Origin: Labilibaculum sp. | Lineage (GTDB): Bacteria; Bacteroidota; Bacteroidia; Bacteroidales; Marinifilaceae | Assembly (NCBI RefSeq): GCF_963664555.1 | Contig: NZ_OY761461.1 | Coordinates: 3,511,769-3,575,768 of the forward strand | Direction: 5' to 3' | DNA length: 64,000 nt | Shown here: in pieces, positions 1-64,000 of the stretch | How positions within the stretch are numbered: the stretch's first letter is position 1 | How the letters are laid out: every line of letters begins with the position of its first letter | Notes under the pieces: generated by a model | What the model saw: the letters and a program-made list of their open reading frames with translations, nothing else | Databases searched by the model: none | What the model was told of the DNA's origin: nothing | Position numbers and translations under genes: made by a program

Positions 1-231
1 TCGTATTCCCTACTCCTGATTGCTTACGGCATCTGGAAGAATAAAAAACATGTGCGGATTGGTGCAATTGGATTATTTGCACTTACATTGGCAAAACTCT
101 TCTTTTACGACATCTCGCATTTGAGTACAATCGCAAAAACCATAGCATTTGTTTTATTGGGAATACTTCTTTTGATTATTTCGTTCCTGTACAACAAATA
201 CAAGAGCAATATGACTGAGGAAGAAATCTAA
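1..231 (+). CDS. 3' end of a DUF2339-like multi-pass membrane protein (partial, starts before window)
   Basis: Frame 1 is open from base 1 to TAA at 229-231: SYSLLLIAYGIWKNKKHVRIGAIGLFALTLAKLFFYDISHLSTIAKTIAFVLLGILLLIISFLYNKY. This resembles the DUF2339 C-terminus (KLFxxD...F..LG.LLL..S.LY), and the family usually precedes DUF3999. Confidence 0.75.
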   Translation, partial: SYSLLLIAYGIWKNKKHVRIGAIGLFALTLAKLFFYDISHLSTIAKTIAFVLLGILLLIISFLYNKYKSNMTEEEI

Positions 232-256
232 AACAAAAAACACAATTTATTTTTAG

Positions 257-1534
257 TTGGTTTCGCTTAAATATTCTATTAAACTTACTCTCATGAAAAA
301 TAAGGCCTGTTTCATACTATTGCTTTTTGCATTTACCAATTCCTTTGGCCAGCAGAATAATTTCAACTTCAAAAGAGAAATTATTGGTACAAATGATCAA
401 TGGCACAAACTGGAACTACCGAATGAAATTCTAGCGAAGCTTTCCCCGAACCTGAACGATATCAGAATCACAGGTGTTTCTGAGCAAAATGACACGCTTG
501 AAGCACCCTACATTATACATTCCACCGAAGATCAAATAAAAAATGTAAATGTTGACTTTAAATTATTGAATCAATCGAGGGATAAAAACGGCTATTACTT
601 CACCTTTAAAGTTCCCACCTCAAATTCAATAAATCAGATTCAGTTGAATTTTGAACAAGAGAATTTCGACTGGAAAACAAGTCTTGAAGGAAGTCAGGAT
701 CAACAAAATTGGTATACTCTTGTCGAGGATTACAGAATACTATCCATTAACAATGCACACACCAATTATCAGTTTTCGAAACTTAATTTCCCGAATGCCA
801 ATTATTCTTTTTACAGAATAGGAATTAAAAGCGCAGAAAAACCGAAGCTGAAAAGTGCAGCATTATCTCTTACAGAGATTGTAAAAGGAAAGTCGCGTAA
901 TTACAAAATAAAGAAAATAAACACCTTTGAAAACAAAAAGCTTCAACAGACTGAGGTAGACATTGATCTGGAATCACCCGTTTTGATAAATGATCTTAAA
1001 ATCAACATTCGTGAATCGTTTGATTATTACAGGCCGGTTCACATTCAGTATGTAACGGATAGTACCCAAACCGAACAGGGATGGAAATACAACTATCAAA
1101 CCCTTGCTTCGGGCACGCTCAACTCCATCGAAAAAAATAAGTTTAAATTCAATAACACCCTGGCTCAGCATGTAAAAATCATCATCAAAAATTCGGACAA
1201 TGAGGCGCTTAGCATTAGCAATATTGAAATAGAAGGCTCTATTTATGAGTTAGTGGTTCGGTTTTCGAAACCCGCCAAATATTTCCTGATCTATGGAAAC
1301 AGCGATGCACGAAAACCACATTATGACATCTCCCGATTTTCAGACAACATCCCCCAATCAATCACAACACTTGCCCTTGGTGATGAAGAAATAATTACAA
1401 AATCCGAATCGCCTAAAGCGGAACCCCTTTTTGCCGATGAAAAATGGTTGTGGGCGGTTATGGCTCTCATCATACTAATTCTTGGAGGCTTCACTCTAAA
1501 AATGATGAAAAAAACGGACGAAAGAGAAGTTTAA
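257..1534 (+). CDS. DUF3999-like exported protein with C-terminal membrane anchor (likely start ATG 293)
   Basis: Signal peptide MKNKACFILLLFAFTNSFG, beta-rich body, 'P.YDI..F' motif, C-terminal TM helix WLWAVMALIILILGGFTLKMMKK. Confidence 0.7.
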   Translation: MVSLKYSIKLTLMKNKACFILLLFAFTNSFGQQNNFNFKREIIGTNDQWHKLELPNEILAKLSPNLNDIRITGVSEQNDTLEAPYIIHSTEDQIKNVNVDFKLLNQSRDKNGYYFTFKVPTSNSINQIQLNFEQENFDWKTSLEGSQDQQNWYTLVEDYRILSINNAHTNYQFSKLNFPNANYSFYRIGIKSAEKPKLKSAALSLTEIVKGKSRNYKIKKINTFENKKLQQTEVDIDLESPVLINDLKINIRESFDYYRPVHIQYVTDSTQTEQGWKYNYQTLASGTLNSIEKNKFKFNNTLAQHVKIIIKNSDNEALSISNIEIEGSIYELVVRFSKPAKYFLIYGNSDARKPHYDISRFSDNIPQSITTLALGDEEIITKSESPKAEPLFADEKWLWAVMALIILILGGFTLKMMKKTDEREV

Positions 1535-1889
1535 ATTTCACTTGCCCGCAAATCTTTTTGTGCTTTTCTGCAAAAAAATAAGCTCCTTCCCTAGCTGTTC
1601 ATTCAAAACACAACGGTTTACTCATTTTTTTCTGAAAGCAAACTTTACTTCCGGTATTTTTTGCTAATCTGTTTGCTTTTCATAACTTCGGAAACGCTTT
1701 TGCTTTACCTGAGTAGGAAATAAACTCTCCTGCAAAACAAGACTTGCATTTTCAGTGAAAAACAGAGAGTTTCCATCTCAAAAACAGAAGCCTGCAACAA
1801 ACAACCGATAAGTAATTTAAAGAGCTTAGCACTTTGCTGATATTATTGTGTTTCAGGCAAAGCCAACGCACGAAGAAAAATAATATACA

Positions 1890-4800
1890 ATGATAGAAAT
1901 ACCAAAACCACTTATAGAACAAATAAAGGAAGGAAATGTAGTACTTTTTCTAGGGGCTGGTGCCTTAAAAGGAGCAATCCATAAAGATGGAAAAGATGCG
2001 CCATCTGGTCCTCAATTAGCAGAATTAATAGCAAATAAATTCTTAGAAGAAGGCTTATCAGATTCTTCTTTACAAATGGTTTCTGAAATCGCCATGTCGG
2101 AAACTAGTCTTTATCTGGTCCAAAAGTTTATAGCTGACTTTTTTGATGGTTTTGAACCTAATGATTTTCATAAAAAAATACCACTATATAGATGGCAGAC
2201 GATTGTTACCACAAACTATGACCTTGTTATAGAAAAGGCATATAGTCAATGTGATAATCCTAAACAAACACAAGTCAAATTTGTACGTGATGAACGAATT
2301 AATGACAAACTTAAAACGGTCAATGACCTACCTTTTATAAAATTGCATGGTTGTATTACTATAATTAATGATCCAGGGTTGCCGTTAATATTAACCACAG
2401 ACCAGTATGTAACTCATAAAAAAAATAGGACTCGACTTTTTGAGAGAATTAATGACTTAGCTAGGCAATACACCTTTTTATTTGTAGGACATAGTTTAGA
2501 AGATAGTGATATTCGGGAAGTACTCCTTAATTTGGGCAATGATTTAACAGCTCGAATGAGATCGTATATTGTTACTCCAGATGTTAAACCTGCATTGGAA
2601 AGATATTGGGGAACAAAAAAAATCACAACATTAAGTTGTCGCTTTTCAGAATTTATGGATGAACTAGAGAAAAAAATTGATACAAACTCTATACCCGATG
2701 GAAACTCATTAAATATTCATGCTAATAGTGGTCATCCTGTACTGCAAAAATTATTTAACTCTTCACGTAAACCAAGTGAGATTCTAATAAATTTCATATC
2801 TAACGATATAATATACCCTAAAAAATCTCATCTCCAATTTGAGCCAATTTTAGCTAATGAGTTTTATAAAGGTAATGTCAATAGTTTTGCCCCAATTGCA
2901 GAAGAGTTTGATGTGAGGCGCCAAATAGAAAGTGGAATACTTTCTGAAGTATTTGTTGATGTTGGTAAAGAAGATTTTAGCATCCATGTATATAGTATTC
3001 TTGGACACGCAGGTTCTGGTAAAACAGTTTTTCTAAATAGGCTAGCATGGGAAGTGGTTAATACTCTAAATAAAAACTGCTATATTCTAAAGAAAGATAT
3101 TCTTTTAGATGCCGACGCTGTTCTTGAACTATACTCTTTATTAAAGGAACGCATTTATTTGATAGTAGATAATGCAAATTATAATGAAGTTGAACTCAAC
3201 AACTTAATTGAGCGAGCCAAAAAAGATAATGTTCCGTTAACCATTCTGACAGCTGAAAGAACAAACATATGGAATGTCGAATGTGGTAGAATTAAAAATC
3301 ACGTAGAGCATTCTTATCGTTTACAATATTTAAGTGAAAAAGAAATTGATGATTTACTTGATTTACTCGATATGAATAATTGTCTAAATCATCTAAAAGG
3401 AAAATCTAGAGAACACCAGCGAAAGGAGTTTGGTGAACAGGCAGGTCGTGAACTCTTAGTTGCACTATATGAAGCAACACAAGGAAAATCTTTTCAGGAA
3501 ATTGTTTACGATGAATATCAGTCCATCCCAGATGAACAAGCTAAAAGTATTTATTTAACAATCTGTTTACTACATAGTTTAGGCTCGTACACAAGAGCGG
3601 GGTTATTATCGCGTGTTCACAGCGTAAATTTCGACGATTTTAAAACGAAATTCTTTGCCCCACTTGAGTATTTAGTATTTAGTAGACGAGATTATTATAT
3701 TAATGATTTTGTTTACGAAGCACGACACCAACTAATAGCTGAATTTGTTGTCAATAATGTTTTATCAAATGAGCAACTGCGTTATGATGAGTATATCAAG
3801 CTATTAAATAACCTTGATATCGATTATGATTCTGATAGGAAAGTATTTTTGTTTTTAACAAATGCAAAAAAACTGCTTAGATTTTTCAAGTCGCCTGATA
3901 AAATTAGAAGGATATATGAAATGGCTAAAGAACAAAGTTATGAGGATGCCAAATTATATCAACAAGAAGCTATTTTTGAAATGGAAAGTAATGGAGGTAG
4001 TATTGATAAGGCTGAAAAACTTCTATATAAAGCAGATGAACTAACTGATAACAAAGATCCTTTAATTAGACATTCATTATCAGAGCTTCTTTTTACTAAA
4101 GCAAGTAATGCAAAAACAAGTCTAGAACGTAAAAAATTGCTCAATGAAGTAGATAAACTGTGTCAAAGTCTAATAAAAAAACGAAACTTTTCTGCCCATC
4201 CTTTTCATACTGCAATAAAATCAAAACTACTTTTAATAAGTGATTATATAGAGAATTCTGAAACATTTGCTCTTGAAAAGTTAATTAAAGAAACAGAGAG
4301 TTTAATATCACTAGCGATTCAACAATTTCCTGATGAACCACATATTATAGAAGCAGAATCTCATTTTAATACATTGATAAATAATGAACCAAAGGCACTT
4401 TCTTTATTAGAAAAAGCATTTGAGGTCAATAAAAATAGCCCATATCTATCTAAACGTTTAGCTTCTGTCTATGAATCAAATGACAGTCTAGATAAAGCAA
4501 TCTCAACAGTTAAGGCAACTTTAAATACAAATGCTGGCGATAGAGATTTGAATTTTAAACTCGCACTTCTATTAATCAAAAAAGACGAAGAAAATGAATT
4601 ACCAAATATCAAGCATCATCTTCGTAGAAGCTTTTCGCCAAAGGATAATAGATATCATGCTCAATTTTGGTATGCTCGGGCTTTATATTTATCAGATGAG
4701 ATACCTGATTCCCAAAAATCTTTTGATTTATTGAAATCAGCCAATTTAGACCCTAAAATAAAAACTAAACTTAGAGGTTTTATCAAAGACAACGATAATT

Positions 4801-5033
4801 TAAAAATCTTTAAAGGTGAGATTTATAATTTACACTCAAACTATGGATTTATAAAGCGAGATGGATTAGGTGATACAATTTACTTCTTTATGCATGCATC
4901 AGCATTACCAGATGATGAACAAGTCGATTTTGCAGATAATTTGTTTGACAATTTAAGGCGTGGGGCAAGAGTTGAGTTTAATTTGGGATTTAACTATAGA
5001 GGTCCTATAGCAGTTAATCTAAAGCCTGAATAG
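1890..5033 (+). CDS. SIR2-like NADase + STAND P-loop NTPase + TPR + C-terminal cold-shock (OB) domain protein; AVAST type 5 (Avs5)-like antiphage candidate
   Basis: SIR2_2 motifs VLFLGAG, TTNYD, KLHG, FVGHSLED. Walker A GHAGSGKT (3003-3026), Walker B IYLIVDNA, winged-helix motif RHQLIAE. Helical TPR-like region. C-terminal RNP1/RNP2-like YGFI...FFMH and VEF...GPIAVNL. Confidence 0.85.
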   Translation: MIEIPKPLIEQIKEGNVVLFLGAGALKGAIHKDGKDAPSGPQLAELIANKFLEEGLSDSSLQMVSEIAMSETSLYLVQKFIADFFDGFEPNDFHKKIPLYRWQTIVTTNYDLVIEKAYSQCDNPKQTQVKFVRDERINDKLKTVNDLPFIKLHGCITIINDPGLPLILTTDQYVTHKKNRTRLFERINDLARQYTFLFVGHSLEDSDIREVLLNLGNDLTARMRSYIVTPDVKPALERYWGTKKITTLSCRFSEFMDELEKKIDTNSIPDGNSLNIHANSGHPVLQKLFNSSRKPSEILINFISNDIIYPKKSHLQFEPILANEFYKGNVNSFAPIAEEFDVRRQIESGILSEVFVDVGKEDFSIHVYSILGHAGSGKTVFLNRLAWEVVNTLNKNCYILKKDILLDADAVLELYSLLKERIYLIVDNANYNEVELNNLIERAKKDNVPLTILTAERTNIWNVECGRIKNHVEHSYRLQYLSEKEIDDLLDLLDMNNCLNHLKGKSREHQRKEFGEQAGRELLVALYEATQGKSFQEIVYDEYQSIPDEQAKSIYLTICLLHSLGSYTRAGLLSRVHSVNFDDFKTKFFAPLEYLVFSRRDYYINDFVYEARHQLIAEFVVNNVLSNEQLRYDEYIKLLNNLDIDYDSDRKVFLFLTNAKKLLRFFKSPDKIRRIYEMAKEQSYEDAKLYQQEAIFEMESNGGSIDKAEKLLYKADELTDNKDPLIRHSLSELLFTKASNAKTSLERKKLLNEVDKLCQSLIKKRNFSAHPFHTAIKSKLLLISDYIENSETFALEKLIKETESLISLAIQQFPDEPHIIEAESHFNTLINNEPKALSLLEKAFEVNKNSPYLSKRLASVYESNDSLDKAISTVKATLNTNAGDRDLNFKLALLLIKKDEENELPNIKHHLRRSFSPKDNRYHAQFWYARALYLSDEIPDSQKSFDLLKSANLDPKIKTKLRGFIKDNDNLKIFKGEIYNLHSNYGFIKRDGLGDTIYFFMHASALPDDEQVDFADNLFDNLRRGARVEFNLGFNYRGPIAVNLKPE

Positions 5034-5273
5034 CCATACACATTAAGTAAACACACAAATCAACCCTTCATCCAAATTTGCTAAAGTACATGTCCCACAA
5101 ACATATGGACAGACTGAGTGGGTAAAGCACGAAAACCTAATCAAGGAAACTGCCCCGCCAGCGATTACTGGCGGGGAAAACCTCTCACTCCAGACACTTC
5201 GCAGGCTCAGCATGAACCAATCGGGACTCGCATACCGAGCTTCGTCAAACAGAAGAAATAAATGCCTCACACC

Positions 5274-5301
5274 AAAGACCACCCCAAGTGGTCTTTTTTT
5301 T
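5274..5301 (+). terminator. Rho-independent terminator downstream of the SIR2-STAND gene
   Basis: Stem AAAGACCAC / GTGGTCTTT with loop CCCAA, running into a T tract. Confidence 0.75.
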
Positions 5302-5509
5302 ATGCCCCACTATCCCCTCAAACCCCCCATTTAACAATACTTCCCACACATACACACAGTCTCATTTCAAACAGCCCAGTACACATACTAAACATTTTAT
5401 TTTTATTATCCATTTTTATTGTTTACTTTCAATACCGACTTACAACTCAACACAAACTTATTGAGCTGCAATACGAATTCAATGAGCCTAAGGAAAGAAA
5501 AACAATAAA

Positions 5510-6502
5510 ATGACCGAAAACACAAACAGTTTCAACCCAATACATATCGACAATTTCGATAAACCGGAGGTAGCACCTCCACCAAGAAACATCAATACAA
5601 ATCCGCTCGATTTTTCATCAAATACAGCTGTAGCAGACCTTCAGCAACTCGAAGAAATACAAAAGCAACCCGAAGAAGAACACAATCAACCGGAAGATGT
5701 GCAGGAGCAACGCGAAGCAATGCTTGAGCAACGGGAAGAAGAGCTTGGGAAAGCAGAAGAAATGCATGAGAAGGTTGAAGATGTGCTAAATCAATCAGAA
5801 GAACCCCCACAACTAATATCAACAAATAAAACAAAATCCAAAATGACATCAAGAAGAAAAGGATCCGAAACCGACACCCTCGAACAATACAGAGTGGCGC
5901 TGACAAATGTAGAACAACAACAGGAAATTGCTGCTGCAATGACCGGATTCGGTTACGATACGGCTGCCATAGCCGAAGGCAAACTATTGTATGAAAATAT
6001 GCGAAAAGCTTACGACCTCAACAAACAGGAAGACAACGAAACACTTGAGAGTAAAATCAATCTCGATGCAATCACCGAAACTGTTGCTGAAGATTATTCG
6101 CTGGATCGTAAAAAAGCAAAAGTAATTTTCAGAAACGATCCTCTTGTTTTGCATAAATTAGCCCTATCAGGTGCTGCACCCAAAGCCTATATCAAATGGG
6201 TCGAATGCATGAAAACATTCTACAATGGGCTTGCTGCAGAACCAGAATTAATCACTAAACTTTCAAAATTAAAATTTAGTGCCGAAGACGCAGAATCCCG
6301 ACTTGCAAACATACAAGAATTAGAATCTGCACGTTCGCAGTATTTAAAAGAAGCTGGTGAATCGCAGGAAGCAACAAAAGCAAAAGATACAGCCTTTGCC
6401 GAAGTAGACAAATGGATGAGTGATTTTTATGCCGTGGCAAAAATCGCCATGGAAGACAAACCTCAGTTATTGGAATCACTTGGCCTTTTGGTACGTAACT
6501 AA
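5510..6502 (+). CDS. Hypothetical all-alpha protein with an acidic low-complexity N-terminus (alternative start ATG 5843)
   Basis: 330-aa ORF. The first ~110 aa are P/E/Q-rich; the rest is an amphipathic helical domain ending ESQEATKAKD.AF..VDKWMSDFYAVAKIAMEDKPQLLESLG. A terminator follows. Confidence 0.75.
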   Translation: MTENTNSFNPIHIDNFDKPEVAPPPRNINTNPLDFSSNTAVADLQQLEEIQKQPEEEHNQPEDVQEQREAMLEQREEELGKAEEMHEKVEDVLNQSEEPPQLISTNKTKSKMTSRRKGSETDTLEQYRVALTNVEQQQEIAAAMTGFGYDTAAIAEGKLLYENMRKAYDLNKQEDNETLESKINLDAITETVAEDYSLDRKKAKVIFRNDPLVLHKLALSGAAPKAYIKWVECMKTFYNGLAAEPELITKLSKLKFSAEDAESRLANIQELESARSQYLKEAGESQEATKAKDTAFAEVDKWMSDFYAVAKIAMEDKPQLLESLGLLVRN

Positions 6503-6536
6503 TACCCTTTTTAACTACATACAACTAAACTGGATT

Positions 6537-6568
6537 CAAAACCCATATTCATCTGAGTATGGGTTTTG
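6537..6568 (+). terminator. Terminator hairpin
   Basis: CAAAACCCATATTC-ATCT-GAGTATGGGTTTTG directly after the 5510..6502 ORF. Confidence 0.7.
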
Positions 6569-6908
6569 TTCTGCAATTGTAATATCTCTGCTGCCGCATT
6601 AGAAAAAAACAATCTGAATTGCAGTAATCGGGAAGTTGAGAACTTGTCCTTAGTTTGTATACTATAAGTTTAATAAAACCAAAATAAATAAGAAGTAAAA
6701 GAGCGCACCACCCCGACATTCAAAAATTTGTTGGTCCCCATAGATGAAGAGGACGATAAGAACAAAATTCCATGAGAGAGGAACGAACGAATATTATTTT
6801 GTTCCGTCATCAAATCGTGATGGGTAACAAAATTTTTGCCGTCTAGTCTTTTTGATTCTTTTGTGATAATGACAAAAGAATAGCCCGTCCGGCTTGAGGA
6901 CACAAAAA

Positions 6909-7391
6909 TTAAATTCCTCTTGCCCTCAAAGCATTCCTAGATGCTCGATCCACCAATGTAAACAACTGATCAACCTGATCTTTCTGCCTGAAAACTTTGT
7001 GTCCTTTCACCTTCACAAATTCGCAAGTTAAACGATCGGTCAGTCTGTAAAATTCCTGATACAATTTGTGGTTGGCGATCAATTTTCCATTTTTGGAACA
7101 ATAGCCGTTTTTTTCAAAACGCTCTCTCCTCGCAGGCAAACCAATAATATTCTGAGAATCGGTGTATACAATTACATGGCAATTGTCCGAATCAATTTCA
7201 TTCAGAGCCGATAATAAAACCTGCAGCTCCAGTTTTGTAGAAGAAGTATTTTCGAAACGATTCAGTTTTACCAGAGTTTTAGCTTCATCCAGTGAGACAT
7301 TCAAATCCTGTAAAAGAAGAACGGCTCCAAAACCAATTTTAGATTGCGGATTTACACTTCCATCGGTAAATAAAAAAAGCTGATTACTCAT
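6909..7391 (-). CDS. rnhA: Ribonuclease HI family protein
   Basis: FTDGS (first catalytic Asp), STKLEL (Glu), VYTDSQ (Asp), KVKGH, final VDRAS. Overlaps the truA stop codon. Confidence 0.85.
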   Translation of the reverse strand: MSNQLFLFTDGSVNPQSKIGFGAVLLLQDLNVSLDEAKTLVKLNRFENTSSTKLELQVLLSALNEIDSDNCHVIVYTDSQNIIGLPARRERFEKNGYCSKNGKLIANHKLYQEFYRLTDRLTCEFVKVKGHKVFRQKDQVDQLFTLVDRASRNALRARGI

Positions 7392-8148
7392 CTTCTATTC
7401 TTAAACCATCCGGATACTCAATTTTGGCGAGAAACAAGCCATGACCAGGCACCGAAGAACCTGCATTCGATCGGTTCTTGCTTTCAATCACCTCACGAAA
7501 ACCAGCCAAATCCATTTTTCCCCGTCCAACTTCAATCAAAGTCCCAACAATGGCACGAACCATATTACGAAGAAAGCGGTCGGCCTTAATCGTGAATACC
7601 AGTTCATCATCCGTCTCCATCCATTCAGCTATCGATATCCTGCAGTTGTTTGTTTTTACATCTGTATGCAATTTACTAAAGCTTGTAAAATCGATGTATT
7701 CGAACAGAATTTTTGCCGCCTCGTTCATTTTCGAAACATTCAGCTCATGCTGATTTTTCCAATGCGACTCCATTCGAAACGGATTTTTATGCTTGGTAAT
7801 TTTATAATGATAAGTTCTGGAAACGGCATCGAAACGGGTATGTGCATCAGATTTCACCCGAAACACTTCACGAATGGCAATGTCATGAGGCAAAAAACGG
7901 TTCAGTTTAAAAGCCAACTTTCCGCAGTCGAACCGACAGTTTTCATCCACCTCGAAATGAGCCATAAAATCGCTGGCATGCACACCTGTATCCGTTCTTC
8001 CGCAGCCAACCACATTTATTGGCTGATTTAAAATAGTAGACAAGGCCTTATTTAACTCCTCCTGAACAGAACTGGCATTCGGCTGAATCTGCCAACCATG
8101 ATAGTTTGTTCCTTTATAACTTAGGCGAATAAAATATCGTTTCTTCAA
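7384..8148 (-). CDS. truA: tRNA pseudouridine(38-40) synthase (start placed at TTG 8148; ORF track extends to 8235)
   Basis: YKGTNYHGWQIQ, GCGRTDTGVHA (catalytic Asp), ADRFLRNMVRAIVGTL, GHGLFL. Confidence 0.95.
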   Translation of the reverse strand: MKKRYFIRLSYKGTNYHGWQIQPNASSVQEELNKALSTILNQPINVVGCGRTDTGVHASDFMAHFEVDENCRFDCGKLAFKLNRFLPHDIAIREVFRVKSDAHTRFDAVSRTYHYKITKHKNPFRMESHWKNQHELNVSKMNEAAKILFEYIDFTSFSKLHTDVKTNNCRISIAEWMETDDELVFTIKADRFLRNMVRAIVGTLIEVGRGKMDLAGFREVIESKNRSNAGSSVPGHGLFLAKIEYPDGLRIEDE

Positions 8149-8174
8149 TTCAAATAGTATTTTCTGATTCTCCC

Positions 8175-8182
8175 CAAAAGTA
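8175..8182 (-). promoter_or_regulatory. Bacteroidota -7 promoter box for truA
   Basis: TACTTTTG on the minus strand matches TAnnTTTG, about 27 nt upstream of the TTG start. Confidence 0.55.
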
Positions 8183-8291
8183 AGCATTTTTACCAAGCCC
8201 AAAAATGAAAGAACTAAGGAAAAAAGAGAACACACTTTCTACTATTAGACAATAACTGCTAAGACTAGTCAATTAGGAATTAGCTTTGACA

Positions 8292-8326
8292 CTTTATTCT
8301 TGTAACTTTATACTTTACACTTGTTC
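8292..8326. repeat. Degenerate heptamer tandem repeat
   Basis: CTTTATT CTTGTAA CTTTATA CTTTACA CTTGTTC in the divergent truA/moxR intergenic region. Confidence 0.6.
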
Positions 8327-8393
8327 CCAGGAGTCTCCCAAAACCATTAACAATTTTTAACGGGCATGCATTTTCATAAAACACTCAAAGGTT

Positions 8394-8401
8394 TATCTTT
8401 G
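8394..8401 (+). promoter_or_regulatory. Bacteroidota -7 promoter box for the moxR-bat operon
   Basis: TATCTTTG matches TAnnTTTG, about 65 nt upstream of the moxR ATG. Confidence 0.55.
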
Positions 8402-8466
8402 TAAAGGTTTTCTGAAAAATCAGATTCTTTTTATGTAAATTTTTCAAGTAATTAAATATATTTCTA

Positions 8467-9462
8467 ATGATCCAAACAGTTGATATCAAAGAACTAAATG
8501 AACGCATCCAAAGAGAAAGTTCCTTTGTGGATATGATTTCTATGGAAATGAACAAAGTTATTGTTGGTCAAAAGCACCTTGTTGAAAGCTTATTGATAGG
8601 ATTACTTTCGAATGGTCATATATTACTGGAAGGGGTTCCCGGACTGGCAAAAACACTTGCAATCAGCACACTTGCAACTACCATAGAAGCTGAATTTAGC
8701 CGTATTCAGTTTACTCCTGACCTGTTGCCTGCCGATTTGTTGGGTACCATGATTTACAGTCAGAAAAAAGAAGAATTTGTAGTAAAAAAAGGACCTCTTT
8801 TCGCCAACTTTATTCTTGCTGATGAGATCAACCGTGCCCCGGCAAAAGTACAGGCTGCCTTATTGGAAGCCATGCAGGAGCGTCAAATCACCATCGGCGA
8901 CACCACCTATAAATTAAAAGAACCGTTTTTGGTTATGGCCACTCAAAATCCGATTGAGCAGGAAGGAACTTATCCTCTGCCGGAAGCACAGGTGGACCGT
9001 TTTATGCTGAAAGTGGTGATCAATTACCCTAAAAAAGATGAAGAGCAGCTAATTATGCGTCAGAATCTTTTGAAGGTATTTCCAAAAGCCGCTCAAATCT
9101 TAAAACCGGAAGACATTAATAAAGCACGTGATGTGGTTAAAGATGTTTACATGGATGAAAAGATTGAAAAATACATTGTAGACATCATTTTTGCAACCCG
9201 TTTCCCTGCCGATTACGGATTGGAGCAATTCAAGGATATGATCGCATTTGGCGGATCGCCCCGTGCCAGTATCAGTTTGGCCGCTGCAGCAAAAGCTTAT
9301 GCCTTTATTAAACGCAGAGGTTATGTAATTCCTGAAGATATCCGTGCCGTTTGTCATGACGTACTGCGTCACAGAATTGGATTGACATATGAAGCTGAGG
9401 CAAACAATATCACCAGTGAGAACATCATTAGTGAAATCCTGAATACTGTTGAAGTGCCATAG
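8467..9462 (+). CDS. moxR: MoxR family AAA+ ATPase of the Bat operon
   Basis: Walker A GVPGLAKT, RIQFTPDLLPAD, Walker B LADEINRA, ATQNPIEQEGTYPLPEAQVDRF, SPRA. Confidence 0.95.
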   Translation: MIQTVDIKELNERIQRESSFVDMISMEMNKVIVGQKHLVESLLIGLLSNGHILLEGVPGLAKTLAISTLATTIEAEFSRIQFTPDLLPADLLGTMIYSQKKEEFVVKKGPLFANFILADEINRAPAKVQAALLEAMQERQITIGDTTYKLKEPFLVMATQNPIEQEGTYPLPEAQVDRFMLKVVINYPKKDEEQLIMRQNLLKVFPKAAQILKPEDINKARDVVKDVYMDEKIEKYIVDIIFATRFPADYGLEQFKDMIAFGGSPRASISLAAAAKAYAFIKRRGYVIPEDIRAVCHDVLRHRIGLTYEAEANNITSENIISEILNTVEVP

Positions 9463-9508
9463 TAATTATCAATTAGTAATTGTTAATTAATAATTATTCA
9501 TTCGTAAT
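9460..9508. repeat. Degenerate heptamer tandem repeat (TnnnAAT x7)
   Basis: TAGTAAT TATCAAT TAGTAAT TGTTAAT TAATAAT TATTCAT TCGTAAT fills the moxR-DUF58 spacer. Confidence 0.65.
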
Positions 9509-9514
9509 TAAACT

Positions 9515-10384
9515 ATGGAAACTAGTGAATTATTAAAACGAGTTAGGCAAATAGAGATCAAAACCAGAGGTCTTTCCCGAAATATTTTTGCCGGGGAGTA
9601 TCATTCTGCGTTCAAAGGACGTGGTATGACCTTCAGCGAAGTTCGGGAATACCAATATGGTGATGATATTCGAAATATTGACTGGAATGTAACCGCCCGC
9701 TACAATCAACCTTACGTTAAACTTTTCGAAGAAGAACGTGAGTTGACCGTAATGCTTCTGATTGACGTGAGTGGTTCCCGTGAATTTGGAACCGTCTCTA
9801 AACTAAAGAAAAATCAGATTACGGAGATTGCTGCCGTACTGGCCTTTTCGGCCATTCAAAACAACGATAAAATTGGGGTGATCTTCTTTTCGGATAAAAT
9901 TGAAAAGTTTATTCCACCTAAAAAAGGTAAATCTCATATTCTGAGAATCATTCGTGAACTAATCGATTTTAAACCCGAACATCGGAATACTGATATCGGC
10001 AATGCTTTACGATACCTTACACAGGTTATTAAAAAACGCTGCACCACTTTCGTGATATCAGATTTTATTGATGATGATTTTGAAAATGCATTGACGATTG
10101 CCAACAAAAAACATGATCTTGTAGCCCTTAACATATACGATAAACGCGAACAGGAAATCCCTTCAATTGGCTTGATTAAAATTAAGGATGCGGAAACAGG
10201 CGAATACAGCTGGATAGATACTTCGAATAAAAAGGTACGGGAAAACTACGCCAAATGGTGGAGTGATAAAGACAATTTACTTGCCGAAACATTTAAAAAA
10301 TCGGGGGTAGATGTGGCGAATATTCGAACCGATCAGGATTACGTGAGATCCTTAATTGCCTTATTTAAACGAAGAGGACACTAA
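9515..10384 (+). CDS. DUF58 domain protein (vWA-like)
   Basis: FKGRGMTFSEVREYQYGDDIRNIDWNVTAR, MIDAS-like LIDVSGS, ISDF; directly after moxR. Confidence 0.92.
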   Translation: METSELLKRVRQIEIKTRGLSRNIFAGEYHSAFKGRGMTFSEVREYQYGDDIRNIDWNVTARYNQPYVKLFEEERELTVMLLIDVSGSREFGTVSKLKKNQITEIAAVLAFSAIQNNDKIGVIFFSDKIEKFIPPKKGKSHILRIIRELIDFKPEHRNTDIGNALRYLTQVIKKRCTTFVISDFIDDDFENALTIANKKHDLVALNIYDKREQEIPSIGLIKIKDAETGEYSWIDTSNKKVRENYAKWWSDKDNLLAETFKKSGVDVANIRTDQDYVRSLIALFKRRGH

Positions 10385-10403
10385 TTTTTAGAAGCAGACG
10401 ACT

Positions 10404-11435
10404 ATGACAAATAGAATTATCATCCCAAGTAAACCATTCGCAAAAGCAATATTCGCATTTGTAATTGTATTGGGAGCTACTTTTTCCTCCTTCTCGTCAT
10501 ATGCTCAAGAGGAAGACAAAGGCCTTAACTACAGTGCTCAACTCGACACCAATCTTATTGTTATTGGTGATCAAATAAACCTTTTGCTTTCCATCGAACA
10601 GCCAAAAGGTCTTCGGGTAGAGTTTCCTGTATTTACGGACAGCATTAGTTCGGGAGTAGAGATTGTCAAACAATCTCCTCAGGATACTATCTCATTAGAG
10701 AATGGAAATATTAAAGTGAATAAAAACTTTTTGATTACCTCTTTTGATGATGGTGTTCACAAAATGAATCCTTTTGAATTCAAAATTCATGACGAAAATC
10801 TGATGAATATCATTAGAACCGACACAATGCTTTTGGGTGTAAAAACTTTCGAAATTGATACGAGCAAAGCCAATTTCGACATTGTAATGCCAATACATAC
10901 TCCAATTGCTTTTGCGGAAATTGCTCCCTGGGCTTTTGGCGGACTGCTGCTTGCAGCATTAATTGTTTTATTGATTTTATACCTGCGCAAGCGAAAGAAA
11001 AACCAGCCTTTATTCGTAAAAGTAAAACCAGCCGAACCGGCTCATGTTATTGCCTTACGCAAGTTGGATGAAATCAAAAAACAAAAGCTTTGGGAAACCG
11101 GAAAGGTGAAACAGTTTCATTCTGACCTTACGGATACAATCCGGTATTATTTGGATGAACGTTTCCAACTATCAACTTTGGAATCAACCACCGATGAGAT
11201 ATTGAAAGCAGTTAATACTGTGGAGGTAAATTCAGACTGGCATGCCAAACTAAAGGAAGTTCTTGAACGCGCGGATTTAGCCAAATTCGCTAAATTCACT
11301 CCTCTTCAGGATGAAAATGAACTAAGCTTAAAATATGCTTACAAAATTATTGAGACCACCATTGTAGAAGAGGCTCCTGCTAAAGAGGAAAAAGAATCTA
11401 TTGCACTGGAAGAAACAAAAAAGGAAGATAAGTAA
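10404..11435 (+). CDS. Conserved Bat-operon membrane protein (between DUF58 and batA)
   Basis: Signal peptide, beta-rich domain, one TM helix (WAFGGLLLAALIVLLILYLRKRKK), cytoplasmic tail with ESTTDE and ADLAKFAK. Confidence 0.8.
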   Translation: MTNRIIIPSKPFAKAIFAFVIVLGATFSSFSSYAQEEDKGLNYSAQLDTNLIVIGDQINLLLSIEQPKGLRVEFPVFTDSISSGVEIVKQSPQDTISLENGNIKVNKNFLITSFDDGVHKMNPFEFKIHDENLMNIIRTDTMLLGVKTFEIDTSKANFDIVMPIHTPIAFAEIAPWAFGGLLLAALIVLLILYLRKRKKNQPLFVKVKPAEPAHVIALRKLDEIKKQKLWETGKVKQFHSDLTDTIRYYLDERFQLSTLESTTDEILKAVNTVEVNSDWHAKLKEVLERADLAKFAKFTPLQDENELSLKYAYKIIETTIVEEAPAKEEKESIALEETKKEDK

Positions 11436-11438
11436 ACT

Positions 11439-12446
11439 TTGAAAATACAAAGTATGAGTTCTATACAATTTGCAAATCCTGAATATTTTTACTTGCTGAT
11501 CCTTTTGATACCATTAATAGCATGGTACATCTTAAAGGACAAGAATGCGCATGCAAGTATTCAGGTGTCAACATTAAAAGGCTTTCATTCAAGCACCAAA
11601 ACCTACAAATACTACTTGCGGCATGCTTTATTTGTATTTCGTGTTTTAGCAATTGTATTTTTAGTACTTGCTATTGCCCGACCACAATCAAGTAATAGCC
11701 GAAGAGATGTAACCACAGAAGGAATTGACATCGTTATGTCGCTTGATATTTCGAGCAGTATGCTTGCCCGTGATTTTGAACCAGACAGACTGGAAGCGGC
11801 AAAAGATGTTGCTGTGAGCTTTATTACTGGCCGCGAAGATGATAAAATTGGATTGGTAATTTTTAGCGGCGAGAGTTTCACTCAATGTCCTTTAACAACC
11901 GATCATGCTGTTTTAATCAACCTTTTCAACGACATCCAAAGTGGAATGATTGAAGATGGTACTGCAATCGGACTTGGATTAGCCAATGCCGTTAATCGTT
12001 TAAAGGAAAGTAAATCGAAATCGAAAGTAGTTATTCTCTTAACCGATGGTGTAAATAATCAAGGAGAAATTGCTCCTATCACGGCTGCCGAATTAGCAAA
12101 AACTTTTGGCATAAGAGTTTACACAATTGGTATCGGAACCATGGGAATGGCTCCCTATCCTATTCAAACTGCTTTTGGTATCAGCATGAGAAACATGCCG
12201 GTAAAAATTGACGAAGAAGTATTGCAGCAAATTGCAGAAATGACTGGCGGTCAATACTTCAGGGCAACCGACAACAATAAACTAAAAGCAATTTACGAAC
12301 AAATTGACAAGTTGGAGAAAAGTAAAATTGAGGTGAAAGAATACATTACAAAAAGCGAGGAATACTTAATTTTTGCGTTGTTGGCTACTTTATTTTTACT
12401 GCTTGAAATTGCTTTGCGTAATTCAATATTGCGGAATATTCCGTAA
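11439..12446 (+). CDS. batA: BatA vWA domain protein (likely start ATG 11454)
   Basis: N-terminal FANPEYFYLLILL, LAIARPQ, MIDAS DISSSM, GTAIGLGL, ILLTDGVNN, C-terminal TM. Confidence 0.9.
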   Translation: MKIQSMSSIQFANPEYFYLLILLIPLIAWYILKDKNAHASIQVSTLKGFHSSTKTYKYYLRHALFVFRVLAIVFLVLAIARPQSSNSRRDVTTEGIDIVMSLDISSSMLARDFEPDRLEAAKDVAVSFITGREDDKIGLVIFSGESFTQCPLTTDHAVLINLFNDIQSGMIEDGTAIGLGLANAVNRLKESKSKSKVVILLTDGVNNQGEIAPITAAELAKTFGIRVYTIGIGTMGMAPYPIQTAFGISMRNMPVKIDEEVLQQIAEMTGGQYFRATDNNKLKAIYEQIDKLEKSKIEVKEYITKSEEYLIFALLATLFLLLEIALRNSILRNIP

Positions 12447-12480
12447 TTGTTATTAATTGAACACAGAAAATCATTGAACA

Positions 12481-13518
12481 ATGAATCAATTTCGTCTTGA
12501 TCATCCCGATCTTCTATATTTATTTCTAATTCTTCCAATTCTTGGAATTTTATATTGGATTAGTTATTCAAGAAAAAAGAAGGCTCTTGCTGAATTTGGT
12601 GAGATGAATATTATCTCCCAGCTTATGCCTTACGCTTCATTTACCCGACCGTTTTATAAGTTTGGAATTCTCTTGCTGGCTTTAAGTTTTATCATTTTTG
12701 GTCTTGCAGGACCTCAATTCGGTTCAAAACTCCAAACCATAAAAAGAAAAGGAGTAGAAATTATCATTGCGCTGGATGTATCCAATTCGATGATGGCACA
12801 AGACATTCAACCCAATAGATTGGAACGGGCAAAACGAGCAGTTTCCAAAATGGTTGACAAATTGAATAATGATAAAATCGGTTTGGTGGTTTTTGCCGGC
12901 GAGGCATATACTCAATTGCCGATTACAACAGATTATGCATCTGCAAAATTGTTCTTGTCCTCAATCAGTACTGATATTGTTCCCATACAAGGAACTGCAA
13001 TTGGTGCGGCAATAAACTTGGCGGCAAAAAGTTTTACTCCCGATAGTGAGGCCAGCAAAGCAATAATTGTAATTACCGATGGTGAAAACCATGAGGATGA
13101 TGCAATTTCGGCGGCAAAAGCAGCATTCGATCAAGGAATTATAGTACATACTATTGCCATGGGATTACCGGAAGGTGCACCAATACCTGTAAGCAGTGGT
13201 TCCCGGGATTTCAGACGGGATGAAAAAGGGAACATTGTAATTTCAAAATTAGATCAGCAAATGGTTGAGCAGATTGCTACAGCCGGAGGAGGAAAACCAG
13301 TGATAGCCAACAATACAACAACTGGATTAAATGCACTTTTTAATGAAATTAATAAAATGAACAAAACGGAATTAGAGCAGAGAGTATATGCTGCCTACGA
13401 CGAAAAATTCCAATTGTTTATTGCCATCGGATTGCTGCTGCTCTTTCTTGAATTCTTAGTTCTGGAACGTAAAAATCGCTATTTGAAGGATATCAATTTG
13501 TTTAAACCATCGAAATAG
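12481..13518 (+). CDS. batB: BatB vWA domain protein
   Basis: LAGPQFG, DVSNSM, PITTDY, GTAIGAAI, ITDGENHE; follows batA. Confidence 0.9.
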   Translation: MNQFRLDHPDLLYLFLILPILGILYWISYSRKKKALAEFGEMNIISQLMPYASFTRPFYKFGILLLALSFIIFGLAGPQFGSKLQTIKRKGVEIIIALDVSNSMMAQDIQPNRLERAKRAVSKMVDKLNNDKIGLVVFAGEAYTQLPITTDYASAKLFLSSISTDIVPIQGTAIGAAINLAAKSFTPDSEASKAIIVITDGENHEDDAISAAKAAFDQGIIVHTIAMGLPEGAPIPVSSGSRDFRRDEKGNIVISKLDQQMVEQIATAGGGKPVIANNTTTGLNALFNEINKMNKTELEQRVYAAYDEKFQLFIAIGLLLLFLEFLVLERKNRYLKDINLFKPSK

Positions 13519-13536
13519 AACTCAATTCTGATTATT

Positions 13537-14295
13537 ATGAACAAATATATAGCATTATTCATCGGCTTGCTTTGCCTCTTTAGTTTGGATGCATTAGCAC
13601 AAAAGGAAAGAAAATTTATCCGTAAGGGAAATGGCCTGTTTGAAGGAAATGAATATGAAAACTCTGAAGTTGAATACCGAAAGGCTCTCGATAAAAAAAT
13701 CAATTCGTATGAAGCTGGTTTTAATTTGGGAGATGCCTTGTACAAACAAAAGAAATACGATGAAGCCTTGAAACAATTCCAGACTTTAACAGTGGCTGAA
13801 CAGGATCCTAAAAAACTCGGGGAAATTTACCACAACATTGGAAACACTCTTCTAATGAACCGGAAAATTGATGAAAGTATTGAGGCATACAAAGAATCCC
13901 TTCGTAACTTCCCAAATTCAAAAGAAACCAAATACAATTTGGAATATGCCCGAAAAATGAAACAAAAAGAGGAAGAGGAGAAAAAGAAACAGGATCAAAA
14001 CAAGGATCAGGACAAGAAAAACCAGGACAAGAAAGATCAGGATAAAAAAGATCAGGATAAAAAAGACCAGGACAAAAAAGATCAGAAAGATCAGAAAGAT
14101 CAGAAAAATAAACCTGAAGATCAGGATAAAAAGAAAGGTGATCCTGAAGAACAGCAAAATAAAATATCCGAACAGGATGCCAAGCGCTTGTTGGAAGCTC
14201 TTGAAAATGATGAAAAAAAGGTTCAGGAAAAGGTGCAAAAAGCCAAAGCTGTTGCTCAAAAAGCAAAAAGAACCAAAATCAAAAAGGATTGGTAA
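13537..14295 (+). CDS. batC: BatC TPR protein with a Q/D/K-rich linker
   Basis: Signal peptide, TPRs (YHNIGN, YKESLR), QDKKD repeats, C-terminal KDW. Confidence 0.88.
   Translation: MNKYIALFIGLLCLFSLDALAQKERKFIRKGNGLFEGNEYENSEVEYRKALDKKINSYEAGFNLGDALYKQKKYDEALKQFQTLTVAEQDPKKLGEIYHNIGNTLLMNRKIDESIEAYKESLRNFPNSKETKYNLEYARKMKQKEEEEKKKQDQNKDQDKKNQDKKDQDKKDQDKKDQDKKDQKDQKDQKNKPEDQDKKKGDPEEQQNKISEQDAKRLLEALENDEKKVQEKVQKAKAVAQKAKRTKIKKDW
13989..14152 (+). repeat. Coding 15-bp and 9-bp tandem repeats (QDKKD, DQK) inside batC
   Basis: Repeated CAGGAYAARAARGAY units followed by GATCAGAAA x3. Confidence 0.8.
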
Positions 14296-14321
14296 TTGAT
14301 CTTTTCTAATTGATTAATCAG

Positions 14322-14329
14322 TAAATTTG
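14322..14329 (+). promoter_or_regulatory. Possible internal -7 promoter box upstream of batD
   Basis: TAAATTTG in the batC-batD spacer. Confidence 0.4.
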
Positions 14330-14377
14330 CGAAAGAATTACCGGACAAATTAATTGCATTTATAACATCTGAAACAC

Positions 14378-16201
14378 ATGTATATACAGATGAAGAAAAT
14401 ACTTCTCTCATTAGTAACAGTCATTTTAATTGCTACATCAGTATTTGCTGATGAAATTAAATTTACTGCTTCGGCTCCAAATGTTGTGGAACTTGGCGAA
14501 CAATTTCGTTTAACCTATTCCCTTAACAGCAAAGGGAAAAATATTAAAATTCCAGCTCTTGATGGATTTAGAGTTCTTATGGGACCGTCAACATCAAGCA
14601 GTATGAGTACACAAATAATTAATGGAAAAGTTACTTCCAGCTCATCCTACTCGTACACTTATGTTCTTTTGGCCGAAGAAGAAGGAAAATTTGACATCAA
14701 GCCTGCAACAATTGCTGTTGATGGTGAAACCAAAACATCAAATTCGCTTACGATTGAAGTTGTTAAGGTGAATAAAACCCAGCAGGATAGCGGTTCGAAA
14801 CAATCACAAAACGCTGCATCAAGCCAAAAAATCACGGAAGACAATTTATTTGTTAAGGTAAAATTAGATCGGAATAATGTTTATATGGGTGAGCACGTTG
14901 TTGCAACCATTAAAGTATATACACGACTTACCATTGCTGGATTTGGCGATTCAAAGTTCCCCTCGTTTGACGGTTTTTTAAGTCAGGAAGTGCCAACTCC
15001 AGGACAAATTTCATTAGAAAGAGAAAATATAAACGGAACCATTTACAATACCGGAATCATTCGGAAATTAATTCTTTTTCCTCAACACACAGGGGAAATT
15101 ACAATTGATCCTTTTGAATTAGAGGTGATCATTCGTCAGCGTCAGGCAAACAAACGAAGTGGTTTCTTCGATGATTTCTTTGATAATTATCAAGACATAA
15201 GAGTGCCCCGTAAAAGCAAGCCGATCAAAATTCAGGTAAAAGACTTTCCATCCAATAAACCTGCAAGTTTTGACGGTGCCGTTGGAAATTTCACTTTGTC
15301 TACAACTATCGATAAAGATTCTGTGAAAGCAAATGATGCGATTACCATGCGCGTAAAAGTAGAAGGTAACGGAAACTTGAAGTTGATTAAACCTTTGGAA
15401 TTTAATTTCCCAGCCGATTTTGAAGTTTACGACCCCAAAACGTCGCAGAATTTAAAAAGCTCAGAAGCAGGAATGAGTGGTTCAACCACTTTCGAATATC
15501 TGATTATTCCCCGACACGGCGGTGAATATGAGATTCCGGCAGTTGATTTCTCTTTCTTCGATCCGAAAGCAAAAATATTCAGAACACGTTCTACCAAAAA
15601 ATTTACCGTTAAAGTAGCAAAGGGAGATGGAGATAATTCAGGAACTATCATTAGCTCCTTTACTAAAGAGAAGGTGAAATTTCTAGGAAAAGATATCCGC
15701 TATATCAAAACCAACGATTTCAGCCCTCAATTAAAAGGTGAGGTGTTCTTTGGAACCACAAATTTCTATTTGGCGTATATTATTCCCTTCTTCCTGTTTG
15801 TTTTAGCATTTGTATTCAACAGAAAACGAATAAAAGAAAATGCCGACACCGCTAAATTAAAAAACAAACGTGCCAACCGCGTTGCGATGAAAAGATTAAA
15901 AATGGCTTCGGCAAGTCTAAAAGCAAAACAGAAGGATCAGTTTTACGATGAGATTCTTAAAGCAATTTGGGGATATACATCGGATAAGTTGAATTTACCT
16001 TTGGAGAATCTGAATAAAGAAAATATTAGTGAGATTTTGCTTAGCAAAGGAGTTGAACCGGAACTTAAGGATGAATTTCTAAGCATACTGGACACCTGCG
16101 AATTTGCAAGGTACTCTCCATCGGCCGGTTCTTCGGAAATGGATGAGTTATATCAGACAAGCATGGATACAATCACCAAGTTGGAGAAAAATATAAAATA
16201 G
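14378..16201 (+). CDS. batD: BatD family protein
   Basis: Signal peptide, repeated BatD beta domains (LTYSLN, GAVGNF, EYLIIPR, FSFFDP), TM near the C-terminus, CEFARYSP. Confidence 0.9.
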   Translation: MYIQMKKILLSLVTVILIATSVFADEIKFTASAPNVVELGEQFRLTYSLNSKGKNIKIPALDGFRVLMGPSTSSSMSTQIINGKVTSSSSYSYTYVLLAEEEGKFDIKPATIAVDGETKTSNSLTIEVVKVNKTQQDSGSKQSQNAASSQKITEDNLFVKVKLDRNNVYMGEHVVATIKVYTRLTIAGFGDSKFPSFDGFLSQEVPTPGQISLERENINGTIYNTGIIRKLILFPQHTGEITIDPFELEVIIRQRQANKRSGFFDDFFDNYQDIRVPRKSKPIKIQVKDFPSNKPASFDGAVGNFTLSTTIDKDSVKANDAITMRVKVEGNGNLKLIKPLEFNFPADFEVYDPKTSQNLKSSEAGMSGSTTFEYLIIPRHGGEYEIPAVDFSFFDPKAKIFRTRSTKKFTVKVAKGDGDNSGTIISSFTKEKVKFLGKDIRYIKTNDFSPQLKGEVFFGTTNFYLAYIIPFFLFVLAFVFNRKRIKENADTAKLKNKRANRVAMKRLKMASASLKAKQKDQFYDEILKAIWGYTSDKLNLPLENLNKENISEILLSKGVEPELKDEFLSILDTCEFARYSPSAGSSEMDELYQTSMDTITKLEKNIK

Positions 16202-16277
16202 ATTAATTGATTGTGTAATATCAAATTAAACATGAAACGTACATGATTATTTAATCAAGGTAAGTTCCATCTGACAA

Positions 16278-17048
16278 TTGCATAAAAATTATAAACAGAT
16301 GAAAAAAGCATTACAATTTATACTCGCCATATTTATCAGCACTCAAACATGGGCTCAAGTTAACCCAATTTCTGAGGCCAATGAGATGTATAAGAAAGGG
16401 GAATACGAGAAAGCAATTCAAGCCTATGAATTTGTTTTGGATACTCATTTAGAAGCACCGGAAATTTATTTTAATCTGGGAAATGCTTACTACAAAACAG
16501 GAGAAATCTCTTCTTCCATTTTGAACTATGAGCGGGCTTTACTATTCTCTCCTAACGACAAGGATATTCAGTACAATTTAGACTTAGCCCGTAAACATGT
16601 TTTGGATAAGTTTGAAGTTTTGCCTGAAATATTTATAAAAAGATGGTTTTCTGGAATTAGAAATAGTTTTTCGGCTGATACATGGTCTTACTTCTCAATT
16701 CTATTTTTCTTACTGACGCTTATTTTTGCCTGTTTTTATCTGTACAGCAATAAATCAGGTATTAAAAAACTAGGTTTTTTCTTTGCTTTTTTTGCCTTTG
16801 GTATTTCAATCATGACTTATTCTTTTGCTTCAAAAAAGACGGATGAAATCAATATTCGTGAGCATGCAATTATTGTGAGTCCAAGTGTTACCGTTAAAGG
16901 TTCTCCGGATAAAAGCGGTACCGAATTGTTCTTACTGCACGAAGGCACTAAAGTTAAAGTGATTGGAGAACTGCAGGATTGGAGGAATATTCTGCTTAGC
17001 GATGGCAATGAAGGTTGGCTGAAAAAAGAAGACATTGAAATGATATAA
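16278..17048 (+). CDS. batE: BatE TPR + SH3 protein (likely start ATG 16299)
   Basis: YFNLGNAYYK, NYERA, two TMs, LHEGTKV...DGNEGW SH3-like C-terminus. Confidence 0.9.
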   Translation: MHKNYKQMKKALQFILAIFISTQTWAQVNPISEANEMYKKGEYEKAIQAYEFVLDTHLEAPEIYFNLGNAYYKTGEISSSILNYERALLFSPNDKDIQYNLDLARKHVLDKFEVLPEIFIKRWFSGIRNSFSADTWSYFSILFFLLTLIFACFYLYSNKSGIKKLGFFFAFFAFGISIMTYSFASKKTDEINIREHAIIVSPSVTVKGSPDKSGTELFLLHEGTKVKVIGELQDWRNILLSDGNEGWLKKEDIEMI

Positions 17049-17063
17049 TTAACTCAATAACGT

Positions 17064-17092
17064 AAAAGGATTTCGGCTTCGAAATCCTTTTT
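17064..17092 (+). terminator. Terminator of the bat operon
   Basis: AAAAGGATTTCG-GCTT-CGAAATCCTTTT. Confidence 0.8.
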
Positions 17093-17122
17093 ATTCATAC
17101 AACAAGCTTATTAAACAGCAAT

Positions 17123-18001
17123 ATGAAATACAGCATACAAAACGAATTCTTCCAAATTGAGGTTCTTGAAAAAGGAGCTGAACTTTGCAGTATTAAATCG
17201 AGACTTACCAATCAGGAATTTATGTGGCAAGCTGATCCTGAAATTTGGGGAAGCCACGCTCCCAACCTATTCCCGGTTATTGGCTGTTTAAAAGAAGACG
17301 GATTTATTCATGAAGGCAAAGAATATGCAATACCCAAACATGGATTTATTCGCAACAATAAAGATATTCAAATGCACAGCAAATCAGATAATGAGCTTTG
17401 TTTTGCATTAAAATCAAACGAAAACACCCGTAAAGTCTACCCTTTCGAATTTGAATTCTACATTCATTTTATATTGGATGGTAAAAAATTACATGTGAAA
17501 CATGATGTGATCAATACCGGCCCAAAAGATCTACTCTTTTGTCTGGGAGGGCATCCCGCTTTTGCATGTCCGTTAAAGGAAGGAGAAAAATACTCGGATT
17601 ATTATCTTGAATTTGAGCAAAAAGAAACTGCACACACCTGGATGATTGTCGACAATGGACTTATTGGCCAGGAAGGAAAATTGATTTTAGATGAAAATGA
17701 TCGAATTGAACTTGCACCAGATCTTTTCGCAAAGGATGCTCTGATTTTTAAGAATCTAAAATCCTCCTTTGTGAAATTAAGGAGTAAGAATTCAAATTTC
17801 TCCTTAAAAGTCAGCCTTGATGATTTCCCTTATCTTGGACTTTGGGCAAAACCAAATGCGCCCTATGTTTGCATTGAACCTTGGATTGGGATCGCCGACA
17901 GCTATGATTCGAGCAGGGAATTTTCTGAAAAAGAAATCATTCAATCTCTTGATTTCGGCAAAACATTTAGTGCCACATATTCGATAGAAATCACAGAATA
18001 A
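17123..18001 (+). CDS. Aldose 1-epimerase family protein (LacX-like)
   Basis: GAELCSI, WQADPEIWGSHAPNLFP, KHGF, GGHPAF, VCIEPW. Confidence 0.9.
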   Translation: MKYSIQNEFFQIEVLEKGAELCSIKSRLTNQEFMWQADPEIWGSHAPNLFPVIGCLKEDGFIHEGKEYAIPKHGFIRNNKDIQMHSKSDNELCFALKSNENTRKVYPFEFEFYIHFILDGKKLHVKHDVINTGPKDLLFCLGGHPAFACPLKEGEKYSDYYLEFEQKETAHTWMIVDNGLIGQEGKLILDENDRIELAPDLFAKDALIFKNLKSSFVKLRSKNSNFSLKVSLDDFPYLGLWAKPNAPYVCIEPWIGIADSYDSSREFSEKEIIQSLDFGKTFSATYSIEITE

Positions 18002-18007
18002 AATAAT

Positions 18008-19807
18008 GAGGCTGTCTCAAATGAGATAGTCTCTTTTTCGTTTTATAGTTTTTTATATTTATCACTGATTTCTTATTTTAGAGATATGAAATTAGTCCCT
18101 CAAAAATCTCATTTCAAAGCCTATCATCAAAACCAGATGATTCTTTTTCCGCCTTCTCTCTCGGATTTCATATCATCTGAACACCCTGTTCGTACCATCA
18201 GCAGTATTATTGATGGTGTCCAGATAGATCGTATCCTTGAAAAATACAGTTATACGGGAGCAAAGGCCTATCATCCCAAAATGATGCTTAAGTTATTAGT
18301 TTATTCCTATTTGTGTAATGTATATTCCTCTCGAAAAATAGAGCAGGCGGCATCAGAAAATGTACATTTCATGTGGTTGTCAGGGATGCAAAAGCCAGAT
18401 CACAATACGATTGCCCGCTTTAGAAGCAGTCGATTAAAAGGTGTTTTAAAGGAAGTGTTCAGTCAAGTAGTCCTGTTACTGGTAGATTCCGGACATATTG
18501 ATCTACAAACCATATATGTCGATGGCACCAAGATCGAGGCCAATGCAAATAAGTTTTCGTTTGTTTGGGGTAAAGCCATTCAAAAGAATATCCAACGCAT
18601 GAAGGATCGGTTGGGGGAACTTTGGGATTATACAGAGCAGGTAGCCAAATCGGATTTAGCAAATGTAAGTAAGCCCGATTTAAGTGATGTTGATCCAGAA
18701 AAAATAGAGCAGACCATTGAGACAATTAATGAGGCCTTGAGGGATAAGAAAGTGGATGCTAAGAAACGCCGGCAACTCAACTATGCCAAGAAGAATTATG
18801 CTGATAATCTCCGAAAAAACGAGCAAAAGCTAAAGATATTGGAAGAGCGAAATAGTTATTCAAAAACGGATCCGGATGCAACCTTTATGCGAATGAAGGA
18901 TGACTATATGCAAAATGGTCAGCTAAAACCAGGATATAACCTGCAGTTTAGCACACAAAATCAATTCATTGTAAATTATTCAAACCATAATAATCCAACC
19001 GATACAAAAACCTTTATACCTCATATGAAAGAGGTTCAACAGTTGTATCCAGACAAACTAAACAGCGTATGTGCAGATTCCGGTTATGGGTCTGAGGAGA
19101 ATTATGAATTTCTTGAAGCGGAAGGATTAACCTCTTTTGTGAAATACAATTACTTTCATAAAGAACAAAAGAAGGGAGCCAAAACTTATTGCGAGTTTCA
19201 CCCCAACAATTTATTCTACGACTCTAAACAGGATATTTACTACTGCCCAATGGGACAAGTAATGAATCTTAAGAAGATAAAAAAGGAAAAAAGCCAAGCC
19301 GGTCATTTTAAGACAATCCATGTTTATCAAGCTCAAAACTGTAACGGATGCCCACTTAGGGGGATGTGTCACAAAGCAAAAGGTAATCGAACGATTCAGA
19401 TCAATCACCGACTCAACGAATTAAGAAGTAAAGCACGAGAACATTTAACCTCAGAAGAAGGATTGAAGCACAGGAGTCAAAGACCGGTTGATGTAGAGGC
19501 CGCTTTTGGTAACCTTAAACACAATAAAGGATTTAAACGATTTTTACTTCGTGGCAAAGAAAAAGTAGAAATCGAAATGGGATTATTGGCTCTAGCCATA
19601 AATCTTAAGAAAATGAATAGTAGAAAAGTGGCCTAACGGCCTTTCTTAATTCTTTTGAAGTCCTATTTCCTCTATATGAAACCTCTGTTTTGCATATTGG
19701 AGGTAAAAAAGACTTCCAAAAACAAATAAGCAGTATAAGGCAGTTTAATCTCAAAAAAACAAAAGATCATGAAAAAGAGGATGTCTACTTTGTTATGAGA
19801 CATCCTC
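18008..19807 (+). mobile_element. IS1182-family insertion sequence (exact ends ambiguous: 18008/18022 to 19788/19807)
   Basis: Single transposase. Imperfect inverted repeats in outer (GAGGCTGTCTCA / TGAGACATCCTC) and inner (TGAGATAGTCTCTTTTT / AAAAAGAGGATGTCT) positions. No clear direct repeat. Confidence 0.85.
18086..19636 (+). CDS. IS1182 family DDE transposase
   Basis: DUF772-like YHPKMMLKLLVYSY...SSRKIE...PDHNTIARFR; YVDGTKIEANAN (D), CADSGYGSEENY (D), VEAAFGNLKHNKGF (E); Cys-rich segment CNGCPLRGMC. Confidence 0.95.
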   Translation: MKLVPQKSHFKAYHQNQMILFPPSLSDFISSEHPVRTISSIIDGVQIDRILEKYSYTGAKAYHPKMMLKLLVYSYLCNVYSSRKIEQAASENVHFMWLSGMQKPDHNTIARFRSSRLKGVLKEVFSQVVLLLVDSGHIDLQTIYVDGTKIEANANKFSFVWGKAIQKNIQRMKDRLGELWDYTEQVAKSDLANVSKPDLSDVDPEKIEQTIETINEALRDKKVDAKKRRQLNYAKKNYADNLRKNEQKLKILEERNSYSKTDPDATFMRMKDDYMQNGQLKPGYNLQFSTQNQFIVNYSNHNNPTDTKTFIPHMKEVQQLYPDKLNSVCADSGYGSEENYEFLEAEGLTSFVKYNYFHKEQKKGAKTYCEFHPNNLFYDSKQDIYYCPMGQVMNLKKIKKEKSQAGHFKTIHVYQAQNCNGCPLRGMCHKAKGNRTIQINHRLNELRSKAREHLTSEEGLKHRSQRPVDVEAAFGNLKHNKGFKRFLLRGKEKVEIEMGLLALAINLKKMNSRKVA

Positions 19808-19884
19808 TTTTTTATCTCCAATCAAAATTAAAGACCAATATATCTTTTTTTTGCCTTTCAGAAGCAATTCTTCATCTGAAAAGT

Positions 19885-19892
19885 TAAATTTG
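19885..19892 (+). promoter_or_regulatory. Possible -7 promoter box for the PLP-enzyme pair
   Basis: TAAATTTG about 95 nt upstream of ATG 19986. Confidence 0.4.
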
Positions 19893-19985
19893 TAACAGGC
19901 TTATAAATTATCTGTACTAACCACGCTAAAACAAACAAGTTAATTTGTATCATAAGTTTATAACTATTTAATCAATTTTTCGCGA

Positions 19986-21131
19986 ATGCATATTGAAACT
20001 TTACTTGCACATTTGGCTGAAGAAGGTGGCGTGCACGATCCATACGGGGCGTCGCACTTACCAATTTATCAAACAGCTACCTTTGATCTGAAAAAACAGT
20101 CCGGATCTAAAATTTACGATTACACCCGCTCTGATAATCCAACAAGAGATGCTTTGGAAACGGTTTTTGCCAAGGCTGAAAATGGGGCATCTTGTTCGTG
20201 CACTCATACCGGGATTGGAGCAATTGCCCTGCTTTTCGAAACTGTATTAAAAGCAAACAGTAAAATTTTGGTTGAAAAAGATTGTTATGGCGGCACTTAC
20301 CGACTTTTACAAGTGTATAAAGACAAATACAATGTAGAAGTTTTCTTTGCTGATTTTACTGATCTTTTGGAAATTCAAAACTTATTGGAAACCGAAAACT
20401 TTGATTTAGTTCTTTGTGAATCTCCCACCAATCCGGGAATGAAAATTATTGATTTAAGAGAATTGGCAAGGCTTGCCAAAAACAATGGAAGCAAATTTGC
20501 CGTTGATAACAGTCTCGCAACATTTGCATCTCAGAAACCGCTTGATTTGGGAGCTGATTTTTCTGTTTTCAGCGCTACAAAATACATTTCAGGACATGGA
20601 AGTACCGTTGCCGGTGCCTTGGTTTCCAAATCACAGGAAGATGGCGAAAAAGTTGCCTATTTTGCCAATGCCGAAGGTCGTTCCCAAAATCCTTTTGATG
20701 TGTTTTTAATCTCACTGGGAATACCTACTCTCCCCTTACGACTCAAGCATCATGAACAAAGTGCAATTCAGGTTGCTGAATATTTGGAGAAACACCCAAA
20801 AGTGAATAAGCTGGTGTATCCAGGTTCCAAAAATCATCCGCAACATGAGTTGGCAAAATCTCAAATGAAAATTTTCCCCGGCGTACTCACTGTTCACATG
20901 CAGAACGTTGAAACGGCTGAAAAATTGGTAGCAGCCACTCGCTGGTTTGGAGAAAAGGCCTCATTCGGAACTGCTGATTCCCGCATTGAAATTCCTGCTA
21001 AAATTAGTCATGCATCCTTTTCTAAAGAGGATCTGCAAGCGATTGGAATCTTCCCATCTACGGTTCGATTGTCCATCGGACTGGAACACATCGATGATCT
21101 GCATGAAGATTTAGAAAACGCACTTAAATAA
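19986..21131 (+). CDS. Cys/Met metabolism PLP enzyme (cystathionine gamma-synthase / beta-lyase family)
   Basis: PIYQTATF, YTRSDNPT, ESPTNP, VDNS, SATKYISGH (PLP lysine), VRLSIGLEHIDDL. Confidence 0.9.
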   Translation: MHIETLLAHLAEEGGVHDPYGASHLPIYQTATFDLKKQSGSKIYDYTRSDNPTRDALETVFAKAENGASCSCTHTGIGAIALLFETVLKANSKILVEKDCYGGTYRLLQVYKDKYNVEVFFADFTDLLEIQNLLETENFDLVLCESPTNPGMKIIDLRELARLAKNNGSKFAVDNSLATFASQKPLDLGADFSVFSATKYISGHGSTVAGALVSKSQEDGEKVAYFANAEGRSQNPFDVFLISLGIPTLPLRLKHHEQSAIQVAEYLEKHPKVNKLVYPGSKNHPQHELAKSQMKIFPGVLTVHMQNVETAEKLVAATRWFGEKASFGTADSRIEIPAKISHASFSKEDLQAIGIFPSTVRLSIGLEHIDDLHEDLENALK

Positions 21132-21135
21132 TTTA

Positions 21136-22653
21136 ATGGAAAAATGCATGGTTAAAACCCCATACCGAAACATAACTTGCGGAAAATCGATTCCACCACA
21201 CAATGTTCACGCTATTTCTGTTAGTCTTCCAACTATTCAGGATGTATATTCCTATGAAGAAAATAAGAATAACTGGCGGAATTGCATGGAAACAGGCTAT
21301 CCCCGCTTTTTCTGTCATCCTTACGAAAAAAAGGTTATTGAATATTTTAAGGCTCATTTTTCAATTAGCGAAGAGAAACATCTCTTCCTGTTTCCATCAA
21401 AATCCTCCTGTCAACTTGTAAGTAGTTTTTTTGAACTTAATTTCAGAGAATATGAATTAAACGGAATCTTCACCATTTCTGTTGATTCGCAAAATCCTGC
21501 TCTCAAAAAAGCATGCGACTTTATTCAGCATACCGGACACAAAGTTTTTTCGAGACAATTAGAGGATTTCTTACTCAAGCTAAAACTCATAAACAATCCC
21601 CATCAAGAGGAAATGCTTTCTACCAATCCGGAACAGCACGTTAAACAAGAACTCCAAAAACAGTTCCTGCTAGATAAAAATCAAAATATTGAACTATTTT
21701 CGAGTGGAATGAATGCAATATATTCTCTTTTTGAGGGCATTAATCAAATTCAAAAGCTAAAAAAAGCCACTGTTTTCATTCAATATGGTTGGTTATACAC
21801 CGATACCATAGATATTTTGAGAAAGTACAGTGAATCTTATTTTGAGGTAATCTGTGTTTACGACGAGAAAGAATTACTATTGATAATAGAAGCTAACAAA
21901 GGGAGAATTGCCGCAGTATTTACCGAAATCCCAACCAATCCTTTTCTTCACACTCCTAATTTGCCTTTTCTATATTCGCATTTAAGCAAGCTCAATATCC
22001 CATTAATTGTGGATGGAACAATTGGAACATGCGTGAATATGAATTATCTGCCTTATTGTGATTTTGCGGTAGAAAGCCTCACAAAATTTGCATCTGGAAT
22101 GGCTGATGTTATGGCTGGTTGTGTTGTTCCAAATCCTAATTCGAACTGGACAAAGAACAATTTGGTTAATTTAAAACCCTACCAACAAGAATTATACAGA
22201 AGAGATTTGGAACGAATTGCATTTCAAATTTCAGGTATGGAATCGAGAGTTAAATCCATTCAAAAAAATGTATTTGAATTGGCTCGTTTTTTCGAATCAC
22301 ATCCTGCTGTAAAGACAGTTAATTGGTCTCACCATAAAAGAAACAAAGCCAACTATTCGAAAATTGAAAAAGAAGAAAACAACTATACCGGTTTAATTTC
22401 TATTGAATTTGATGGCCCAATTGAAAAGTTCTATGATGCTCTTGAACTCCCGAAAGGTCCAAGCCTCGGTACAGAATTCACATTGGTAATGCCTTATTTT
22501 TATTTGGCTCATTACGATATGATTAAATCTGAAAAGGGACGAAAACTGCTTACCGAAAAGGAAATCAACTGGGAATTGGTTCGTATATCAGTGGGTACAG
22601 AGCCAATCGAAGAATTAATCAGAATTTTCGAAAAAGCCTTAAATCAAATCTAA
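21136..22653 (+). CDS. Long-form cystathionine gamma-synthase-like PLP enzyme (fungal Str2-like architecture)
   Basis: N-terminal GKSIPPHNVHAISVSLPT...YEE...GYPRFF, SSGMNAI, EIPTNP, ESLTKFASG, KGPSLGTEFTL, VRISVGTE. Confidence 0.8.
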   Translation: MEKCMVKTPYRNITCGKSIPPHNVHAISVSLPTIQDVYSYEENKNNWRNCMETGYPRFFCHPYEKKVIEYFKAHFSISEEKHLFLFPSKSSCQLVSSFFELNFREYELNGIFTISVDSQNPALKKACDFIQHTGHKVFSRQLEDFLLKLKLINNPHQEEMLSTNPEQHVKQELQKQFLLDKNQNIELFSSGMNAIYSLFEGINQIQKLKKATVFIQYGWLYTDTIDILRKYSESYFEVICVYDEKELLLIIEANKGRIAAVFTEIPTNPFLHTPNLPFLYSHLSKLNIPLIVDGTIGTCVNMNYLPYCDFAVESLTKFASGMADVMAGCVVPNPNSNWTKNNLVNLKPYQQELYRRDLERIAFQISGMESRVKSIQKNVFELARFFESHPAVKTVNWSHHKRNKANYSKIEKEENNYTGLISIEFDGPIEKFYDALELPKGPSLGTEFTLVMPYFYLAHYDMIKSEKGRKLLTEKEINWELVRISVGTEPIEELIRIFEKALNQI

Positions 22654-22658
22654 AAAAA

Positions 22659-22681
22659 AACTCCGAATCTCATTCGGAGTT
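22659..22681. terminator. Bidirectional terminator between convergent genes
   Basis: A tract, then AACTCCGAAT-CTC-ATTCGGAGTT. Confidence 0.75.
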
Positions 22682-22695
22682 CTTAATTTTAAAAT

Positions 22696-23778
22696 CTATA
22701 CAAGAGCCGGATAGTCGGTATATCCAACTTCGTTACCCCCGTAAAAAGTTTCTTTATTAGCTACATTCAATTCAGCTCCTTGTTCAAATCGTTTTTCTAA
22801 ATCAGGATTGGCTAAATAGGGTACTCCGAAAGAAACCAATTCTGCTTTTTTCGAAGCAATAACTTTATGACCTGTCTCTTTCGTAAATCCTCCATTCACC
22901 ATACGAACACCTTTGTACTGTTTCCCGTAATAATCAACCACATTCTTTATCAATTGAGGGTGATCATCAAGAGGCATCAATGGTTCAATCAAATGCAAAT
23001 AAGAAAGATCATATGCGTTCAATTTTTCAATCACATAATTAAAAATTGATGTTGGATCCGAATCTCCCATATCATTAAATAAACCACTAGGCGAAAGACG
23101 AATACCCACCGCTGAAGAATCCCAAACCTGCAGCGTTGCGTCTAAAACCTCAAACAGAAAACGGGCTCGATTCTCTACTGTTCCACCATATTTATCAGTT
23201 CGGTGGTTTGTTTTATCTTCCAAAAACTGATCGATTAAATAACCATTTGCTGCATGAATTTCAACGCCGTCAAAACCTGCATCCTTCGCATTTTTCGCTG
23301 CTTTTTTATAATCTTCCACAATGCTTGCAATCTCCTCTGTTTCCAAAGCTCTCGGAGTCACAAAATCTTTCAGTCCCTCATACGTAAATGCTTGTCCCGC
23401 CGGCCGAACAGCCGAAGGCGCTACCGGTAATTCTCCGTTGTGAAAATCAGGATGCGAAATTCGCCCAACATGCCAAAGTTGTATAAATATCTTTCCGCCT
23501 TTGTCATGAACAGCCTTTGTAACTTGTTTCCAGCCTTCCACCTGAACTTTACTATAAATTCCAGGCGTTGCCGGATACCCCATTCCTTGAGGCGAAATTT
23601 GACTGGCCTCTGTAATAATTAATCCTGCTCCTGCCCTTTGTTGGTAATATTCTGTCATTAGTTTGGTAGGAGCATTTCCTTCTCCAGCTCTGTTTCTGGT
23701 CATTGGAGCCATCACCATTCTATTTTCCAATTCGATTTTACCAATCGCAAAAGGAGTCAATAATGTATTTTTAATCAT
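22696..23778 (-). CDS. Old yellow enzyme / alkene reductase (NADH:flavin oxidoreductase, NemA-like)
   Basis: NRMVMAPMTRNRA, QLWHVGRISH, EIHAANGYLIDQF, RTDKYGG, ANPDL. Confidence 0.93.
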   Translation of the reverse strand: MIKNTLLTPFAIGKIELENRMVMAPMTRNRAGEGNAPTKLMTEYYQQRAGAGLIITEASQISPQGMGYPATPGIYSKVQVEGWKQVTKAVHDKGGKIFIQLWHVGRISHPDFHNGELPVAPSAVRPAGQAFTYEGLKDFVTPRALETEEIASIVEDYKKAAKNAKDAGFDGVEIHAANGYLIDQFLEDKTNHRTDKYGGTVENRARFLFEVLDATLQVWDSSAVGIRLSPSGLFNDMGDSDPTSIFNYVIEKLNAYDLSYLHLIEPLMPLDDHPQLIKNVVDYYGKQYKGVRMVNGGFTKETGHKVIASKKAELVSFGVPYLANPDLEKRFEQGAELNVANKETFYGGNEVGYTDYPALV

Positions 23779-24009
23779 CTTCTTTTTCGTTATTTTTATT
23801 TAATCAAGATATAAATAAGATTCTGATTTCTAAAAAAAGAAATATTAGAGATAAGTATAAATGAATTTATAGTTGCTATTTATTATTGAGCAAGAAAACA
23901 ATCAAGTTGAATTTCTATTGATCTCAAGATTGGTTTGTATCTTCGCTAAAAATTTGAAAAGAATGAAACGTCTGTGATTTAATAATTATTAACTCATACA
24001 TGAGCATGA

Positions 24010-25881
24010 TTGTTTAATCAAGATAAATTCTTTCTGACATCTTTAAACAATTTAAGACACATGAAACAAATAGAACTATTAGCTCCAGCCAAAAATATGG
24101 AAACAGGAATGGCTGCCATTAATTACGGAGCTGATGCTATATATATTGGTGCACCTAAATTTGGTGCCCGATCAGCCGCAGGAAATACTCTCGAAGATAT
24201 TGGGGAGTTGATTAAATATGCTCATAAATACTGGGCGAAAGTATTCATCACGATGAATACGATTCTATATGACCATGAATTAAAAGAAGCTGAAGAGCTG
24301 ATTCATAAACTTTATAAGCTTGGCGCTGATGCTTTAATTGTTCAGGATATGGGTGTTCTGGAAATGAATCTTCCTCCTATCGAACTTCATGCCAGTACAC
24401 AAACTCATAATTACGATATCGATCGGATTAAATTTTTAGAACAAGTCGGATTTAAAAGAATTATTCTTGCCCGGGAGCTTTCCTTGGATCAAATTAAAGA
24501 AATCCGCAAAAATACTACGGCAGAGCTTGAATATTTTATTCACGGCGCATTATGTGTTTCACTTAGTGGGCAGTGCTATTTCTCTCATGCTGTTGGCGGA
24601 CGCTCTGCAAATCGCGGAGAATGCAGTCAGGCTTGCCGGATGAAATACGATTTGGTTGACGGAGAAGGAAAAGTAATTGCGAAAGACAAACACCTGCTCT
24701 CTTTAAAAGACCTGAATCTCTCGGGTCATATGAAAGAATTGGTGGAAAGCGGCATTTGCTCTCTGAAAATTGAGGGACGTTTAAAAGACAGTTCCTATCT
24801 AAAGAATGTTACAAACTATTACAGAAAAGAATTAGATGATGTTTTTGCAAAGAAAAAAGAATTTGAAAAAGCATCGTCAGGGACAGTTAAACCAAACTTT
24901 GAACCGGATTTAGAGAGAACTTTTAACCGCGGTTTCACCAACTATTTTTTTACAGGTAGAATTCCCGAAATCGCAAATTTCCACACGCCAAAATCATTAG
25001 GAAAAGAAATTGGTAAGATTGTTGACATCCGAAAAGATCATTTTATAATTGATACCAAATTTGAAATTCACAATGGTGATGGTCTTTGCTTTTTTAATCA
25101 CAATAAGCTGTTAAAAGGAATTCTGGTGAATGGAGTAAAAGGGAAACAGGTTTTCCCAAATGAAATGAGCATGCTGGTTAAAGGTGCTGTTTTGTATCGT
25201 AATAACGATCACGAATTTGCCAAAATGCTAAAAAGAGACAACTCTATCAGAAGAATTTCAACGGATCTTTTTCTGGAATTTAAAGAAAATATTCTGACCT
25301 TATTTGCTGCAGATGAAGACGGCATTAGTGCTTCGGTTCAACTTAAGGAAGAGTTTGAATTGGCCCGCAATGCTGAAATGGCAATTACTAATCTTAAAAA
25401 TCAATTATCAAAATCGGGAGATTCAATCTACTCGATCAATTCCATTGACACCAACTTTACTGAAGCTCCCTTTGTTCAGGCCAAAGTGCTGAATGAGCTG
25501 CGCCGACAGGTTCTTGATTCTTTAACTGAAAATCGGCTTAATGCATTTCAACAGCCCAAAACGAGAGCGCTAATCTCGCATCCCAAATACCACACAAAAA
25601 ACCTGAATTATATGGGTAATGTGGTAAATTGTAAAGCCGAAGAGTTTTATCTCAAGTGTGGGGTCGAAAAAATCGAAAAAGGTTTCGAGTTGCAATCCAA
25701 TTTCAAAGGAAAAACACTCATGACCACAAAACATTGTTTGCGTCATGAATTTGGTCTGTGCAACAAAGAGGTCAGTACCGGACAAAAAACAAATCAACCA
25801 TTGTATCTTGTTGATAATAAAAATCGTTACAAACTTGAATTTCAGTGCCAGCGTTGCGAAATGAAAATTATTTTTGAATAG
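24010..25881 (+). CDS. Peptidase U32 family protein, RlhA-like RNA hydroxylase candidate (likely start ATG 24061)
   Basis: ELLAPA, GADAIYIG, E..HGALCVSLSGQC...NRGECSQACR Fe-S Cys set, SLKIEGR, DUF3656-like region. Confidence 0.88.
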   Translation: MFNQDKFFLTSLNNLRHMKQIELLAPAKNMETGMAAINYGADAIYIGAPKFGARSAAGNTLEDIGELIKYAHKYWAKVFITMNTILYDHELKEAEELIHKLYKLGADALIVQDMGVLEMNLPPIELHASTQTHNYDIDRIKFLEQVGFKRIILARELSLDQIKEIRKNTTAELEYFIHGALCVSLSGQCYFSHAVGGRSANRGECSQACRMKYDLVDGEGKVIAKDKHLLSLKDLNLSGHMKELVESGICSLKIEGRLKDSSYLKNVTNYYRKELDDVFAKKKEFEKASSGTVKPNFEPDLERTFNRGFTNYFFTGRIPEIANFHTPKSLGKEIGKIVDIRKDHFIIDTKFEIHNGDGLCFFNHNKLLKGILVNGVKGKQVFPNEMSMLVKGAVLYRNNDHEFAKMLKRDNSIRRISTDLFLEFKENILTLFAADEDGISASVQLKEEFELARNAEMAITNLKNQLSKSGDSIYSINSIDTNFTEAPFVQAKVLNELRRQVLDSLTENRLNAFQQPKTRALISHPKYHTKNLNYMGNVVNCKAEEFYLKCGVEKIEKGFELQSNFKGKTLMTTKHCLRHEFGLCNKEVSTGQKTNQPLYLVDNKNRYKLEFQCQRCEMKIIFE

Positions 25882-25920
25882 AATTAACCCAGATTTGAAC
25901 CCTATTTAAGAATTTAAGCT

Positions 25921-26592
25921 ATGGTTCACTATATAGAAAAATTAATTCGCGAAGGAGAACATCAGCAACAGGATTTTAAATTCTGCATTGCTGATTCCCG
26001 GAAAATTGCCAAATCCTTGTCTGCTTTTGCCAATACCGACGGAGGAAAATTACTTATTGGTGTGAAAGACAATGGGAAAATTGCCGGGGCAAAAGTAGAA
26101 GAGGAATTCCATATGATAAAAGCCGCTGCTGAGATGTACTGCCGTCCCAAAATTACTTTCGAAAGCAAAGTCTGGCAAATAAACGGAAAAAATGTTTTGG
26201 AAATCACTGTACATCCTTCAAAAAAAATGCCTCATTATGCCGAAAATGAGAAAGGGAAATGGTTGGCGTACCTGAGAAGAGATGATGAAAATATTTTGGC
26301 AAACAAAGTTCTTCTTGAAGTTTGGAAACAAAAATCAAAACCAATTGGCACTTATTTAAAATACACCGAAACAGAGACCATTCTAATGGAATACCTCAAT
26401 AATAATCAAGAGATTAGTCTCAATCTATTTTGCAGAATTGCAAAAATTAGTCGTTACAAGGCAGAACGAATAGTCGTGAAACTAATTTGCTGGAATGTTA
26501 TTGAATTGAGCTTTTATGAAGGAGGTACTAAATATCTCATAAAACGAGAAGAAAATTCAATTATACAACAACCACCTGTCAATGATTATTAA
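25921..26592 (+). CDS. AlbA_2 (Schlafen-like) domain protein with a C-terminal winged-helix-like region
   Basis: EGEHQQQDFK, IAKSLSAFANTDGGKLLIGVKDNG. Confidence 0.85.
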   Translation: MVHYIEKLIREGEHQQQDFKFCIADSRKIAKSLSAFANTDGGKLLIGVKDNGKIAGAKVEEEFHMIKAAAEMYCRPKITFESKVWQINGKNVLEITVHPSKKMPHYAENEKGKWLAYLRRDDENILANKVLLEVWKQKSKPIGTYLKYTETETILMEYLNNNQEISLNLFCRIAKISRYKAERIVVKLICWNVIELSFYEGGTKYLIKREENSIIQQPPVNDY

Positions 26593-26657
26593 GCCTTATA
26601 CATCTTATTACGAGCTAACTTACGCCATTCTGACATATTAAAAAAAAGCATAAAAAA

Positions 26658-26828
26658 ACCGCACTAATTAATAGGATTTTAAACTCCTAAATGACAGGAT
26701 TTGAGTGCCAGCCTGATCAAGTTTCCCCTGTGCCGAAACAACCCGAAGGTTGGGGCCTGCTTTAGCAAGCTTGTAGCTTTCTCGGTATCTTATAAATGTT
26801 GAGTTTAACAATCGCTAATTAATGCGGT
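26658..26828 (-). ncRNA. ssrS: 6S RNA (Bacteroidota type)
   Basis: About 170-nt element whose ends pair (ACCGCATTAATTAG / CTATTAATTAGTGCGGT, then TTAAACTC / GAGTTTAA). Minus-strand AACTCAACATT...ATACCGAGAAAGCTA resembles Bacteroidales-1/6S-Flavo from memory. A T tract follows the 3' end and no ORF covers it. Confidence 0.7.
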
Positions 26829-27034
26829 ATGCTATTATCTTATATACAAAGAACGTTCTCTTATTACTTGCAAGCTAAGGAAGAATCTCTGCTTTTGCAA
26901 GGCTTACGTTAATTTTTTTATTCTAAATTAAACAAATTCATGCTTCCATTTTCTCAAAGCTCAAGTTATTAAAACGTTATACAATCAAGACTCCCTGCAT
27001 AAAGCAGGAAATTTGGATCAATCAGCAATATTTG

Positions 27035-27042
27035 TATTTTTG
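27035..27042 (+). promoter_or_regulatory. -7 promoter box for tatD-tcdA
   Basis: TATTTTTG 20 nt before the GTG at 27062. Confidence 0.5.
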
Positions 27043-27061
27043 CCAAAAAATAGCTTCATCC

Positions 27062-27718
27062 GTGGTATCCTATATCAATATACATACGCATAACTGTAGT
27101 TATCAGTCCAATGTTCGTTCTATCCTACCAATTCAGTCGGAAGAACAACTGTTAGACAGCCAAACGGTATCTTATTCTGTAGGAATTCATCCATGGGCAA
27201 TTAAGTCCATAAACATTCCTTCGACATTGAATAACATAGAAAATCTGGCTTCATACCCGTCAGTTTTAGCCATTGGAGAAATAGGGCTTGATCGAATCAT
27301 CGAAACTCCTCTTTCCATTCAGAAAGAAATATTTTTGAAACAATTGCAGATAGCCGATCAGTTTAATAAGCCTGTAATTATCCATTGCGTAAAATGTTAT
27401 TCAGAAATAATCAGCATTCGTAAAAAAACAAATACTAAGCTGCCATGGATTATTCATGGATTTGTTAAGAACTTGCAAATTGCCGAAGATTTAATAGAAT
27501 TGGGATGTTACATTTCATTTGGAAAGGCTTTACTGATTAATAAGAATTTACAACACATTTTCAAAACACTTCCTGTAAAAAAAATATTTCTTGAAACGGA
27601 TGACAGTGATACAGATATTGAAGAAATATACAAAAAGGCAGCTACTATAAAAGATCTTAAAATAGAGGATCTACAAAAAGAATTACTATCAAATTTTACG
27701 ACCTGTTTTAATAAATGA
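27062..27718 (+). CDS. tatD: TatD family hydrolase (start placed at GTG 27062; ORF track starts at 27032)
   Basis: INIHTH, GIHPW, IGEIGLD, IIHCVK, IHGF, FLETDD. Confidence 0.88.
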   Translation: MVSYINIHTHNCSYQSNVRSILPIQSEEQLLDSQTVSYSVGIHPWAIKSINIPSTLNNIENLASYPSVLAIGEIGLDRIIETPLSIQKEIFLKQLQIADQFNKPVIIHCVKCYSEIISIRKKTNTKLPWIIHGFVKNLQIAEDLIELGCYISFGKALLINKNLQHIFKTLPVKKIFLETDDSDTDIEEIYKKAATIKDLKIEDLQKELLSNFTTCFNK

Positions 27719-28437
27719 TGAATACAGAATGGCTAAGTAGAACAGAACTGCTTCTTGGGAATGATAAATTGGACAAACTAAAAAATGCACATGTTCTGGT
27801 TGTTGGACTAGGTGGTGTTGGAGCTTACGCGGCAGAACAAATATGTCGCGCCGGTGTTGGAGAAATGACCATTGTTGATGGCGACGATATTGAAATTACA
27901 AATATCAACCGTCAACTCCCCGCAAGTATTAGTAATCTGGGGAAAGATAAGGCGAAAGTAATGGGCGAACGTCTTTTGGATATCAATCCTAATTTAAAAC
28001 TCAACGTACTTAACGAATACCTTCGTGACGAAAGAATGATTGAAGTTTTACGAGAAAAAAAGTACGACTATGTTTTGGATGCAATAGATACTTTGGCTCC
28101 AAAAATTTTTCTAATCTACCACAGTTTAAAAAACAATCTAAAAATTGTGAGCGCAATGGGTGCTGGAGGAAAAATGGACCCAACAAAAATTCAGATTACT
28201 GATATCTCCAAATCTTATAACTGCAAATTGGCAAGAATGCTTCGTAAAAAACTTCACCAATTGGGTGTACACGAGGGCGTACAAGTCGTTTTTTCTCCCG
28301 AAGAGGTATCTAAAGATGCAGTTGTACTCGCTGAAAGCAAAAATAAAAGATCAAATGTAGGTACCATTTCATATATGCCGCCTTTATTCGGATGCTTCTG
28401 CTCTTCGGTAGTAATAAATGGTTTATTATCAGATTAA
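27715..28437 (+). CDS. tcdA: tRNA threonylcarbamoyladenosine dehydratase (ThiF/E1-like)
   Basis: VVGLGGVG, VDGD...TNINRQ, DAID, MGAGGKMDP, LARMLRKKL, GTISYMPPLFG. Confidence 0.9.
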   Translation: MMNTEWLSRTELLLGNDKLDKLKNAHVLVVGLGGVGAYAAEQICRAGVGEMTIVDGDDIEITNINRQLPASISNLGKDKAKVMGERLLDINPNLKLNVLNEYLRDERMIEVLREKKYDYVLDAIDTLAPKIFLIYHSLKNNLKIVSAMGAGGKMDPTKIQITDISKSYNCKLARMLRKKLHQLGVHEGVQVVFSPEEVSKDAVVLAESKNKRSNVGTISYMPPLFGCFCSSVVINGLLSD

Positions 28438-28535
28438 TTATTTTCACAGTACAGAAAAGCAAGATTCGCTGTTGTTCGTTAAAATATTATTACATTGACA
28501 AGGACTAACGCATCGTTATTTCTAAACCAACTACC

Positions 28536-29042
28536 ATGATCTACTACGATATTCTTCCGTCTCCTTTGGGTAATTTGTTGCTTGTTGCAGATGATAGTGG
28601 TCTTAAACAAATTCTATTTGATGAAAAAAATCAATCAAATAAACTAAAACCAAATTGGATCAAAGATTCCAATAAATTAAAGACGGTTGCCGATCAATTA
28701 ATTTCCTACTTTACCAATGAGCGAACTACATTTGATATAAAACTCTCGCCTGATGGAACTGCTTTTCAAAAACAAATATGGAATCAACTTCTGAAGATTC
28801 CATATGGTGAAACATGTTCTTATCAGGATATTGCCATTGCTATTAATAAACCTTCTGCCTGTAGAGCAATCGGAATGGCCAATTCAAAAAACCCGATACC
28901 TATAATCATTCCCTGTCATCGGATTATCGGAAAAAATGGGAAACTTACGGGTTATGCCGGAGGACTTGCCAATAAAGCTAAACTACTAAAAATTGAAAAC
29001 ATTGATCTTACTCCTTCAAAAGAACAATATCTGCTGTTTTAA
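28536..29042 (+). CDS. ogt: Methylated-DNA--protein-cysteine methyltransferase
   Basis: GTAFQKQIW, IPYGET.SY, RAIGMAN, IIIPCHRIIG (active Cys), GYAGG. Confidence 0.95.
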   Translation: MIYYDILPSPLGNLLLVADDSGLKQILFDEKNQSNKLKPNWIKDSNKLKTVADQLISYFTNERTTFDIKLSPDGTAFQKQIWNQLLKIPYGETCSYQDIAIAINKPSACRAIGMANSKNPIPIIIPCHRIIGKNGKLTGYAGGLANKAKLLKIENIDLTPSKEQYLLF

Positions 29043-29246
29043 ATACCGTTTTCTCTTTATCTATCAGGCTCTTCTATCTTATTCATGTTTTATTCGTTTT
29101 TCCTGAATAAGAAATATAAATACGCGAAATAGCTTTGATATCATTGACAAATAGGCTAACTTGCGCAAGGCAATTTTATAGCTAAATGCTATTGATTTAG
29201 CTTGTGAAATTTGCAAAAAAAATCATAAAAATCAATATCCAATTAC

Positions 29247-31043
29247 ATGAGTAAAATTTTAGGACATAGTTTCCATATCCCAGTTATGGGAACCGGATTT
29301 ACGGTGGACACTCCTGTAAAAGTGGCTCATTTAGGAATTTCATCGGTTGTATCAATTGTTGATGATATTCTACTTGAGAAAATGAGAGAATTGTATTGCA
29401 ATAAACTCAGTTTGCCATTTTTACCAATTTCGGAGAAGACTAAAGATTTTCGTGCAGAAAGAATCACCTCTTATCTTAATTTGATAGATAAGATCGTAAA
29501 AGAGAAATTTGAGAATCTAAAATCATCCGTACAAGAAAAGAAAGAAAATCTTGAAGAATATCTTGATTTACTTCCTGATTTTTCAGAAGTAAAAAAAGAA
29601 TTTAAAGAAAAATTTGAAGGCAATTCTTACGTAAAAGAAGCGAAAGAATGGTTGGTAAAAAACCTTCCCCTTGGTTCTATTGATGTAAACATCATGACCA
29701 AGCTAGACAAAGATAACTTTTATGAAGGTGAGCAATTACCTGCAGAATACAACGATGCACATGCAGCTCTTCGTGGATTTGCCATGAGTAACCTGGAGAG
29801 CTCCATGGTTTTATCTGCCGGAATGAACCCACGCTTATATGGTTATTTAGAGCAATTTGAAGACTTTTATCCGGATGAAACCGGCCATATAAAGAAGAAA
29901 ATTGTTCTGAAAGTAAGTGATTACCGCTCTGCTTTAATACAAGGTAAATTCCTTGCTAAAAAAGGAATCTGGATTTCGGAGTTCCGAATTGAATCCGGTC
30001 TGAATTGTGGTGGTCATGCTTTTGCAACCGAAGGCTTTTTAATGGGCCCAATTCTTGAAGAATTTAAGAATAACAGAGAAGAATTAAGAGTAACTCTTAA
30101 TGAGATTTTATTTCAAGCTCTAAAGGGAAAAGAAAGAACCTGTCCAAAATCAAATTTAGACATAAGAATCACAGCTCAAGGTGGAGTTGGAACAGCTGAA
30201 GAGCAGGAGTTCCTTATGGATCATTACAATCTCGACTCAATTGGGTGGGGATCTCCATTTCTTTTAGTTCCGGAAGCTTGCGATGTTGATGAAAATACCT
30301 TACACCTGCTTGAGGAAGCTCAGGAAAAGGATTTAAAGCTTAGTCATGCTTCTCCTCTAGGCGTTCGTTACAACAACCTTGTTGCAAACACCCGAGACAG
30401 AGATGTTCTTAAGAAATTTGCAGAAAACAAGCCAGGAAGCGCATGTACAAAAAAATACATGTTAGCCAATACTGAATTTACAGAAAAACCAATTTGTACA
30501 GCTTCTGTTCAATATCAAAAGTTAAAACTGGCTGATTTAAAAGAGAAAAATCTTCCGGAAAAAGAATATGAAAAAGAAGTTAGCTTACTTCTTGAAAAAA
30601 CCTGTTTGTGTAAAGGTTTATCGGCATCTTCTTTTTTGGTCAATCACATCGACACAAAAGCAGATGGTGATGGGGTTTCGATTTGTCCGGGACCAAACCT
30701 GGCCTATTTTTCGAAAAAGGCTAAATTGAAGGAAATGGTTGATCACATTTACAACAGAACGAATCTGATTGTTAGAACAGACCGGCCTCATATGTTCATA
30801 AAAGAAATGAGCCTGTATGTTGACTATTTAAAAGAACAAATTGATGAGCTTCATAATCCTGTAGCCAAACAACTTAGATCTCTTGAAAAGTACAAAGACA
30901 ACCTCTTAAACGGAGTTGACTACTATAAAAATTTATCAAATAATATAACCGATAAATTTAAAAATATGAAAAGCCAGGTTGGCAAAGACCTCGAGAAATT
31001 AGAACTTGAAATCCGGGGATTGCTAATCTCCTCTGAAAAATAA
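29247..31043 (+). CDS. Conserved hypothetical protein, probable FMN-binding TIM-barrel oxidoreductase (nitronate monooxygenase/FabK-like)
   Basis: 598 aa. ESGLNCGGHAF, ITAQGGVGT and GWGSPFL line up with the AGGH, IAAGGI and MGTRF motifs of the NMO/FabK family. Cys cluster near the C-terminus. Confidence 0.6.
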   Translation: MSKILGHSFHIPVMGTGFTVDTPVKVAHLGISSVVSIVDDILLEKMRELYCNKLSLPFLPISEKTKDFRAERITSYLNLIDKIVKEKFENLKSSVQEKKENLEEYLDLLPDFSEVKKEFKEKFEGNSYVKEAKEWLVKNLPLGSIDVNIMTKLDKDNFYEGEQLPAEYNDAHAALRGFAMSNLESSMVLSAGMNPRLYGYLEQFEDFYPDETGHIKKKIVLKVSDYRSALIQGKFLAKKGIWISEFRIESGLNCGGHAFATEGFLMGPILEEFKNNREELRVTLNEILFQALKGKERTCPKSNLDIRITAQGGVGTAEEQEFLMDHYNLDSIGWGSPFLLVPEACDVDENTLHLLEEAQEKDLKLSHASPLGVRYNNLVANTRDRDVLKKFAENKPGSACTKKYMLANTEFTEKPICTASVQYQKLKLADLKEKNLPEKEYEKEVSLLLEKTCLCKGLSASSFLVNHIDTKADGDGVSICPGPNLAYFSKKAKLKEMVDHIYNRTNLIVRTDRPHMFIKEMSLYVDYLKEQIDELHNPVAKQLRSLEKYKDNLLNGVDYYKNLSNNITDKFKNMKSQVGKDLEKLELEIRGLLISSEK

Positions 31044-31051
31044 TTAACATG

Positions 31052-31080
31052 AAAAGCCAATCGGATATCGATTGGCTTTT
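31052..31080 (+). terminator. Terminator of the 29247..31043 gene
   Basis: AAAAGCCAATCG-GATAT-CGATTGGCTTTT. Confidence 0.8.
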
Positions 31081-31488
31081 CTTTTCCCAATCCCTCACCA
31101 TCAAGCCATTACTCAAGGCGAACAACTAGAATGGCGTAAATTACCCATTTTTTTTGAGTGTTTCCATCCTACACATTGGGTAAAACCAATGATTTTTCTT
31201 TCTAAAAAAACATCCATTTTTGTAAGGTGAAAGGGATATCACAATAAGGTTACTGACCAAATTGTGAAATGAGACGGATTAGCAGCATGTGCTTCTGCTG
31301 CGAGGATACTTTAAATCCTGCATGGTTTAGGTTAGGGTTAGAATTGTGTAGCAGGATTTAAAGTAATTCTCTTTTCTTTCAAAATTAAATTAGAATTCAT
31401 TGGAACGTTTTCCATATTGTTAGTTTTTGCGCAAAACTGTATAAAAGTCTTCACCAACTTTTATGCAGTTTTTTTTTGCTGAAAAAAA

Positions 31489-31514
31489 AGCTGATTTCCT
31501 TTCAGAAATCAGCT
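31489..31514 (-). terminator. Terminator of acn-gltA
   Basis: AGCTGATTTC-CTTTCA-GAAATCAGCT with an adjacent A8 run (T tract on the minus strand). Confidence 0.75.
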
Positions 31515-31539
31515 CAGTCGTATTATATATAAAATGTAT

Positions 31540-32868
31540 TTATTCTTCAGCTTCCACCATTTTCTTGATTCCGGCAATTTTCTCAAGCATATCAGTTGTA
31601 ATTGATTTTGGTCTTTCCAAAGGATATCCTAAAGCCCTGTCCCAAATTACATTGGCACAAATTCCAATTGAACGGCCAATACCGAAAAGAACGGTATAAA
31701 AATCATATTCGGTAACTCCGTAATGCCACTGAATTACACCGGATTGTGCATCAACGTTTGGCCAAGGATTCTTCGCCTTACCATGCTCTTTAAGAATATC
31801 CGGAACTACTTGATAAAGCATATCCGCATATTTAAAAATAGGATCCTCAGGCAGATGTTTCAAACTAAATTCACGCTGAAGCATATATCTTGGATCAGTC
31901 TTACGCAATACAGCATGCCCAAAACCCGGAATTACCTGACCTGAGTTTAATGTATCCCACACAAACTGGGTCATCTCTTCTTTAGAAGGAATCCGATTGT
32001 CCATTTTATCCATTACCTCTTGCAACCATCTTAAAACTTCCTGATTGGCAAGACCATGCAATGGACCAGCCAAACCATTAATCATTGCAGATATAGAAAG
32101 ATAAATATCTGATAATGAACTGGCCACCAAATGGCCTGTATGCGCACTCACATTACCACTTTCATGATCACTATGAATGATGAAATGCAAACGCGACACA
32201 TCGTCGTAAGGCTTTGCAACCCCCATCATGTGAGCAAAATTGGCTCCCATATCTAAATTAGGATTGGATTGAATTCTTGGTCCCTGACGGTACAATTTAT
32301 TATAAATATAAGAAGCTATCTCAGGAAGTTTAGCAAGTAAATTTAACGAATCTTCATAGGTAGCATCCCAATACTCCTTCTTATTTAATCCGGCATGGTA
32401 CTGTCTGTTAAAAACAGATTCCCTGTTTAATGTAAGAATAGCCGTTGAAAAGATTGCCATTGGATGACTGCAGCAAGGAAATGAATCAATTACCTCATAA
32501 ACATAGCGAGGTACAATTCTACGCTTGCTAAATTCATCTACAACCTGCATTACCTCTTCCTGATTTGGAATATCTCCCGTAAGGAGCAAATAAAACAAAC
32601 CTTCAACGTAAGGCATGTCTCCCCCTTTGGGTTTCGGTAAGCCTTTAATTACTTCATCCAATGTAAATCCTCTGTAACGTATCCCTTCATCCGGATCCAG
32701 GTAGGAAATATCAGTAACCAAAGATTTCAGTCCCCTCATTCCTCCAATTATTTGGGATATCGTAACCTGATCAACAACTACATCCCCGTATTCTTCCAAT
32801 AATCTTTTTGTTCTAGGTCTATGTTCCTTAATTTTTTTGAACAAAGTTTGTTTTAATGTTTTTTTCAT
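31540..32868 (-). CDS. gltA: Citrate (Si)-synthase, eukaryotic-type
   Basis: GGMRG, GIRYRG, HSDHESGNVSAH, GLAGPLHGLANQEV, IPGFGHAVLRKTDPR, WPNVDAQSG. Confidence 0.95.
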   Translation of the reverse strand: MKKTLKQTLFKKIKEHRPRTKRLLEEYGDVVVDQVTISQIIGGMRGLKSLVTDISYLDPDEGIRYRGFTLDEVIKGLPKPKGGDMPYVEGLFYLLLTGDIPNQEEVMQVVDEFSKRRIVPRYVYEVIDSFPCCSHPMAIFSTAILTLNRESVFNRQYHAGLNKKEYWDATYEDSLNLLAKLPEIASYIYNKLYRQGPRIQSNPNLDMGANFAHMMGVAKPYDDVSRLHFIIHSDHESGNVSAHTGHLVASSLSDIYLSISAMINGLAGPLHGLANQEVLRWLQEVMDKMDNRIPSKEEMTQFVWDTLNSGQVIPGFGHAVLRKTDPRYMLQREFSLKHLPEDPIFKYADMLYQVVPDILKEHGKAKNPWPNVDAQSGVIQWHYGVTEYDFYTVLFGIGRSIGICANVIWDRALGYPLERPKSITTDMLEKIAGIKKMVEAEE

Positions 32869-32935
32869 ATGGTCTAAACTTTAGGTTTGGAAACCAACCG
32901 GGGAGACTGATTTCACGTTAGGAAATGTTTATTGT

Positions 32936-35203
32936 TTATTTTGCGTTTTGAATTCTGATTAAATTTAAAGCACTTCCTGCTTTAAACCACTCAATTTGAA
33001 CATCGTTGTAGGTATGATTCGCGGCAATTGTATCTTTTGCCCCATCTTCATGCGTAACAATTAATTTCAAAGGTTTCCCTGGAGTAAAATTTGTTAATCC
33101 GATCACATCAAATTTATCCTTCTCCTGAATTTTATCATAATCTGATTTGTTTGCAAATGTCAATGCCAAAACGCCTTGTTTCTTAAGGTTCGTTTCGTGA
33201 ATTCTGGCAAAAGAACGGACGATTACTACCTTAACGCCTAAATGTCTTGGCTCCATTGCTGCATGTTCTCTTGATGAGCCTTCTCCATAATTTTCATCAC
33301 CAACAACAATTGAACCCAATCCACTGGCTTTTAAATCTCTTGCAGTAATCGGCACCTCTTCATATTTTCCGTTTACCGGATTAAATATTGAATTCGTTTC
33401 CTCGTTGAAATAATTAACGGCACCAATCAGCATGTTATTAGAGATATTATCCAAATGCCCTCGGTATCTTAGCCAAGGTCCTGCCATAGAAATATGATCG
33501 GTTGTACATTTTCCTTTTGCCTTAATCAATAATTTCAAGCCGGTCCAGTCTTTACCATCCCAGGCTTGAAATGGGGCAAGCAGCTGCAGACGCTCCGAAC
33601 TCTCATTCACATTAATAACAATAGCACTTCCATCAGCACCGGGAGCCAAATAACCAGAATCCTTCATATCGAATCCATTGGGAGGAAATTCAAAACCTTT
33701 TGGTTCATCTAATTTCACTTCAATACCATCTTCATTAATCAAAGTGTCTGTCATCGGATTAAAACAAAGATCTCCGGCAATAGCCAAAGCTGTGACCAAT
33801 TCCGGCGATGCTACAAAGCCATGAGTATTAGGATTGCCATCATTTCGTTTGGCAAAATTTCTATTAAATGAAGTTATAATAGAATTCTTACGGGTTGGAT
33901 CCTCTGTATGACGTTTCCATTGTCCGATACAAGGTCCGCAGGCATTGGCCATAATTACTCCGCCGATGTCTTCAAACTCCTTTAAAATGCCATCACGCTC
34001 CGTTGTATATCTTACAAGCTCTGAACCTGGAGTCACCACAAATTCCGCTTTTACTTTCAAGTTTTTATCCTTAGCCTGTTTGGCCAAAGATGCTGCTCTT
34101 GAAAGATCTTCGTAAGACGAATTTGTACACGATCCAATTAAACCAACCTCTAATGTCTGAGGGTAATTATTTTCTTTAACAGCCTTTCCAAATTCACTTA
34201 AACTATGAGCTAAATCAGGAGTAAAAGGACCGTTAATATATGGCTGCATTTCGGATAAGTTGATTTCGATTACCTGATCGTAATATGTTTCAGGATTCTC
34301 ATAAACTTCTTCATCGGAACGAAGATGTTCCATTACCACATCAGCCAAATCAGCAACATCTTCACGTCCTGTGTGACGAAGATAGTTACTCATATTTTGA
34401 TCGTAACCAAAAATAGATGTAGTTGCACCAATTTCTGCACCCATATTACAAATGGTTCCTTTACCGGTACAAGACATTGAATCAGCACCTTCTCCAAAAT
34501 ATTCAACAATAGCACCGGTTCCTCCCTTAACGGTCAAAATTCCGGCAACTTTTAATATTACATCTTTAGGAGAAACCCAACCGCTTAATTTTCCAGTCAA
34601 CTTCACCCCTATTAATTTAGGCATTTTCAATTCCCAGGGCATTCCAGCCATCACATCAACAGCATCGGCACCACCAACACCAATTGCAATCATTCCCAGT
34701 CCACCTGCATTAACAGTATGAGAATCGGTTCCAATCATCATTCCTCCTGGAAATGCATAATTTTCAAGAACTACCTGATGGATGATACCTGCACCCGGCT
34801 TCCAGAATCCAATTCCATATTTCTGAGAAACAGACTCTAAAAAGTCATAAACTTCGTTATTTTGTTGTTTTGCATCGGCCAAATCTTTCTCTGCACCAAT
34901 TGATGCCTGAATTAAGTGATCGCAATGAACCGTTGATGGTACAGAAACTTTAGTTTTCCCGGCATTCATAAATTGCAAAAGTGCCATTTGTGCCGTTGCA
35001 TCCTGCATAGCAACTCTATCTGGAGCAAAATTCACATAATCTTCTCCTCTTGTAAACTTATTACCTTTTTCCTCTACGGATAAATGTGAGTACAAAATTT
35101 TCTCGCTCAAGGTAAGTGGTTTGCCTAAATTCTTACGGGCATTTTTCACCCTTTCAGGCATTTGTTCGTAAACAGATTTTATCAATTTAAAATCAAATAG
35201 CAT
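32936..35203 (-). CDS. acnA: Aconitate hydratase (mitochondrial-type, 755 aa)
   Basis: [56 protein letters not shown]. Confidence 0.95.
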
Positions 35204-35577
35204 AGTTTGATGAATTTTTGATTTATATATATTTTTTCATTGGTATTTATTTCGAATCTGAAAAAACGACAAAATAAATGAATCGTTATCGGATTTCCAG
35301 ATCTTTTTATATATTTTATTATACATCTTACTCAAACATCGATTTTCTGACCTACAGCTGTTTATAAGGCTTTCAGCAAAAATAAACCTGTTAAGTATAA
35401 TTAAATTTAAATATCTAAATATAACAAAAACCTGGTATATTAAAAAGCATGTACTAAAAATCTTCATGAGCTTTTAGACAGCTTAAAAAGGGACATAATT
35501 ATCCCTTCCTTCCAATAAATTCCCCCTTGATGAAATTGACTTTTCAGGTATTTCAGAACTTCGGTAAGTAAGTGCTG

Positions 35578-36078
35578 TTATTCGCCTTTACTCCCAAACT
35601 CGACAACTTGAAGATCTTTAATTTCCTTTGCTTCTATTGTGAATTTCACAATAGTCTGCACTTTGTGGAAACCATGAACTCCAGCAGCTCCTGGATTTAT
35701 ATGCAAAAGATTCAATTCTTTATCGAAAATCACCTTAAGAATATGTGAATGACCTGAAATAAATAATTGTGGAGCATTCTCAAAAATTTCGGGTTTTACA
35801 TTCCGATCATAATTTTTGGGATAACCTCCAATGTGTGTGATCCAGACATCAACCTCCTCGCAAACGAAGCGTTGGTGTTTTGGGTAAACAATGCGAACAT
35901 TATGGTCGTCAATATTTCCATGAACTGCTCTAAGCGTTGCGATTTCAGATAATTTATCAGCAATTTCAATTCCTCCGATATCTCCGGCATGCCATATTTC
36001 ATCGCATTCTTTAAGATGCTTTACGACAACTGGGTCAAGCCATCCATGAGTATCAGAAAGTAATCCTATTCGCTTCAT
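35578..36078 (-). CDS. Metallophosphoesterase (YfcE/MJ0936-like)
   Basis: LSDTHG, HAGDIG, GNID, SGHSH, NPGAAG. Confidence 0.9.
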   Translation of the reverse strand: MKRIGLLSDTHGWLDPVVVKHLKECDEIWHAGDIGGIEIADKLSEIATLRAVHGNIDDHNVRIVYPKHQRFVCEEVDVWITHIGGYPKNYDRNVKPEIFENAPQLFISGHSHILKVIFDKELNLLHINPGAAGVHGFHKVQTIVKFTIEAKEIKDLQVVEFGSKGE

Positions 36079-36284
36079 AAATTTTTCTTATTCACAATTT
36101 TGAAGCGTAAATCTACAAAAAGAAAATGAAAGAAAATGCAGTAATAATCAAATTGAATTAAGCAATCGTTAGCGCCGGAAGTAGCATATATCGAGGCTGT
36201 CACCCATGATTGGATTGATTTATCGAACTGAAAAGGCAAGCTATTTAATCGGCAATTAAACAGCTGTAATCAGTAAAAAATGAT

Positions 36285-36292
36285 TACTTTTG
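36285..36292 (+). promoter_or_regulatory. -7 promoter box for prfC
   Basis: TACTTTTG about 30 nt upstream of the ATG. Confidence 0.55.
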
Positions 36293-36323
36293 CATGCTTT
36301 TATTTTTAAAGAAAATACTATAA

Positions 36324-37898
36324 ATGGGGTTTAAAGACGAGATAAAAAGACGAAGAACATTTGGGATTATTTCTCATCCGGATGCGGGAAAAACAACACT
36401 AACTGAAAAATTACTTTTGTTTGGTGGTGCTATTCATGTTGCAGGTGCAGTAAAATCTAATAAAATAAAAAAAACGGCGACTTCCGATTTCATGGAAATT
36501 GAACGACAGAGAGGAATTTCTGTTGCAACTTCCGTAATGGGATTTGAATACAAGGGCCACAAAATAAATATTCTTGACACACCAGGTCACCAGGATTTTG
36601 CTGAAGATACCTTCCGCACACTTACGGCTTGCGATAGCGTAATTATCGTTATTGATGTTGCAAAAGGGGTCGAGGCACAAACCAGAAAATTGATGCAGGT
36701 TTGTAGAATGCGAAAAACTCCGGTTATTGTTTTCATTAACAAAATGGACCGAAGCGGAAAAGACGCATTTGATTTGCTTGATGAAATTGAAACTGAATTG
36801 CAAATTAGTGTGAACCCTTTAAGTTGGCCAATTAACATGGGGCCTGATTTTAAGGGAGTTTACAATATCTATCAGAAAAATTTGAGTTTATTTACACCAG
36901 CAACTCAAACCATTCAGGAAACCATTGAATTTGATGATCTTTCCAATCCTAAATTGGAAGAATACATAGGAAATGATGCCGAAATACTTAGAGAAGAACT
37001 TGATCTTGTTTCGGGTGTTTATCCTGAATTGGATATTCAGGAATATCTGGATGCTAAAATTGCTCCGGTTTTCTTTGGTTCAGCTTTAAATAATTTTGGT
37101 GTTCGGGAGCTTTTGGATGCTTTTATTCAGATTGCACCTTCTCCCCGTCCTTGCCAGACTGTTGAGCGTGTAATTGAACCTACAGAAGAAAAATTCTCAG
37201 GCTTTGTTTTTAAGATTCATGCCAATATGGATCCAAACCACCGTGATCGAATTGCTTTTGTGAAAATTGTATCGGGTGTATTTAGAAGAAATACAGCCTA
37301 TTTACATGTTCGGAATGGCAAAAGAATAAAATTTTCGAGTCCTACAGCATTTATGGCCGAGAAAAAATCGATTATTGAGGAAGCCTATCCAGGTGATATT
37401 GTTGGTTTGCACGATACAGGAAACTTTAAAATTGGTGATACTCTAACGGAAGGTGAAAAAATCCACTTCAAAGGAATTCCGAGCTTCTCTCCTGAGCTGT
37501 TTAAATACATCGAGAATGCTGATCCGATGAAATCGAAACAATTGGCAAAAGGTGTTGACCAATTAATGGATGAAGGAGTTGCACAGCTTTTCACTTCTGA
37601 ATTTAATGGCCGCAAGGTAATTGGTACCGTTGGTGCACTTCAGTTCGAAGTAATTGAATACCGTCTGCTGCACGAATATACTGCCTCATGCCGTTGGGAA
37701 CACATCAACCTTCACAAGGCTTGCTGGATCAAATCCAATGATGATGAACAGCTGAAAGAGTTTAAAAAAGCCAAATATCAATACATCGCAAAAGATAAAC
37801 ACGGAAGGGATGTTTTCCTTGCTGATTCTGGCTATATGCTGCAAATGGCACAAAGCAATTACCCCAAATTGGAATTCCATTTCACATCGGAATTTTAA
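36324..37898 (+). CDS. prfC: Peptide chain release factor 3
   Basis: [42 protein letters not shown]. Confidence 0.97.
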
Positions 37899-37928
37899 TC
37901 ATCTAACTACGATATAAACAATTTTTAT

Positions 37929-38303
37929 ATGGCATTAAAAGAAGGATTATCTGTAACACAAACAATGACTGTCAGCAAAACAGATACAGCAATACATCAT
38001 GGTTCTGGGAAACTGGAAGTGTTTGCCACACCGGCCATGGTGGCTTTCATGGAAAATACGGCCGTTGCCTGTATCGATCCGGAAATGGAAACAGGAACAG
38101 ATAGTGTTGGTATTCAGATTGACACCAAACACAACAAAGCCAGTAAAGTTGGAGCTGTTATTACCTGCACCGCTAAATTAGTGAAAGTAGATGGCAAGAA
38201 ACTAAGTTTCGAAATTGAAGCCTCGGACGAAGACGGAAACATCGGAAACGCATCACATATTCGATACATCATCGATCCTGTGAAATTTATGAGCAGACTA
38301 TAA
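37929..38303 (+). CDS. Hotdog-fold thioesterase (FlK-like)
   Basis: GSGKLEVFATPAMVAFME, SVGIQIDTKH. Confidence 0.88.
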   Translation: MALKEGLSVTQTMTVSKTDTAIHHGSGKLEVFATPAMVAFMENTAVACIDPEMETGTDSVGIQIDTKHNKASKVGAVITCTAKLVKVDGKKLSFEIEASDEDGNIGNASHIRYIIDPVKFMSRL

Positions 38304-38377
38304 TCCCTGCTTTCAAAATATGAGAAAAACCTGCAATTCAATTGAATTTGCAGGCTTTTCCTTTTTCTCCTTTATAC

Positions 38378-39619
38378 TTAATCCATCAAGCGTTTTTCGC
38401 CATTCAGTTTCCGAATATCAGTTACATCCTGACTGACTTCAATACAGCCTTTGTAAGCATCATCTTCATCGCGCAAAGCGAAATACTGAATCAAAATGAA
38501 TCTCCCCTTCATCTGAATCCAAAACGATTCGCTGTCCTTTTCACCACTTTTAAATGTTTTTACCAAATCGTCAACTACATGAACGCTCCCGGGCGGATGA
38601 CAATTCTGTACCGTTCTGCCAATGATCGCTTTCGAACGGGGAAAAAAGCGCTCTTTCGGATTAGAGAAAAAACACACCCTGTCATTTTCATCGATCATGG
38701 TAATATCAACAGGCAAATGATTCAACAACATCATCCCTTGTTTTAACGTCATTAGTCCGGTTTCGAAATTAAGGAGTGTATCACCCAATTGATCCATATC
38801 TAATTTGTCTTCTGCCATTTCGCGCTTGTTTGTTTCTTGCTTTTTTCCCTTTTTTACCAGTTTGGGGGCTTCGATAAAGCTGAAACCAATCTCATGGCTT
38901 TGTGCATTCATTTCCTCCCACAGTTCATCCGAAACAGCATTCAAAGCCACTGGAAACAGCAGGTATTCTTCTCTGGAAATAATTGCATACATGAAAAAGA
39001 ACAAGTCTCCCAACAAACGGTTAATCAATCTTAAATCGATAAAACCGGATGTAAGTTCTGCTGTCAATTGCTTTTGAACTCTTCGGATATCATCGTGAAT
39101 GGACCACATTACACCCAAACATTTGTAATCGGGAAACTGATTTTCGAAATAAGAAAAGAAAATATTTTCTTTGCGCTGGTAATGCTTATCCATCTCAGAC
39201 AAGGCTTCAACCTTAACTTTCAAAGAAGACAATTCTTCAGCCAATTCCGCCTCATCTTTAATTGTGTTGATTCTTTTTGCCAAAGGTTTAATCTCCTTTA
39301 AACGGATATCCAACTGGGCATTTTCCTGCATCATGATGCCTAAAAAATGAGTTGAGTCCACATCAGGCTTTGAATGATTCTGTATCTGCCGATGAAATAC
39401 GTTGAGTGCTTTATTGATTCCTATCTTAAGATCTTCCATTGGAAGTTTTGCCTCAACCAAACGATGTACAACCAAAACAATATCGTTCGGCGTCAATTGG
39501 TCGATAGCCGCCTGATACTCTTTGATTAATTCGGTACCCTTTGCTCCATTTATCAGCTGAAAACAAAAGTCATACAATGAATTAACTCTTGCCTGATTGT
39601 TGTTTATGAATTCGGACAT
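38378..39619 (-). CDS. DUF438 + hemerythrin-like + PAS_10 domain protein
   Basis: N-terminal DUF438-like helices; HYQRKEN..F, VMWSIHDD, EEYLLFP; C-terminal LNHLPVDITMIDE...GRTVQNCHPP...GCIEVSQD. Confidence 0.85.
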   Translation of the reverse strand: MSEFINNNQARVNSLYDFCFQLINGAKGTELIKEYQAAIDQLTPNDIVLVVHRLVEAKLPMEDLKIGINKALNVFHRQIQNHSKPDVDSTHFLGIMMQENAQLDIRLKEIKPLAKRINTIKDEAELAEELSSLKVKVEALSEMDKHYQRKENIFFSYFENQFPDYKCLGVMWSIHDDIRRVQKQLTAELTSGFIDLRLINRLLGDLFFFMYAIISREEYLLFPVALNAVSDELWEEMNAQSHEIGFSFIEAPKLVKKGKKQETNKREMAEDKLDMDQLGDTLLNFETGLMTLKQGMMLLNHLPVDITMIDENDRVCFFSNPKERFFPRSKAIIGRTVQNCHPPGSVHVVDDLVKTFKSGEKDSESFWIQMKGRFILIQYFALRDEDDAYKGCIEVSQDVTDIRKLNGEKRLMD

Positions 39620-39741
39620 ATGGTCATTTTTATCGTTTCTAATTCAGGAAAAATACAATAAAAAGCTCATGAAACCAACACATACAAAAGTTCGACCCCA
39701 TCAAAACAGCAGATATAAAATAAATGATCTGCGAATAAAAC

Positions 39742-40740
39742 CTAAGAATTTACTGAAAAATGATTCATTAGATATTTAATCACATTCCGCGCATTATCAG
39801 GGTAATTTATGTGAACTGCCTTTTCCTTTTCTTTCAGCCAATGCCCGATTAACTCAATACTGTATTTCTCTAAATCGTAAAAAACAGGAACGCCTAATTC
39901 TTCCAAAGCATAAGCATTACAAACCTGCTCGAATTGATTCTTCATTGGGATCACGGCCAGTTTCTTTCCTAAATACATGGTTTCGGCAGGTGTTTCGAAA
40001 CCGGCTCCGCAAAGAACTCCTTCACAATCTTTTAATCCTTCGATAAATTCTTCGGAATTAACAGGCCGAATGCTGACATTATTTTTCTGATAAACCTGTT
40101 TGCTGTGTTTCGAGAAAACCAGCCAATGAGTAGATGAAAACATCGACAGCACAGAAATTATTTTCTCATCGGAATAAGCCGGTAGATACACCACATAAAA
40201 GCCCTTGTTCTGCACTTCTAATTTTCGGATTTCCCTTCGTATTATCGGTGTAAACATATTGTGTCCGTATTCTTTAAAATGAAAGCTTAAATTCTGTGAA
40301 CATGGAGCATAGTATTTTAATATTTTAAATCCGAATGCATCTTTATTTTCCGGCAAAGGAGTTCTGCTGTTCAGCATTGCTGACTGATGGCTCAGTCCGA
40401 GACAAAACACCTTTTTCAATTTACAGGCCCATGCAGTAAGCGGCTCAAAGTCGCTGATTACCAAATCGTACTCTTCAACCGGAAGTGATTTTATGTCCCG
40501 GATAAAACGGTAAACATTAAATTTTCGAATGGTCTTCCAAATATCTACACCGCCATTCTTACCAAAAAAGAAGCCCAATCCATGCTTTTTATATTTAACT
40601 GGATGATGGAATTCCAAATCGTGATGCAAACCCGAAATCAGAATATCGACTTCAGCTTCTTTTTTTAAATGAGGAATTAATTCAATTGCCCGGCTTAAAT
40701 GTCCATTGCCGGTACCTTGAATTCCGTATAGTATTTTCAT
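39742..40740 (-). CDS. Glycosyltransferase (GT-B, MJ1255/VC2487-like)
   Basis: ILYGIQGTGNGHLSRA, ISDFEP, GAGFETPAE, QFEQ..NA. Confidence 0.88.
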   Translation of the reverse strand: MKILYGIQGTGNGHLSRAIELIPHLKKEAEVDILISGLHHDLEFHHPVKYKKHGLGFFFGKNGGVDIWKTIRKFNVYRFIRDIKSLPVEEYDLVISDFEPLTAWACKLKKVFCLGLSHQSAMLNSRTPLPENKDAFGFKILKYYAPCSQNLSFHFKEYGHNMFTPIIRREIRKLEVQNKGFYVVYLPAYSDEKIISVLSMFSSTHWLVFSKHSKQVYQKNNVSIRPVNSEEFIEGLKDCEGVLCGAGFETPAETMYLGKKLAVIPMKNQFEQVCNAYALEELGVPVFYDLEKYSIELIGHWLKEKEKAVHINYPDNARNVIKYLMNHFSVNS

Positions 40741-40895
40741 CTGTTTATATTTTTGATGTCTTGGCAGATGGAACTTACCACGAATAAATAATCATTCCCG
40801 TATATGAATCAACAATTATTTAATCATGAACGTTTCATTGATAAGAAATAAAGTGGAAAAGTAAAAAGGATACAAAAACCAACTGTTACATCTTA

Positions 40896-41759
40896 TTATG
40901 ATACAGCAAGCTTATCTTCAGAGGTAAATTCCCCAAGCATATCCTTAAATATTTTATCGTAATCATCCAGCTTGTAACTCTCCAGATCAAGAACGATTTC
41001 CCTGGCATTTTCATCTTCGCTGTACTCATAAATACACCATTTTCCCTGATGATATTCCAAAGCACTTAAACTTTCAATCCAATCACCCGAATTAAGATAC
41101 ATTGTTGCTCCATCCCTATTGCTCACCTCCTTCATCTCTGGATGATGAATGTGCCCGCAAACCACATAATCGTAGCCTTTTCTTATTGCAATATCAGCCG
41201 CTGTTTCTTCAAAATTATTAATGTACTTCACAGCCGACTTCACACTGTTTTTGATCTTTCGGGAAAGAGAGACTTTTTCTTTCCCCAGCATTTTGGCGAA
41301 AAAGTTCACTGCAGAATTAATCAAGATCAACAGGTCGTAACCAATAGATCCCAATTTGGTCAGCCATTTGGCATACTGCATGGTAACATCGAAAACATCG
41401 CCATGAAATATCCATGCCTTTTTTCCGTCGAGATTCAAAACAATTTTATTTACAATGCTTAAACCTCCCAAAGTAAAACCTTCAAATTTCCGAAGCAATT
41501 CATCATGATTTCCGGTTACGTAATACACCGGAATCCCTTTCGATAGAAAAGAGGTAAAATGCTTGATGATGCGCATGTGTGATTTTGGCCAGAATCGTTT
41601 GCTAAACTGCCAGATATCAACAATATCTCCATTTAAAATTACCTTTTTAGGCTGAATGGAACTTAGGTACTTCAACAGCTCTTCGGCCCGGCACCCCATG
41701 GTTCCCAAATGAATATCAGAAAGAACCAAAACATCTACTTCACGTTTGCTTTTAGGCAT
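40896..41759 (-). CDS. UDP-2,3-diacylglucosamine diphosphatase-like metallophosphoesterase
   Basis: LSDIHLG, LNGDIVD, GNHDE, FHGD, CGHIH, NSGDW. Confidence 0.88.
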   Translation of the reverse strand: MPKSKREVDVLVLSDIHLGTMGCRAEELLKYLSSIQPKKVILNGDIVDIWQFSKRFWPKSHMRIIKHFTSFLSKGIPVYYVTGNHDELLRKFEGFTLGGLSIVNKIVLNLDGKKAWIFHGDVFDVTMQYAKWLTKLGSIGYDLLILINSAVNFFAKMLGKEKVSLSRKIKNSVKSAVKYINNFEETAADIAIRKGYDYVVCGHIHHPEMKEVSNRDGATMYLNSGDWIESLSALEYHQGKWCIYEYSEDENAREIVLDLESYKLDDYDKIFKDMLGEFTSEDKLAVS

Positions 41760-42061
41760 AAGTATTACAGATTAATTTATCTGATAAATATATTCTGCTC
41801 TTGTTAACTTATACCTTCGCCTAGTTTATGAAATAATGAAAAGACACATCTCTTTTGTTAAGAAATTGTTACAAATCAAAAAAAACAGAGATGGACGATC
41901 GGGAAAGGGAAAATGGAGAAAAAATAAGTGTGGCGAAAGATTTCCAAATCGGGCGGGGATTGCTTCACTTCGGGCGAGCTTTCTACAAATCGGGGGAGCA
42001 ATCCCGACAAAATTGAGAAGGCATTCCGGTCTGTTTTACTCTTGGCCCGACTTATTTTACA

Positions 42062-42766
42062 TTATTTCATTAATTGCTTAAAGAAACCTGGAGTACTCGC
42101 TTCAAAAGTCATCTCTTTTTTAGTAAAAGGATGTTGTATGGTAAGTGATGCCGAATGCAGAGCCAATCGCTTCACTCCTTTTCCTTTTATGCCATACATT
42201 TTATCGCCGGCCACCGGATGTCCGTGTTCGGAGAAATGAACACGAATCTGATTTTTACGACCGGTAAACAGGTTAATTGCAAGCATACTAAAGTATTTCG
42301 ATTCCCTGATTACTTTATAGCCGGTTTTTGCATACTTCCCTTTATTTGGATTTTTAACAGAGAAAACCCTGTGAATGCTATTCTCAGTAAGGTACGATTC
42401 TATAATACCTTCCTTTTCAGCCAGCTTTCCTTCCACAACAGCAATGTATGTTTTACTAAAACTTTGCCACTCGGTTTGCAGGAATATTTTTGCCGCTTCT
42501 GTTTTAGCAAATACCAATACGCCTGATGTATCCTTATCCAGGCGATGCACAATAAAAATTCTGTTTTTCGATCGCGGATTTCCCTTTTTTACATAATGCG
42601 TTACGTGCTGATAAGCTGTTTTCGTGCGCTCTCTATCGCTTCCCATGGTTAATAAACCACTCACTTTCTCAACGACAATAATATCCTGATCTTCATGAAG
42701 AATGGTACAACCTCTTGGTTGAAATTTAAGTTTTACTTTATGCTGTGTTTTTTTATTCTCTTCCAT
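42062..42766 (-). CDS. RluA family RNA pseudouridine synthase
   Basis: VHRLDKDTSG (catalytic Asp), TGRKNQIRVH, GDKMYG, LHSASL. Confidence 0.93.
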   Translation of the reverse strand: MEENKKTQHKVKLKFQPRGCTILHEDQDIIVVEKVSGLLTMGSDRERTKTAYQHVTHYVKKGNPRSKNRIFIVHRLDKDTSGVLVFAKTEAAKIFLQTEWQSFSKTYIAVVEGKLAEKEGIIESYLTENSIHRVFSVKNPNKGKYAKTGYKVIRESKYFSMLAINLFTGRKNQIRVHFSEHGHPVAGDKMYGIKGKGVKRLALHSASLTIQHPFTKKEMTFEASTPGFFKQLMK

Positions 42767-42844
42767 TATTTCTATCTGCGGATATCGGATTAAGGCCTGT
42801 TTATTTGATTCGGCAAAGATTGCACTTTCATTTTAAGGATACAA

Positions 42845-45091
42845 CTAAATTCCCCTTTTGTATTGCCTGTTGGTGCTTGATTGAATGACTTTTTTCACTT
42901 TCGTTTCTGAATCCACTTTTCCGTCAAGCAGATTTTCAAAAAGCTGTACGACTTCTAATTTAGTTGCAGATAACTTGGTTTCGGTTTTCACATCGCACAA
43001 ATCAATCATAAAAGAGGAAAATACAGCTGGCAAATCGCTCAGAATTTCAGTATTCAGGAAATTCAATTCATTATAAACCGTATGGTAGTTCCCTTTCGAT
43101 TTTTCAATATGCAACGAATCGTTTTTAAGATTGGTGATGGAGACAGATTTCACGCAAGACTGAATACAGGTATCATCCACCCGGTTTTTCTCACAGCCAG
43201 TTACCTGATGAAACAAACATTGCCTGCTGGTCATCAGCACAATGGGATGATAAATGCTGTAATGCAATTTAAAATTCGCTGGTTTTACAATGCCTTTTAT
43301 TTGATTGCAGTTCAACTCATTTGAAATAAATGCCCCAGAGCAATTCAATTCCTCTTTTAAAGCCAACAGACTGTACGAATTCACAATATTCAGATGCGGA
43401 CCGGCCACCCAATCTATTCCCAACTGATGAGCTACGTAAGCAATGCCGATGTTATTGGCGACAATCAATTTTGGTTTTACACAACTTAAAAATTCGACCG
43501 CCGCAGTATAGTCTTCCCCAATAATCACCGAAGGAAAGTAGGGAATCAAACTTGTGTTCTTCGTAAATAAATCTACAAAGTGAGAGCATTTATCCTTAAA
43601 ACTATTTGGCAGCTGAAAATAGATATCGGCCTTAGTTTTGTCAGCAAGAAACACATCTTCTTCCGAAGAAATCAACACCAAAAGACTCGGTTTATCAGTC
43701 TCTGATCCTATTTTTTTTATCGCAGGAATCGTAACTGGTTCAACAATTTCTTTCGATCCATTTAAAATATACAGTATCCTTTTCTTAAGAGAGGTAAGCT
43801 CTTTAAAAGAAAAATAAACATCAGCCTTTATCCCTTCCAAATTCAACTCCTCTATAAAATATTCGGTATCGTTAAAAGCTCTGAATCGTTTTAAAACCAC
43901 TGCTTCAGTCAATACCTCCGTCCCTTTATCAAACAGATTGCATTCCGAAAATACATCAAAGCCTGCCTCCGGTGTTTTTACAGAAACTTTTAACGGAGAA
44001 CCACATTCTCCGGAAAGATGAATTTGCAAAGGCGCTTTTTTCGCACTTACCTGATTGATCTTAACCTCAACCAAAGCTTTAATATCTTCCTTTTCCTGAT
44101 ATAATTTTAACTGCCCAGCCTCTACCTCATCAGCGGAAGCGTACGAATTAATTTCTGAAAGATGTTTGATGGAATGATCGCGGGGATTATCGATAAACAT
44201 GCTTTTGCTGATCTCTCCTTTCAGTAAAGTATTGGAGAAACCGCGGTTAAATACCTTGTACAAAAGGCTATCATCCGTACCAATTTTGCCCTGTGAATAA
44301 AAAGTATCGAGTTGCTTTCTCCAGACATCCACCACCGTGTACACATAATCGTACTTCTTAATTCTTCCTTCAATTTTTAGGGAATCAACACCGGCATCAT
44401 ACAATTCCTTCAGATCGAAAAAAGCCGAATTGTCTTTTAAATTCAGCGGGTATTCTTTGCCTGCAGCAGTAGTCTTGTACTGATCGCGGCAAGGTTGACT
44501 GCAGCGACCGCGGTTGCCCGAATTCCCACTTAAAACAGAACTAAAATAGCAGAGTCCCGAAAAGGAAATGCAATTGGAACCATGCACAAACACCTCTGTT
44601 AAAACATTATTCTCGTGTGCAATTGAAGTCAAATTCTCTATTTCACAGATGTTTAACTCCCGTGACAAATTAACCCGGACAACGGAAAGTTTGCTTAAGA
44701 ATTTTATCTGACCTTCATTGTGGGTAGTCAACTGAGTAGAAGCGTGAACATTCAGGCTTTTGAAATACTTTCGGAGCAAATACAGCATTCCCAGATCCTG
44801 AACAATAACACCATCGATACTGGTATTTACCAATTTGTTTAGTAAACTAATCAGCGCCGGAATTTCACGTTCAATTATAATGATATTGAGCGTAAGAAAT
44901 ACTTCACAATGGTGGCTGTGAGCCAAATAAAGAATGCCTTGCAGATCTTGAAAACTGATATTGACAGCCCTATTTCTGGCATTGAACTGATCCAATCCGC
45001 AATACACTGCATTTGCACCGGCAAGTATCGCCGCTTTTATGGAATCAACGTCTCCACCCGGTGCTAATAATTCAATCTTTCTTTTCGTCAC
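42845..45091 (-). CDS. Second peptidase U32 family protein (748 aa)
   Basis: ELLAPGG, GANAVYCG, HASTQ, E..HGSNCISFSGLC...NRGRCSQPCR, SLKIEGR. Confidence 0.9.
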   Translation of the reverse strand: MTKRKIELLAPGGDVDSIKAAILAGANAVYCGLDQFNARNRAVNISFQDLQGILYLAHSHHCEVFLTLNIIIIEREIPALISLLNKLVNTSIDGVIVQDLGMLYLLRKYFKSLNVHASTQLTTHNEGQIKFLSKLSVVRVNLSRELNICEIENLTSIAHENNVLTEVFVHGSNCISFSGLCYFSSVLSGNSGNRGRCSQPCRDQYKTTAAGKEYPLNLKDNSAFFDLKELYDAGVDSLKIEGRIKKYDYVYTVVDVWRKQLDTFYSQGKIGTDDSLLYKVFNRGFSNTLLKGEISKSMFIDNPRDHSIKHLSEINSYASADEVEAGQLKLYQEKEDIKALVEVKINQVSAKKAPLQIHLSGECGSPLKVSVKTPEAGFDVFSECNLFDKGTEVLTEAVVLKRFRAFNDTEYFIEELNLEGIKADVYFSFKELTSLKKRILYILNGSKEIVEPVTIPAIKKIGSETDKPSLLVLISSEEDVFLADKTKADIYFQLPNSFKDKCSHFVDLFTKNTSLIPYFPSVIIGEDYTAAVEFLSCVKPKLIVANNIGIAYVAHQLGIDWVAGPHLNIVNSYSLLALKEELNCSGAFISNELNCNQIKGIVKPANFKLHYSIYHPIVLMTSRQCLFHQVTGCEKNRVDDTCIQSCVKSVSITNLKNDSLHIEKSKGNYHTVYNELNFLNTEILSDLPAVFSSFMIDLCDVKTETKLSATKLEVVQLFENLLDGKVDSETKVKKVIQSSTNRQYKRGI

Positions 45092-45159
45092 AATCTCTTA
45101 CTCTTTATGAGATGCCAAAAGTAAAGCTTTTTTAATTGAATTCCTGAATCTGGTCAGGC

Positions 45160-45711
45160 TTAACGAGGATGTTTTCTTAAGAAAGTTAGATTTGCTTCAA
45201 TCTCTTTATTATCGTGAATATCAGCATTAATAATTACATCAATTGAATATTCTATGTTATATCTTGATAATATTTCATCCAATTTAGTTTTCTTCATTTG
45301 AGCGACTGATATTTTCTGATAATAAGACACCAACGATCCAATTGCTTTGGGCAACACTAAAAAACCAATGCCAATTATAACCATTGGAACAGTTGACATT
45401 GCACCTTTCTTAAAAAGATAAACACCCAAAAAGTAACCAGTAAACATCAACGAAACACCAATCCCAAAATACAGACTAAAATTAAGATAGCACAAAAATT
45501 TATCTCTTCGAATTGATTCAAACTCAATATTAACCTCCCTAATTTTATCTTGATATTTCTTATCAAATATTATATCAGAACATTTTTCTTTAAAACATGG
45601 TCGCTCGTTGGTAATGCCACATCTGGTTCCCGTTTTAAAATCATATAACTGATTCTCGCAAATTTCACAGTGTTTAGACTTTTCCATATGTTTTATCATC
45701 TGATTATTCAT
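45160..45711 (-). CDS. Hypothetical membrane protein with Cys-rich N-terminus and 2 TM helices
   Basis: HCEICEN...RCGIT...CFKEKC, then two hydrophobic segments; starts 17 nt after the hipA stop. Confidence 0.7.
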   Translation of the reverse strand: MNNQMIKHMEKSKHCEICENQLYDFKTGTRCGITNERPCFKEKCSDIIFDKKYQDKIREVNIEFESIRRDKFLCYLNFSLYFGIGVSLMFTGYFLGVYLFKKGAMSTVPMVIIGIGFLVLPKAIGSLVSYYQKISVAQMKKTKLDEILSRYNIEYSIDVIINADIHDNKEIEANLTFLRKHPR

Positions 45712-45728
45712 GGGAGTATAATGGGATG

Positions 45729-47045
45729 CTAATTCTCAAAATTCAATAATGTTCCTTTTATCGCATCCCGCAATTTGGAATCTACGCTAACTTCATCTGC
45801 ATAATTATTCCAATTTTGCACTTTACTATTTATTTCAAAGATAATTTTTTCTGCTTTTTTAATGTTCATTGCTTTTGCAAAGCTGACCAAATCCTCTCTC
45901 GTAATATCTTTTCTTTTGCCATTAATACTTAAAGCATGCTGACTCACCCAAATGCTATCAGGTCGATATGCATGACAAACATCGTATGCCGGTGCCAACT
46001 CCCAACTTTCTCCTTTTTTCAATCTAAAAGCAAAATTCTTAGTATGATCATCACAATTTCGTGCAATCACGTTAAATACCATTCTTCGATACATCTGCTC
46101 CGCTTGCGGATATGGCAAACGCAGTATTCTCATGGTCTGAAACAACTGCTCGTAACTAAAACTTCCTACCTCATTAAAATCGTAATGCTGCATTGCACAG
46201 AAAGTTTGAATGTGGTGTTTTTGAGAACCATTTTCCCGATCGAACCGCTTGGTCATGAAATGTGCTCTGCCATTTTCCTGAAGCAAATCAGATTCCATCA
46301 TCTCTATTCCACAGTCTTTTGCCATATTGTAATAGGCCATTTCAACTCTTCCATAACCAATAGTTTTTCCAAACTGCACATCACTTACACCATCCAGCTT
46401 TATTAGCCAATGCTCAAAACCTTTTGGAGCATTCGTTTGTCCGGAGCGAACCTGTCCTGTTCTTTTGTTGTAGGCAATAATTGCTTTTGGTCTTGCTCCA
46501 CCAGCTGATGTTCCAATTTTTAGGATTTCCATCATTGCCCGCTGTTCATCTTTGCTCAAATTGGCTTCAAAATCTTCCCGCTTTCCCAACATTTTTTGTG
46601 CAATATCAACCAAGCTAGTTATTTCAACCTGAAAAGAGTTTGTATTAGAGTTGAGTTGTGTGGGTTCAAATTCCAGCGCTCCCATTCCTCTGGTTCCAAT
46701 AAAACAGAGTTGTTCTATTGGGTTCATACTGTTAGCCGGACGACCATTTTGTGCCAACCAAACATTAATCAACTGATTTCCATATTTATCGGGTAACACA
46801 TCGGCCAATAAACCCGGCAAACCTTTAAACGTATCGTATTCGCTGTTTTTTGAAGGTCTGAGTTCAGGAAATGAAAATATGCGTTGACCGGATTGAATCG
46901 GCATTTTTACTGGTGCTAGATCAATTCCCAACGGTTTAAATTTAGGCTCAAATTCAAAACTGGCCACCCCTTGATTCTCATCCCAAGCAACGGCCCCAAC
47001 AATTTGTTCCCAAATTTTAACGTATGCTGTTTTTATTTCTACCAT
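45729..47045 (-). CDS. hipA: HipA-family Ser/Thr kinase toxin with N-terminal coupled domain
   Basis: GLPGLLADVLPDKYG, GTSAGGARPKA, LIKLD, RFDR, NCDDHTKNF, LAPAYD. Confidence 0.93.
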   Translation of the reverse strand: MVEIKTAYVKIWEQIVGAVAWDENQGVASFEFEPKFKPLGIDLAPVKMPIQSGQRIFSFPELRPSKNSEYDTFKGLPGLLADVLPDKYGNQLINVWLAQNGRPANSMNPIEQLCFIGTRGMGALEFEPTQLNSNTNSFQVEITSLVDIAQKMLGKREDFEANLSKDEQRAMMEILKIGTSAGGARPKAIIAYNKRTGQVRSGQTNAPKGFEHWLIKLDGVSDVQFGKTIGYGRVEMAYYNMAKDCGIEMMESDLLQENGRAHFMTKRFDRENGSQKHHIQTFCAMQHYDFNEVGSFSYEQLFQTMRILRLPYPQAEQMYRRMVFNVIARNCDDHTKNFAFRLKKGESWELAPAYDVCHAYRPDSIWVSQHALSINGKRKDITREDLVSFAKAMNIKKAEKIIFEINSKVQNWNNYADEVSVDSKLRDAIKGTLLNFEN

Positions 47046-47386
47046 TCGCTTTCATTTTGCTTGTTATCATCCTTGCTTCTGGCTCTTTGTCTTTTTTTCT
47101 TTTCCAACTTAGCCAGTTCCAATGGACTTAACTGAGTTTCAATCTTAAAATGGTCAAGTACATGCAATAAGTCAAGAGCCCGCAAAATTTGAAGTAATGA
47201 AATCAACGAAACAGCTTCTCCTTTCTCCAACTGACTCACAGTCCAGCGATTTACTCCGGCAACTTCAGCGATTTTTGCCTGTGTTTTATTTTGAAGTAAA
47301 CGTTGCTGTTTTACATACCTGCCAATTGTAGAAATAATTGCCTTATCACTCATCGAAACCCAATTATAGTTGATATTTGCCATCAT
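47039..47386 (-). CDS. XRE helix-turn-helix protein (HipB-like antitoxin)
   Basis: RLLQNKTQAKIAEVAGVNRWTVSQLEKG; the stop overlaps the hipA ATG by 7 nt. Confidence 0.88.
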   Translation of the reverse strand: MMANINYNWVSMSDKAIISTIGRYVKQQRLLQNKTQAKIAEVAGVNRWTVSQLEKGEAVSLISLLQILRALDLLHVLDHFKIETQLSPLELAKLEKKKRQRARSKDDNKQNESEW

Positions 47387-47762
47387 TATTGTTTTTATAT
47401 GTATTTAATGTTAGTATTCACAGGCATAAATATATGAAAAAATATTTCAAATACAAACATCCTATGTGTGTAAATACAATCATTATCGCTTAAAACATAC
47501 TATTATGTTGGTTTTTTCCATCAAAAAACTTGTATTTACTAATTTTAATAAATGTTTCTTTCGTGAAGAGATCGAATCCATACACTCCTTTTATTATCAT
47601 AAAACAAATACCACCCATAAACTTGTAAAGAACCAATCTCAATTATTGAAAAAGTTTGACACAAAAAATTTAACTGTTATCTTTTGGTATATTCTAGCTT
47701 AACTATTGAAATTTTTAAGAGGTAATTAACTTGTATACGTTTTTCACATAAAAAGCAAAAAC

Positions 47763-49724
47763 ATGCATCAATACAATTTCCAAATATCAGATATTAATGA
47801 TCTTAAAAATATATTACAATCTAATGCTATAAGTCATACTACAACATATCAATCTCTTCTTGTACAAATATTTTCAGCTCATAATAAATCAGACTGGTAT
47901 TTGACAATAGGTGAAACAATTAAAGAAGTTTACCCTGACGCTGTAATTACCGGAGCTACATCAGTGGGAGAAATTACAGAAGGTAGAATTTTCACAAATT
48001 CAACAGCTGTCTTGTTTTCCTTTTTCGAAAGCGCAAAGCTAAATTTATTTTCTTATAGCTGCCAATTAGGAGAGGAAGAGAAGGTTGGCAATGCACTGCT
48101 TAGAAACACAAAACTGCTGGATGATAAAATTAAGGGAATGCTATTACTTTCCACACCTATCGCCAACGATTCTGGAAAAATATTTAACACTCTGGCAACT
48201 TCAAGTCTCGATTTTCCAATTTTTGGTGGTGGAGCCGGTGATTATGCAAATGAGCGCGAAACATTGATTTTCGATGGAGAACAATGCTATAAAGAAGGTG
48301 TTGTTGCAGTTTGTTTTTCAGGGAACAATTTACAAATAGAATTGTCGACCTGTCTTGGTTGGCAACCTCTGAGCAAAGAAATGACAATAACCGATGTAGG
48401 TGATGTGGCGGTTAAAACAATTGATAATATGCCTGCGTTTTCGGTTTATGAAAAATATTTGGGAATTAAAGCCGACAGCAATTTCTTTCAAAACAGTCTT
48501 GAGTTTCCTTTTATTATAACTCGAAACAATAACAAGATCGCCCGAACTCCATTTTTTGTGAACGAAAATGATCAGTCCATACAAATGGTAGCAGATGTAA
48601 AGGCCGGTGAAAAATTTCGTATTGGATACGGCAATCCTCAAACTATCAAAGAAGAATCAGCCGTATTGCAACACCAAATGTGTAATTTTAAACCTGAAGC
48701 TATCTTTATATACACTTGTATTTGCAGAAGATTTTTAATGCAGGATGAAGTTGACTTTGAAACATTGCCTTTTAATGCCATTGCCCCAACTGCCGGATTT
48801 TACACCTTTGGCGAATTTTATTCTGATAAGTCCTTTCATGCTCTACTTAATTCTTCAATGGTTACTGTTGGATTTCGAGAAGGAATATCAATTACAAAAT
48901 CCGAATTATTAAAAGACACATTAAAAAAGAATATCCCTTTAGATCCATTTAAAAATCAACACAATCGAATTCTTTCCCGCCTGATTTTTTTCATCAATGT
49001 TTTAATTGAAGAAATGGAAAAAAAGAGTCGTAAGCTTAAAGTTCTTAATGAACAAAAAAACGAAATTATTGGTATTGTAGCCCATGATTTACGAAGCCCA
49101 CTTGGTGTAATACAAGGCTTCTCAGACCTACTAACAGAAGAAATTAAAAATGAAGAACACAAAGATTTTGCTTCATTAATTAATAAAGAGAGTTCAAATC
49201 TACTGAATTTACTAAACGACCTTCTGGACATTTCAAAAATTGAATCGGGTAAACTGGAGCTGAAACGAAAAGAGATTGATTACATGGCTTTGATTTATCA
49301 GAATACTAAAATCAATAGCTTTTTTGCTCAAAAGAAAAGAATTTTAATTACTGTTGAGTCTGAAATTGAACACCAATCATTGTCTATTGACGAAGGGCAA
49401 ATTATACAAGTTTTAAATAATCTTATTGGGAATGCAATTAAGTATTCTTATCCTGATTCTGAGATAAAAATTAAAGTATTTAAAGAAGACAATCAGATAA
49501 TCACTCAAGTTATTGATCAAGGACAAGGTATTCCTATAGGAGAACTTGAAAATGTTTTTACGATGTTTAAAAAGACCAGTACTAAACCCACAGCCGGGGA
49601 ATCAAGCCATGGGTTAGGTCTTGCCATTGTTAAGAAGATTGTCGAAGGCCACAGAGGACGAATGGATGTTAAAAGTAGTCAAGGGCAAGGTTCTATATTT
49701 TATTACTCATTGCCTATTGACTAA
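47763..49724 (+). CDS. FIST N/C domain sensor histidine kinase
   Basis: GATSVGEI, FGGGAGD, GWQPL, CICR, GFYTFGEF (FIST); AHDLRSPL (H box), NLIGNAIKYS, DQGQG, GLGLAI. No TM segment or receiver domain. Confidence 0.9.
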   Translation: MHQYNFQISDINDLKNILQSNAISHTTTYQSLLVQIFSAHNKSDWYLTIGETIKEVYPDAVITGATSVGEITEGRIFTNSTAVLFSFFESAKLNLFSYSCQLGEEEKVGNALLRNTKLLDDKIKGMLLLSTPIANDSGKIFNTLATSSLDFPIFGGGAGDYANERETLIFDGEQCYKEGVVAVCFSGNNLQIELSTCLGWQPLSKEMTITDVGDVAVKTIDNMPAFSVYEKYLGIKADSNFFQNSLEFPFIITRNNNKIARTPFFVNENDQSIQMVADVKAGEKFRIGYGNPQTIKEESAVLQHQMCNFKPEAIFIYTCICRRFLMQDEVDFETLPFNAIAPTAGFYTFGEFYSDKSFHALLNSSMVTVGFREGISITKSELLKDTLKKNIPLDPFKNQHNRILSRLIFFINVLIEEMEKKSRKLKVLNEQKNEIIGIVAHDLRSPLGVIQGFSDLLTEEIKNEEHKDFASLINKESSNLLNLLNDLLDISKIESGKLELKRKEIDYMALIYQNTKINSFFAQKKRILITVESEIEHQSLSIDEGQIIQVLNNLIGNAIKYSYPDSEIKIKVFKEDNQIITQVIDQGQGIPIGELENVFTMFKKTSTKPTAGESSHGLGLAIVKKIVEGHRGRMDVKSSQGQGSIFYYSLPID

Positions 49725-49747
49725 TACCATAAGCTCCTTTGGTATGC

Positions 49748-49793
49748 AGCTTACGTAAATAACGATTTCAATCAATCGTTATTTACGTAAGCT
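49748..49793. repeat. Perfect 20-bp inverted repeat (terminator-like hairpin)
   Basis: AGCTTACGTAAATAACGATT-TCAATC-AATCGTTATTTACGTAAGCT. Confidence 0.8.
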
Positions 49794-50073
49794 TGTTTTA
49801 CAAACTACGCCCTAGCCGGCATTAATTTTCACAAAGCCATTTTAAAAATCGAATTCCCTATTATAATTAAAGTTCAATATTGTAATTTGAAATTACTTTA
49901 AATGTCAAACACGTTTAATTTTATTTAACAACAACCTAACATTTGAAACCTAAAAATACTTTATACTTACAAAATGGTTCAATATTTGTAATCTTCCGAA
50001 TTAGGTACAAAAAAAATTAAACGTGCAAAAAAAAAACCTTATCAACTTACCGGCGTATTCTCTATTTTAAAAT

Positions 50074-50081
50074 TAAATTTG
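50074..50081 (+). promoter_or_regulatory. -7 promoter box
   Basis: TAAATTTG 25 nt upstream of ATG 50106. Confidence 0.55.
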
Positions 50082-50105
50082 CATCAAAACTAACATCCTA
50101 CATCT

Positions 50106-51254
50106 ATGAATAAAATGATACGCTTCGCACTTATTGCTCTTCTATTTATTTCTGCAGCCTGCAGTACCGGAAATAAAGCTCTTCAAAATGGAGATTACTA
50201 TTCTGCTGTTATTAAATCGGTAGACCGGTTACGATCAAATCCTGATAAAGCAAAGGCTCAATTAACTTTAAGGGAAAGCTATCCTTTGGCGGTGAATTGG
50301 TACCAACAGGAAATCAGCACGCTTTTATCTTCGAATGATCCGTTTAAGTATTCAAAAACCGTTGGACATTACCAGACTTTAAATAGAATGACTGATGAAA
50401 TTAGAAGGTGCCCTGGTGCATTGCGCGTTATTCCTAATCCAAAGCAATACCAGACAGAAGAATACATGGCTAGGCAAAATGCAGCGCCTGAATGTTATAA
50501 AGCAGGCGCAATGGAACTTGCAAAAGGAACCCGTCAAGATGCAGTGACAGCCTTTATGAATTTCGAAAAAGCCAATAGTTTTGTTCCCAACTACAAAGAT
50601 GTTGCCGATAAAATGGCTGAAGCAGAGGAAATGGCAACCTTAAAAGTGATTATTGATCATGTGCCTGTGAACTCCACAAAATATCAATTGAGTGCTGAGT
50701 TTTTTCAAGATCAGGTAACACAATATATCTTTCACAATATCAAACGAAGATTTGTACGATTCTACACACCCAAACAAGCTGAACTGGAGAAACTGGAATA
50801 TCCTGATCAGATTATTGGGATGCGTTTCGAAGATTTTGTAGTTGGCGAAACTCACGATACCGATATCGAAAAGCAAGTTGTAAGTGCTGATAGTGTTGAA
50901 GTTGGGTCGACCAAACTAAAAAATGGCGAAACAATTAAAGTATACAATATTGTGAAAGCCAAATTGCATATTCACAAACGTGAGGTGATTTCTAAAGGAA
51001 TACTTTCTCTTCATATTATTGAATTCGAAAACCAAAAGGAAGTAAATAACAAACAATTTGGTGGTCAATTTAACTGGTTTTACCAATGGGGAAATTACAA
51101 TGGTGACGAAAGAGCTTTAACAAAAGAAGAATTGAATATTTGCCATAGCGAGCCAATTCTCCCTCCTGCTCATCAGGATTTATTTGTAGAGTTTACAAAA
51201 CCTATTTTCACTGATCTTACTGCGGAGTTAAGACGATTCTATAATCTATACTAA
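50106..51254 (+). CDS. Hypothetical lipoprotein with a TPR-like helical N-terminal part
   Basis: Lipoprotein signal ...LLFISAA|CSTG; helical repeats then a beta-rich region. Confidence 0.8.
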   Translation: MNKMIRFALIALLFISAACSTGNKALQNGDYYSAVIKSVDRLRSNPDKAKAQLTLRESYPLAVNWYQQEISTLLSSNDPFKYSKTVGHYQTLNRMTDEIRRCPGALRVIPNPKQYQTEEYMARQNAAPECYKAGAMELAKGTRQDAVTAFMNFEKANSFVPNYKDVADKMAEAEEMATLKVIIDHVPVNSTKYQLSAEFFQDQVTQYIFHNIKRRFVRFYTPKQAELEKLEYPDQIIGMRFEDFVVGETHDTDIEKQVVSADSVEVGSTKLKNGETIKVYNIVKAKLHIHKREVISKGILSLHIIEFENQKEVNNKQFGGQFNWFYQWGNYNGDERALTKEELNICHSEPILPPAHQDLFVEFTKPIFTDLTAELRRFYNLY

Positions 51255-51335
51255 TTAATACTCTTATGTTGAGAAAAGAACATATGATGCCAACTTAAGT
51301 TTATTTACTGCCAGCAAAAGACGCACTCAAAAAAA

Positions 51336-51370
51336 CAAAGAGGCAGAAATTTAATTTTTCTGCCTCTTTG
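51336..51370. terminator. Bidirectional terminator
   Basis: CAAAGAGGCAGAAA...TTTCTGCCTCTTTG between convergent genes. Confidence 0.8.
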
Positions 51371-51386
51371 TGTATTTTAAAACTCC

Positions 51387-52103
51387 TTATCGATTGCGGT
51401 GAATCAAATTGTAGTCAACAATTAGTGTTTTAAAAAACTCGAGAGGCTGCATTTCTGTCTTGATTCCCAGTTTTTCCATCACATTTTTTCGTGCCCGCAA
51501 CCCAAATTGCAGCTTTTCAACCGGATCTTCCATGCTCTCAATCTGAGCAATCACCTTTTTAAACAAAGGCAGGTCCTTTTCGTTGATATTTCGCGACTCA
51601 GGAAAAACCAGTTCATAATTTTCAGGAATATCAACCAAAATTGTATTTTCAATCGACACTTTTCGCTTTATTCTTATTACAGTCGTTTTTGCTAAAATAT
51701 CGCCCAGGCGTTGTCCTTTTTCTCCCAGCACAATACACAAAATACCGCAAATACCATAGGTCAACGAAACATCAACCAATCGAAACATCCAGCGAATCAA
51801 ATAATTTAAAAAAGTGGGTGCTGATCCGTCAACAGTGCTCACTTTAATTTTCATGATTTTTTTTCCCGGAGTCTGACCGTTCATAAAAACCTCAAATATC
51901 AAGGAGTAAAACATTAAGGGGACTAAAAAAAACAAGATCCAAACTGCATCTTTTCCTATTAAGCCAATTACAAGCAGCAAAAGCATATAGATCACAAAAA
52001 AGAATAATAAATCGAGCAAAGAGGCAGATATCCTTTCTCCAATACTTGCCAATTGAAAATTAATGCGAACATTTTGAGTTGTTTCTATTCCTATATCTGC
52101 CAT
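51387..52103 (-). CDS. RDD family membrane protein
   Basis: ASIGERISASLLD, GQTPGKKIMKIKV, QRLGDILAKTTV. Confidence 0.9.
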   Translation of the reverse strand: MADIGIETTQNVRINFQLASIGERISASLLDLLFFFVIYMLLLLVIGLIGKDAVWILFFLVPLMFYSLIFEVFMNGQTPGKKIMKIKVSTVDGSAPTFLNYLIRWMFRLVDVSLTYGICGILCIVLGEKGQRLGDILAKTTVIRIKRKVSIENTILVDIPENYELVFPESRNINEKDLPLFKKVIAQIESMEDPVEKLQFGLRARKNVMEKLGIKTEMQPLEFFKTLIVDYNLIHRNR

Positions 52104-52303
52104 TTGCTATTGAATTTTGTGAACCCGAATATACCTATCATAAGAAAATAAAAGAAATAATCGAATAATTATTTTCATCATTTAAAATCATTTTACTGAC
52201 TTACTGCCAGTTAGTAAATCCACCAAGCATTTAAACTTAATCTGATATTTGTAATTTTCCTTAATTACAATAACTTTAGCATTGTTTTATAGAAATCCCC
52301 TAA

Positions 52304-53266
52304 ATGAAAGAAGTAGTTTTTCTGGATCGTAATAGTAAAAAATGGATAGAATTTGAAAATCTTCTTGCTGATGAATCCCATAACGATCCTGATTCCATTG
52401 CCAATTTATACATCCAATTAACGGATGATCTTTCCTATGCACAAACCTTTTACCCAAATTCATCTACTACTGAATATCTCAATCAATTAAGTGTGAGTGT
52501 TCATCAACAAATTTATAAAAACCAAAAAGCACAAAAGGGAAAATTCAAGCAGTTTTGGACTACAGATTTGCCTTTAATTCTTTTCCAAACACGAAAACAA
52601 TTACTTTATTCTTTACTAATATTTCTTACCGCTGCTCTTTTGGGTGTAGTATCGACAATTAATGATCAGTCTTTTGTACGCGCTATTCTTGGAGATAACT
52701 ACGTAAATATGACCATTGACAACATAAAAAAAGGAGATCCAATGGCCGTTTACAAACAGGAAGGGCAAACAGAAATGTTTCTAGGAATTACCATCAATAA
52801 CATTAAAGTCTCCTTTATGGCTTTTGTTTTTGGGATACTTACTGCTTTCGGAAGCGGATACATTCTTTTTAATAATGGAATTATGCTGGGAAGCTTCACT
52901 TATTTCTTTGTTGAAAATGGTTTGTTCTGGGAGAGCACCCGGGTAATATGGATACATGGAACGCTTGAAATTTCTGCCATTATTATCTCTGGAGCGGCAG
53001 GAATTGTAATGGGAAACAGTATTGTTTTCCCTGGCACCCTGCCTCGCAAAACATCCATGCAAATTGGAGTTCGCAAAGGCATTAAAATTGTAATTGGAAT
53101 TATACCTATGTTTATTGTTGCCGGCTTTTTAGAAGGCTATGTAACCCGACATACCGAAATGCCAATGTGGCTAAGTTGGATCATTATCATCTGTTCCCTG
53201 CTATTCGTAATTTGGTATTTTATTGTTAATCCTAAAACCACATATCAAAAACTAAGCAATTCATAA
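52304..53266 (+). CDS. Stage II sporulation protein M (DUF95) family membrane protein
   Basis: LTDDLSYAQTFYP, ITINNIKV, NGIMLG, IHGTLEISAI, AGFLEGYVT. Confidence 0.9.
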   Translation: MKEVVFLDRNSKKWIEFENLLADESHNDPDSIANLYIQLTDDLSYAQTFYPNSSTTEYLNQLSVSVHQQIYKNQKAQKGKFKQFWTTDLPLILFQTRKQLLYSLLIFLTAALLGVVSTINDQSFVRAILGDNYVNMTIDNIKKGDPMAVYKQEGQTEMFLGITINNIKVSFMAFVFGILTAFGSGYILFNNGIMLGSFTYFFVENGLFWESTRVIWIHGTLEISAIIISGAAGIVMGNSIVFPGTLPRKTSMQIGVRKGIKIVIGIIPMFIVAGFLEGYVTRHTEMPMWLSWIIIICSLLFVIWYFIVNPKTTYQKLSNS

Positions 53267-53286
53267 AAACCAATTAATTTAAAAAA

Positions 53287-54144
53287 ATGACAGATAATAA
53301 GTTACAACTCGAAAAAAATCGTGACTTTGGAGAACTTTTCAACGACACCTTCCTTTTTATAAAGTACAATTTTAAAAATTTACTAAAAGGAATCATCTAC
53401 TTTGTAATTCCGTTTACTTTGCTTCAGGGAATTGCCCTTGGAGTCATCCAATACGAAACTCTTTCCTCTTTATCCTTCGGTGATAAAATAAATGTATTCT
53501 CATCGGGTTCGGTACTTACGGCAACAATGTTTAGTTACCTTTTTATGTTACTGGCCTATTCTTTTGCTATGGCATTTGTATTTCAGTATATGAAATTATA
53601 CAAATCTTCGGATAGTGAAATAGTTGATCTGAAGCAGGTTTGGAACGCAATGCTTGGAGTAACCCCTAAAATCTTTTTGACAATTATTTCTATTGGGATT
53701 ATTTCCGGAATTGGATTTGTTCTATTGGTTGTTCCCGGCATTTACTTAATGATTTGTTTTAGTCTTGTTATTCCAATCATTATTTTCGAAGGCGATTCGA
53801 TTGGCGAAGCTCTAAACAACTGTTTTGCATTGATAAAAAATAACTGGTGGAGAACATTTGTTTTTCTTATTGTGATTGCCATGCTGGCCGCTTGTCTGCA
53901 ATTTGTTTTTCAACTGCCAATGTTAATTTATCAAACAATAGCTACTTTTCATGTCGTTCAAGAAGGTGCTATGCAAAGCAATCAAAGTATAATGATTCTC
54001 TTTTCAATTATACAAACCGCTGGTGCATCGCTAATGCAACTGATTCCTATTACCGGGATTGGAATAATGTACTTTAGTCTGGTTGAGCAAAAACAAAATC
54101 CTGCATTACTAAAAGAGTTGGAAAGCGTTGGAGCTAATGAATAA
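53287..54144 (+). CDS. Multi-pass membrane protein (GPDPase membrane-domain-like)
   Basis: RDFGELFNDTF..., several TM helices, LIKNNWWRTF, C-terminal YFSLVE.K. Confidence 0.8.
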   Translation: MTDNKLQLEKNRDFGELFNDTFLFIKYNFKNLLKGIIYFVIPFTLLQGIALGVIQYETLSSLSFGDKINVFSSGSVLTATMFSYLFMLLAYSFAMAFVFQYMKLYKSSDSEIVDLKQVWNAMLGVTPKIFLTIISIGIISGIGFVLLVVPGIYLMICFSLVIPIIIFEGDSIGEALNNCFALIKNNWWRTFVFLIVIAMLAACLQFVFQLPMLIYQTIATFHVVQEGAMQSNQSIMILFSIIQTAGASLMQLIPITGIGIMYFSLVEQKQNPALLKELESVGANE

Positions 54145-54883
54145 AAAAACACTTGCAATACTATTTACAGGCTGGTTTCAATTATTTATTGGAACCAGCC
54201 AAATTTTAGCACAGGAAACTTTCCGCTCCGATACCATCATAACAGATACCGGACAAGTTCAATTGTGGGAAAAATCCATCCCAAAAGAACGTATTGAAAA
54301 TTACCGTAAACAAAGCGATTTCAATTACGATTTTACCAATGTAAAACAAGAAAGTGTGTGGGATCGTTTCACTCAGTGGATCAGAAATTGGTTAAATTTC
54401 ATGATCAAAGGACTGGGAGTCATTTGGTTTCTGAGATACCTTATTCTTGCCGGGCTTGTTATCATTTTAATTGCGCTGATTTACAAAAGCAAATTTACCG
54501 GCTTGTTTCGTTCCCAACAGGAAATTACATCTCTGGAGTTTAGTGATACTGCGAACCCGACAAAAATTAATTGGGAGCAAAAAATTAATGAAGCATTTCT
54601 TCAAAAAGAATATCGGTTAGCTTTGCGTTATCACTTTTTATCCCTGTTAAAAAATTTAAGTCAGCACCATTTAATAAGCTGGAAATCGGAAAAAACCAAT
54701 TACGATTACATCCGGGAGATAAAACAGGATAAAATAAAAGCAGATTTTATTGAATTAAGCAAATTGTATGAAGCCGTTTGGTATGGCGATTTCCCCATAA
54801 CCAAAACAGATTATGACCAAATTAATAACGAATTTGGCCGGTTGAATCTCCTTCTTCCGCAAGTAAAAGAATTCGCATCATGA
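54128..54883 (+). CDS. DUF4129 domain membrane protein
   Basis: FNYD, TM helix, YRLALRYHFL...KTNYDY..E...YEAVWYGDF. Confidence 0.85.
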   Translation: MELMNKKTLAILFTGWFQLFIGTSQILAQETFRSDTIITDTGQVQLWEKSIPKERIENYRKQSDFNYDFTNVKQESVWDRFTQWIRNWLNFMIKGLGVIWFLRYLILAGLVIILIALIYKSKFTGLFRSQQEITSLEFSDTANPTKINWEQKINEAFLQKEYRLALRYHFLSLLKNLSQHHLISWKSEKTNYDYIREIKQDKIKADFIELSKLYEAVWYGDFPITKTDYDQINNEFGRLNLLLPQVKEFAS

Positions 54884-56070
54884 GAATAAATATCCCCAAA
54901 AATGCACTTCCCGTAATTGGAATTCTAATCATTCTTATATTGATGGAACTTTTTGCGCCTCAGCCAATCGACTGGACAAAAAGTTTTAATGAGGATGACA
55001 AACGACCGTTTGGTTGTTTTCTACTGAAGGAATTGATACAAAAGGATTTATTTCCTGATCAGGAATTTAAAATCAGCAGCAATGCTATCTGTAACTATCC
55101 GGAGACTGATAGCCTCGAAACAAAAAAGAATTACATTTTTGTGACCAATGATTTTTCGCCTCAGGCATGGGAAATTAATGCAATTATGAATTTGGCTAAA
55201 AATGGAAATCAAGTATTTATTGCAAGTTCAAATTTAGGAAAAGCCTTTTCAGATTCTTTGCATGTGCATATCGAAAGTGATATTCAGTTTTCCGAATTGG
55301 TGGCGGCAAAAGAAAAATCTCAAAATTTCGAAAATCCAGATTTACAGGAAAAATCGAAGTATAAATACCCAAAAGCATTTGACAATTCAACAATAACCAA
55401 ATTTAATAAAGACAGTGTAATTGTTCTGGGGCGCGATCATCAAAGAAAAATTCAGTTGTTGAAAGTTCCCTATGGAAAAGGCAATTTCTTAATTAGCTGT
55501 CAGCCATTAGCCTTTACCAATTACAATGCAGTACAAAATGAGAATGCAAATTATATTGCAGGAGTATTCAGCTATTTACCTCCCAATCCGATAGTGTGGG
55601 ATGAATATTACAAACCTCTTAGAGCTTTGCGCTCCACAAGTCCAATCATTTTTCTGCTTTCGAGTCCTCCATTGAAAATGGCCTACTACCTTTTGCTCGC
55701 CTGCTTACTTCTTGTTCTTATTTTTCAAGGCAAACGTCAGCAAAAAATGATTCCCGTTCTAAAACCATTGCCCAATACCTCTCTTGAATTTATTAAAACA
55801 ATGGGCCGGTTGTATTACAACCGTAAAAATCACAAAGACATTGCTCTAAAGAAAATTAAATACCTGAAAGAATTTTGTAAGAGCCGCTATCATATCGATT
55901 TAAACATTGATACTTTACATGAAACAAGTAAGCGTTCGGGAATTTCCTTAAAAACCCTTGAAATTCTTCTTAATCAAGCAGATAAAATAACTAATTCTCA
56001 GAACATATCACAGGAGACACTGGAAGATTTACACTCAAAAGTGGAATACATTTATAAATCCGGCAAATAA
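54880..56070 (+). CDS. DUF4350 domain membrane protein
   Basis: N-terminal TM, DKRPFG..LL, GNQVFIAS, YGKGNF, WDEYY, second TM, RQQ..IP, EFIKTMGRLYY. Confidence 0.8.
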   Translation: MRINIPKNALPVIGILIILILMELFAPQPIDWTKSFNEDDKRPFGCFLLKELIQKDLFPDQEFKISSNAICNYPETDSLETKKNYIFVTNDFSPQAWEINAIMNLAKNGNQVFIASSNLGKAFSDSLHVHIESDIQFSELVAAKEKSQNFENPDLQEKSKYKYPKAFDNSTITKFNKDSVIVLGRDHQRKIQLLKVPYGKGNFLISCQPLAFTNYNAVQNENANYIAGVFSYLPPNPIVWDEYYKPLRALRSTSPIIFLLSSPPLKMAYYLLLACLLLVLIFQGKRQQKMIPVLKPLPNTSLEFIKTMGRLYYNRKNHKDIALKKIKYLKEFCKSRYHIDLNIDTLHETSKRSGISLKTLEILLNQADKITNSQNISQETLEDLHSKVEYIYKSGK

Positions 56071-56083
56071 AATAAACCCTACA

Positions 56084-57064
56084 ATGGAAAACAAACTGCA
56101 ATTTAAAAACCGCATAGATTTGGAAGAGCTTAATCATCTGATTGGCCAAATTAAATATGAAATTAAAAAAGTAATTATCGGTCAGGAGAAAAATATCGAC
56201 CTGCTGTTGGTCGGATTGTTTGCTAAAGGCCACGTTTTAATTGAAGGTGTTCCAGGAATAGCAAAAACCCTATCTGCCAAACTGCTCGCCAAATCAATTT
56301 CCTCCGGTTTTTCACGCATTCAATTTACCCCCGATTTAATGCCATCCGATGTTTTGGGAACTACCATATTCAACTTAAGCACATCAAAATTTGAGTTTAA
56401 CAAAGGTCCTATTTTTTCTAATATTATATTGATAGATGAAATTAACCGGGCTTCAGCAAAAACACAATCAGCACTTTTCGAAGTGATGGAAGAAGCTCAG
56501 ATTAGTATTGATGGAACCACTCATAAAATGGATCAGCCATTTTGGGTAATTGCAACACAAAACCCTATCGAGCAAGAAGGAACTTACCGTTTGCCGGAAG
56601 CGCAGCTGGATCGTTTTCTGATGAAAATAGAATTTACTTATCCTGATGAACAGGAAGAACTTGAAATTCTGGCGACAAAAAATGCAAGAAAAGGTAAAAA
56701 TGAAACATTTGAAATAACTGAGGTATTAAATTCAGAACAAATTAATCTATTGCGTCAGCAGGTTCAGGAAATATACATTGAGGAGAACCTTCAGAAGTAT
56801 ATTGTTCAAATTGTTCAAAGCACAAGAAATCATCCTGGAATTATTCTGGGAGCTTCGCCAAGAGCATCGGTTGCAGTAATGATGGCTGCAAAAGCTCTTT
56901 CAGCTATCAGAGGCAGAGATTTTGTTACTCCGGATGATATTAAAGAGGTGGCAATTCCCGCTTTGCACCACAGACTAATACTAACTCCTGAAAAGGAAAT
57001 GGAAGGCGTGCTTCCGAAGCAAATCATTGCGCAAATTATGGAAGGAATTGAAATTCCACGATAG
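56084..57064 (+). CDS. moxR: Second MoxR family AAA+ ATPase
   Basis: GVPGIAKT, RIQFTPDLMPSD, LIDEINRA, ATQNPIEQEGTY.LPEAQLDRF, GASPRA. Confidence 0.95.
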   Translation: MENKLQFKNRIDLEELNHLIGQIKYEIKKVIIGQEKNIDLLLVGLFAKGHVLIEGVPGIAKTLSAKLLAKSISSGFSRIQFTPDLMPSDVLGTTIFNLSTSKFEFNKGPIFSNIILIDEINRASAKTQSALFEVMEEAQISIDGTTHKMDQPFWVIATQNPIEQEGTYRLPEAQLDRFLMKIEFTYPDEQEELEILATKNARKGKNETFEITEVLNSEQINLLRQQVQEIYIEENLQKYIVQIVQSTRNHPGIILGASPRASVAVMMAAKALSAIRGRDFVTPDDIKEVAIPALHHRLILTPEKEMEGVLPKQIIAQIMEGIEIPR

Positions 57065-57126
57065 CAAATCCGAACCAATCCGTTCAGAAAAAAATCAATG
57101 TTCCCAATACTAATGAACTACCATTA

Positions 57127-58458
57127 ATGAAATTCATTAAATCAATATATCTAAAACCAAAATTTTACTGGATACTGGTAATTGTGGCTGTAATCTCCAT
57201 TCTCGGGCATTTTATTCCATTTCTATTTCCAGCAGCCCGGCTTCTCTTGCTTTTATTTTTGGTATGTCTGGCTTTGGATATCTTTATTCTCTACCGAGAG
57301 AAAAAAGGAATAACTGCATCGCGAAAGTGTCCTGAGAAACTATCAAACGGAGATGAGAATACCATTTTAATACTGATAGAAAATAATTATTCGTTATCCA
57401 CACAAACAGATGTTATTGATGAGTTGCCGGTTCAGTTTCAAAAAAGGGATTTTCTTTATTCTTTTCAACTAAAACCCGGTGAAGAAAAGCAAATAAATTA
57501 CGAAGTAAGACCCACAGCAAGAGGTGAATATCATTTTGGTTTTTTGAATGTTTTTGTTGCTTCCTTTTTAGGGCTCATAAAAAGAAGATACAAAATAGAG
57601 GCAGAACAAATGCTTCCTTGTTATCCATCGTTTATGCAAATGCGTCAATACGAATTATTGGCCATTTCGAATCGTTTGAGCGATTATGGTGTGAAACGGA
57701 TACGACGAATCGGGCACCAAATGGAATTCGACCAAATCCGGGAATATGTAAAAGGTGATGATTACAGAACCATTAACTGGAAAGCTACTGCCCGTAAATC
57801 GCAAATAATGGTGAACCAGTATCAGGATGAAAAGTCACAACCTGTTTACTGTCTTATTGATACCGGCCGATCGATGAAAATGCCCTTTGATGGTTTAACT
57901 CTTCTTGATTATGCAATTAATACAAGTCTGGTTATTTCAAATACTGCTGTAATTAAACATGATAAAGCCGGAGTAATTTGTTTTGGGAAGAATATCAATG
58001 CCCACGTTCCCGCTGATGGAAGAAGAACTCAGATCAGGAAAATAATGGAGGTTCTCTACAACCAGAAAACCAATTATCCTGAACCCAATTATGAATTATT
58101 ACACAACTCTGCCCGACGATTGCTTAGAAACAGAAGTTTACTAATTCTCTTCACCAACTTTGAAAGTCTTGATTCAATGAAACGTCAACTACCTTATTTA
58201 CAAGGATTGGCAAAAGATCATTTGTTAATTCTTGTGTTTTTTACGAACACCGAGATCAAAGAAATTACTAAAAAACCTGCCAAAAGCATAGAAGATATTT
58301 ATATTAAAACCATAGGCGAAAAATTTATTTACGACAAAAAATTAATCGCAAAAGAATTGGAAAAATATGGAATTCATGCGATATTGAGCAAGCCTAAAGA
58401 TTTAACTACCAACACACTCAATAAATATCTCGAATTTAAGTCAAGAGGATTGATCTAA
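57127..58458 (+). CDS. DUF58 domain protein with N-terminal TMs
   Basis: Two TMs, Ig-like segment (RGEYHFG), EFDQIREYVKGDDYRTINWKATAR, LIDTGRSM. Confidence 0.9.
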   Translation: MKFIKSIYLKPKFYWILVIVAVISILGHFIPFLFPAARLLLLLFLVCLALDIFILYREKKGITASRKCPEKLSNGDENTILILIENNYSLSTQTDVIDELPVQFQKRDFLYSFQLKPGEEKQINYEVRPTARGEYHFGFLNVFVASFLGLIKRRYKIEAEQMLPCYPSFMQMRQYELLAISNRLSDYGVKRIRRIGHQMEFDQIREYVKGDDYRTINWKATARKSQIMVNQYQDEKSQPVYCLIDTGRSMKMPFDGLTLLDYAINTSLVISNTAVIKHDKAGVICFGKNINAHVPADGRRTQIRKIMEVLYNQKTNYPEPNYELLHNSARRLLRNRSLLILFTNFESLDSMKRQLPYLQGLAKDHLLILVFFTNTEIKEITKKPAKSIEDIYIKTIGEKFIYDKKLIAKELEKYGIHAILSKPKDLTTNTLNKYLEFKSRGLI

Positions 58459-58501
58459 ATAGATTATTCAATTGAAGTATCAGAAATAAAATAAACGAAT
58501 C

Positions 58502-59077
58502 ATGAAACACATTTATCTCTTTCTTGTATTTATTCTAATACTAACAGGTTGTACAAATGCTCAGAATCCTAAAGTTGAAATTACAACGACACTAGGAAAA
58601 ATCGAATTGGAAATTTTCAATGACAAAGCACCAGTTACAGCTACATATTTTTTGGAGAATGTAAAAAACAATGTCTTTCAGGATGCTTTCTTCTACCGTG
58701 TGGTTAGAATGGATAACCAACCTAATAATAACATTAAAATTGAAGTTATTCAAGGCGGATTGTACTTTGATTCTATTGTTGATACGAAGCCCACAATTGC
58801 TCATGAAACAACAAAAGAAACCGGTATTTTACATACCAATGGCGTTATTTCCATGGCAAGAAATCAGCCGGGATCGGCCTCAACAGAATTCTTTATTTGC
58901 ATTGGAGATCAACCCAATTTAGATTTTGAAGGAATGCGTAATCCGGACGGACAAGGTTTTGCCACATTTGGAAAAGTGACAAAAGGAATGGATGTAGTCA
59001 AATTAATTCAACAACAAAAAGATAATGCACAAATGCTGGTTGAACGAATCAGTATTTTATCCATCATCCAAAAATAG
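58502..59077 (+). CDS. Cyclophilin-type peptidyl-prolyl isomerase (lipoprotein)
   Basis: Lipobox LTGC, FYRVV, VIQGG, ISMAR, EFFI, FGKVTKGMDVV. Confidence 0.92.
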   Translation: MKHIYLFLVFILILTGCTNAQNPKVEITTTLGKIELEIFNDKAPVTATYFLENVKNNVFQDAFFYRVVRMDNQPNNNIKIEVIQGGLYFDSIVDTKPTIAHETTKETGILHTNGVISMARNQPGSASTEFFICIGDQPNLDFEGMRNPDGQGFATFGKVTKGMDVVKLIQQQKDNAQMLVERISILSIIQK

Positions 59078-59082
59078 TTGAC

Positions 59083-59811
59083 TTAGATAAGCTGAAGTAA
59101 TTCCCTGATGTTTTGAATCTCATTTACACCTGCATTTTGTAATTCTTCATCACTCACTAATTCGTGCTCCCAGGTTGTATGAAATGGTACATAAACAGCC
59201 TTGCCACCAAGGTTCAATACGGGAATTATATCCGATTTTAAAGAATTTCCTACCATTAGAAACTCATTTACAGGAATATCAAGATGTTGAATCAGCTTTT
59301 TGTAATCCTCCTCTTTCTTATCGCTCATCACTTCGATATGATGAAAATATTTTAGCAGGCCTGACTTTTTCAATTTCCTTTCCTGATCGAGTAAATCACC
59401 TTTGGTAGCAACAATCAACCTGTATTTTCCCTGAAGGCTTTCCAGCACCTCGACAACACCATCCAATAATTCAATGGACTTATTCATCTGCTGTTTTCCC
59501 AATTCAATAATTGCCTGAATTTTTTCTGAACTAATATTTCCTTTTGTGATTTTCAAACTTGTTTCTATCATCGATAGAATAAAAGCCTTTGTACCATATC
59601 CATACAAAGGTATGTTGCCAATCTCCGTTGCAAATAATTCTTCGGTGACCTCCTCAAGGCTCATTCCATTTTTCATCAGATTACAAAACGCCATTTCAGA
59701 TTCTCTGAAATAGGGTTCATTCACCCAAAGGGTATCATCTGCATCAAATGCAATCACTTTTATTCCATTCATGTTTATTTTTTTTGTTACAGCAAAGCTG
59801 CAAAAAGACAT
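59083..59811 (-). CDS. HAD family hydrolase (likely start MNGIKV)
   Basis: FDADDTLW, ATKGD, MVGNSLKSDI. Confidence 0.9.
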   Translation of the reverse strand: MSFCSFAVTKKINMNGIKVIAFDADDTLWVNEPYFRESEMAFCNLMKNGMSLEEVTEELFATEIGNIPLYGYGTKAFILSMIETSLKITKGNISSEKIQAIIELGKQQMNKSIELLDGVVEVLESLQGKYRLIVATKGDLLDQERKLKKSGLLKYFHHIEVMSDKKEEDYKKLIQHLDIPVNEFLMVGNSLKSDIIPVLNLGGKAVYVPFHTTWEHELVSDEELQNAGVNEIQNIRELLQLI

Positions 59812-59973
59812 TAAGAATACAAAAACTGAACTGCAAAAACGAACAAAATAATTGCAAAAATAAAATCAGCCACTCATCAAAATACATACAACCAACTCAT
59901 AACCAATTAAATTTGATTATATTTTAGTATTTCCGTAATTTGAAAATGCATATTCTCAGAAAGCGCATAACCT

Positions 59974-60351
59974 ATGGAAAAACGTATGTTGTTTCAAGAC
60001 AATCCTTCGCAATTTTATCTTATTGCGGCCAGAATTATCGGATTCCTGATTACAGGTGTCTTCATGCTGTTTATGGTACCTGAATTTATTGCCTTATTAA
60101 GTAAGGAAACAGCCAACAATGAAGGATGGATATTAATATTTTATCTCCTTTCAATTGCCTATGGCTGTAGCTTTCTAATCTCTTTCTGGAAAGTTGGACT
60201 GGGTGGATTACTACTCGTAATCAGCAGTGTTTTAATCACACTTTATGCATTTATCGATTCCAATAGCTGGATCGTTTTACTTCTGTTTATTCCTCTTTCG
60301 TTCTCAGGGATTTTATTTCTGATTTATTGGAGAAAAAAACAAATCAGCTAA
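59974..60351 (+). CDS. Small integral membrane protein (about 4 TM)
   Basis: 125 aa, almost entirely hydrophobic helices with a basic tail WRKK. Confidence 0.7.
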   Translation: MEKRMLFQDNPSQFYLIAARIIGFLITGVFMLFMVPEFIALLSKETANNEGWILIFYLLSIAYGCSFLISFWKVGLGGLLLVISSVLITLYAFIDSNSWIVLLLFIPLSFSGILFLIYWRKKQIS

Positions 60352-60366
60352 AGAGCAATGTCCCTC

Positions 60367-61305
60367 CTACTTTACCATGGATTTTTTAACCTTTTTTACC
60401 GAAATAATATTCTTCTGATTCAATGGAAGAGTATTATCCCAGCGATAGGCAACAAAAACACCATCATTGGCAATACAACCATCCACGCAGCACAAATTAT
60501 TACGAACAATACCTGCTTTATCTCCCAAACAATAATGTCCGAAAAATACAGGATATTCGTCTTCGGAATAAAGTGGAATATCAAAGTAGAGTTGAGATGG
60601 AATGGTGTATTGGGGTAAGTGAAATCTATTTCCAAATGAAATCTCTTCAAAACTTTTCCCATTCATTGGCTCCCACCATTTAATCCGATAAGCTGAACGT
60701 TTAAAACCATAATCATCTTTCAAAACCAAATTATCAGGAAAAGCAAACTCTCTGCCTTTTAACAAAAGCATGGTCGCGTCGAATACTTTACCTCTTTCAA
60801 AATTTATTTTTCTTAAAAACTCCTTACTCAAGCAATTTTCCGGATTTTCTTTCTTCAGAAGTTCAATAGCTTCCTGATCCCAGCAAGCATGAACAACACG
60901 AAATCCATCCAACTCAATATATAATGGCAAAGACCGTAACCATTTCAAGTAAGATTTTCGTTTCACCTTATCTAATTTGAACTCTTCGTAAGTCTTTTTT
61001 ATTTGTGTTTTGTTCTTCAGATTATGCCCTCTTAAAAAAAGACCATCACTGTCTTTGGTATAAAAAGTAAGTACATTCAGTTCGTGATTTCCCACTATAG
61101 CATAGGCATTACCTGCAGTAACCATTTCACGGATAATTCGGAGTGTCTCAAAAATATGGGGTCCCCGATCTACATAATCTCCAACAAAAACAGCTTTTCT
61201 TTCAGGATGAAAATATCCTTCCTTTCCTTCAATGTAGTCAAGACTATGCAACATATGTTTCAATGTTGCAGCTTCACCATGAATATCTCCAATAATATCG
61301 TACAC
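60367..61305 (-). CDS. Metallophosphoesterase (PPP/ApaH/PrpE-like)
   Basis: IGDIHG, VGDYVDRGP, VGNHE, VHACW, FFGHY. Confidence 0.88.
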   Translation of the reverse strand: MYDIIGDIHGEAATLKHMLHSLDYIEGKEGYFHPERKAVFVGDYVDRGPHIFETLRIIREMVTAGNAYAIVGNHELNVLTFYTKDSDGLFLRGHNLKNKTQIKKTYEEFKLDKVKRKSYLKWLRSLPLYIELDGFRVVHACWDQEAIELLKKENPENCLSKEFLRKINFERGKVFDATMLLLKGREFAFPDNLVLKDDYGFKRSAYRIKWWEPMNGKSFEEISFGNRFHLPQYTIPSQLYFDIPLYSEDEYPVFFGHYCLGDKAGIVRNNLCCVDGCIANDGVFVAYRWDNTLPLNQKNIISVKKVKKSMVK

Positions 61306-61403
61306 GCTAATCTTTATTTTTTATTCAAATCAAAAATATAAAAAAATCCTGAAAACAAATTCTCAGGATTAAAATCATATCAGTCAATAAAGAGGCAAAC
61401 CTC

Positions 61404-62876
61404 TTACAAGTTAAACAAATCATTAACAACAATCTTTTTCTTGGCTTTTTTATCTCCACTGTAGAAAAACTCATTTGTTTTGCGATTGTAGGAATAATCA
61501 TTTTTCCAGTCTTCGAAATTCTCAACAATTTTCTCCAAACTATCAATAAAAAACAAAACCTCTTTATTCGCTGTTGTAGGATGCAGAGACCAACGCACCC
61601 ATCCTGGCTTGTGAGTTAAATCGCCTGAAGTAATTTCACTTGTAATAGCATCTGATTGCTCCTGACTCACCTCCAACAGATAATGTCCATAGGTTCCTGC
61701 ACACGCACAGCCACCTCTTACTTGAATTCCAAAACGGTCATTCAACAGTTTCACCAATAGGTTGTAATGAATGTACTCAACGTAAAAAGACAATATTCCC
61801 AAACGGGATTTAATATTCTCGGCAAGTACATGTACATCTTTTACTGCTTTTAAACGCTCAAACGCCAAATCGAGAAGCTCTTCTTCTCTTGCCGCAATAT
61901 TTTTAGTTCCCATCTGATTTTTCACTTCAATTGCCAAAGCAATTCGAATCGACTGCAGAAATCCAGGTGTTCCACCATCCTCACGGGCTTCAATACTATC
62001 AACATATTTGTATTTTCCCCATGGATTGGTCCAATCTACTGTTCCTCCTCCCGGATTATCCGGAACCTCATTTTTATATAGCTTCGAATCAAAAATCATT
62101 ACTCCGGAAGAACCCGGACCACCTAAAAATTTATGAGGAGAGAAGAAAATCCCATCCAATTTTTCCAATTCATCTTCAGGATGCATGTTGATATCAACGT
62201 AAGGTGCTGAAGCCGCAAAATCAATAAAACAAATTCCACCAAATTCATGCATTAATTTAGCCATTTGATGAAATGGAGTCGCAATACCGGTTACATTCGA
62301 ACAGGCAGTAAAGGATCCAATTTTCATTTTACGCTCCTTGTATTTCTCCAACTGATTTCTCAACTCGTTCAAATCAATGGTCAAATCATTCGCCGGAGGA
62401 ATCACAACCACATCAACATTGGTTTCGTACCATGAAGTTTGATTGGAGTGATGCTCCATGTGAGTAATAAAAACAACTGGTTTTTCTCTTTCTTTTTGAC
62501 AAGCGTGCCGGCCTAAAATCCCACAACCTTTCAAGCCTAAGATCCTTTGCAGCTTATTAATAACTGCAGTCATTCCGAAACCAGCATGAATAATTACATC
62601 ATCAGGACCAGCATTTACATGCTTTTTAATCAACTCTTGAGCCCGGCGATACGATTGAGTCATTAAGGTACCTGTTTCGTTAGTTTCGGTATGTGTGTTT
62701 GCCACATATGGCCCAAATTCTTTGGCTATTTTCTTTTCGATAGGTGCATATAAGCGACCGCTTGCAATCCAATCGCCGTAAACAATTTTTTGCTTTCCGA
62801 ATGGGGAATAAAAACCAGCATCGTGACCGATCGTATTTTTACGAAACTTCTTAAAATATTTTTCCAGATTACTCAT
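61404..62876 (-). CDS. Class V aminotransferase (cysteine desulfurase-like)
   Basis: DWIASGR, ANTHTE, MEHHSN, DFAAS, FSPHKFLGGPG, GTPG, RGGCACAG. Confidence 0.9.
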   Translation of the reverse strand: MSNLEKYFKKFRKNTIGHDAGFYSPFGKQKIVYGDWIASGRLYAPIEKKIAKEFGPYVANTHTETNETGTLMTQSYRRAQELIKKHVNAGPDDVIIHAGFGMTAVINKLQRILGLKGCGILGRHACQKEREKPVVFITHMEHHSNQTSWYETNVDVVVIPPANDLTIDLNELRNQLEKYKERKMKIGSFTACSNVTGIATPFHQMAKLMHEFGGICFIDFAASAPYVDINMHPEDELEKLDGIFFSPHKFLGGPGSSGVMIFDSKLYKNEVPDNPGGGTVDWTNPWGKYKYVDSIEAREDGGTPGFLQSIRIALAIEVKNQMGTKNIAAREEELLDLAFERLKAVKDVHVLAENIKSRLGILSFYVEYIHYNLLVKLLNDRFGIQVRGGCACAGTYGHYLLEVSQEQSDAITSEITSGDLTHKPGWVRWSLHPTTANKEVLFFIDSLEKIVENFEDWKNDYSYNRKTNEFFYSGDKKAKKKIVVNDLFNL

Positions 62877-63200
62877 TTAGATTAGGCTTATGTATGTTAT
62901 TGTTGTTTGTGTCGCAATTTATTAATTATCCTTTCTTTAAGGACAACTAAAATCCTCTTATGGGTGAAATATTATCAAAAAAAATATTCATTAATTTCAT
63001 TCAGTAAAACGCGTGTGAAATTAGATATTCTTCAAATGAAAATCAAGGAGTTTTTGCAGGTTTTTAGCTATTTAGATATTCAAGTAGTTGTACTGAAATA
63101 CATTTACAATTTTTTAATACATACAACTTGTTTAGAACAGGCTAATCAGCTATTTTTGAAACTCGTTAAAATCAAGTGCATTCTTACAATATAAAAGTAA

Positions 63201-64000
63201 ATGAAAACTATCATACAACTCTTTGAGAACAGCGTTGATCTATTTGGTGAAAATCCTTTCCTGTGGGAGAAAACCAATTCAGAATATCAATCTGTTAGTT
63301 ACCAGTCACTATACGAAGAAGTGCTGCTTTTTGCCGCTGGTTTATGTTCATTAGGGATTCAAAAAGCAGATCGAATCGGGCTTCTTTCTGAAGGTAGAAA
63401 TGCATGGGTGCTGTCGGAGCTTGGGATTTTATTTTCCGGTGCAGTAAATGTTCCTTTATCGGTAAAGTTAGATGCTCAAAATGAACTGAAATTTCGATTG
63501 AATCATTCCGAAGCCCGTATGCTTGTTGTTTCAAAAAATCATCTCGAGAAAATCAGATTGATTAAAGACCAGTTGGAAAGTATTGAAACCATAATTGTTC
63601 TAGATGAAAATACTGAGCTTCAAGAGAAGGAAATTTCACTTTCTCAACTCCTAAAAATGGGTGAAGAGTTATCTGAAAATGATAAATCCAAACTTAAAGA
63701 GATTCAAAAAAACATTGAGGCAGATGATGATGCAAACATCTCTTACACTTCAGGAACCACAGCTGATCCGAAAGGTATTATTCTTACACACAACAACTAC
63801 GCGAGTAATGTGTATCAGGCATCGAACCTGATGGAAATTCCTGCCAACTTTAAAACCTTATTGATACTCCCCTGGGATCATTCATTTGCACACACAGCGG
63901 GAATTTACAGTTTCATGCTTAAAGGAGCTTCGATTGCTGCTGTTCAGCAAGGTAAATCGCCTATGGAAGCATTAAAGAACATCCCCAATAATATAAAAGA
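63201..64000 (+). CDS. Long-chain fatty acid-CoA ligase (partial, runs off the window)
   Basis: Open frame from ATG 63201: MKTIIQLFE...GIQKADRIGLLSEGR...SYTSGTTADPKG (AMP-binding motif)...LPWDHSF. Confidence 0.9.
   Translation, partial: MKTIIQLFENSVDLFGENPFLWEKTNSEYQSVSYQSLYEEVLLFAAGLCSLGIQKADRIGLLSEGRNAWVLSELGILFSGAVNVPLSVKLDAQNELKFRLNHSEARMLVVSKNHLEKIRLIKDQLESIETIIVLDENTELQEKEISLSQLLKMGEELSENDKSKLKEIQKNIEADDDANISYTSGTTADPKGIILTHNNYASNVYQASNLMEIPANFKTLLILPWDHSFAHTAGIYSFMLKGASIAAVQQGKSPMEALKNIPNNIK

Follow-up and report, generated by a model that had tools for sequence, protein, structure and literature searches.

A single long gene of Labilibaculum sp. raises the question of whether it encodes a bacterial immune receptor and, if so, what a cold-shock domain (CSD) contributes at its C-terminus. 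Within the window, i.e., the whole 64-kb stretch of DNA that was analyzed, the initial annotation had read this gene, from the sequence alone, as a one-gene NLR-like antiphage candidate in which a SIR2 NADase is followed by a STAND module, a TPR array, and a CSD. The features that we assign to the gene and its surroundings are collected in Table 1.

Table 1. Features of the SIR2-STAND-TPR-CSD gene and its flanks, with positions counted from the first letter of the window.
Feature	Positions	Strand	Basis
1047-aa SIR2-nSTAND5-WHD-TPR-CSD protein	1890..5033	+	ORF call, Pfam, full-length homologs, AF2 model
SIR2_2 effector domain, residues 1–265 (presumed effector)	1890..2684	+	Pfam SIR2_2, profile matches, invariant residues
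STAND nucleotide-binding domain, residues 324–466	2859..3287	+	Pfam nSTAND_NTPase5, EfAvs5 profile alignment, invariant Walker A
Helical domain and winged-helix domain, residues 471–640	3300..3809	+	AF2 secondary structure, R612-H613 conservation
TPR-like α-helical repeat array, presumed sensor, residues 641–955	3810..4754	+	AF2 model, Pfam, profile matches
C-terminal cold-shock domain, residues 960–1047	4767..5030	+	Pfam, alignment, profile, domain AF2 model, Foldseek
Accessory cassette with the gene, 3.34 kb, absent from close relatives	1849..5189	.	blastn against Labilibaculum MAG locus L002
Terminator-like hairpin and T-run, beyond the 3′ end of the gene, within the conserved flank	5274..5304	+	Consensus match only

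Domain architecture of the protein

The gene is one open reading frame with an ATG start, and homologs that span its full length (1030–1048 aa) are 42–90% identical to its product, whose AF2 model has a pLDDT of 83.5 and a pTM of 0.71. Pfam, the structural models, and an alignment of 70 homologs bear out the proposed domain order, winged helix included, and every motif quoted for it (GAG, TTNYD, KLHG, Walker A and B, and RH..IAE) is present and either invariant or at least 90% conserved in that alignment. Pfam SIR2_2 matches residues 104–247 (E = 2e-21), and by profile the SIR2 part also matches the SIR2 domains of EfAvs5, KomC, ThsA, and SIR2-HerA. The GAG motif corresponds to G22/G24, TTNYD to residues 107–111 (nt 2208–2222, with N109 and D111 invariant), and KLHG to residues 151–154 (nt 2340–2351, with K151, H153, and G154 invariant). 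As judged from these residues, the catalytic set of SIR2 is complete, and this domain is presumably the effector.

The nucleotide-binding domain (NBD) is recognized by Pfam nSTAND_NTPase5 (PF25199) with E = 1.6e-23 and 83.6 bits (cut-off, 34), and all sampled relatives exceed the gathering threshold of this model. The key residues of Walker A (GHAGSGKT, residues 372–379, nt 3003–3026), namely G372, G375, G377, and K378, are invariant like the catalytic ones, and D427 of Walker B (IYLIVDN, residues 422–428, nt 3153–3173) is at least 90% conserved. In the region that follows, the model places helices at 483–588, a β-hairpin at 596–611, and a helix at 614–624; the RH..IAE motif comprises R612 (invariant), H613 (at least 90% conserved), I616, and A617, with R612-H613 at nt 3723–3728, and H613 may be the counterpart of the STAND ‘MHD’ sensor histidine. 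The presumed sensor is modeled as ~19 helices in succession, with Pfam matches to TPR_19 (residues 835–885, 25.0 bits, at the cut-off) and TPR_14, and with profile matches to consensus TPR proteins.

The initial annotation had described the last ~70 residues as a cold-shock OB fold with RNP1- and RNP2-like aromatics, and by profile, AF2, and Foldseek this is a genuine CSD. In the window protein, Pfam CSD (PF00313) scores 25.9 bits over residues 979–1044, against a 27-bit cut-off, while many homologs carry PF00313 in precomputed annotation, and the C-terminal family profile matches solved cold-shock domains with E-values of 2e-9 to 1e-6. A domain-only model (pLDDT 84.4) forms a five-stranded OB barrel (strands 974–981, 985–990, 996–1000, 1027–1035, and 1038–1046), and its top 18 Foldseek matches in the PDB are all CSDs (target-normalized TM 0.48–0.76). 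The domain is present in 70/70 aligned homologs. Its RNP1-like motif, YGFI (985–988), has Y/F985 in 66/70 and F987 in 67/70; its RNP2-like motif, IYFF (997–1000), has F/Y998 in 69/70, F999 in 46/70, and Y/H/F1000 in 58/70, and basic residues nearby (R990, R1027, and K/R1037) are retained. A loop insertion at 1005–1014 is clade-specific.

CspA/B/E, YB-1, Unr, and the retron Se72 CSD effector have the five-stranded barrel, the RNP1-like YGFI, and the RNP2-like aromatic strand in common with the window CSD. Unlike free CSD proteins, however, the window CSD terminates a 950-aa immune-type protein, and it differs from CspA/B/E, YB-1, and Unr in a long β3-β4 loop (1001–1018) and in lacking the equivalent of CspB W8, which is aliphatic here (I/V978); R/K takes the place of F30. 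Matches to the models for retron Se72 and CSD_V (NCBIfam and PADLOC) are generic only (E = 0.02).

Conservation is uniform along the whole protein, with the sensor conserved as strongly as the enzymatic domains, and the notion that the CSD is its best-conserved part was rejected. Arms-race sensors are seldom so evenly conserved, although a sensor that recognizes a conserved fold or nucleic acid could be.

Relationship to Avs5 and to SAMD9/SAMD9L

Judged by its profile and structural matches, the family is the closest relative of the Avs5 defense proteins. A Foldseek search of the PDB with the AlphaFold model, which the initial annotation had proposed as a check, returned Avs5 filaments as the best full-model matches (EfAvs5 9JAP, E = 6e-23; AVAST5 filament 9NC9, E = 4e-16), with DSR2, KomC, and ThsA ranking below them and matching through SIR2 only. 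Global TM-scores to Avs5 are low (0.28–0.33), as is to be anticipated when conformations and sensors differ, so the kinship is argued from matches of individual domains. The profile of the family finds EfAvs5 SIR2 with E = 5e-10, and its positions 340–527 align to the NBD-HD of EfAvs5 (362–547, domain E = 3.8e-6). On Pfam, the EfAvs5 NBD fragment scores 37.4 bits with nSTAND3 and 34.4 bits with nSTAND_NTPase5, as against 83.6 bits with nSTAND5 for the window protein, and in terms of sequence the two NODs are distant relatives. The residues that EfAvs5 needs for defense, N141, K379, and D426 (PMC11897194), have conserved counterparts by motif and position in N109 (TTNYD), K378 (Walker A), and D427 (Walker B). 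No profile match connects the C-terminal halves of the window protein and EfAvs5.

In the window protein, as in Avs5 (EfAvs5 9JAP, PaAvs5, and 9NC9), one polypeptide carries a SIR2_2 NADase domain at the N-terminus, a STAND NOD (NBD-HD-WHD) in the middle, and a sensor of helical repeats at the C-terminus, although the two share only ~15% identity and differ in length (~1047 aa versus 828–869 aa for characterized Avs5). The sensor of the window protein, ~410 aa of TPR and CSD, is ~200 aa longer, whereas that of Avs5 is short and helical with no CSD described: in EfAvs5 it was termed ‘unusually short’ (PMC11897194), and in PaAvs5-1 the C-terminal region is described as having helical repeat motifs only, up to residue 828. 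Avs5 falls into four clades (PMC12931631), and its triggers include T7 gp1.7 and the jumbo-phage protein JADA; characterized members come from Enterobacteria or Pseudomonas, in contrast to the window family, found in Bacteroidota and environmental phyla. PADLOC v2, also proposed as a check, gave SIR2-level matches but no Avs5 system call for the window protein and five relatives: the ThsA and Dsr2 models cover residues ~9–250, and the Avs5 HMM (PDLC02170) matches none of these proteins. The latter negative weighs little, because this HMM scores even EfAvs5 poorly (27.5 bits on the SIR2 fragment and no match on the NOD). The link to AVAST type 5 that was drawn initially holds for the SIR2 domain and the STAND NOD, but does not demonstrably extend to membership in a characterized clade, given the different sensor and the silent PADLOC Avs5 model.

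Other SIR2 defense proteins are related through the effector. ThsA (Thoeris), DSR2, SIR2-HerA, and KomC share the SIR2_2 fold and catalytic motifs (profile E = 1e-15 to 1e-8; TM ~0.72–0.74 to the isolated SIR2 domain), but their switches or sensors are SLOG, HEAT-like repeats, a HerA partner, and KomB, respectively, and none has a STAND NOD or a CSD.

A second likeness concerns animal proteins. The SAMD9/9L core consists of a SIR2-like domain, a P-loop STAND NTPase, TPR, and an OB domain ‘most similar to cold-shock DNA-binding proteins’ (PMC5445408), an architecture that has been linked to bacterial Avs5/6/9 (PMC12680541, PMC13581612). The window protein has the identical domain order, by the published description of SAMD9/9L, and its predicted layout is that of the SAMD9/SAMD9L core minus SAM and AlbA. 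SAMD9/9L and Avs9 carry an AlbA_2 nuclease effector, whereas the window protein has no SAM and no AlbA_2 match by Pfam, with SIR2 at its very N-terminus. Moreover, the Sir2-like domain of SAMD9L is thought to be non-enzymatic, in contrast to the full catalytic set found here, and no helical domain between TPR and OB, as in SAMD9/9L, was discerned in the window protein. No full-length SAMD9/9L structure appears among the top 50 PDB matches listed for the full model. Legrand et al. 2025, whose search was limited to matches spanning 1000 or more residues of a query structure, regard the likeness between animal and bacterial SAMD9-type proteins as convergence, and call the Desulfobacula protein A0A1F9N8W4, which has a SAMD9-like fold, ‘AVAST type V’. 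It is plausible that this protein belongs to the family; it did not surface in cluster look-ups or in a homolog search seeded from Desulfobacterales, and no Desulfobacula entry occurs by name among the matches listed in that search.

Genomic context of the gene and its relatives

The gene had been described as standing alone among housekeeping genes, AT-rich, and probably acquired horizontally, all of which agrees with the data. Its neighbors in the window are DUF3999, a hypothetical protein, RNase H, TruA, and a MoxR/DUF58/BatA operon, with no defense gene among them, no adjacent ThsB or HerA gene, and no tRNA gene as an integration site within the 64 kb. The gene has a GC content of 0.317 and its cassette 0.323, versus 0.361 for the window, which puts the gene in the lowest 0.2% of equal-size windows; its GC3 is 0.198, 3.6 SD below the 0.331 ± 0.037 of other long ORFs. 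Compared by blastn with locus L002 of a Labilibaculum MAG, the window is homologous over positions 1–1848 and 5190–6570, and the segment between them is swapped at L002 for 785 bp encoding an Exo_endo_phos ORF. These boundaries are clean. In Labilibaculum genomes, the slot is either empty (L007) or filled with other cargo (L001 and L002) between flanking proteins that are 77–99% identical, and none of the 80 TruA loci examined has a homolog of the window gene. The gene is accessory and was horizontally acquired, as argued by the cassette swap in a variable slot and the deviant GC3; the state of the slot in close Labilibaculum genomes speaks against the opposite case, a gene that is core and syntenic across the family.

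A promoter scan around the gene gave counts equal to the shuffled expectation and was uninformative; promoters in Labilibaculum-type organisms are not of the sigma-70 consensus. In addition to the hairpin in Table 1, a second one, called on the minus strand, lies at 5153–5176. Sequencing runs that contain the window sequence are of the DNA type only.

At E ≤ 1e-30, the SIR2-STAND-TPR-CSD family comprises at least 416 cluster representatives (clustering at 50% identity), most of them ~1030–1040 aa long, from Bacteroidota, Desulfobacterota, Nitrospirota, and Ignavibacteriota, and the window copy is an otherwise ordinary member. In databases, homologs are named ‘SIR2 family NAD-dependent protein deacylase’ or ‘cold shock CspA family protein’. 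They adjoin R-M, HNH, a STAND, and a caspase at one locus (P0014), Mrr, nSTAND1, and AbiEii at another (P0015), and type ISP R-M (P0061) or SocA/Panacea (P0005) elsewhere, with clear defense neighbors missing at 2/6 sampled homolog loci; full-length relatives also adjoin integrases, one in a P4-like element and one in a lambda-like prophage. A conserved partner gene was considered and rejected, as the neighbors differ across all seven loci examined, the window included; the absence of such a partner points to a single-gene system. The proposed candidacy as a single-gene NLR-like antiphage system is supported by the matches to Avs5 filaments and by the placement of relatives in defense islands, a prophage, and a satellite-like element. 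Our literature search found nothing relevant on nSTAND5, nor on STAND, SIR2, and a cold shock domain together against phage. On its sequence relationships, the family is a large, predicted immune branch adjacent to Avs5, for which we found no published experimental description.

Proposed mechanism and competing readings

In our assessment, the gene probably encodes a single-protein, NLR-like anti-phage abortive-infection NADase of the Avs5-related SIR2-STAND-TPR-CSD family. By analogy with its relatives, the protein would be closed, nucleotide-bound, and monomeric in the uninfected cell, with the TPR-CSD module keeping the NOD shut. Binding of a conserved infection cue to this module would open the NOD and allow oligomerization, into filaments in the case of Avs5, which would bring the SIR2 domains together to hydrolyze NAD+ and stop both phage and cell. 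We favor the CSD as a family-wide regulatory element that may serve as a latch on the NOD/SIR2 and as a surface for assembly. Such roles have been reported for the SAMD9/9L OB domain, which packs on the NTPase, contacts Sir2, and is needed for oligomerization; published data on that domain point to autoinhibitory packing and oligomerization. The animal proteins from which this latch reading is transferred are those whose likeness Legrand et al. deem convergent. In the window protein, the retained aromatic platform of the CSD leaves binding of single-stranded nucleic acid possible.

Could the CSD itself be the sensor? That it recognizes ssRNA or ssDNA, with or instead of protein recognition by the TPR, is a tentative alternative that we regard as doubtful. 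It draws on homology to the nucleic-acid-binding CspA/B/E, YB-1, and Unr, on RNP aromatics and basic residues that are mostly kept, on an evenly conserved C-terminal module that would fit a generic ligand such as nucleic acid, on the action of CSD proteins as retron effectors (weakly matched here by NCBIfam and PADLOC CSD_V), and on the RNA binding predicted for the SAMD9 OB by Mekhedov et al. (PMC5445408). The substituted W8 and F30 positions speak against it, as do the protein-protein contacts and oligomerization role of the SAMD9 OB, a SAMD9 construct lacking AlbA and OB that, as reported in a citing paper, still bound dsDNA, and the fact that characterized Avs proteins sense proteins (PMC13581612, PMC12931631). 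We consider it unlikely, for its part, that the protein is an Avs5 in the narrow sense, sharing its type of trigger and its filament mechanism with EfAvs5/PaAvs5 and carrying a functionally irrelevant CSD. Avs5 as the top structural and profile match, a common SIR2-NOD-sensor order, and the label given to the Desulfobacula protein would suit this reading, but the longer, CSD-terminated sensor, the unmatched C-terminal halves, the missing PADLOC Avs5 match, and an NBD that is best on nSTAND5 rather than nSTAND3 do not, and core CSD residues invariant across more than 400 clusters argue against irrelevance. Likewise, the initial idea of a CSD added to an Avs5 as an extra domain gives way to that of a constant component across a very large family.

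Most improbable of all is a role outside immunity, as a regulatory NAD-dependent deacylase or ADP-ribosyltransferase coupling ATP state and RNA binding to stress or cold. The database names of homologs, the housekeeping neighbors in the window, and a sensor without hypervariability would be in keeping with such a role. Against it, the SIR2 domain is of the SIR2_2/ThsA type and every solved relative that it matched is a defense NADase, the gene occurs patchily and is exchanged as a cassette among close relatives, and relatives lie in defense islands, on a prophage, and on a satellite-like element. To our knowledge, the STAND plus SIR2 architecture has no housekeeping precedent in bacteria.

Defense by SIR2-STAND (Avs5) proteins is established only for short-sensor proteobacterial clades, and the window gene represents a much larger, cross-phylum branch that is invisible to PADLOC v2 as a defense system. 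This branch unites an enzymatically intact-looking SIR2 with a TPR-OB tail of the kind that typifies human SAMD9/SAMD9L, antiviral proteins that are also implicated in bone-marrow-failure syndromes. A CSD working as a single-stranded nucleic-acid sensor would make this the first bacterial STAND/NLR-type immune receptor to be gated by nucleic acid, either by itself or jointly with a TPR-bound protein, an outcome that seems rather unlikely; if true, the family would serve as a tractable model in bacteria for what the OB domain of SAMD9/SAMD9L does. If active, the SIR2-STAND-TPR-CSD branch would be a new defense family for Bacteroidota and a simple bacterial system for asking whether the OB domain of SAMD9-type receptors acts as a latch, an assembly surface, or a nucleic-acid sensor.

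Domain organization and conservation of the window protein

The order SIR2–STAND–TPR–cold-shock domain (CSD) proposed in the initial annotation for this single-gene, NLR-like antiphage candidate is borne out by Pfam, an AlphaFold2 model, and a CSD profile combined with Foldseek, and the proposed gene boundaries (1890–5033) proved exact. The full-length model, computed from an alignment of 70 homologs, is confident (mean pLDDT 83.5, pTM 0.71) and consists of an α/β SIR2 domain, a P-loop domain, a helical domain, and a winged helix in which a β-hairpin comes before the RH helix, followed by TPR-like repeat helices and a terminal β-barrel. When conservation was scored over an alignment of 70 full-length homologs, the SIR2, Walker, and RH..IAE motifs noted initially were all invariant or at least 90% conserved, i.e., GAG (G22/G24), TTNYD (N109/D111), and KLHG (K151/H153/G154) in SIR2; Walker A (G372/G375/G377/K378) and Walker B (D427); and RH..IAE (R612/H613/I616/A617).

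Features of the window, its SIR2-STAND protein, and related loci
Feature	Location	Strand	Details
SIR2-STAND ORF	window 1890..5033	+	ATG start, 1047 aa
SIR2_2	residues 104-247		Pfam E 2.3e-21
nSTAND_NTPase5 (PF25199)	residues 324-466		Pfam E 1.6e-23, 83.6 bits vs cut-off 34
β-hairpin	residues 596-611		model
TPR-like helices	residues 641-955		model, ~19 helices
TPR_19	residues 835-885		Pfam 25.0 bits, at cut-off
Terminal β-barrel	residues 962-1046		model
CSD (PF00313)	residues 979-1044		Pfam 25.9 bits, slightly below 27-bit cut-off
DUF3999-RNase H interval	window 1535-6908
DUF3999-RNase H interval	L001 11264-16547
DUF3999-RNase H interval	L002 6996-9800
DUF3999-RNase H interval	L007 1066-1183		empty, ~117 bp
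C-rich non-coding region	window 5040-5400		GC skew -0.34
Strong GC hairpin	window 5153-5176
Terminator-like hairpin, T-run	window 5274-5304
Mechanical ORF	window 5262-5513		no family match
330-aa protein	window 5510-6502	+	no Pfam match
MoxR-DUF58-BatA operon	window 8467-12446
RNase H-like fragment	L001 13504-13623		65% identity over 40 aa
Relative in P4-like element	L088 7923-11114
Relative in lambda-like prophage	L096 8001-11113		overlapping ORFs 8001-8747 and 8720-11113

The C-terminal domain of the window protein is, by sequence profile and structural model, a genuine CSD. A profile built from the last ~100 residues of 37 family members matched solved cold-shock domains, with E-values of 2e-9 for Unr, 4e-7 for CspLA, and ~1e-6 for CspB, CspE, and CspA. 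In a domain-only AlphaFold2 model (residues 946-1047, pLDDT 84.4), the first 18 Foldseek matches in the PDB were all CSDs, including Unr CSD1, YB-1, CspA, and CspE, with target-normalised TM scores of 0.48-0.76. Because profile and domain-only model both return CSDs, a C-terminus of some fold other than OB/CSD, which would have undone the initial reading, is not what was found. Column counts over 70 homologs revealed an invariant G976 and nearly invariant F1030, F1034, and G1038. The RNP1-like YGFI is retained (Y/F985 in 66/70, F987 in 67/70), as is the RNP2-like strand (F/Y998 in 69/70, F999 in 46/70, Y/H/F1000 in 58/70). The equivalent of CspB W8 is an aliphatic I/V978 and that of CspB F30 a basic R/K1001. 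A 10-residue insertion in the β3-β4 loop (1005-1014), modelled with low confidence, is specific to the clade of the window protein.

Searching with the whole protein recovered hundreds of full-length relatives (1030-1048 aa) that share its Pfam set and come from Flavobacterium, Chryseobacterium, Parapedobacter, Mucilaginibacter, Aquimarina, Ignavibacteriaceae, Nitrospirae, Desulfobacterales, and Smithella. When 50%-identity clusters were searched exhaustively with the NOD-TPR-CSD part (residues 300-1047; NOD, the NBD-HD-WHD switch), at least 416 representatives passed E<=1e-30 and 997 passed E<=1e-10, most of them ~1030-1040 aa long, with ~300 N-terminal residues for SIR2. Compared with the window protein, distant members are evenly conserved along the length (identity 0.49 for SIR2, 0.40 for NBD, 0.51 for HD-WHD, 0.40-0.45 for TPR, and 0.43 for CSD), and the sensor of this family is not hypervariable. 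Some relatives carry additional N- or C-terminal extensions. P0146 (1331 aa) has a PNP_UDP_1 domain at 1050-1304, fused beyond the region matching the window protein (317-1023); it would combine SIR2 and PNP-type domains, the latter being the effector described for ‘Avs6’ by Legrand et al. (PMC12680541), although this fusion could be a gene-calling artefact. In four relatives of 800-841 aa with nSTAND5 and TPR (P0154, P0187, P0196, and P0241), SIR2 is replaced by a 90-120-residue N-terminus without a Pfam match; this stretch may represent a different effector or an adaptor domain, or the gene calls may be truncated. A CSD match was found in P0154 only.

Relationship to Avs5 and SAMD9-like proteins

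The best Foldseek matches of the full model in the PDB are the Avs5 filaments 9JAP (EfAvs5, E 6e-23) and 9NC9 (E 4e-16), followed by DSR2, KomC, and ThsA, which match via the SIR2 domain only. The family profile aligned to EfAvs5 in two separate stretches, SIR2 (E 5e-10) and NBD plus helical domain (E 4e-6; profile 340-527 to EfAvs5 362-547), and the C-terminal 400 residues gave no profile match to EfAvs5. On Pfam, the EfAvs5 NBD fragment scored best on nSTAND3 (37.4 bits, vs 34.4 bits for nSTAND5); thus, the two NODs are related, but of different subfamilies. EfAvs5 requires the SIR2 Asn and the Walker A/B residues (PMC11897194). For PaAvs5 proteins of three clades, the sensed cue is the jumbo-phage protein JADA; the C-terminal region of PaAvs5-1 is described as containing helical repeat motifs only, and deletions to residue 828 destroy its immunity (PMC12931631). 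The published descriptions of EfAvs5 and PaAvs5 mention neither a CSD nor an OB domain, whereas the window family ends in a CSD.

Among the checks suggested initially, Foldseek placed Avs5 filaments on top. PADLOC v2, run on the window protein and five relatives, returned no Avs5 match, giving SIR2-level matches only (ThsA, Dsr2, PDC-S25, Aga-SIR2) plus a weak CSD_V. The PADLOC negative carries little weight, because its Avs5 model barely detects EfAvs5 itself, finding the SIR2 weakly (27.5 bits) and the NOD not at all.

The SIR2-STAND-TPR-CSD combination is already published, and the CSD, taken initially for an extra addition, is instead a family-wide trait of the SAMD9-like layout. For SAMD9/9L, Mekhedov et al. 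(PMC5445408) describe a SIR2-like domain, a P-loop STAND NTPase, and TPRs ahead of a C-terminal OB fold that most resembles cold-shock proteins, with AlbA_2 and SIR2 lost from some members. Legrand et al. (PMC12680541), whose search retained only matches spanning 1000 or more residues of a query structure, named the bacterial structural analogues Avs9 and Avs6, and also reported a Desulfobacula ‘AVAST type V’ protein, A0A1F9N8W4, lacking only AlbA_2. Lee et al. (PMC13581612) grouped the Avs5 sensor structurally with SAMD9. Judged against these layouts, the window protein has the SAMD9 core layout, with a first domain that is, from its motifs, a catalytically complete SIR2. It is best filed in a large SIR2-nSTAND5-TPR-CSD family, a variant of the Avs5/SAMD9-like kind outside the characterised Avs5 clades.

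A variable genomic slot and the neighbourhoods of relatives

The gene order in the window is DUF3999, SIR2-STAND, hypothetical, RNase H, TruA, and MoxR/DUF58/BatA, and the proteins on either side share 77-99% identity with their counterparts in three Labilibaculum genomes (Marinifilaceae, Bacteroidota). The DUF3999-RNase H interval is a variable cargo slot in this genus. It is empty in L007, where the two genes are adjacent; it holds a hypothetical gene and an Exo_endo_phos ORF in L002, and an alpha/beta-hydrolase, an AraC regulator, a beta-lactamase-like protein, and an XRE-type membrane protein in L001 (Labilibaculum sp. K2S). In a nucleotide alignment, the flanks are conserved, and between them window 1849-5189 exactly replaces a 785-bp segment of L002. 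The gene has a GC content of 0.317, within the lowest 0.2% of equal-size windows, and a GC3 of 0.198, vs 0.331 +/- 0.037 for other long ORFs. No homolog of the gene was present at any of 80 TruA loci. Given the swapped slot, its absence from the TruA loci, and its low GC and GC3, it is an accessory cassette, probably recently acquired, rather than core and syntenic; the AT-richness and horizontal acquisition proposed initially are upheld. An integrase, a tRNA, or a flanking repeat that could account for the turnover of the slot was not observed.

Several other features lie in or near the slot. The 330-aa protein, Glu/Gln-rich in its N-terminal half, occurs in the window and L002 only (80% identity); its L002 copy accompanies a different cassette, so the protein has no fixed link with the SIR2-STAND gene. 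The C-rich region between the SIR2-STAND gene and the next ORF contains two hairpins, and the mechanical ORF looks non-coding. A short second RNase H-like fragment in the L001 cargo region suggests a past rearrangement or duplication. The downstream MoxR-DUF58-BatA operon (Bat/aerotolerance-type) has 84-99% protein identity in Labilibaculum and Marinifilum (L001-L005).

Known defence or toxin-antitoxin genes lie within 10 kb at four of six homolog loci, the other two being uninformative. The neighbours include HNH, NUDIX, type II R-M, another STAND-TPR protein, and caspase (P0014); Mrr, an integrase fragment, nSTAND1-TPR genes, and AbiEii (P0015); a type ISP R-M enzyme and an IS110 element (P0061); and a SocA/Panacea module (P0005). 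No conserved partner gene was found at the loci examined. In IMG/VR, ten contigs encode relatives, nine of them full length (32-37% identity, CSD included). The L088 relative directly follows a pair of integrases, within a P4-like element that also carries capsid E, Ash, and D5 primase. The L096 relative belongs to a lambda-like prophage, where it has lambda-type tail-fibre genes on one side and the integrase on the other, and is split into two ORFs that suggest a frameshift. Both have a CSD (33-37% identity). In laboratory phages, such positions typically hold accessory or defence cargo. The candidate defence role is thus favoured by the Avs5-like structure, the defence-associated loci, and the copies on mobile elements.

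Proposed mechanism and the role of the cold-shock domain

We propose that the family acts as an Avs5-like abortive NADase. By homology to Avs5, the protein would rest in a closed, nucleotide-bound state; the TPR-CSD module would recognise an infection cue, the NOD would drive oligomerisation, and SIR2 pairing would lead to NAD+ hydrolysis, aborting infection.

Within this scheme, the CSD may be a latch or assembly element, a role slightly favoured by analogy with SAMD9 proteins. In cryo-EM structures of SAMD9L, the OB domain packs on the NTPase N-lobe of the closed monomer and touches the partner's Sir2-like domain in the dimer (bioRxiv 10.64898/2026.02.01.703102), and OB deletion in SAMD9 abolishes oligomerisation and signalling (PMC12015307). 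The SAMD9L study also cites a SAMD9 construct without AlbA and OB that reportedly still binds dsDNA. Slightly less favoured is the initial reading of the CSD as a putative single-stranded nucleic-acid sensor, which is supported by the RNP aromatics and basic residues that the domain keeps and by the uniform conservation of the sensor region across the family. A latch or assembly role and nucleic-acid sensing are not exclusive.

The instance in the window is itself ordinary. Its family goes unrecognised by PADLOC, is widespread beyond model bacteria, and could serve as a bacterial model for the question of the SAMD9 OB domain.
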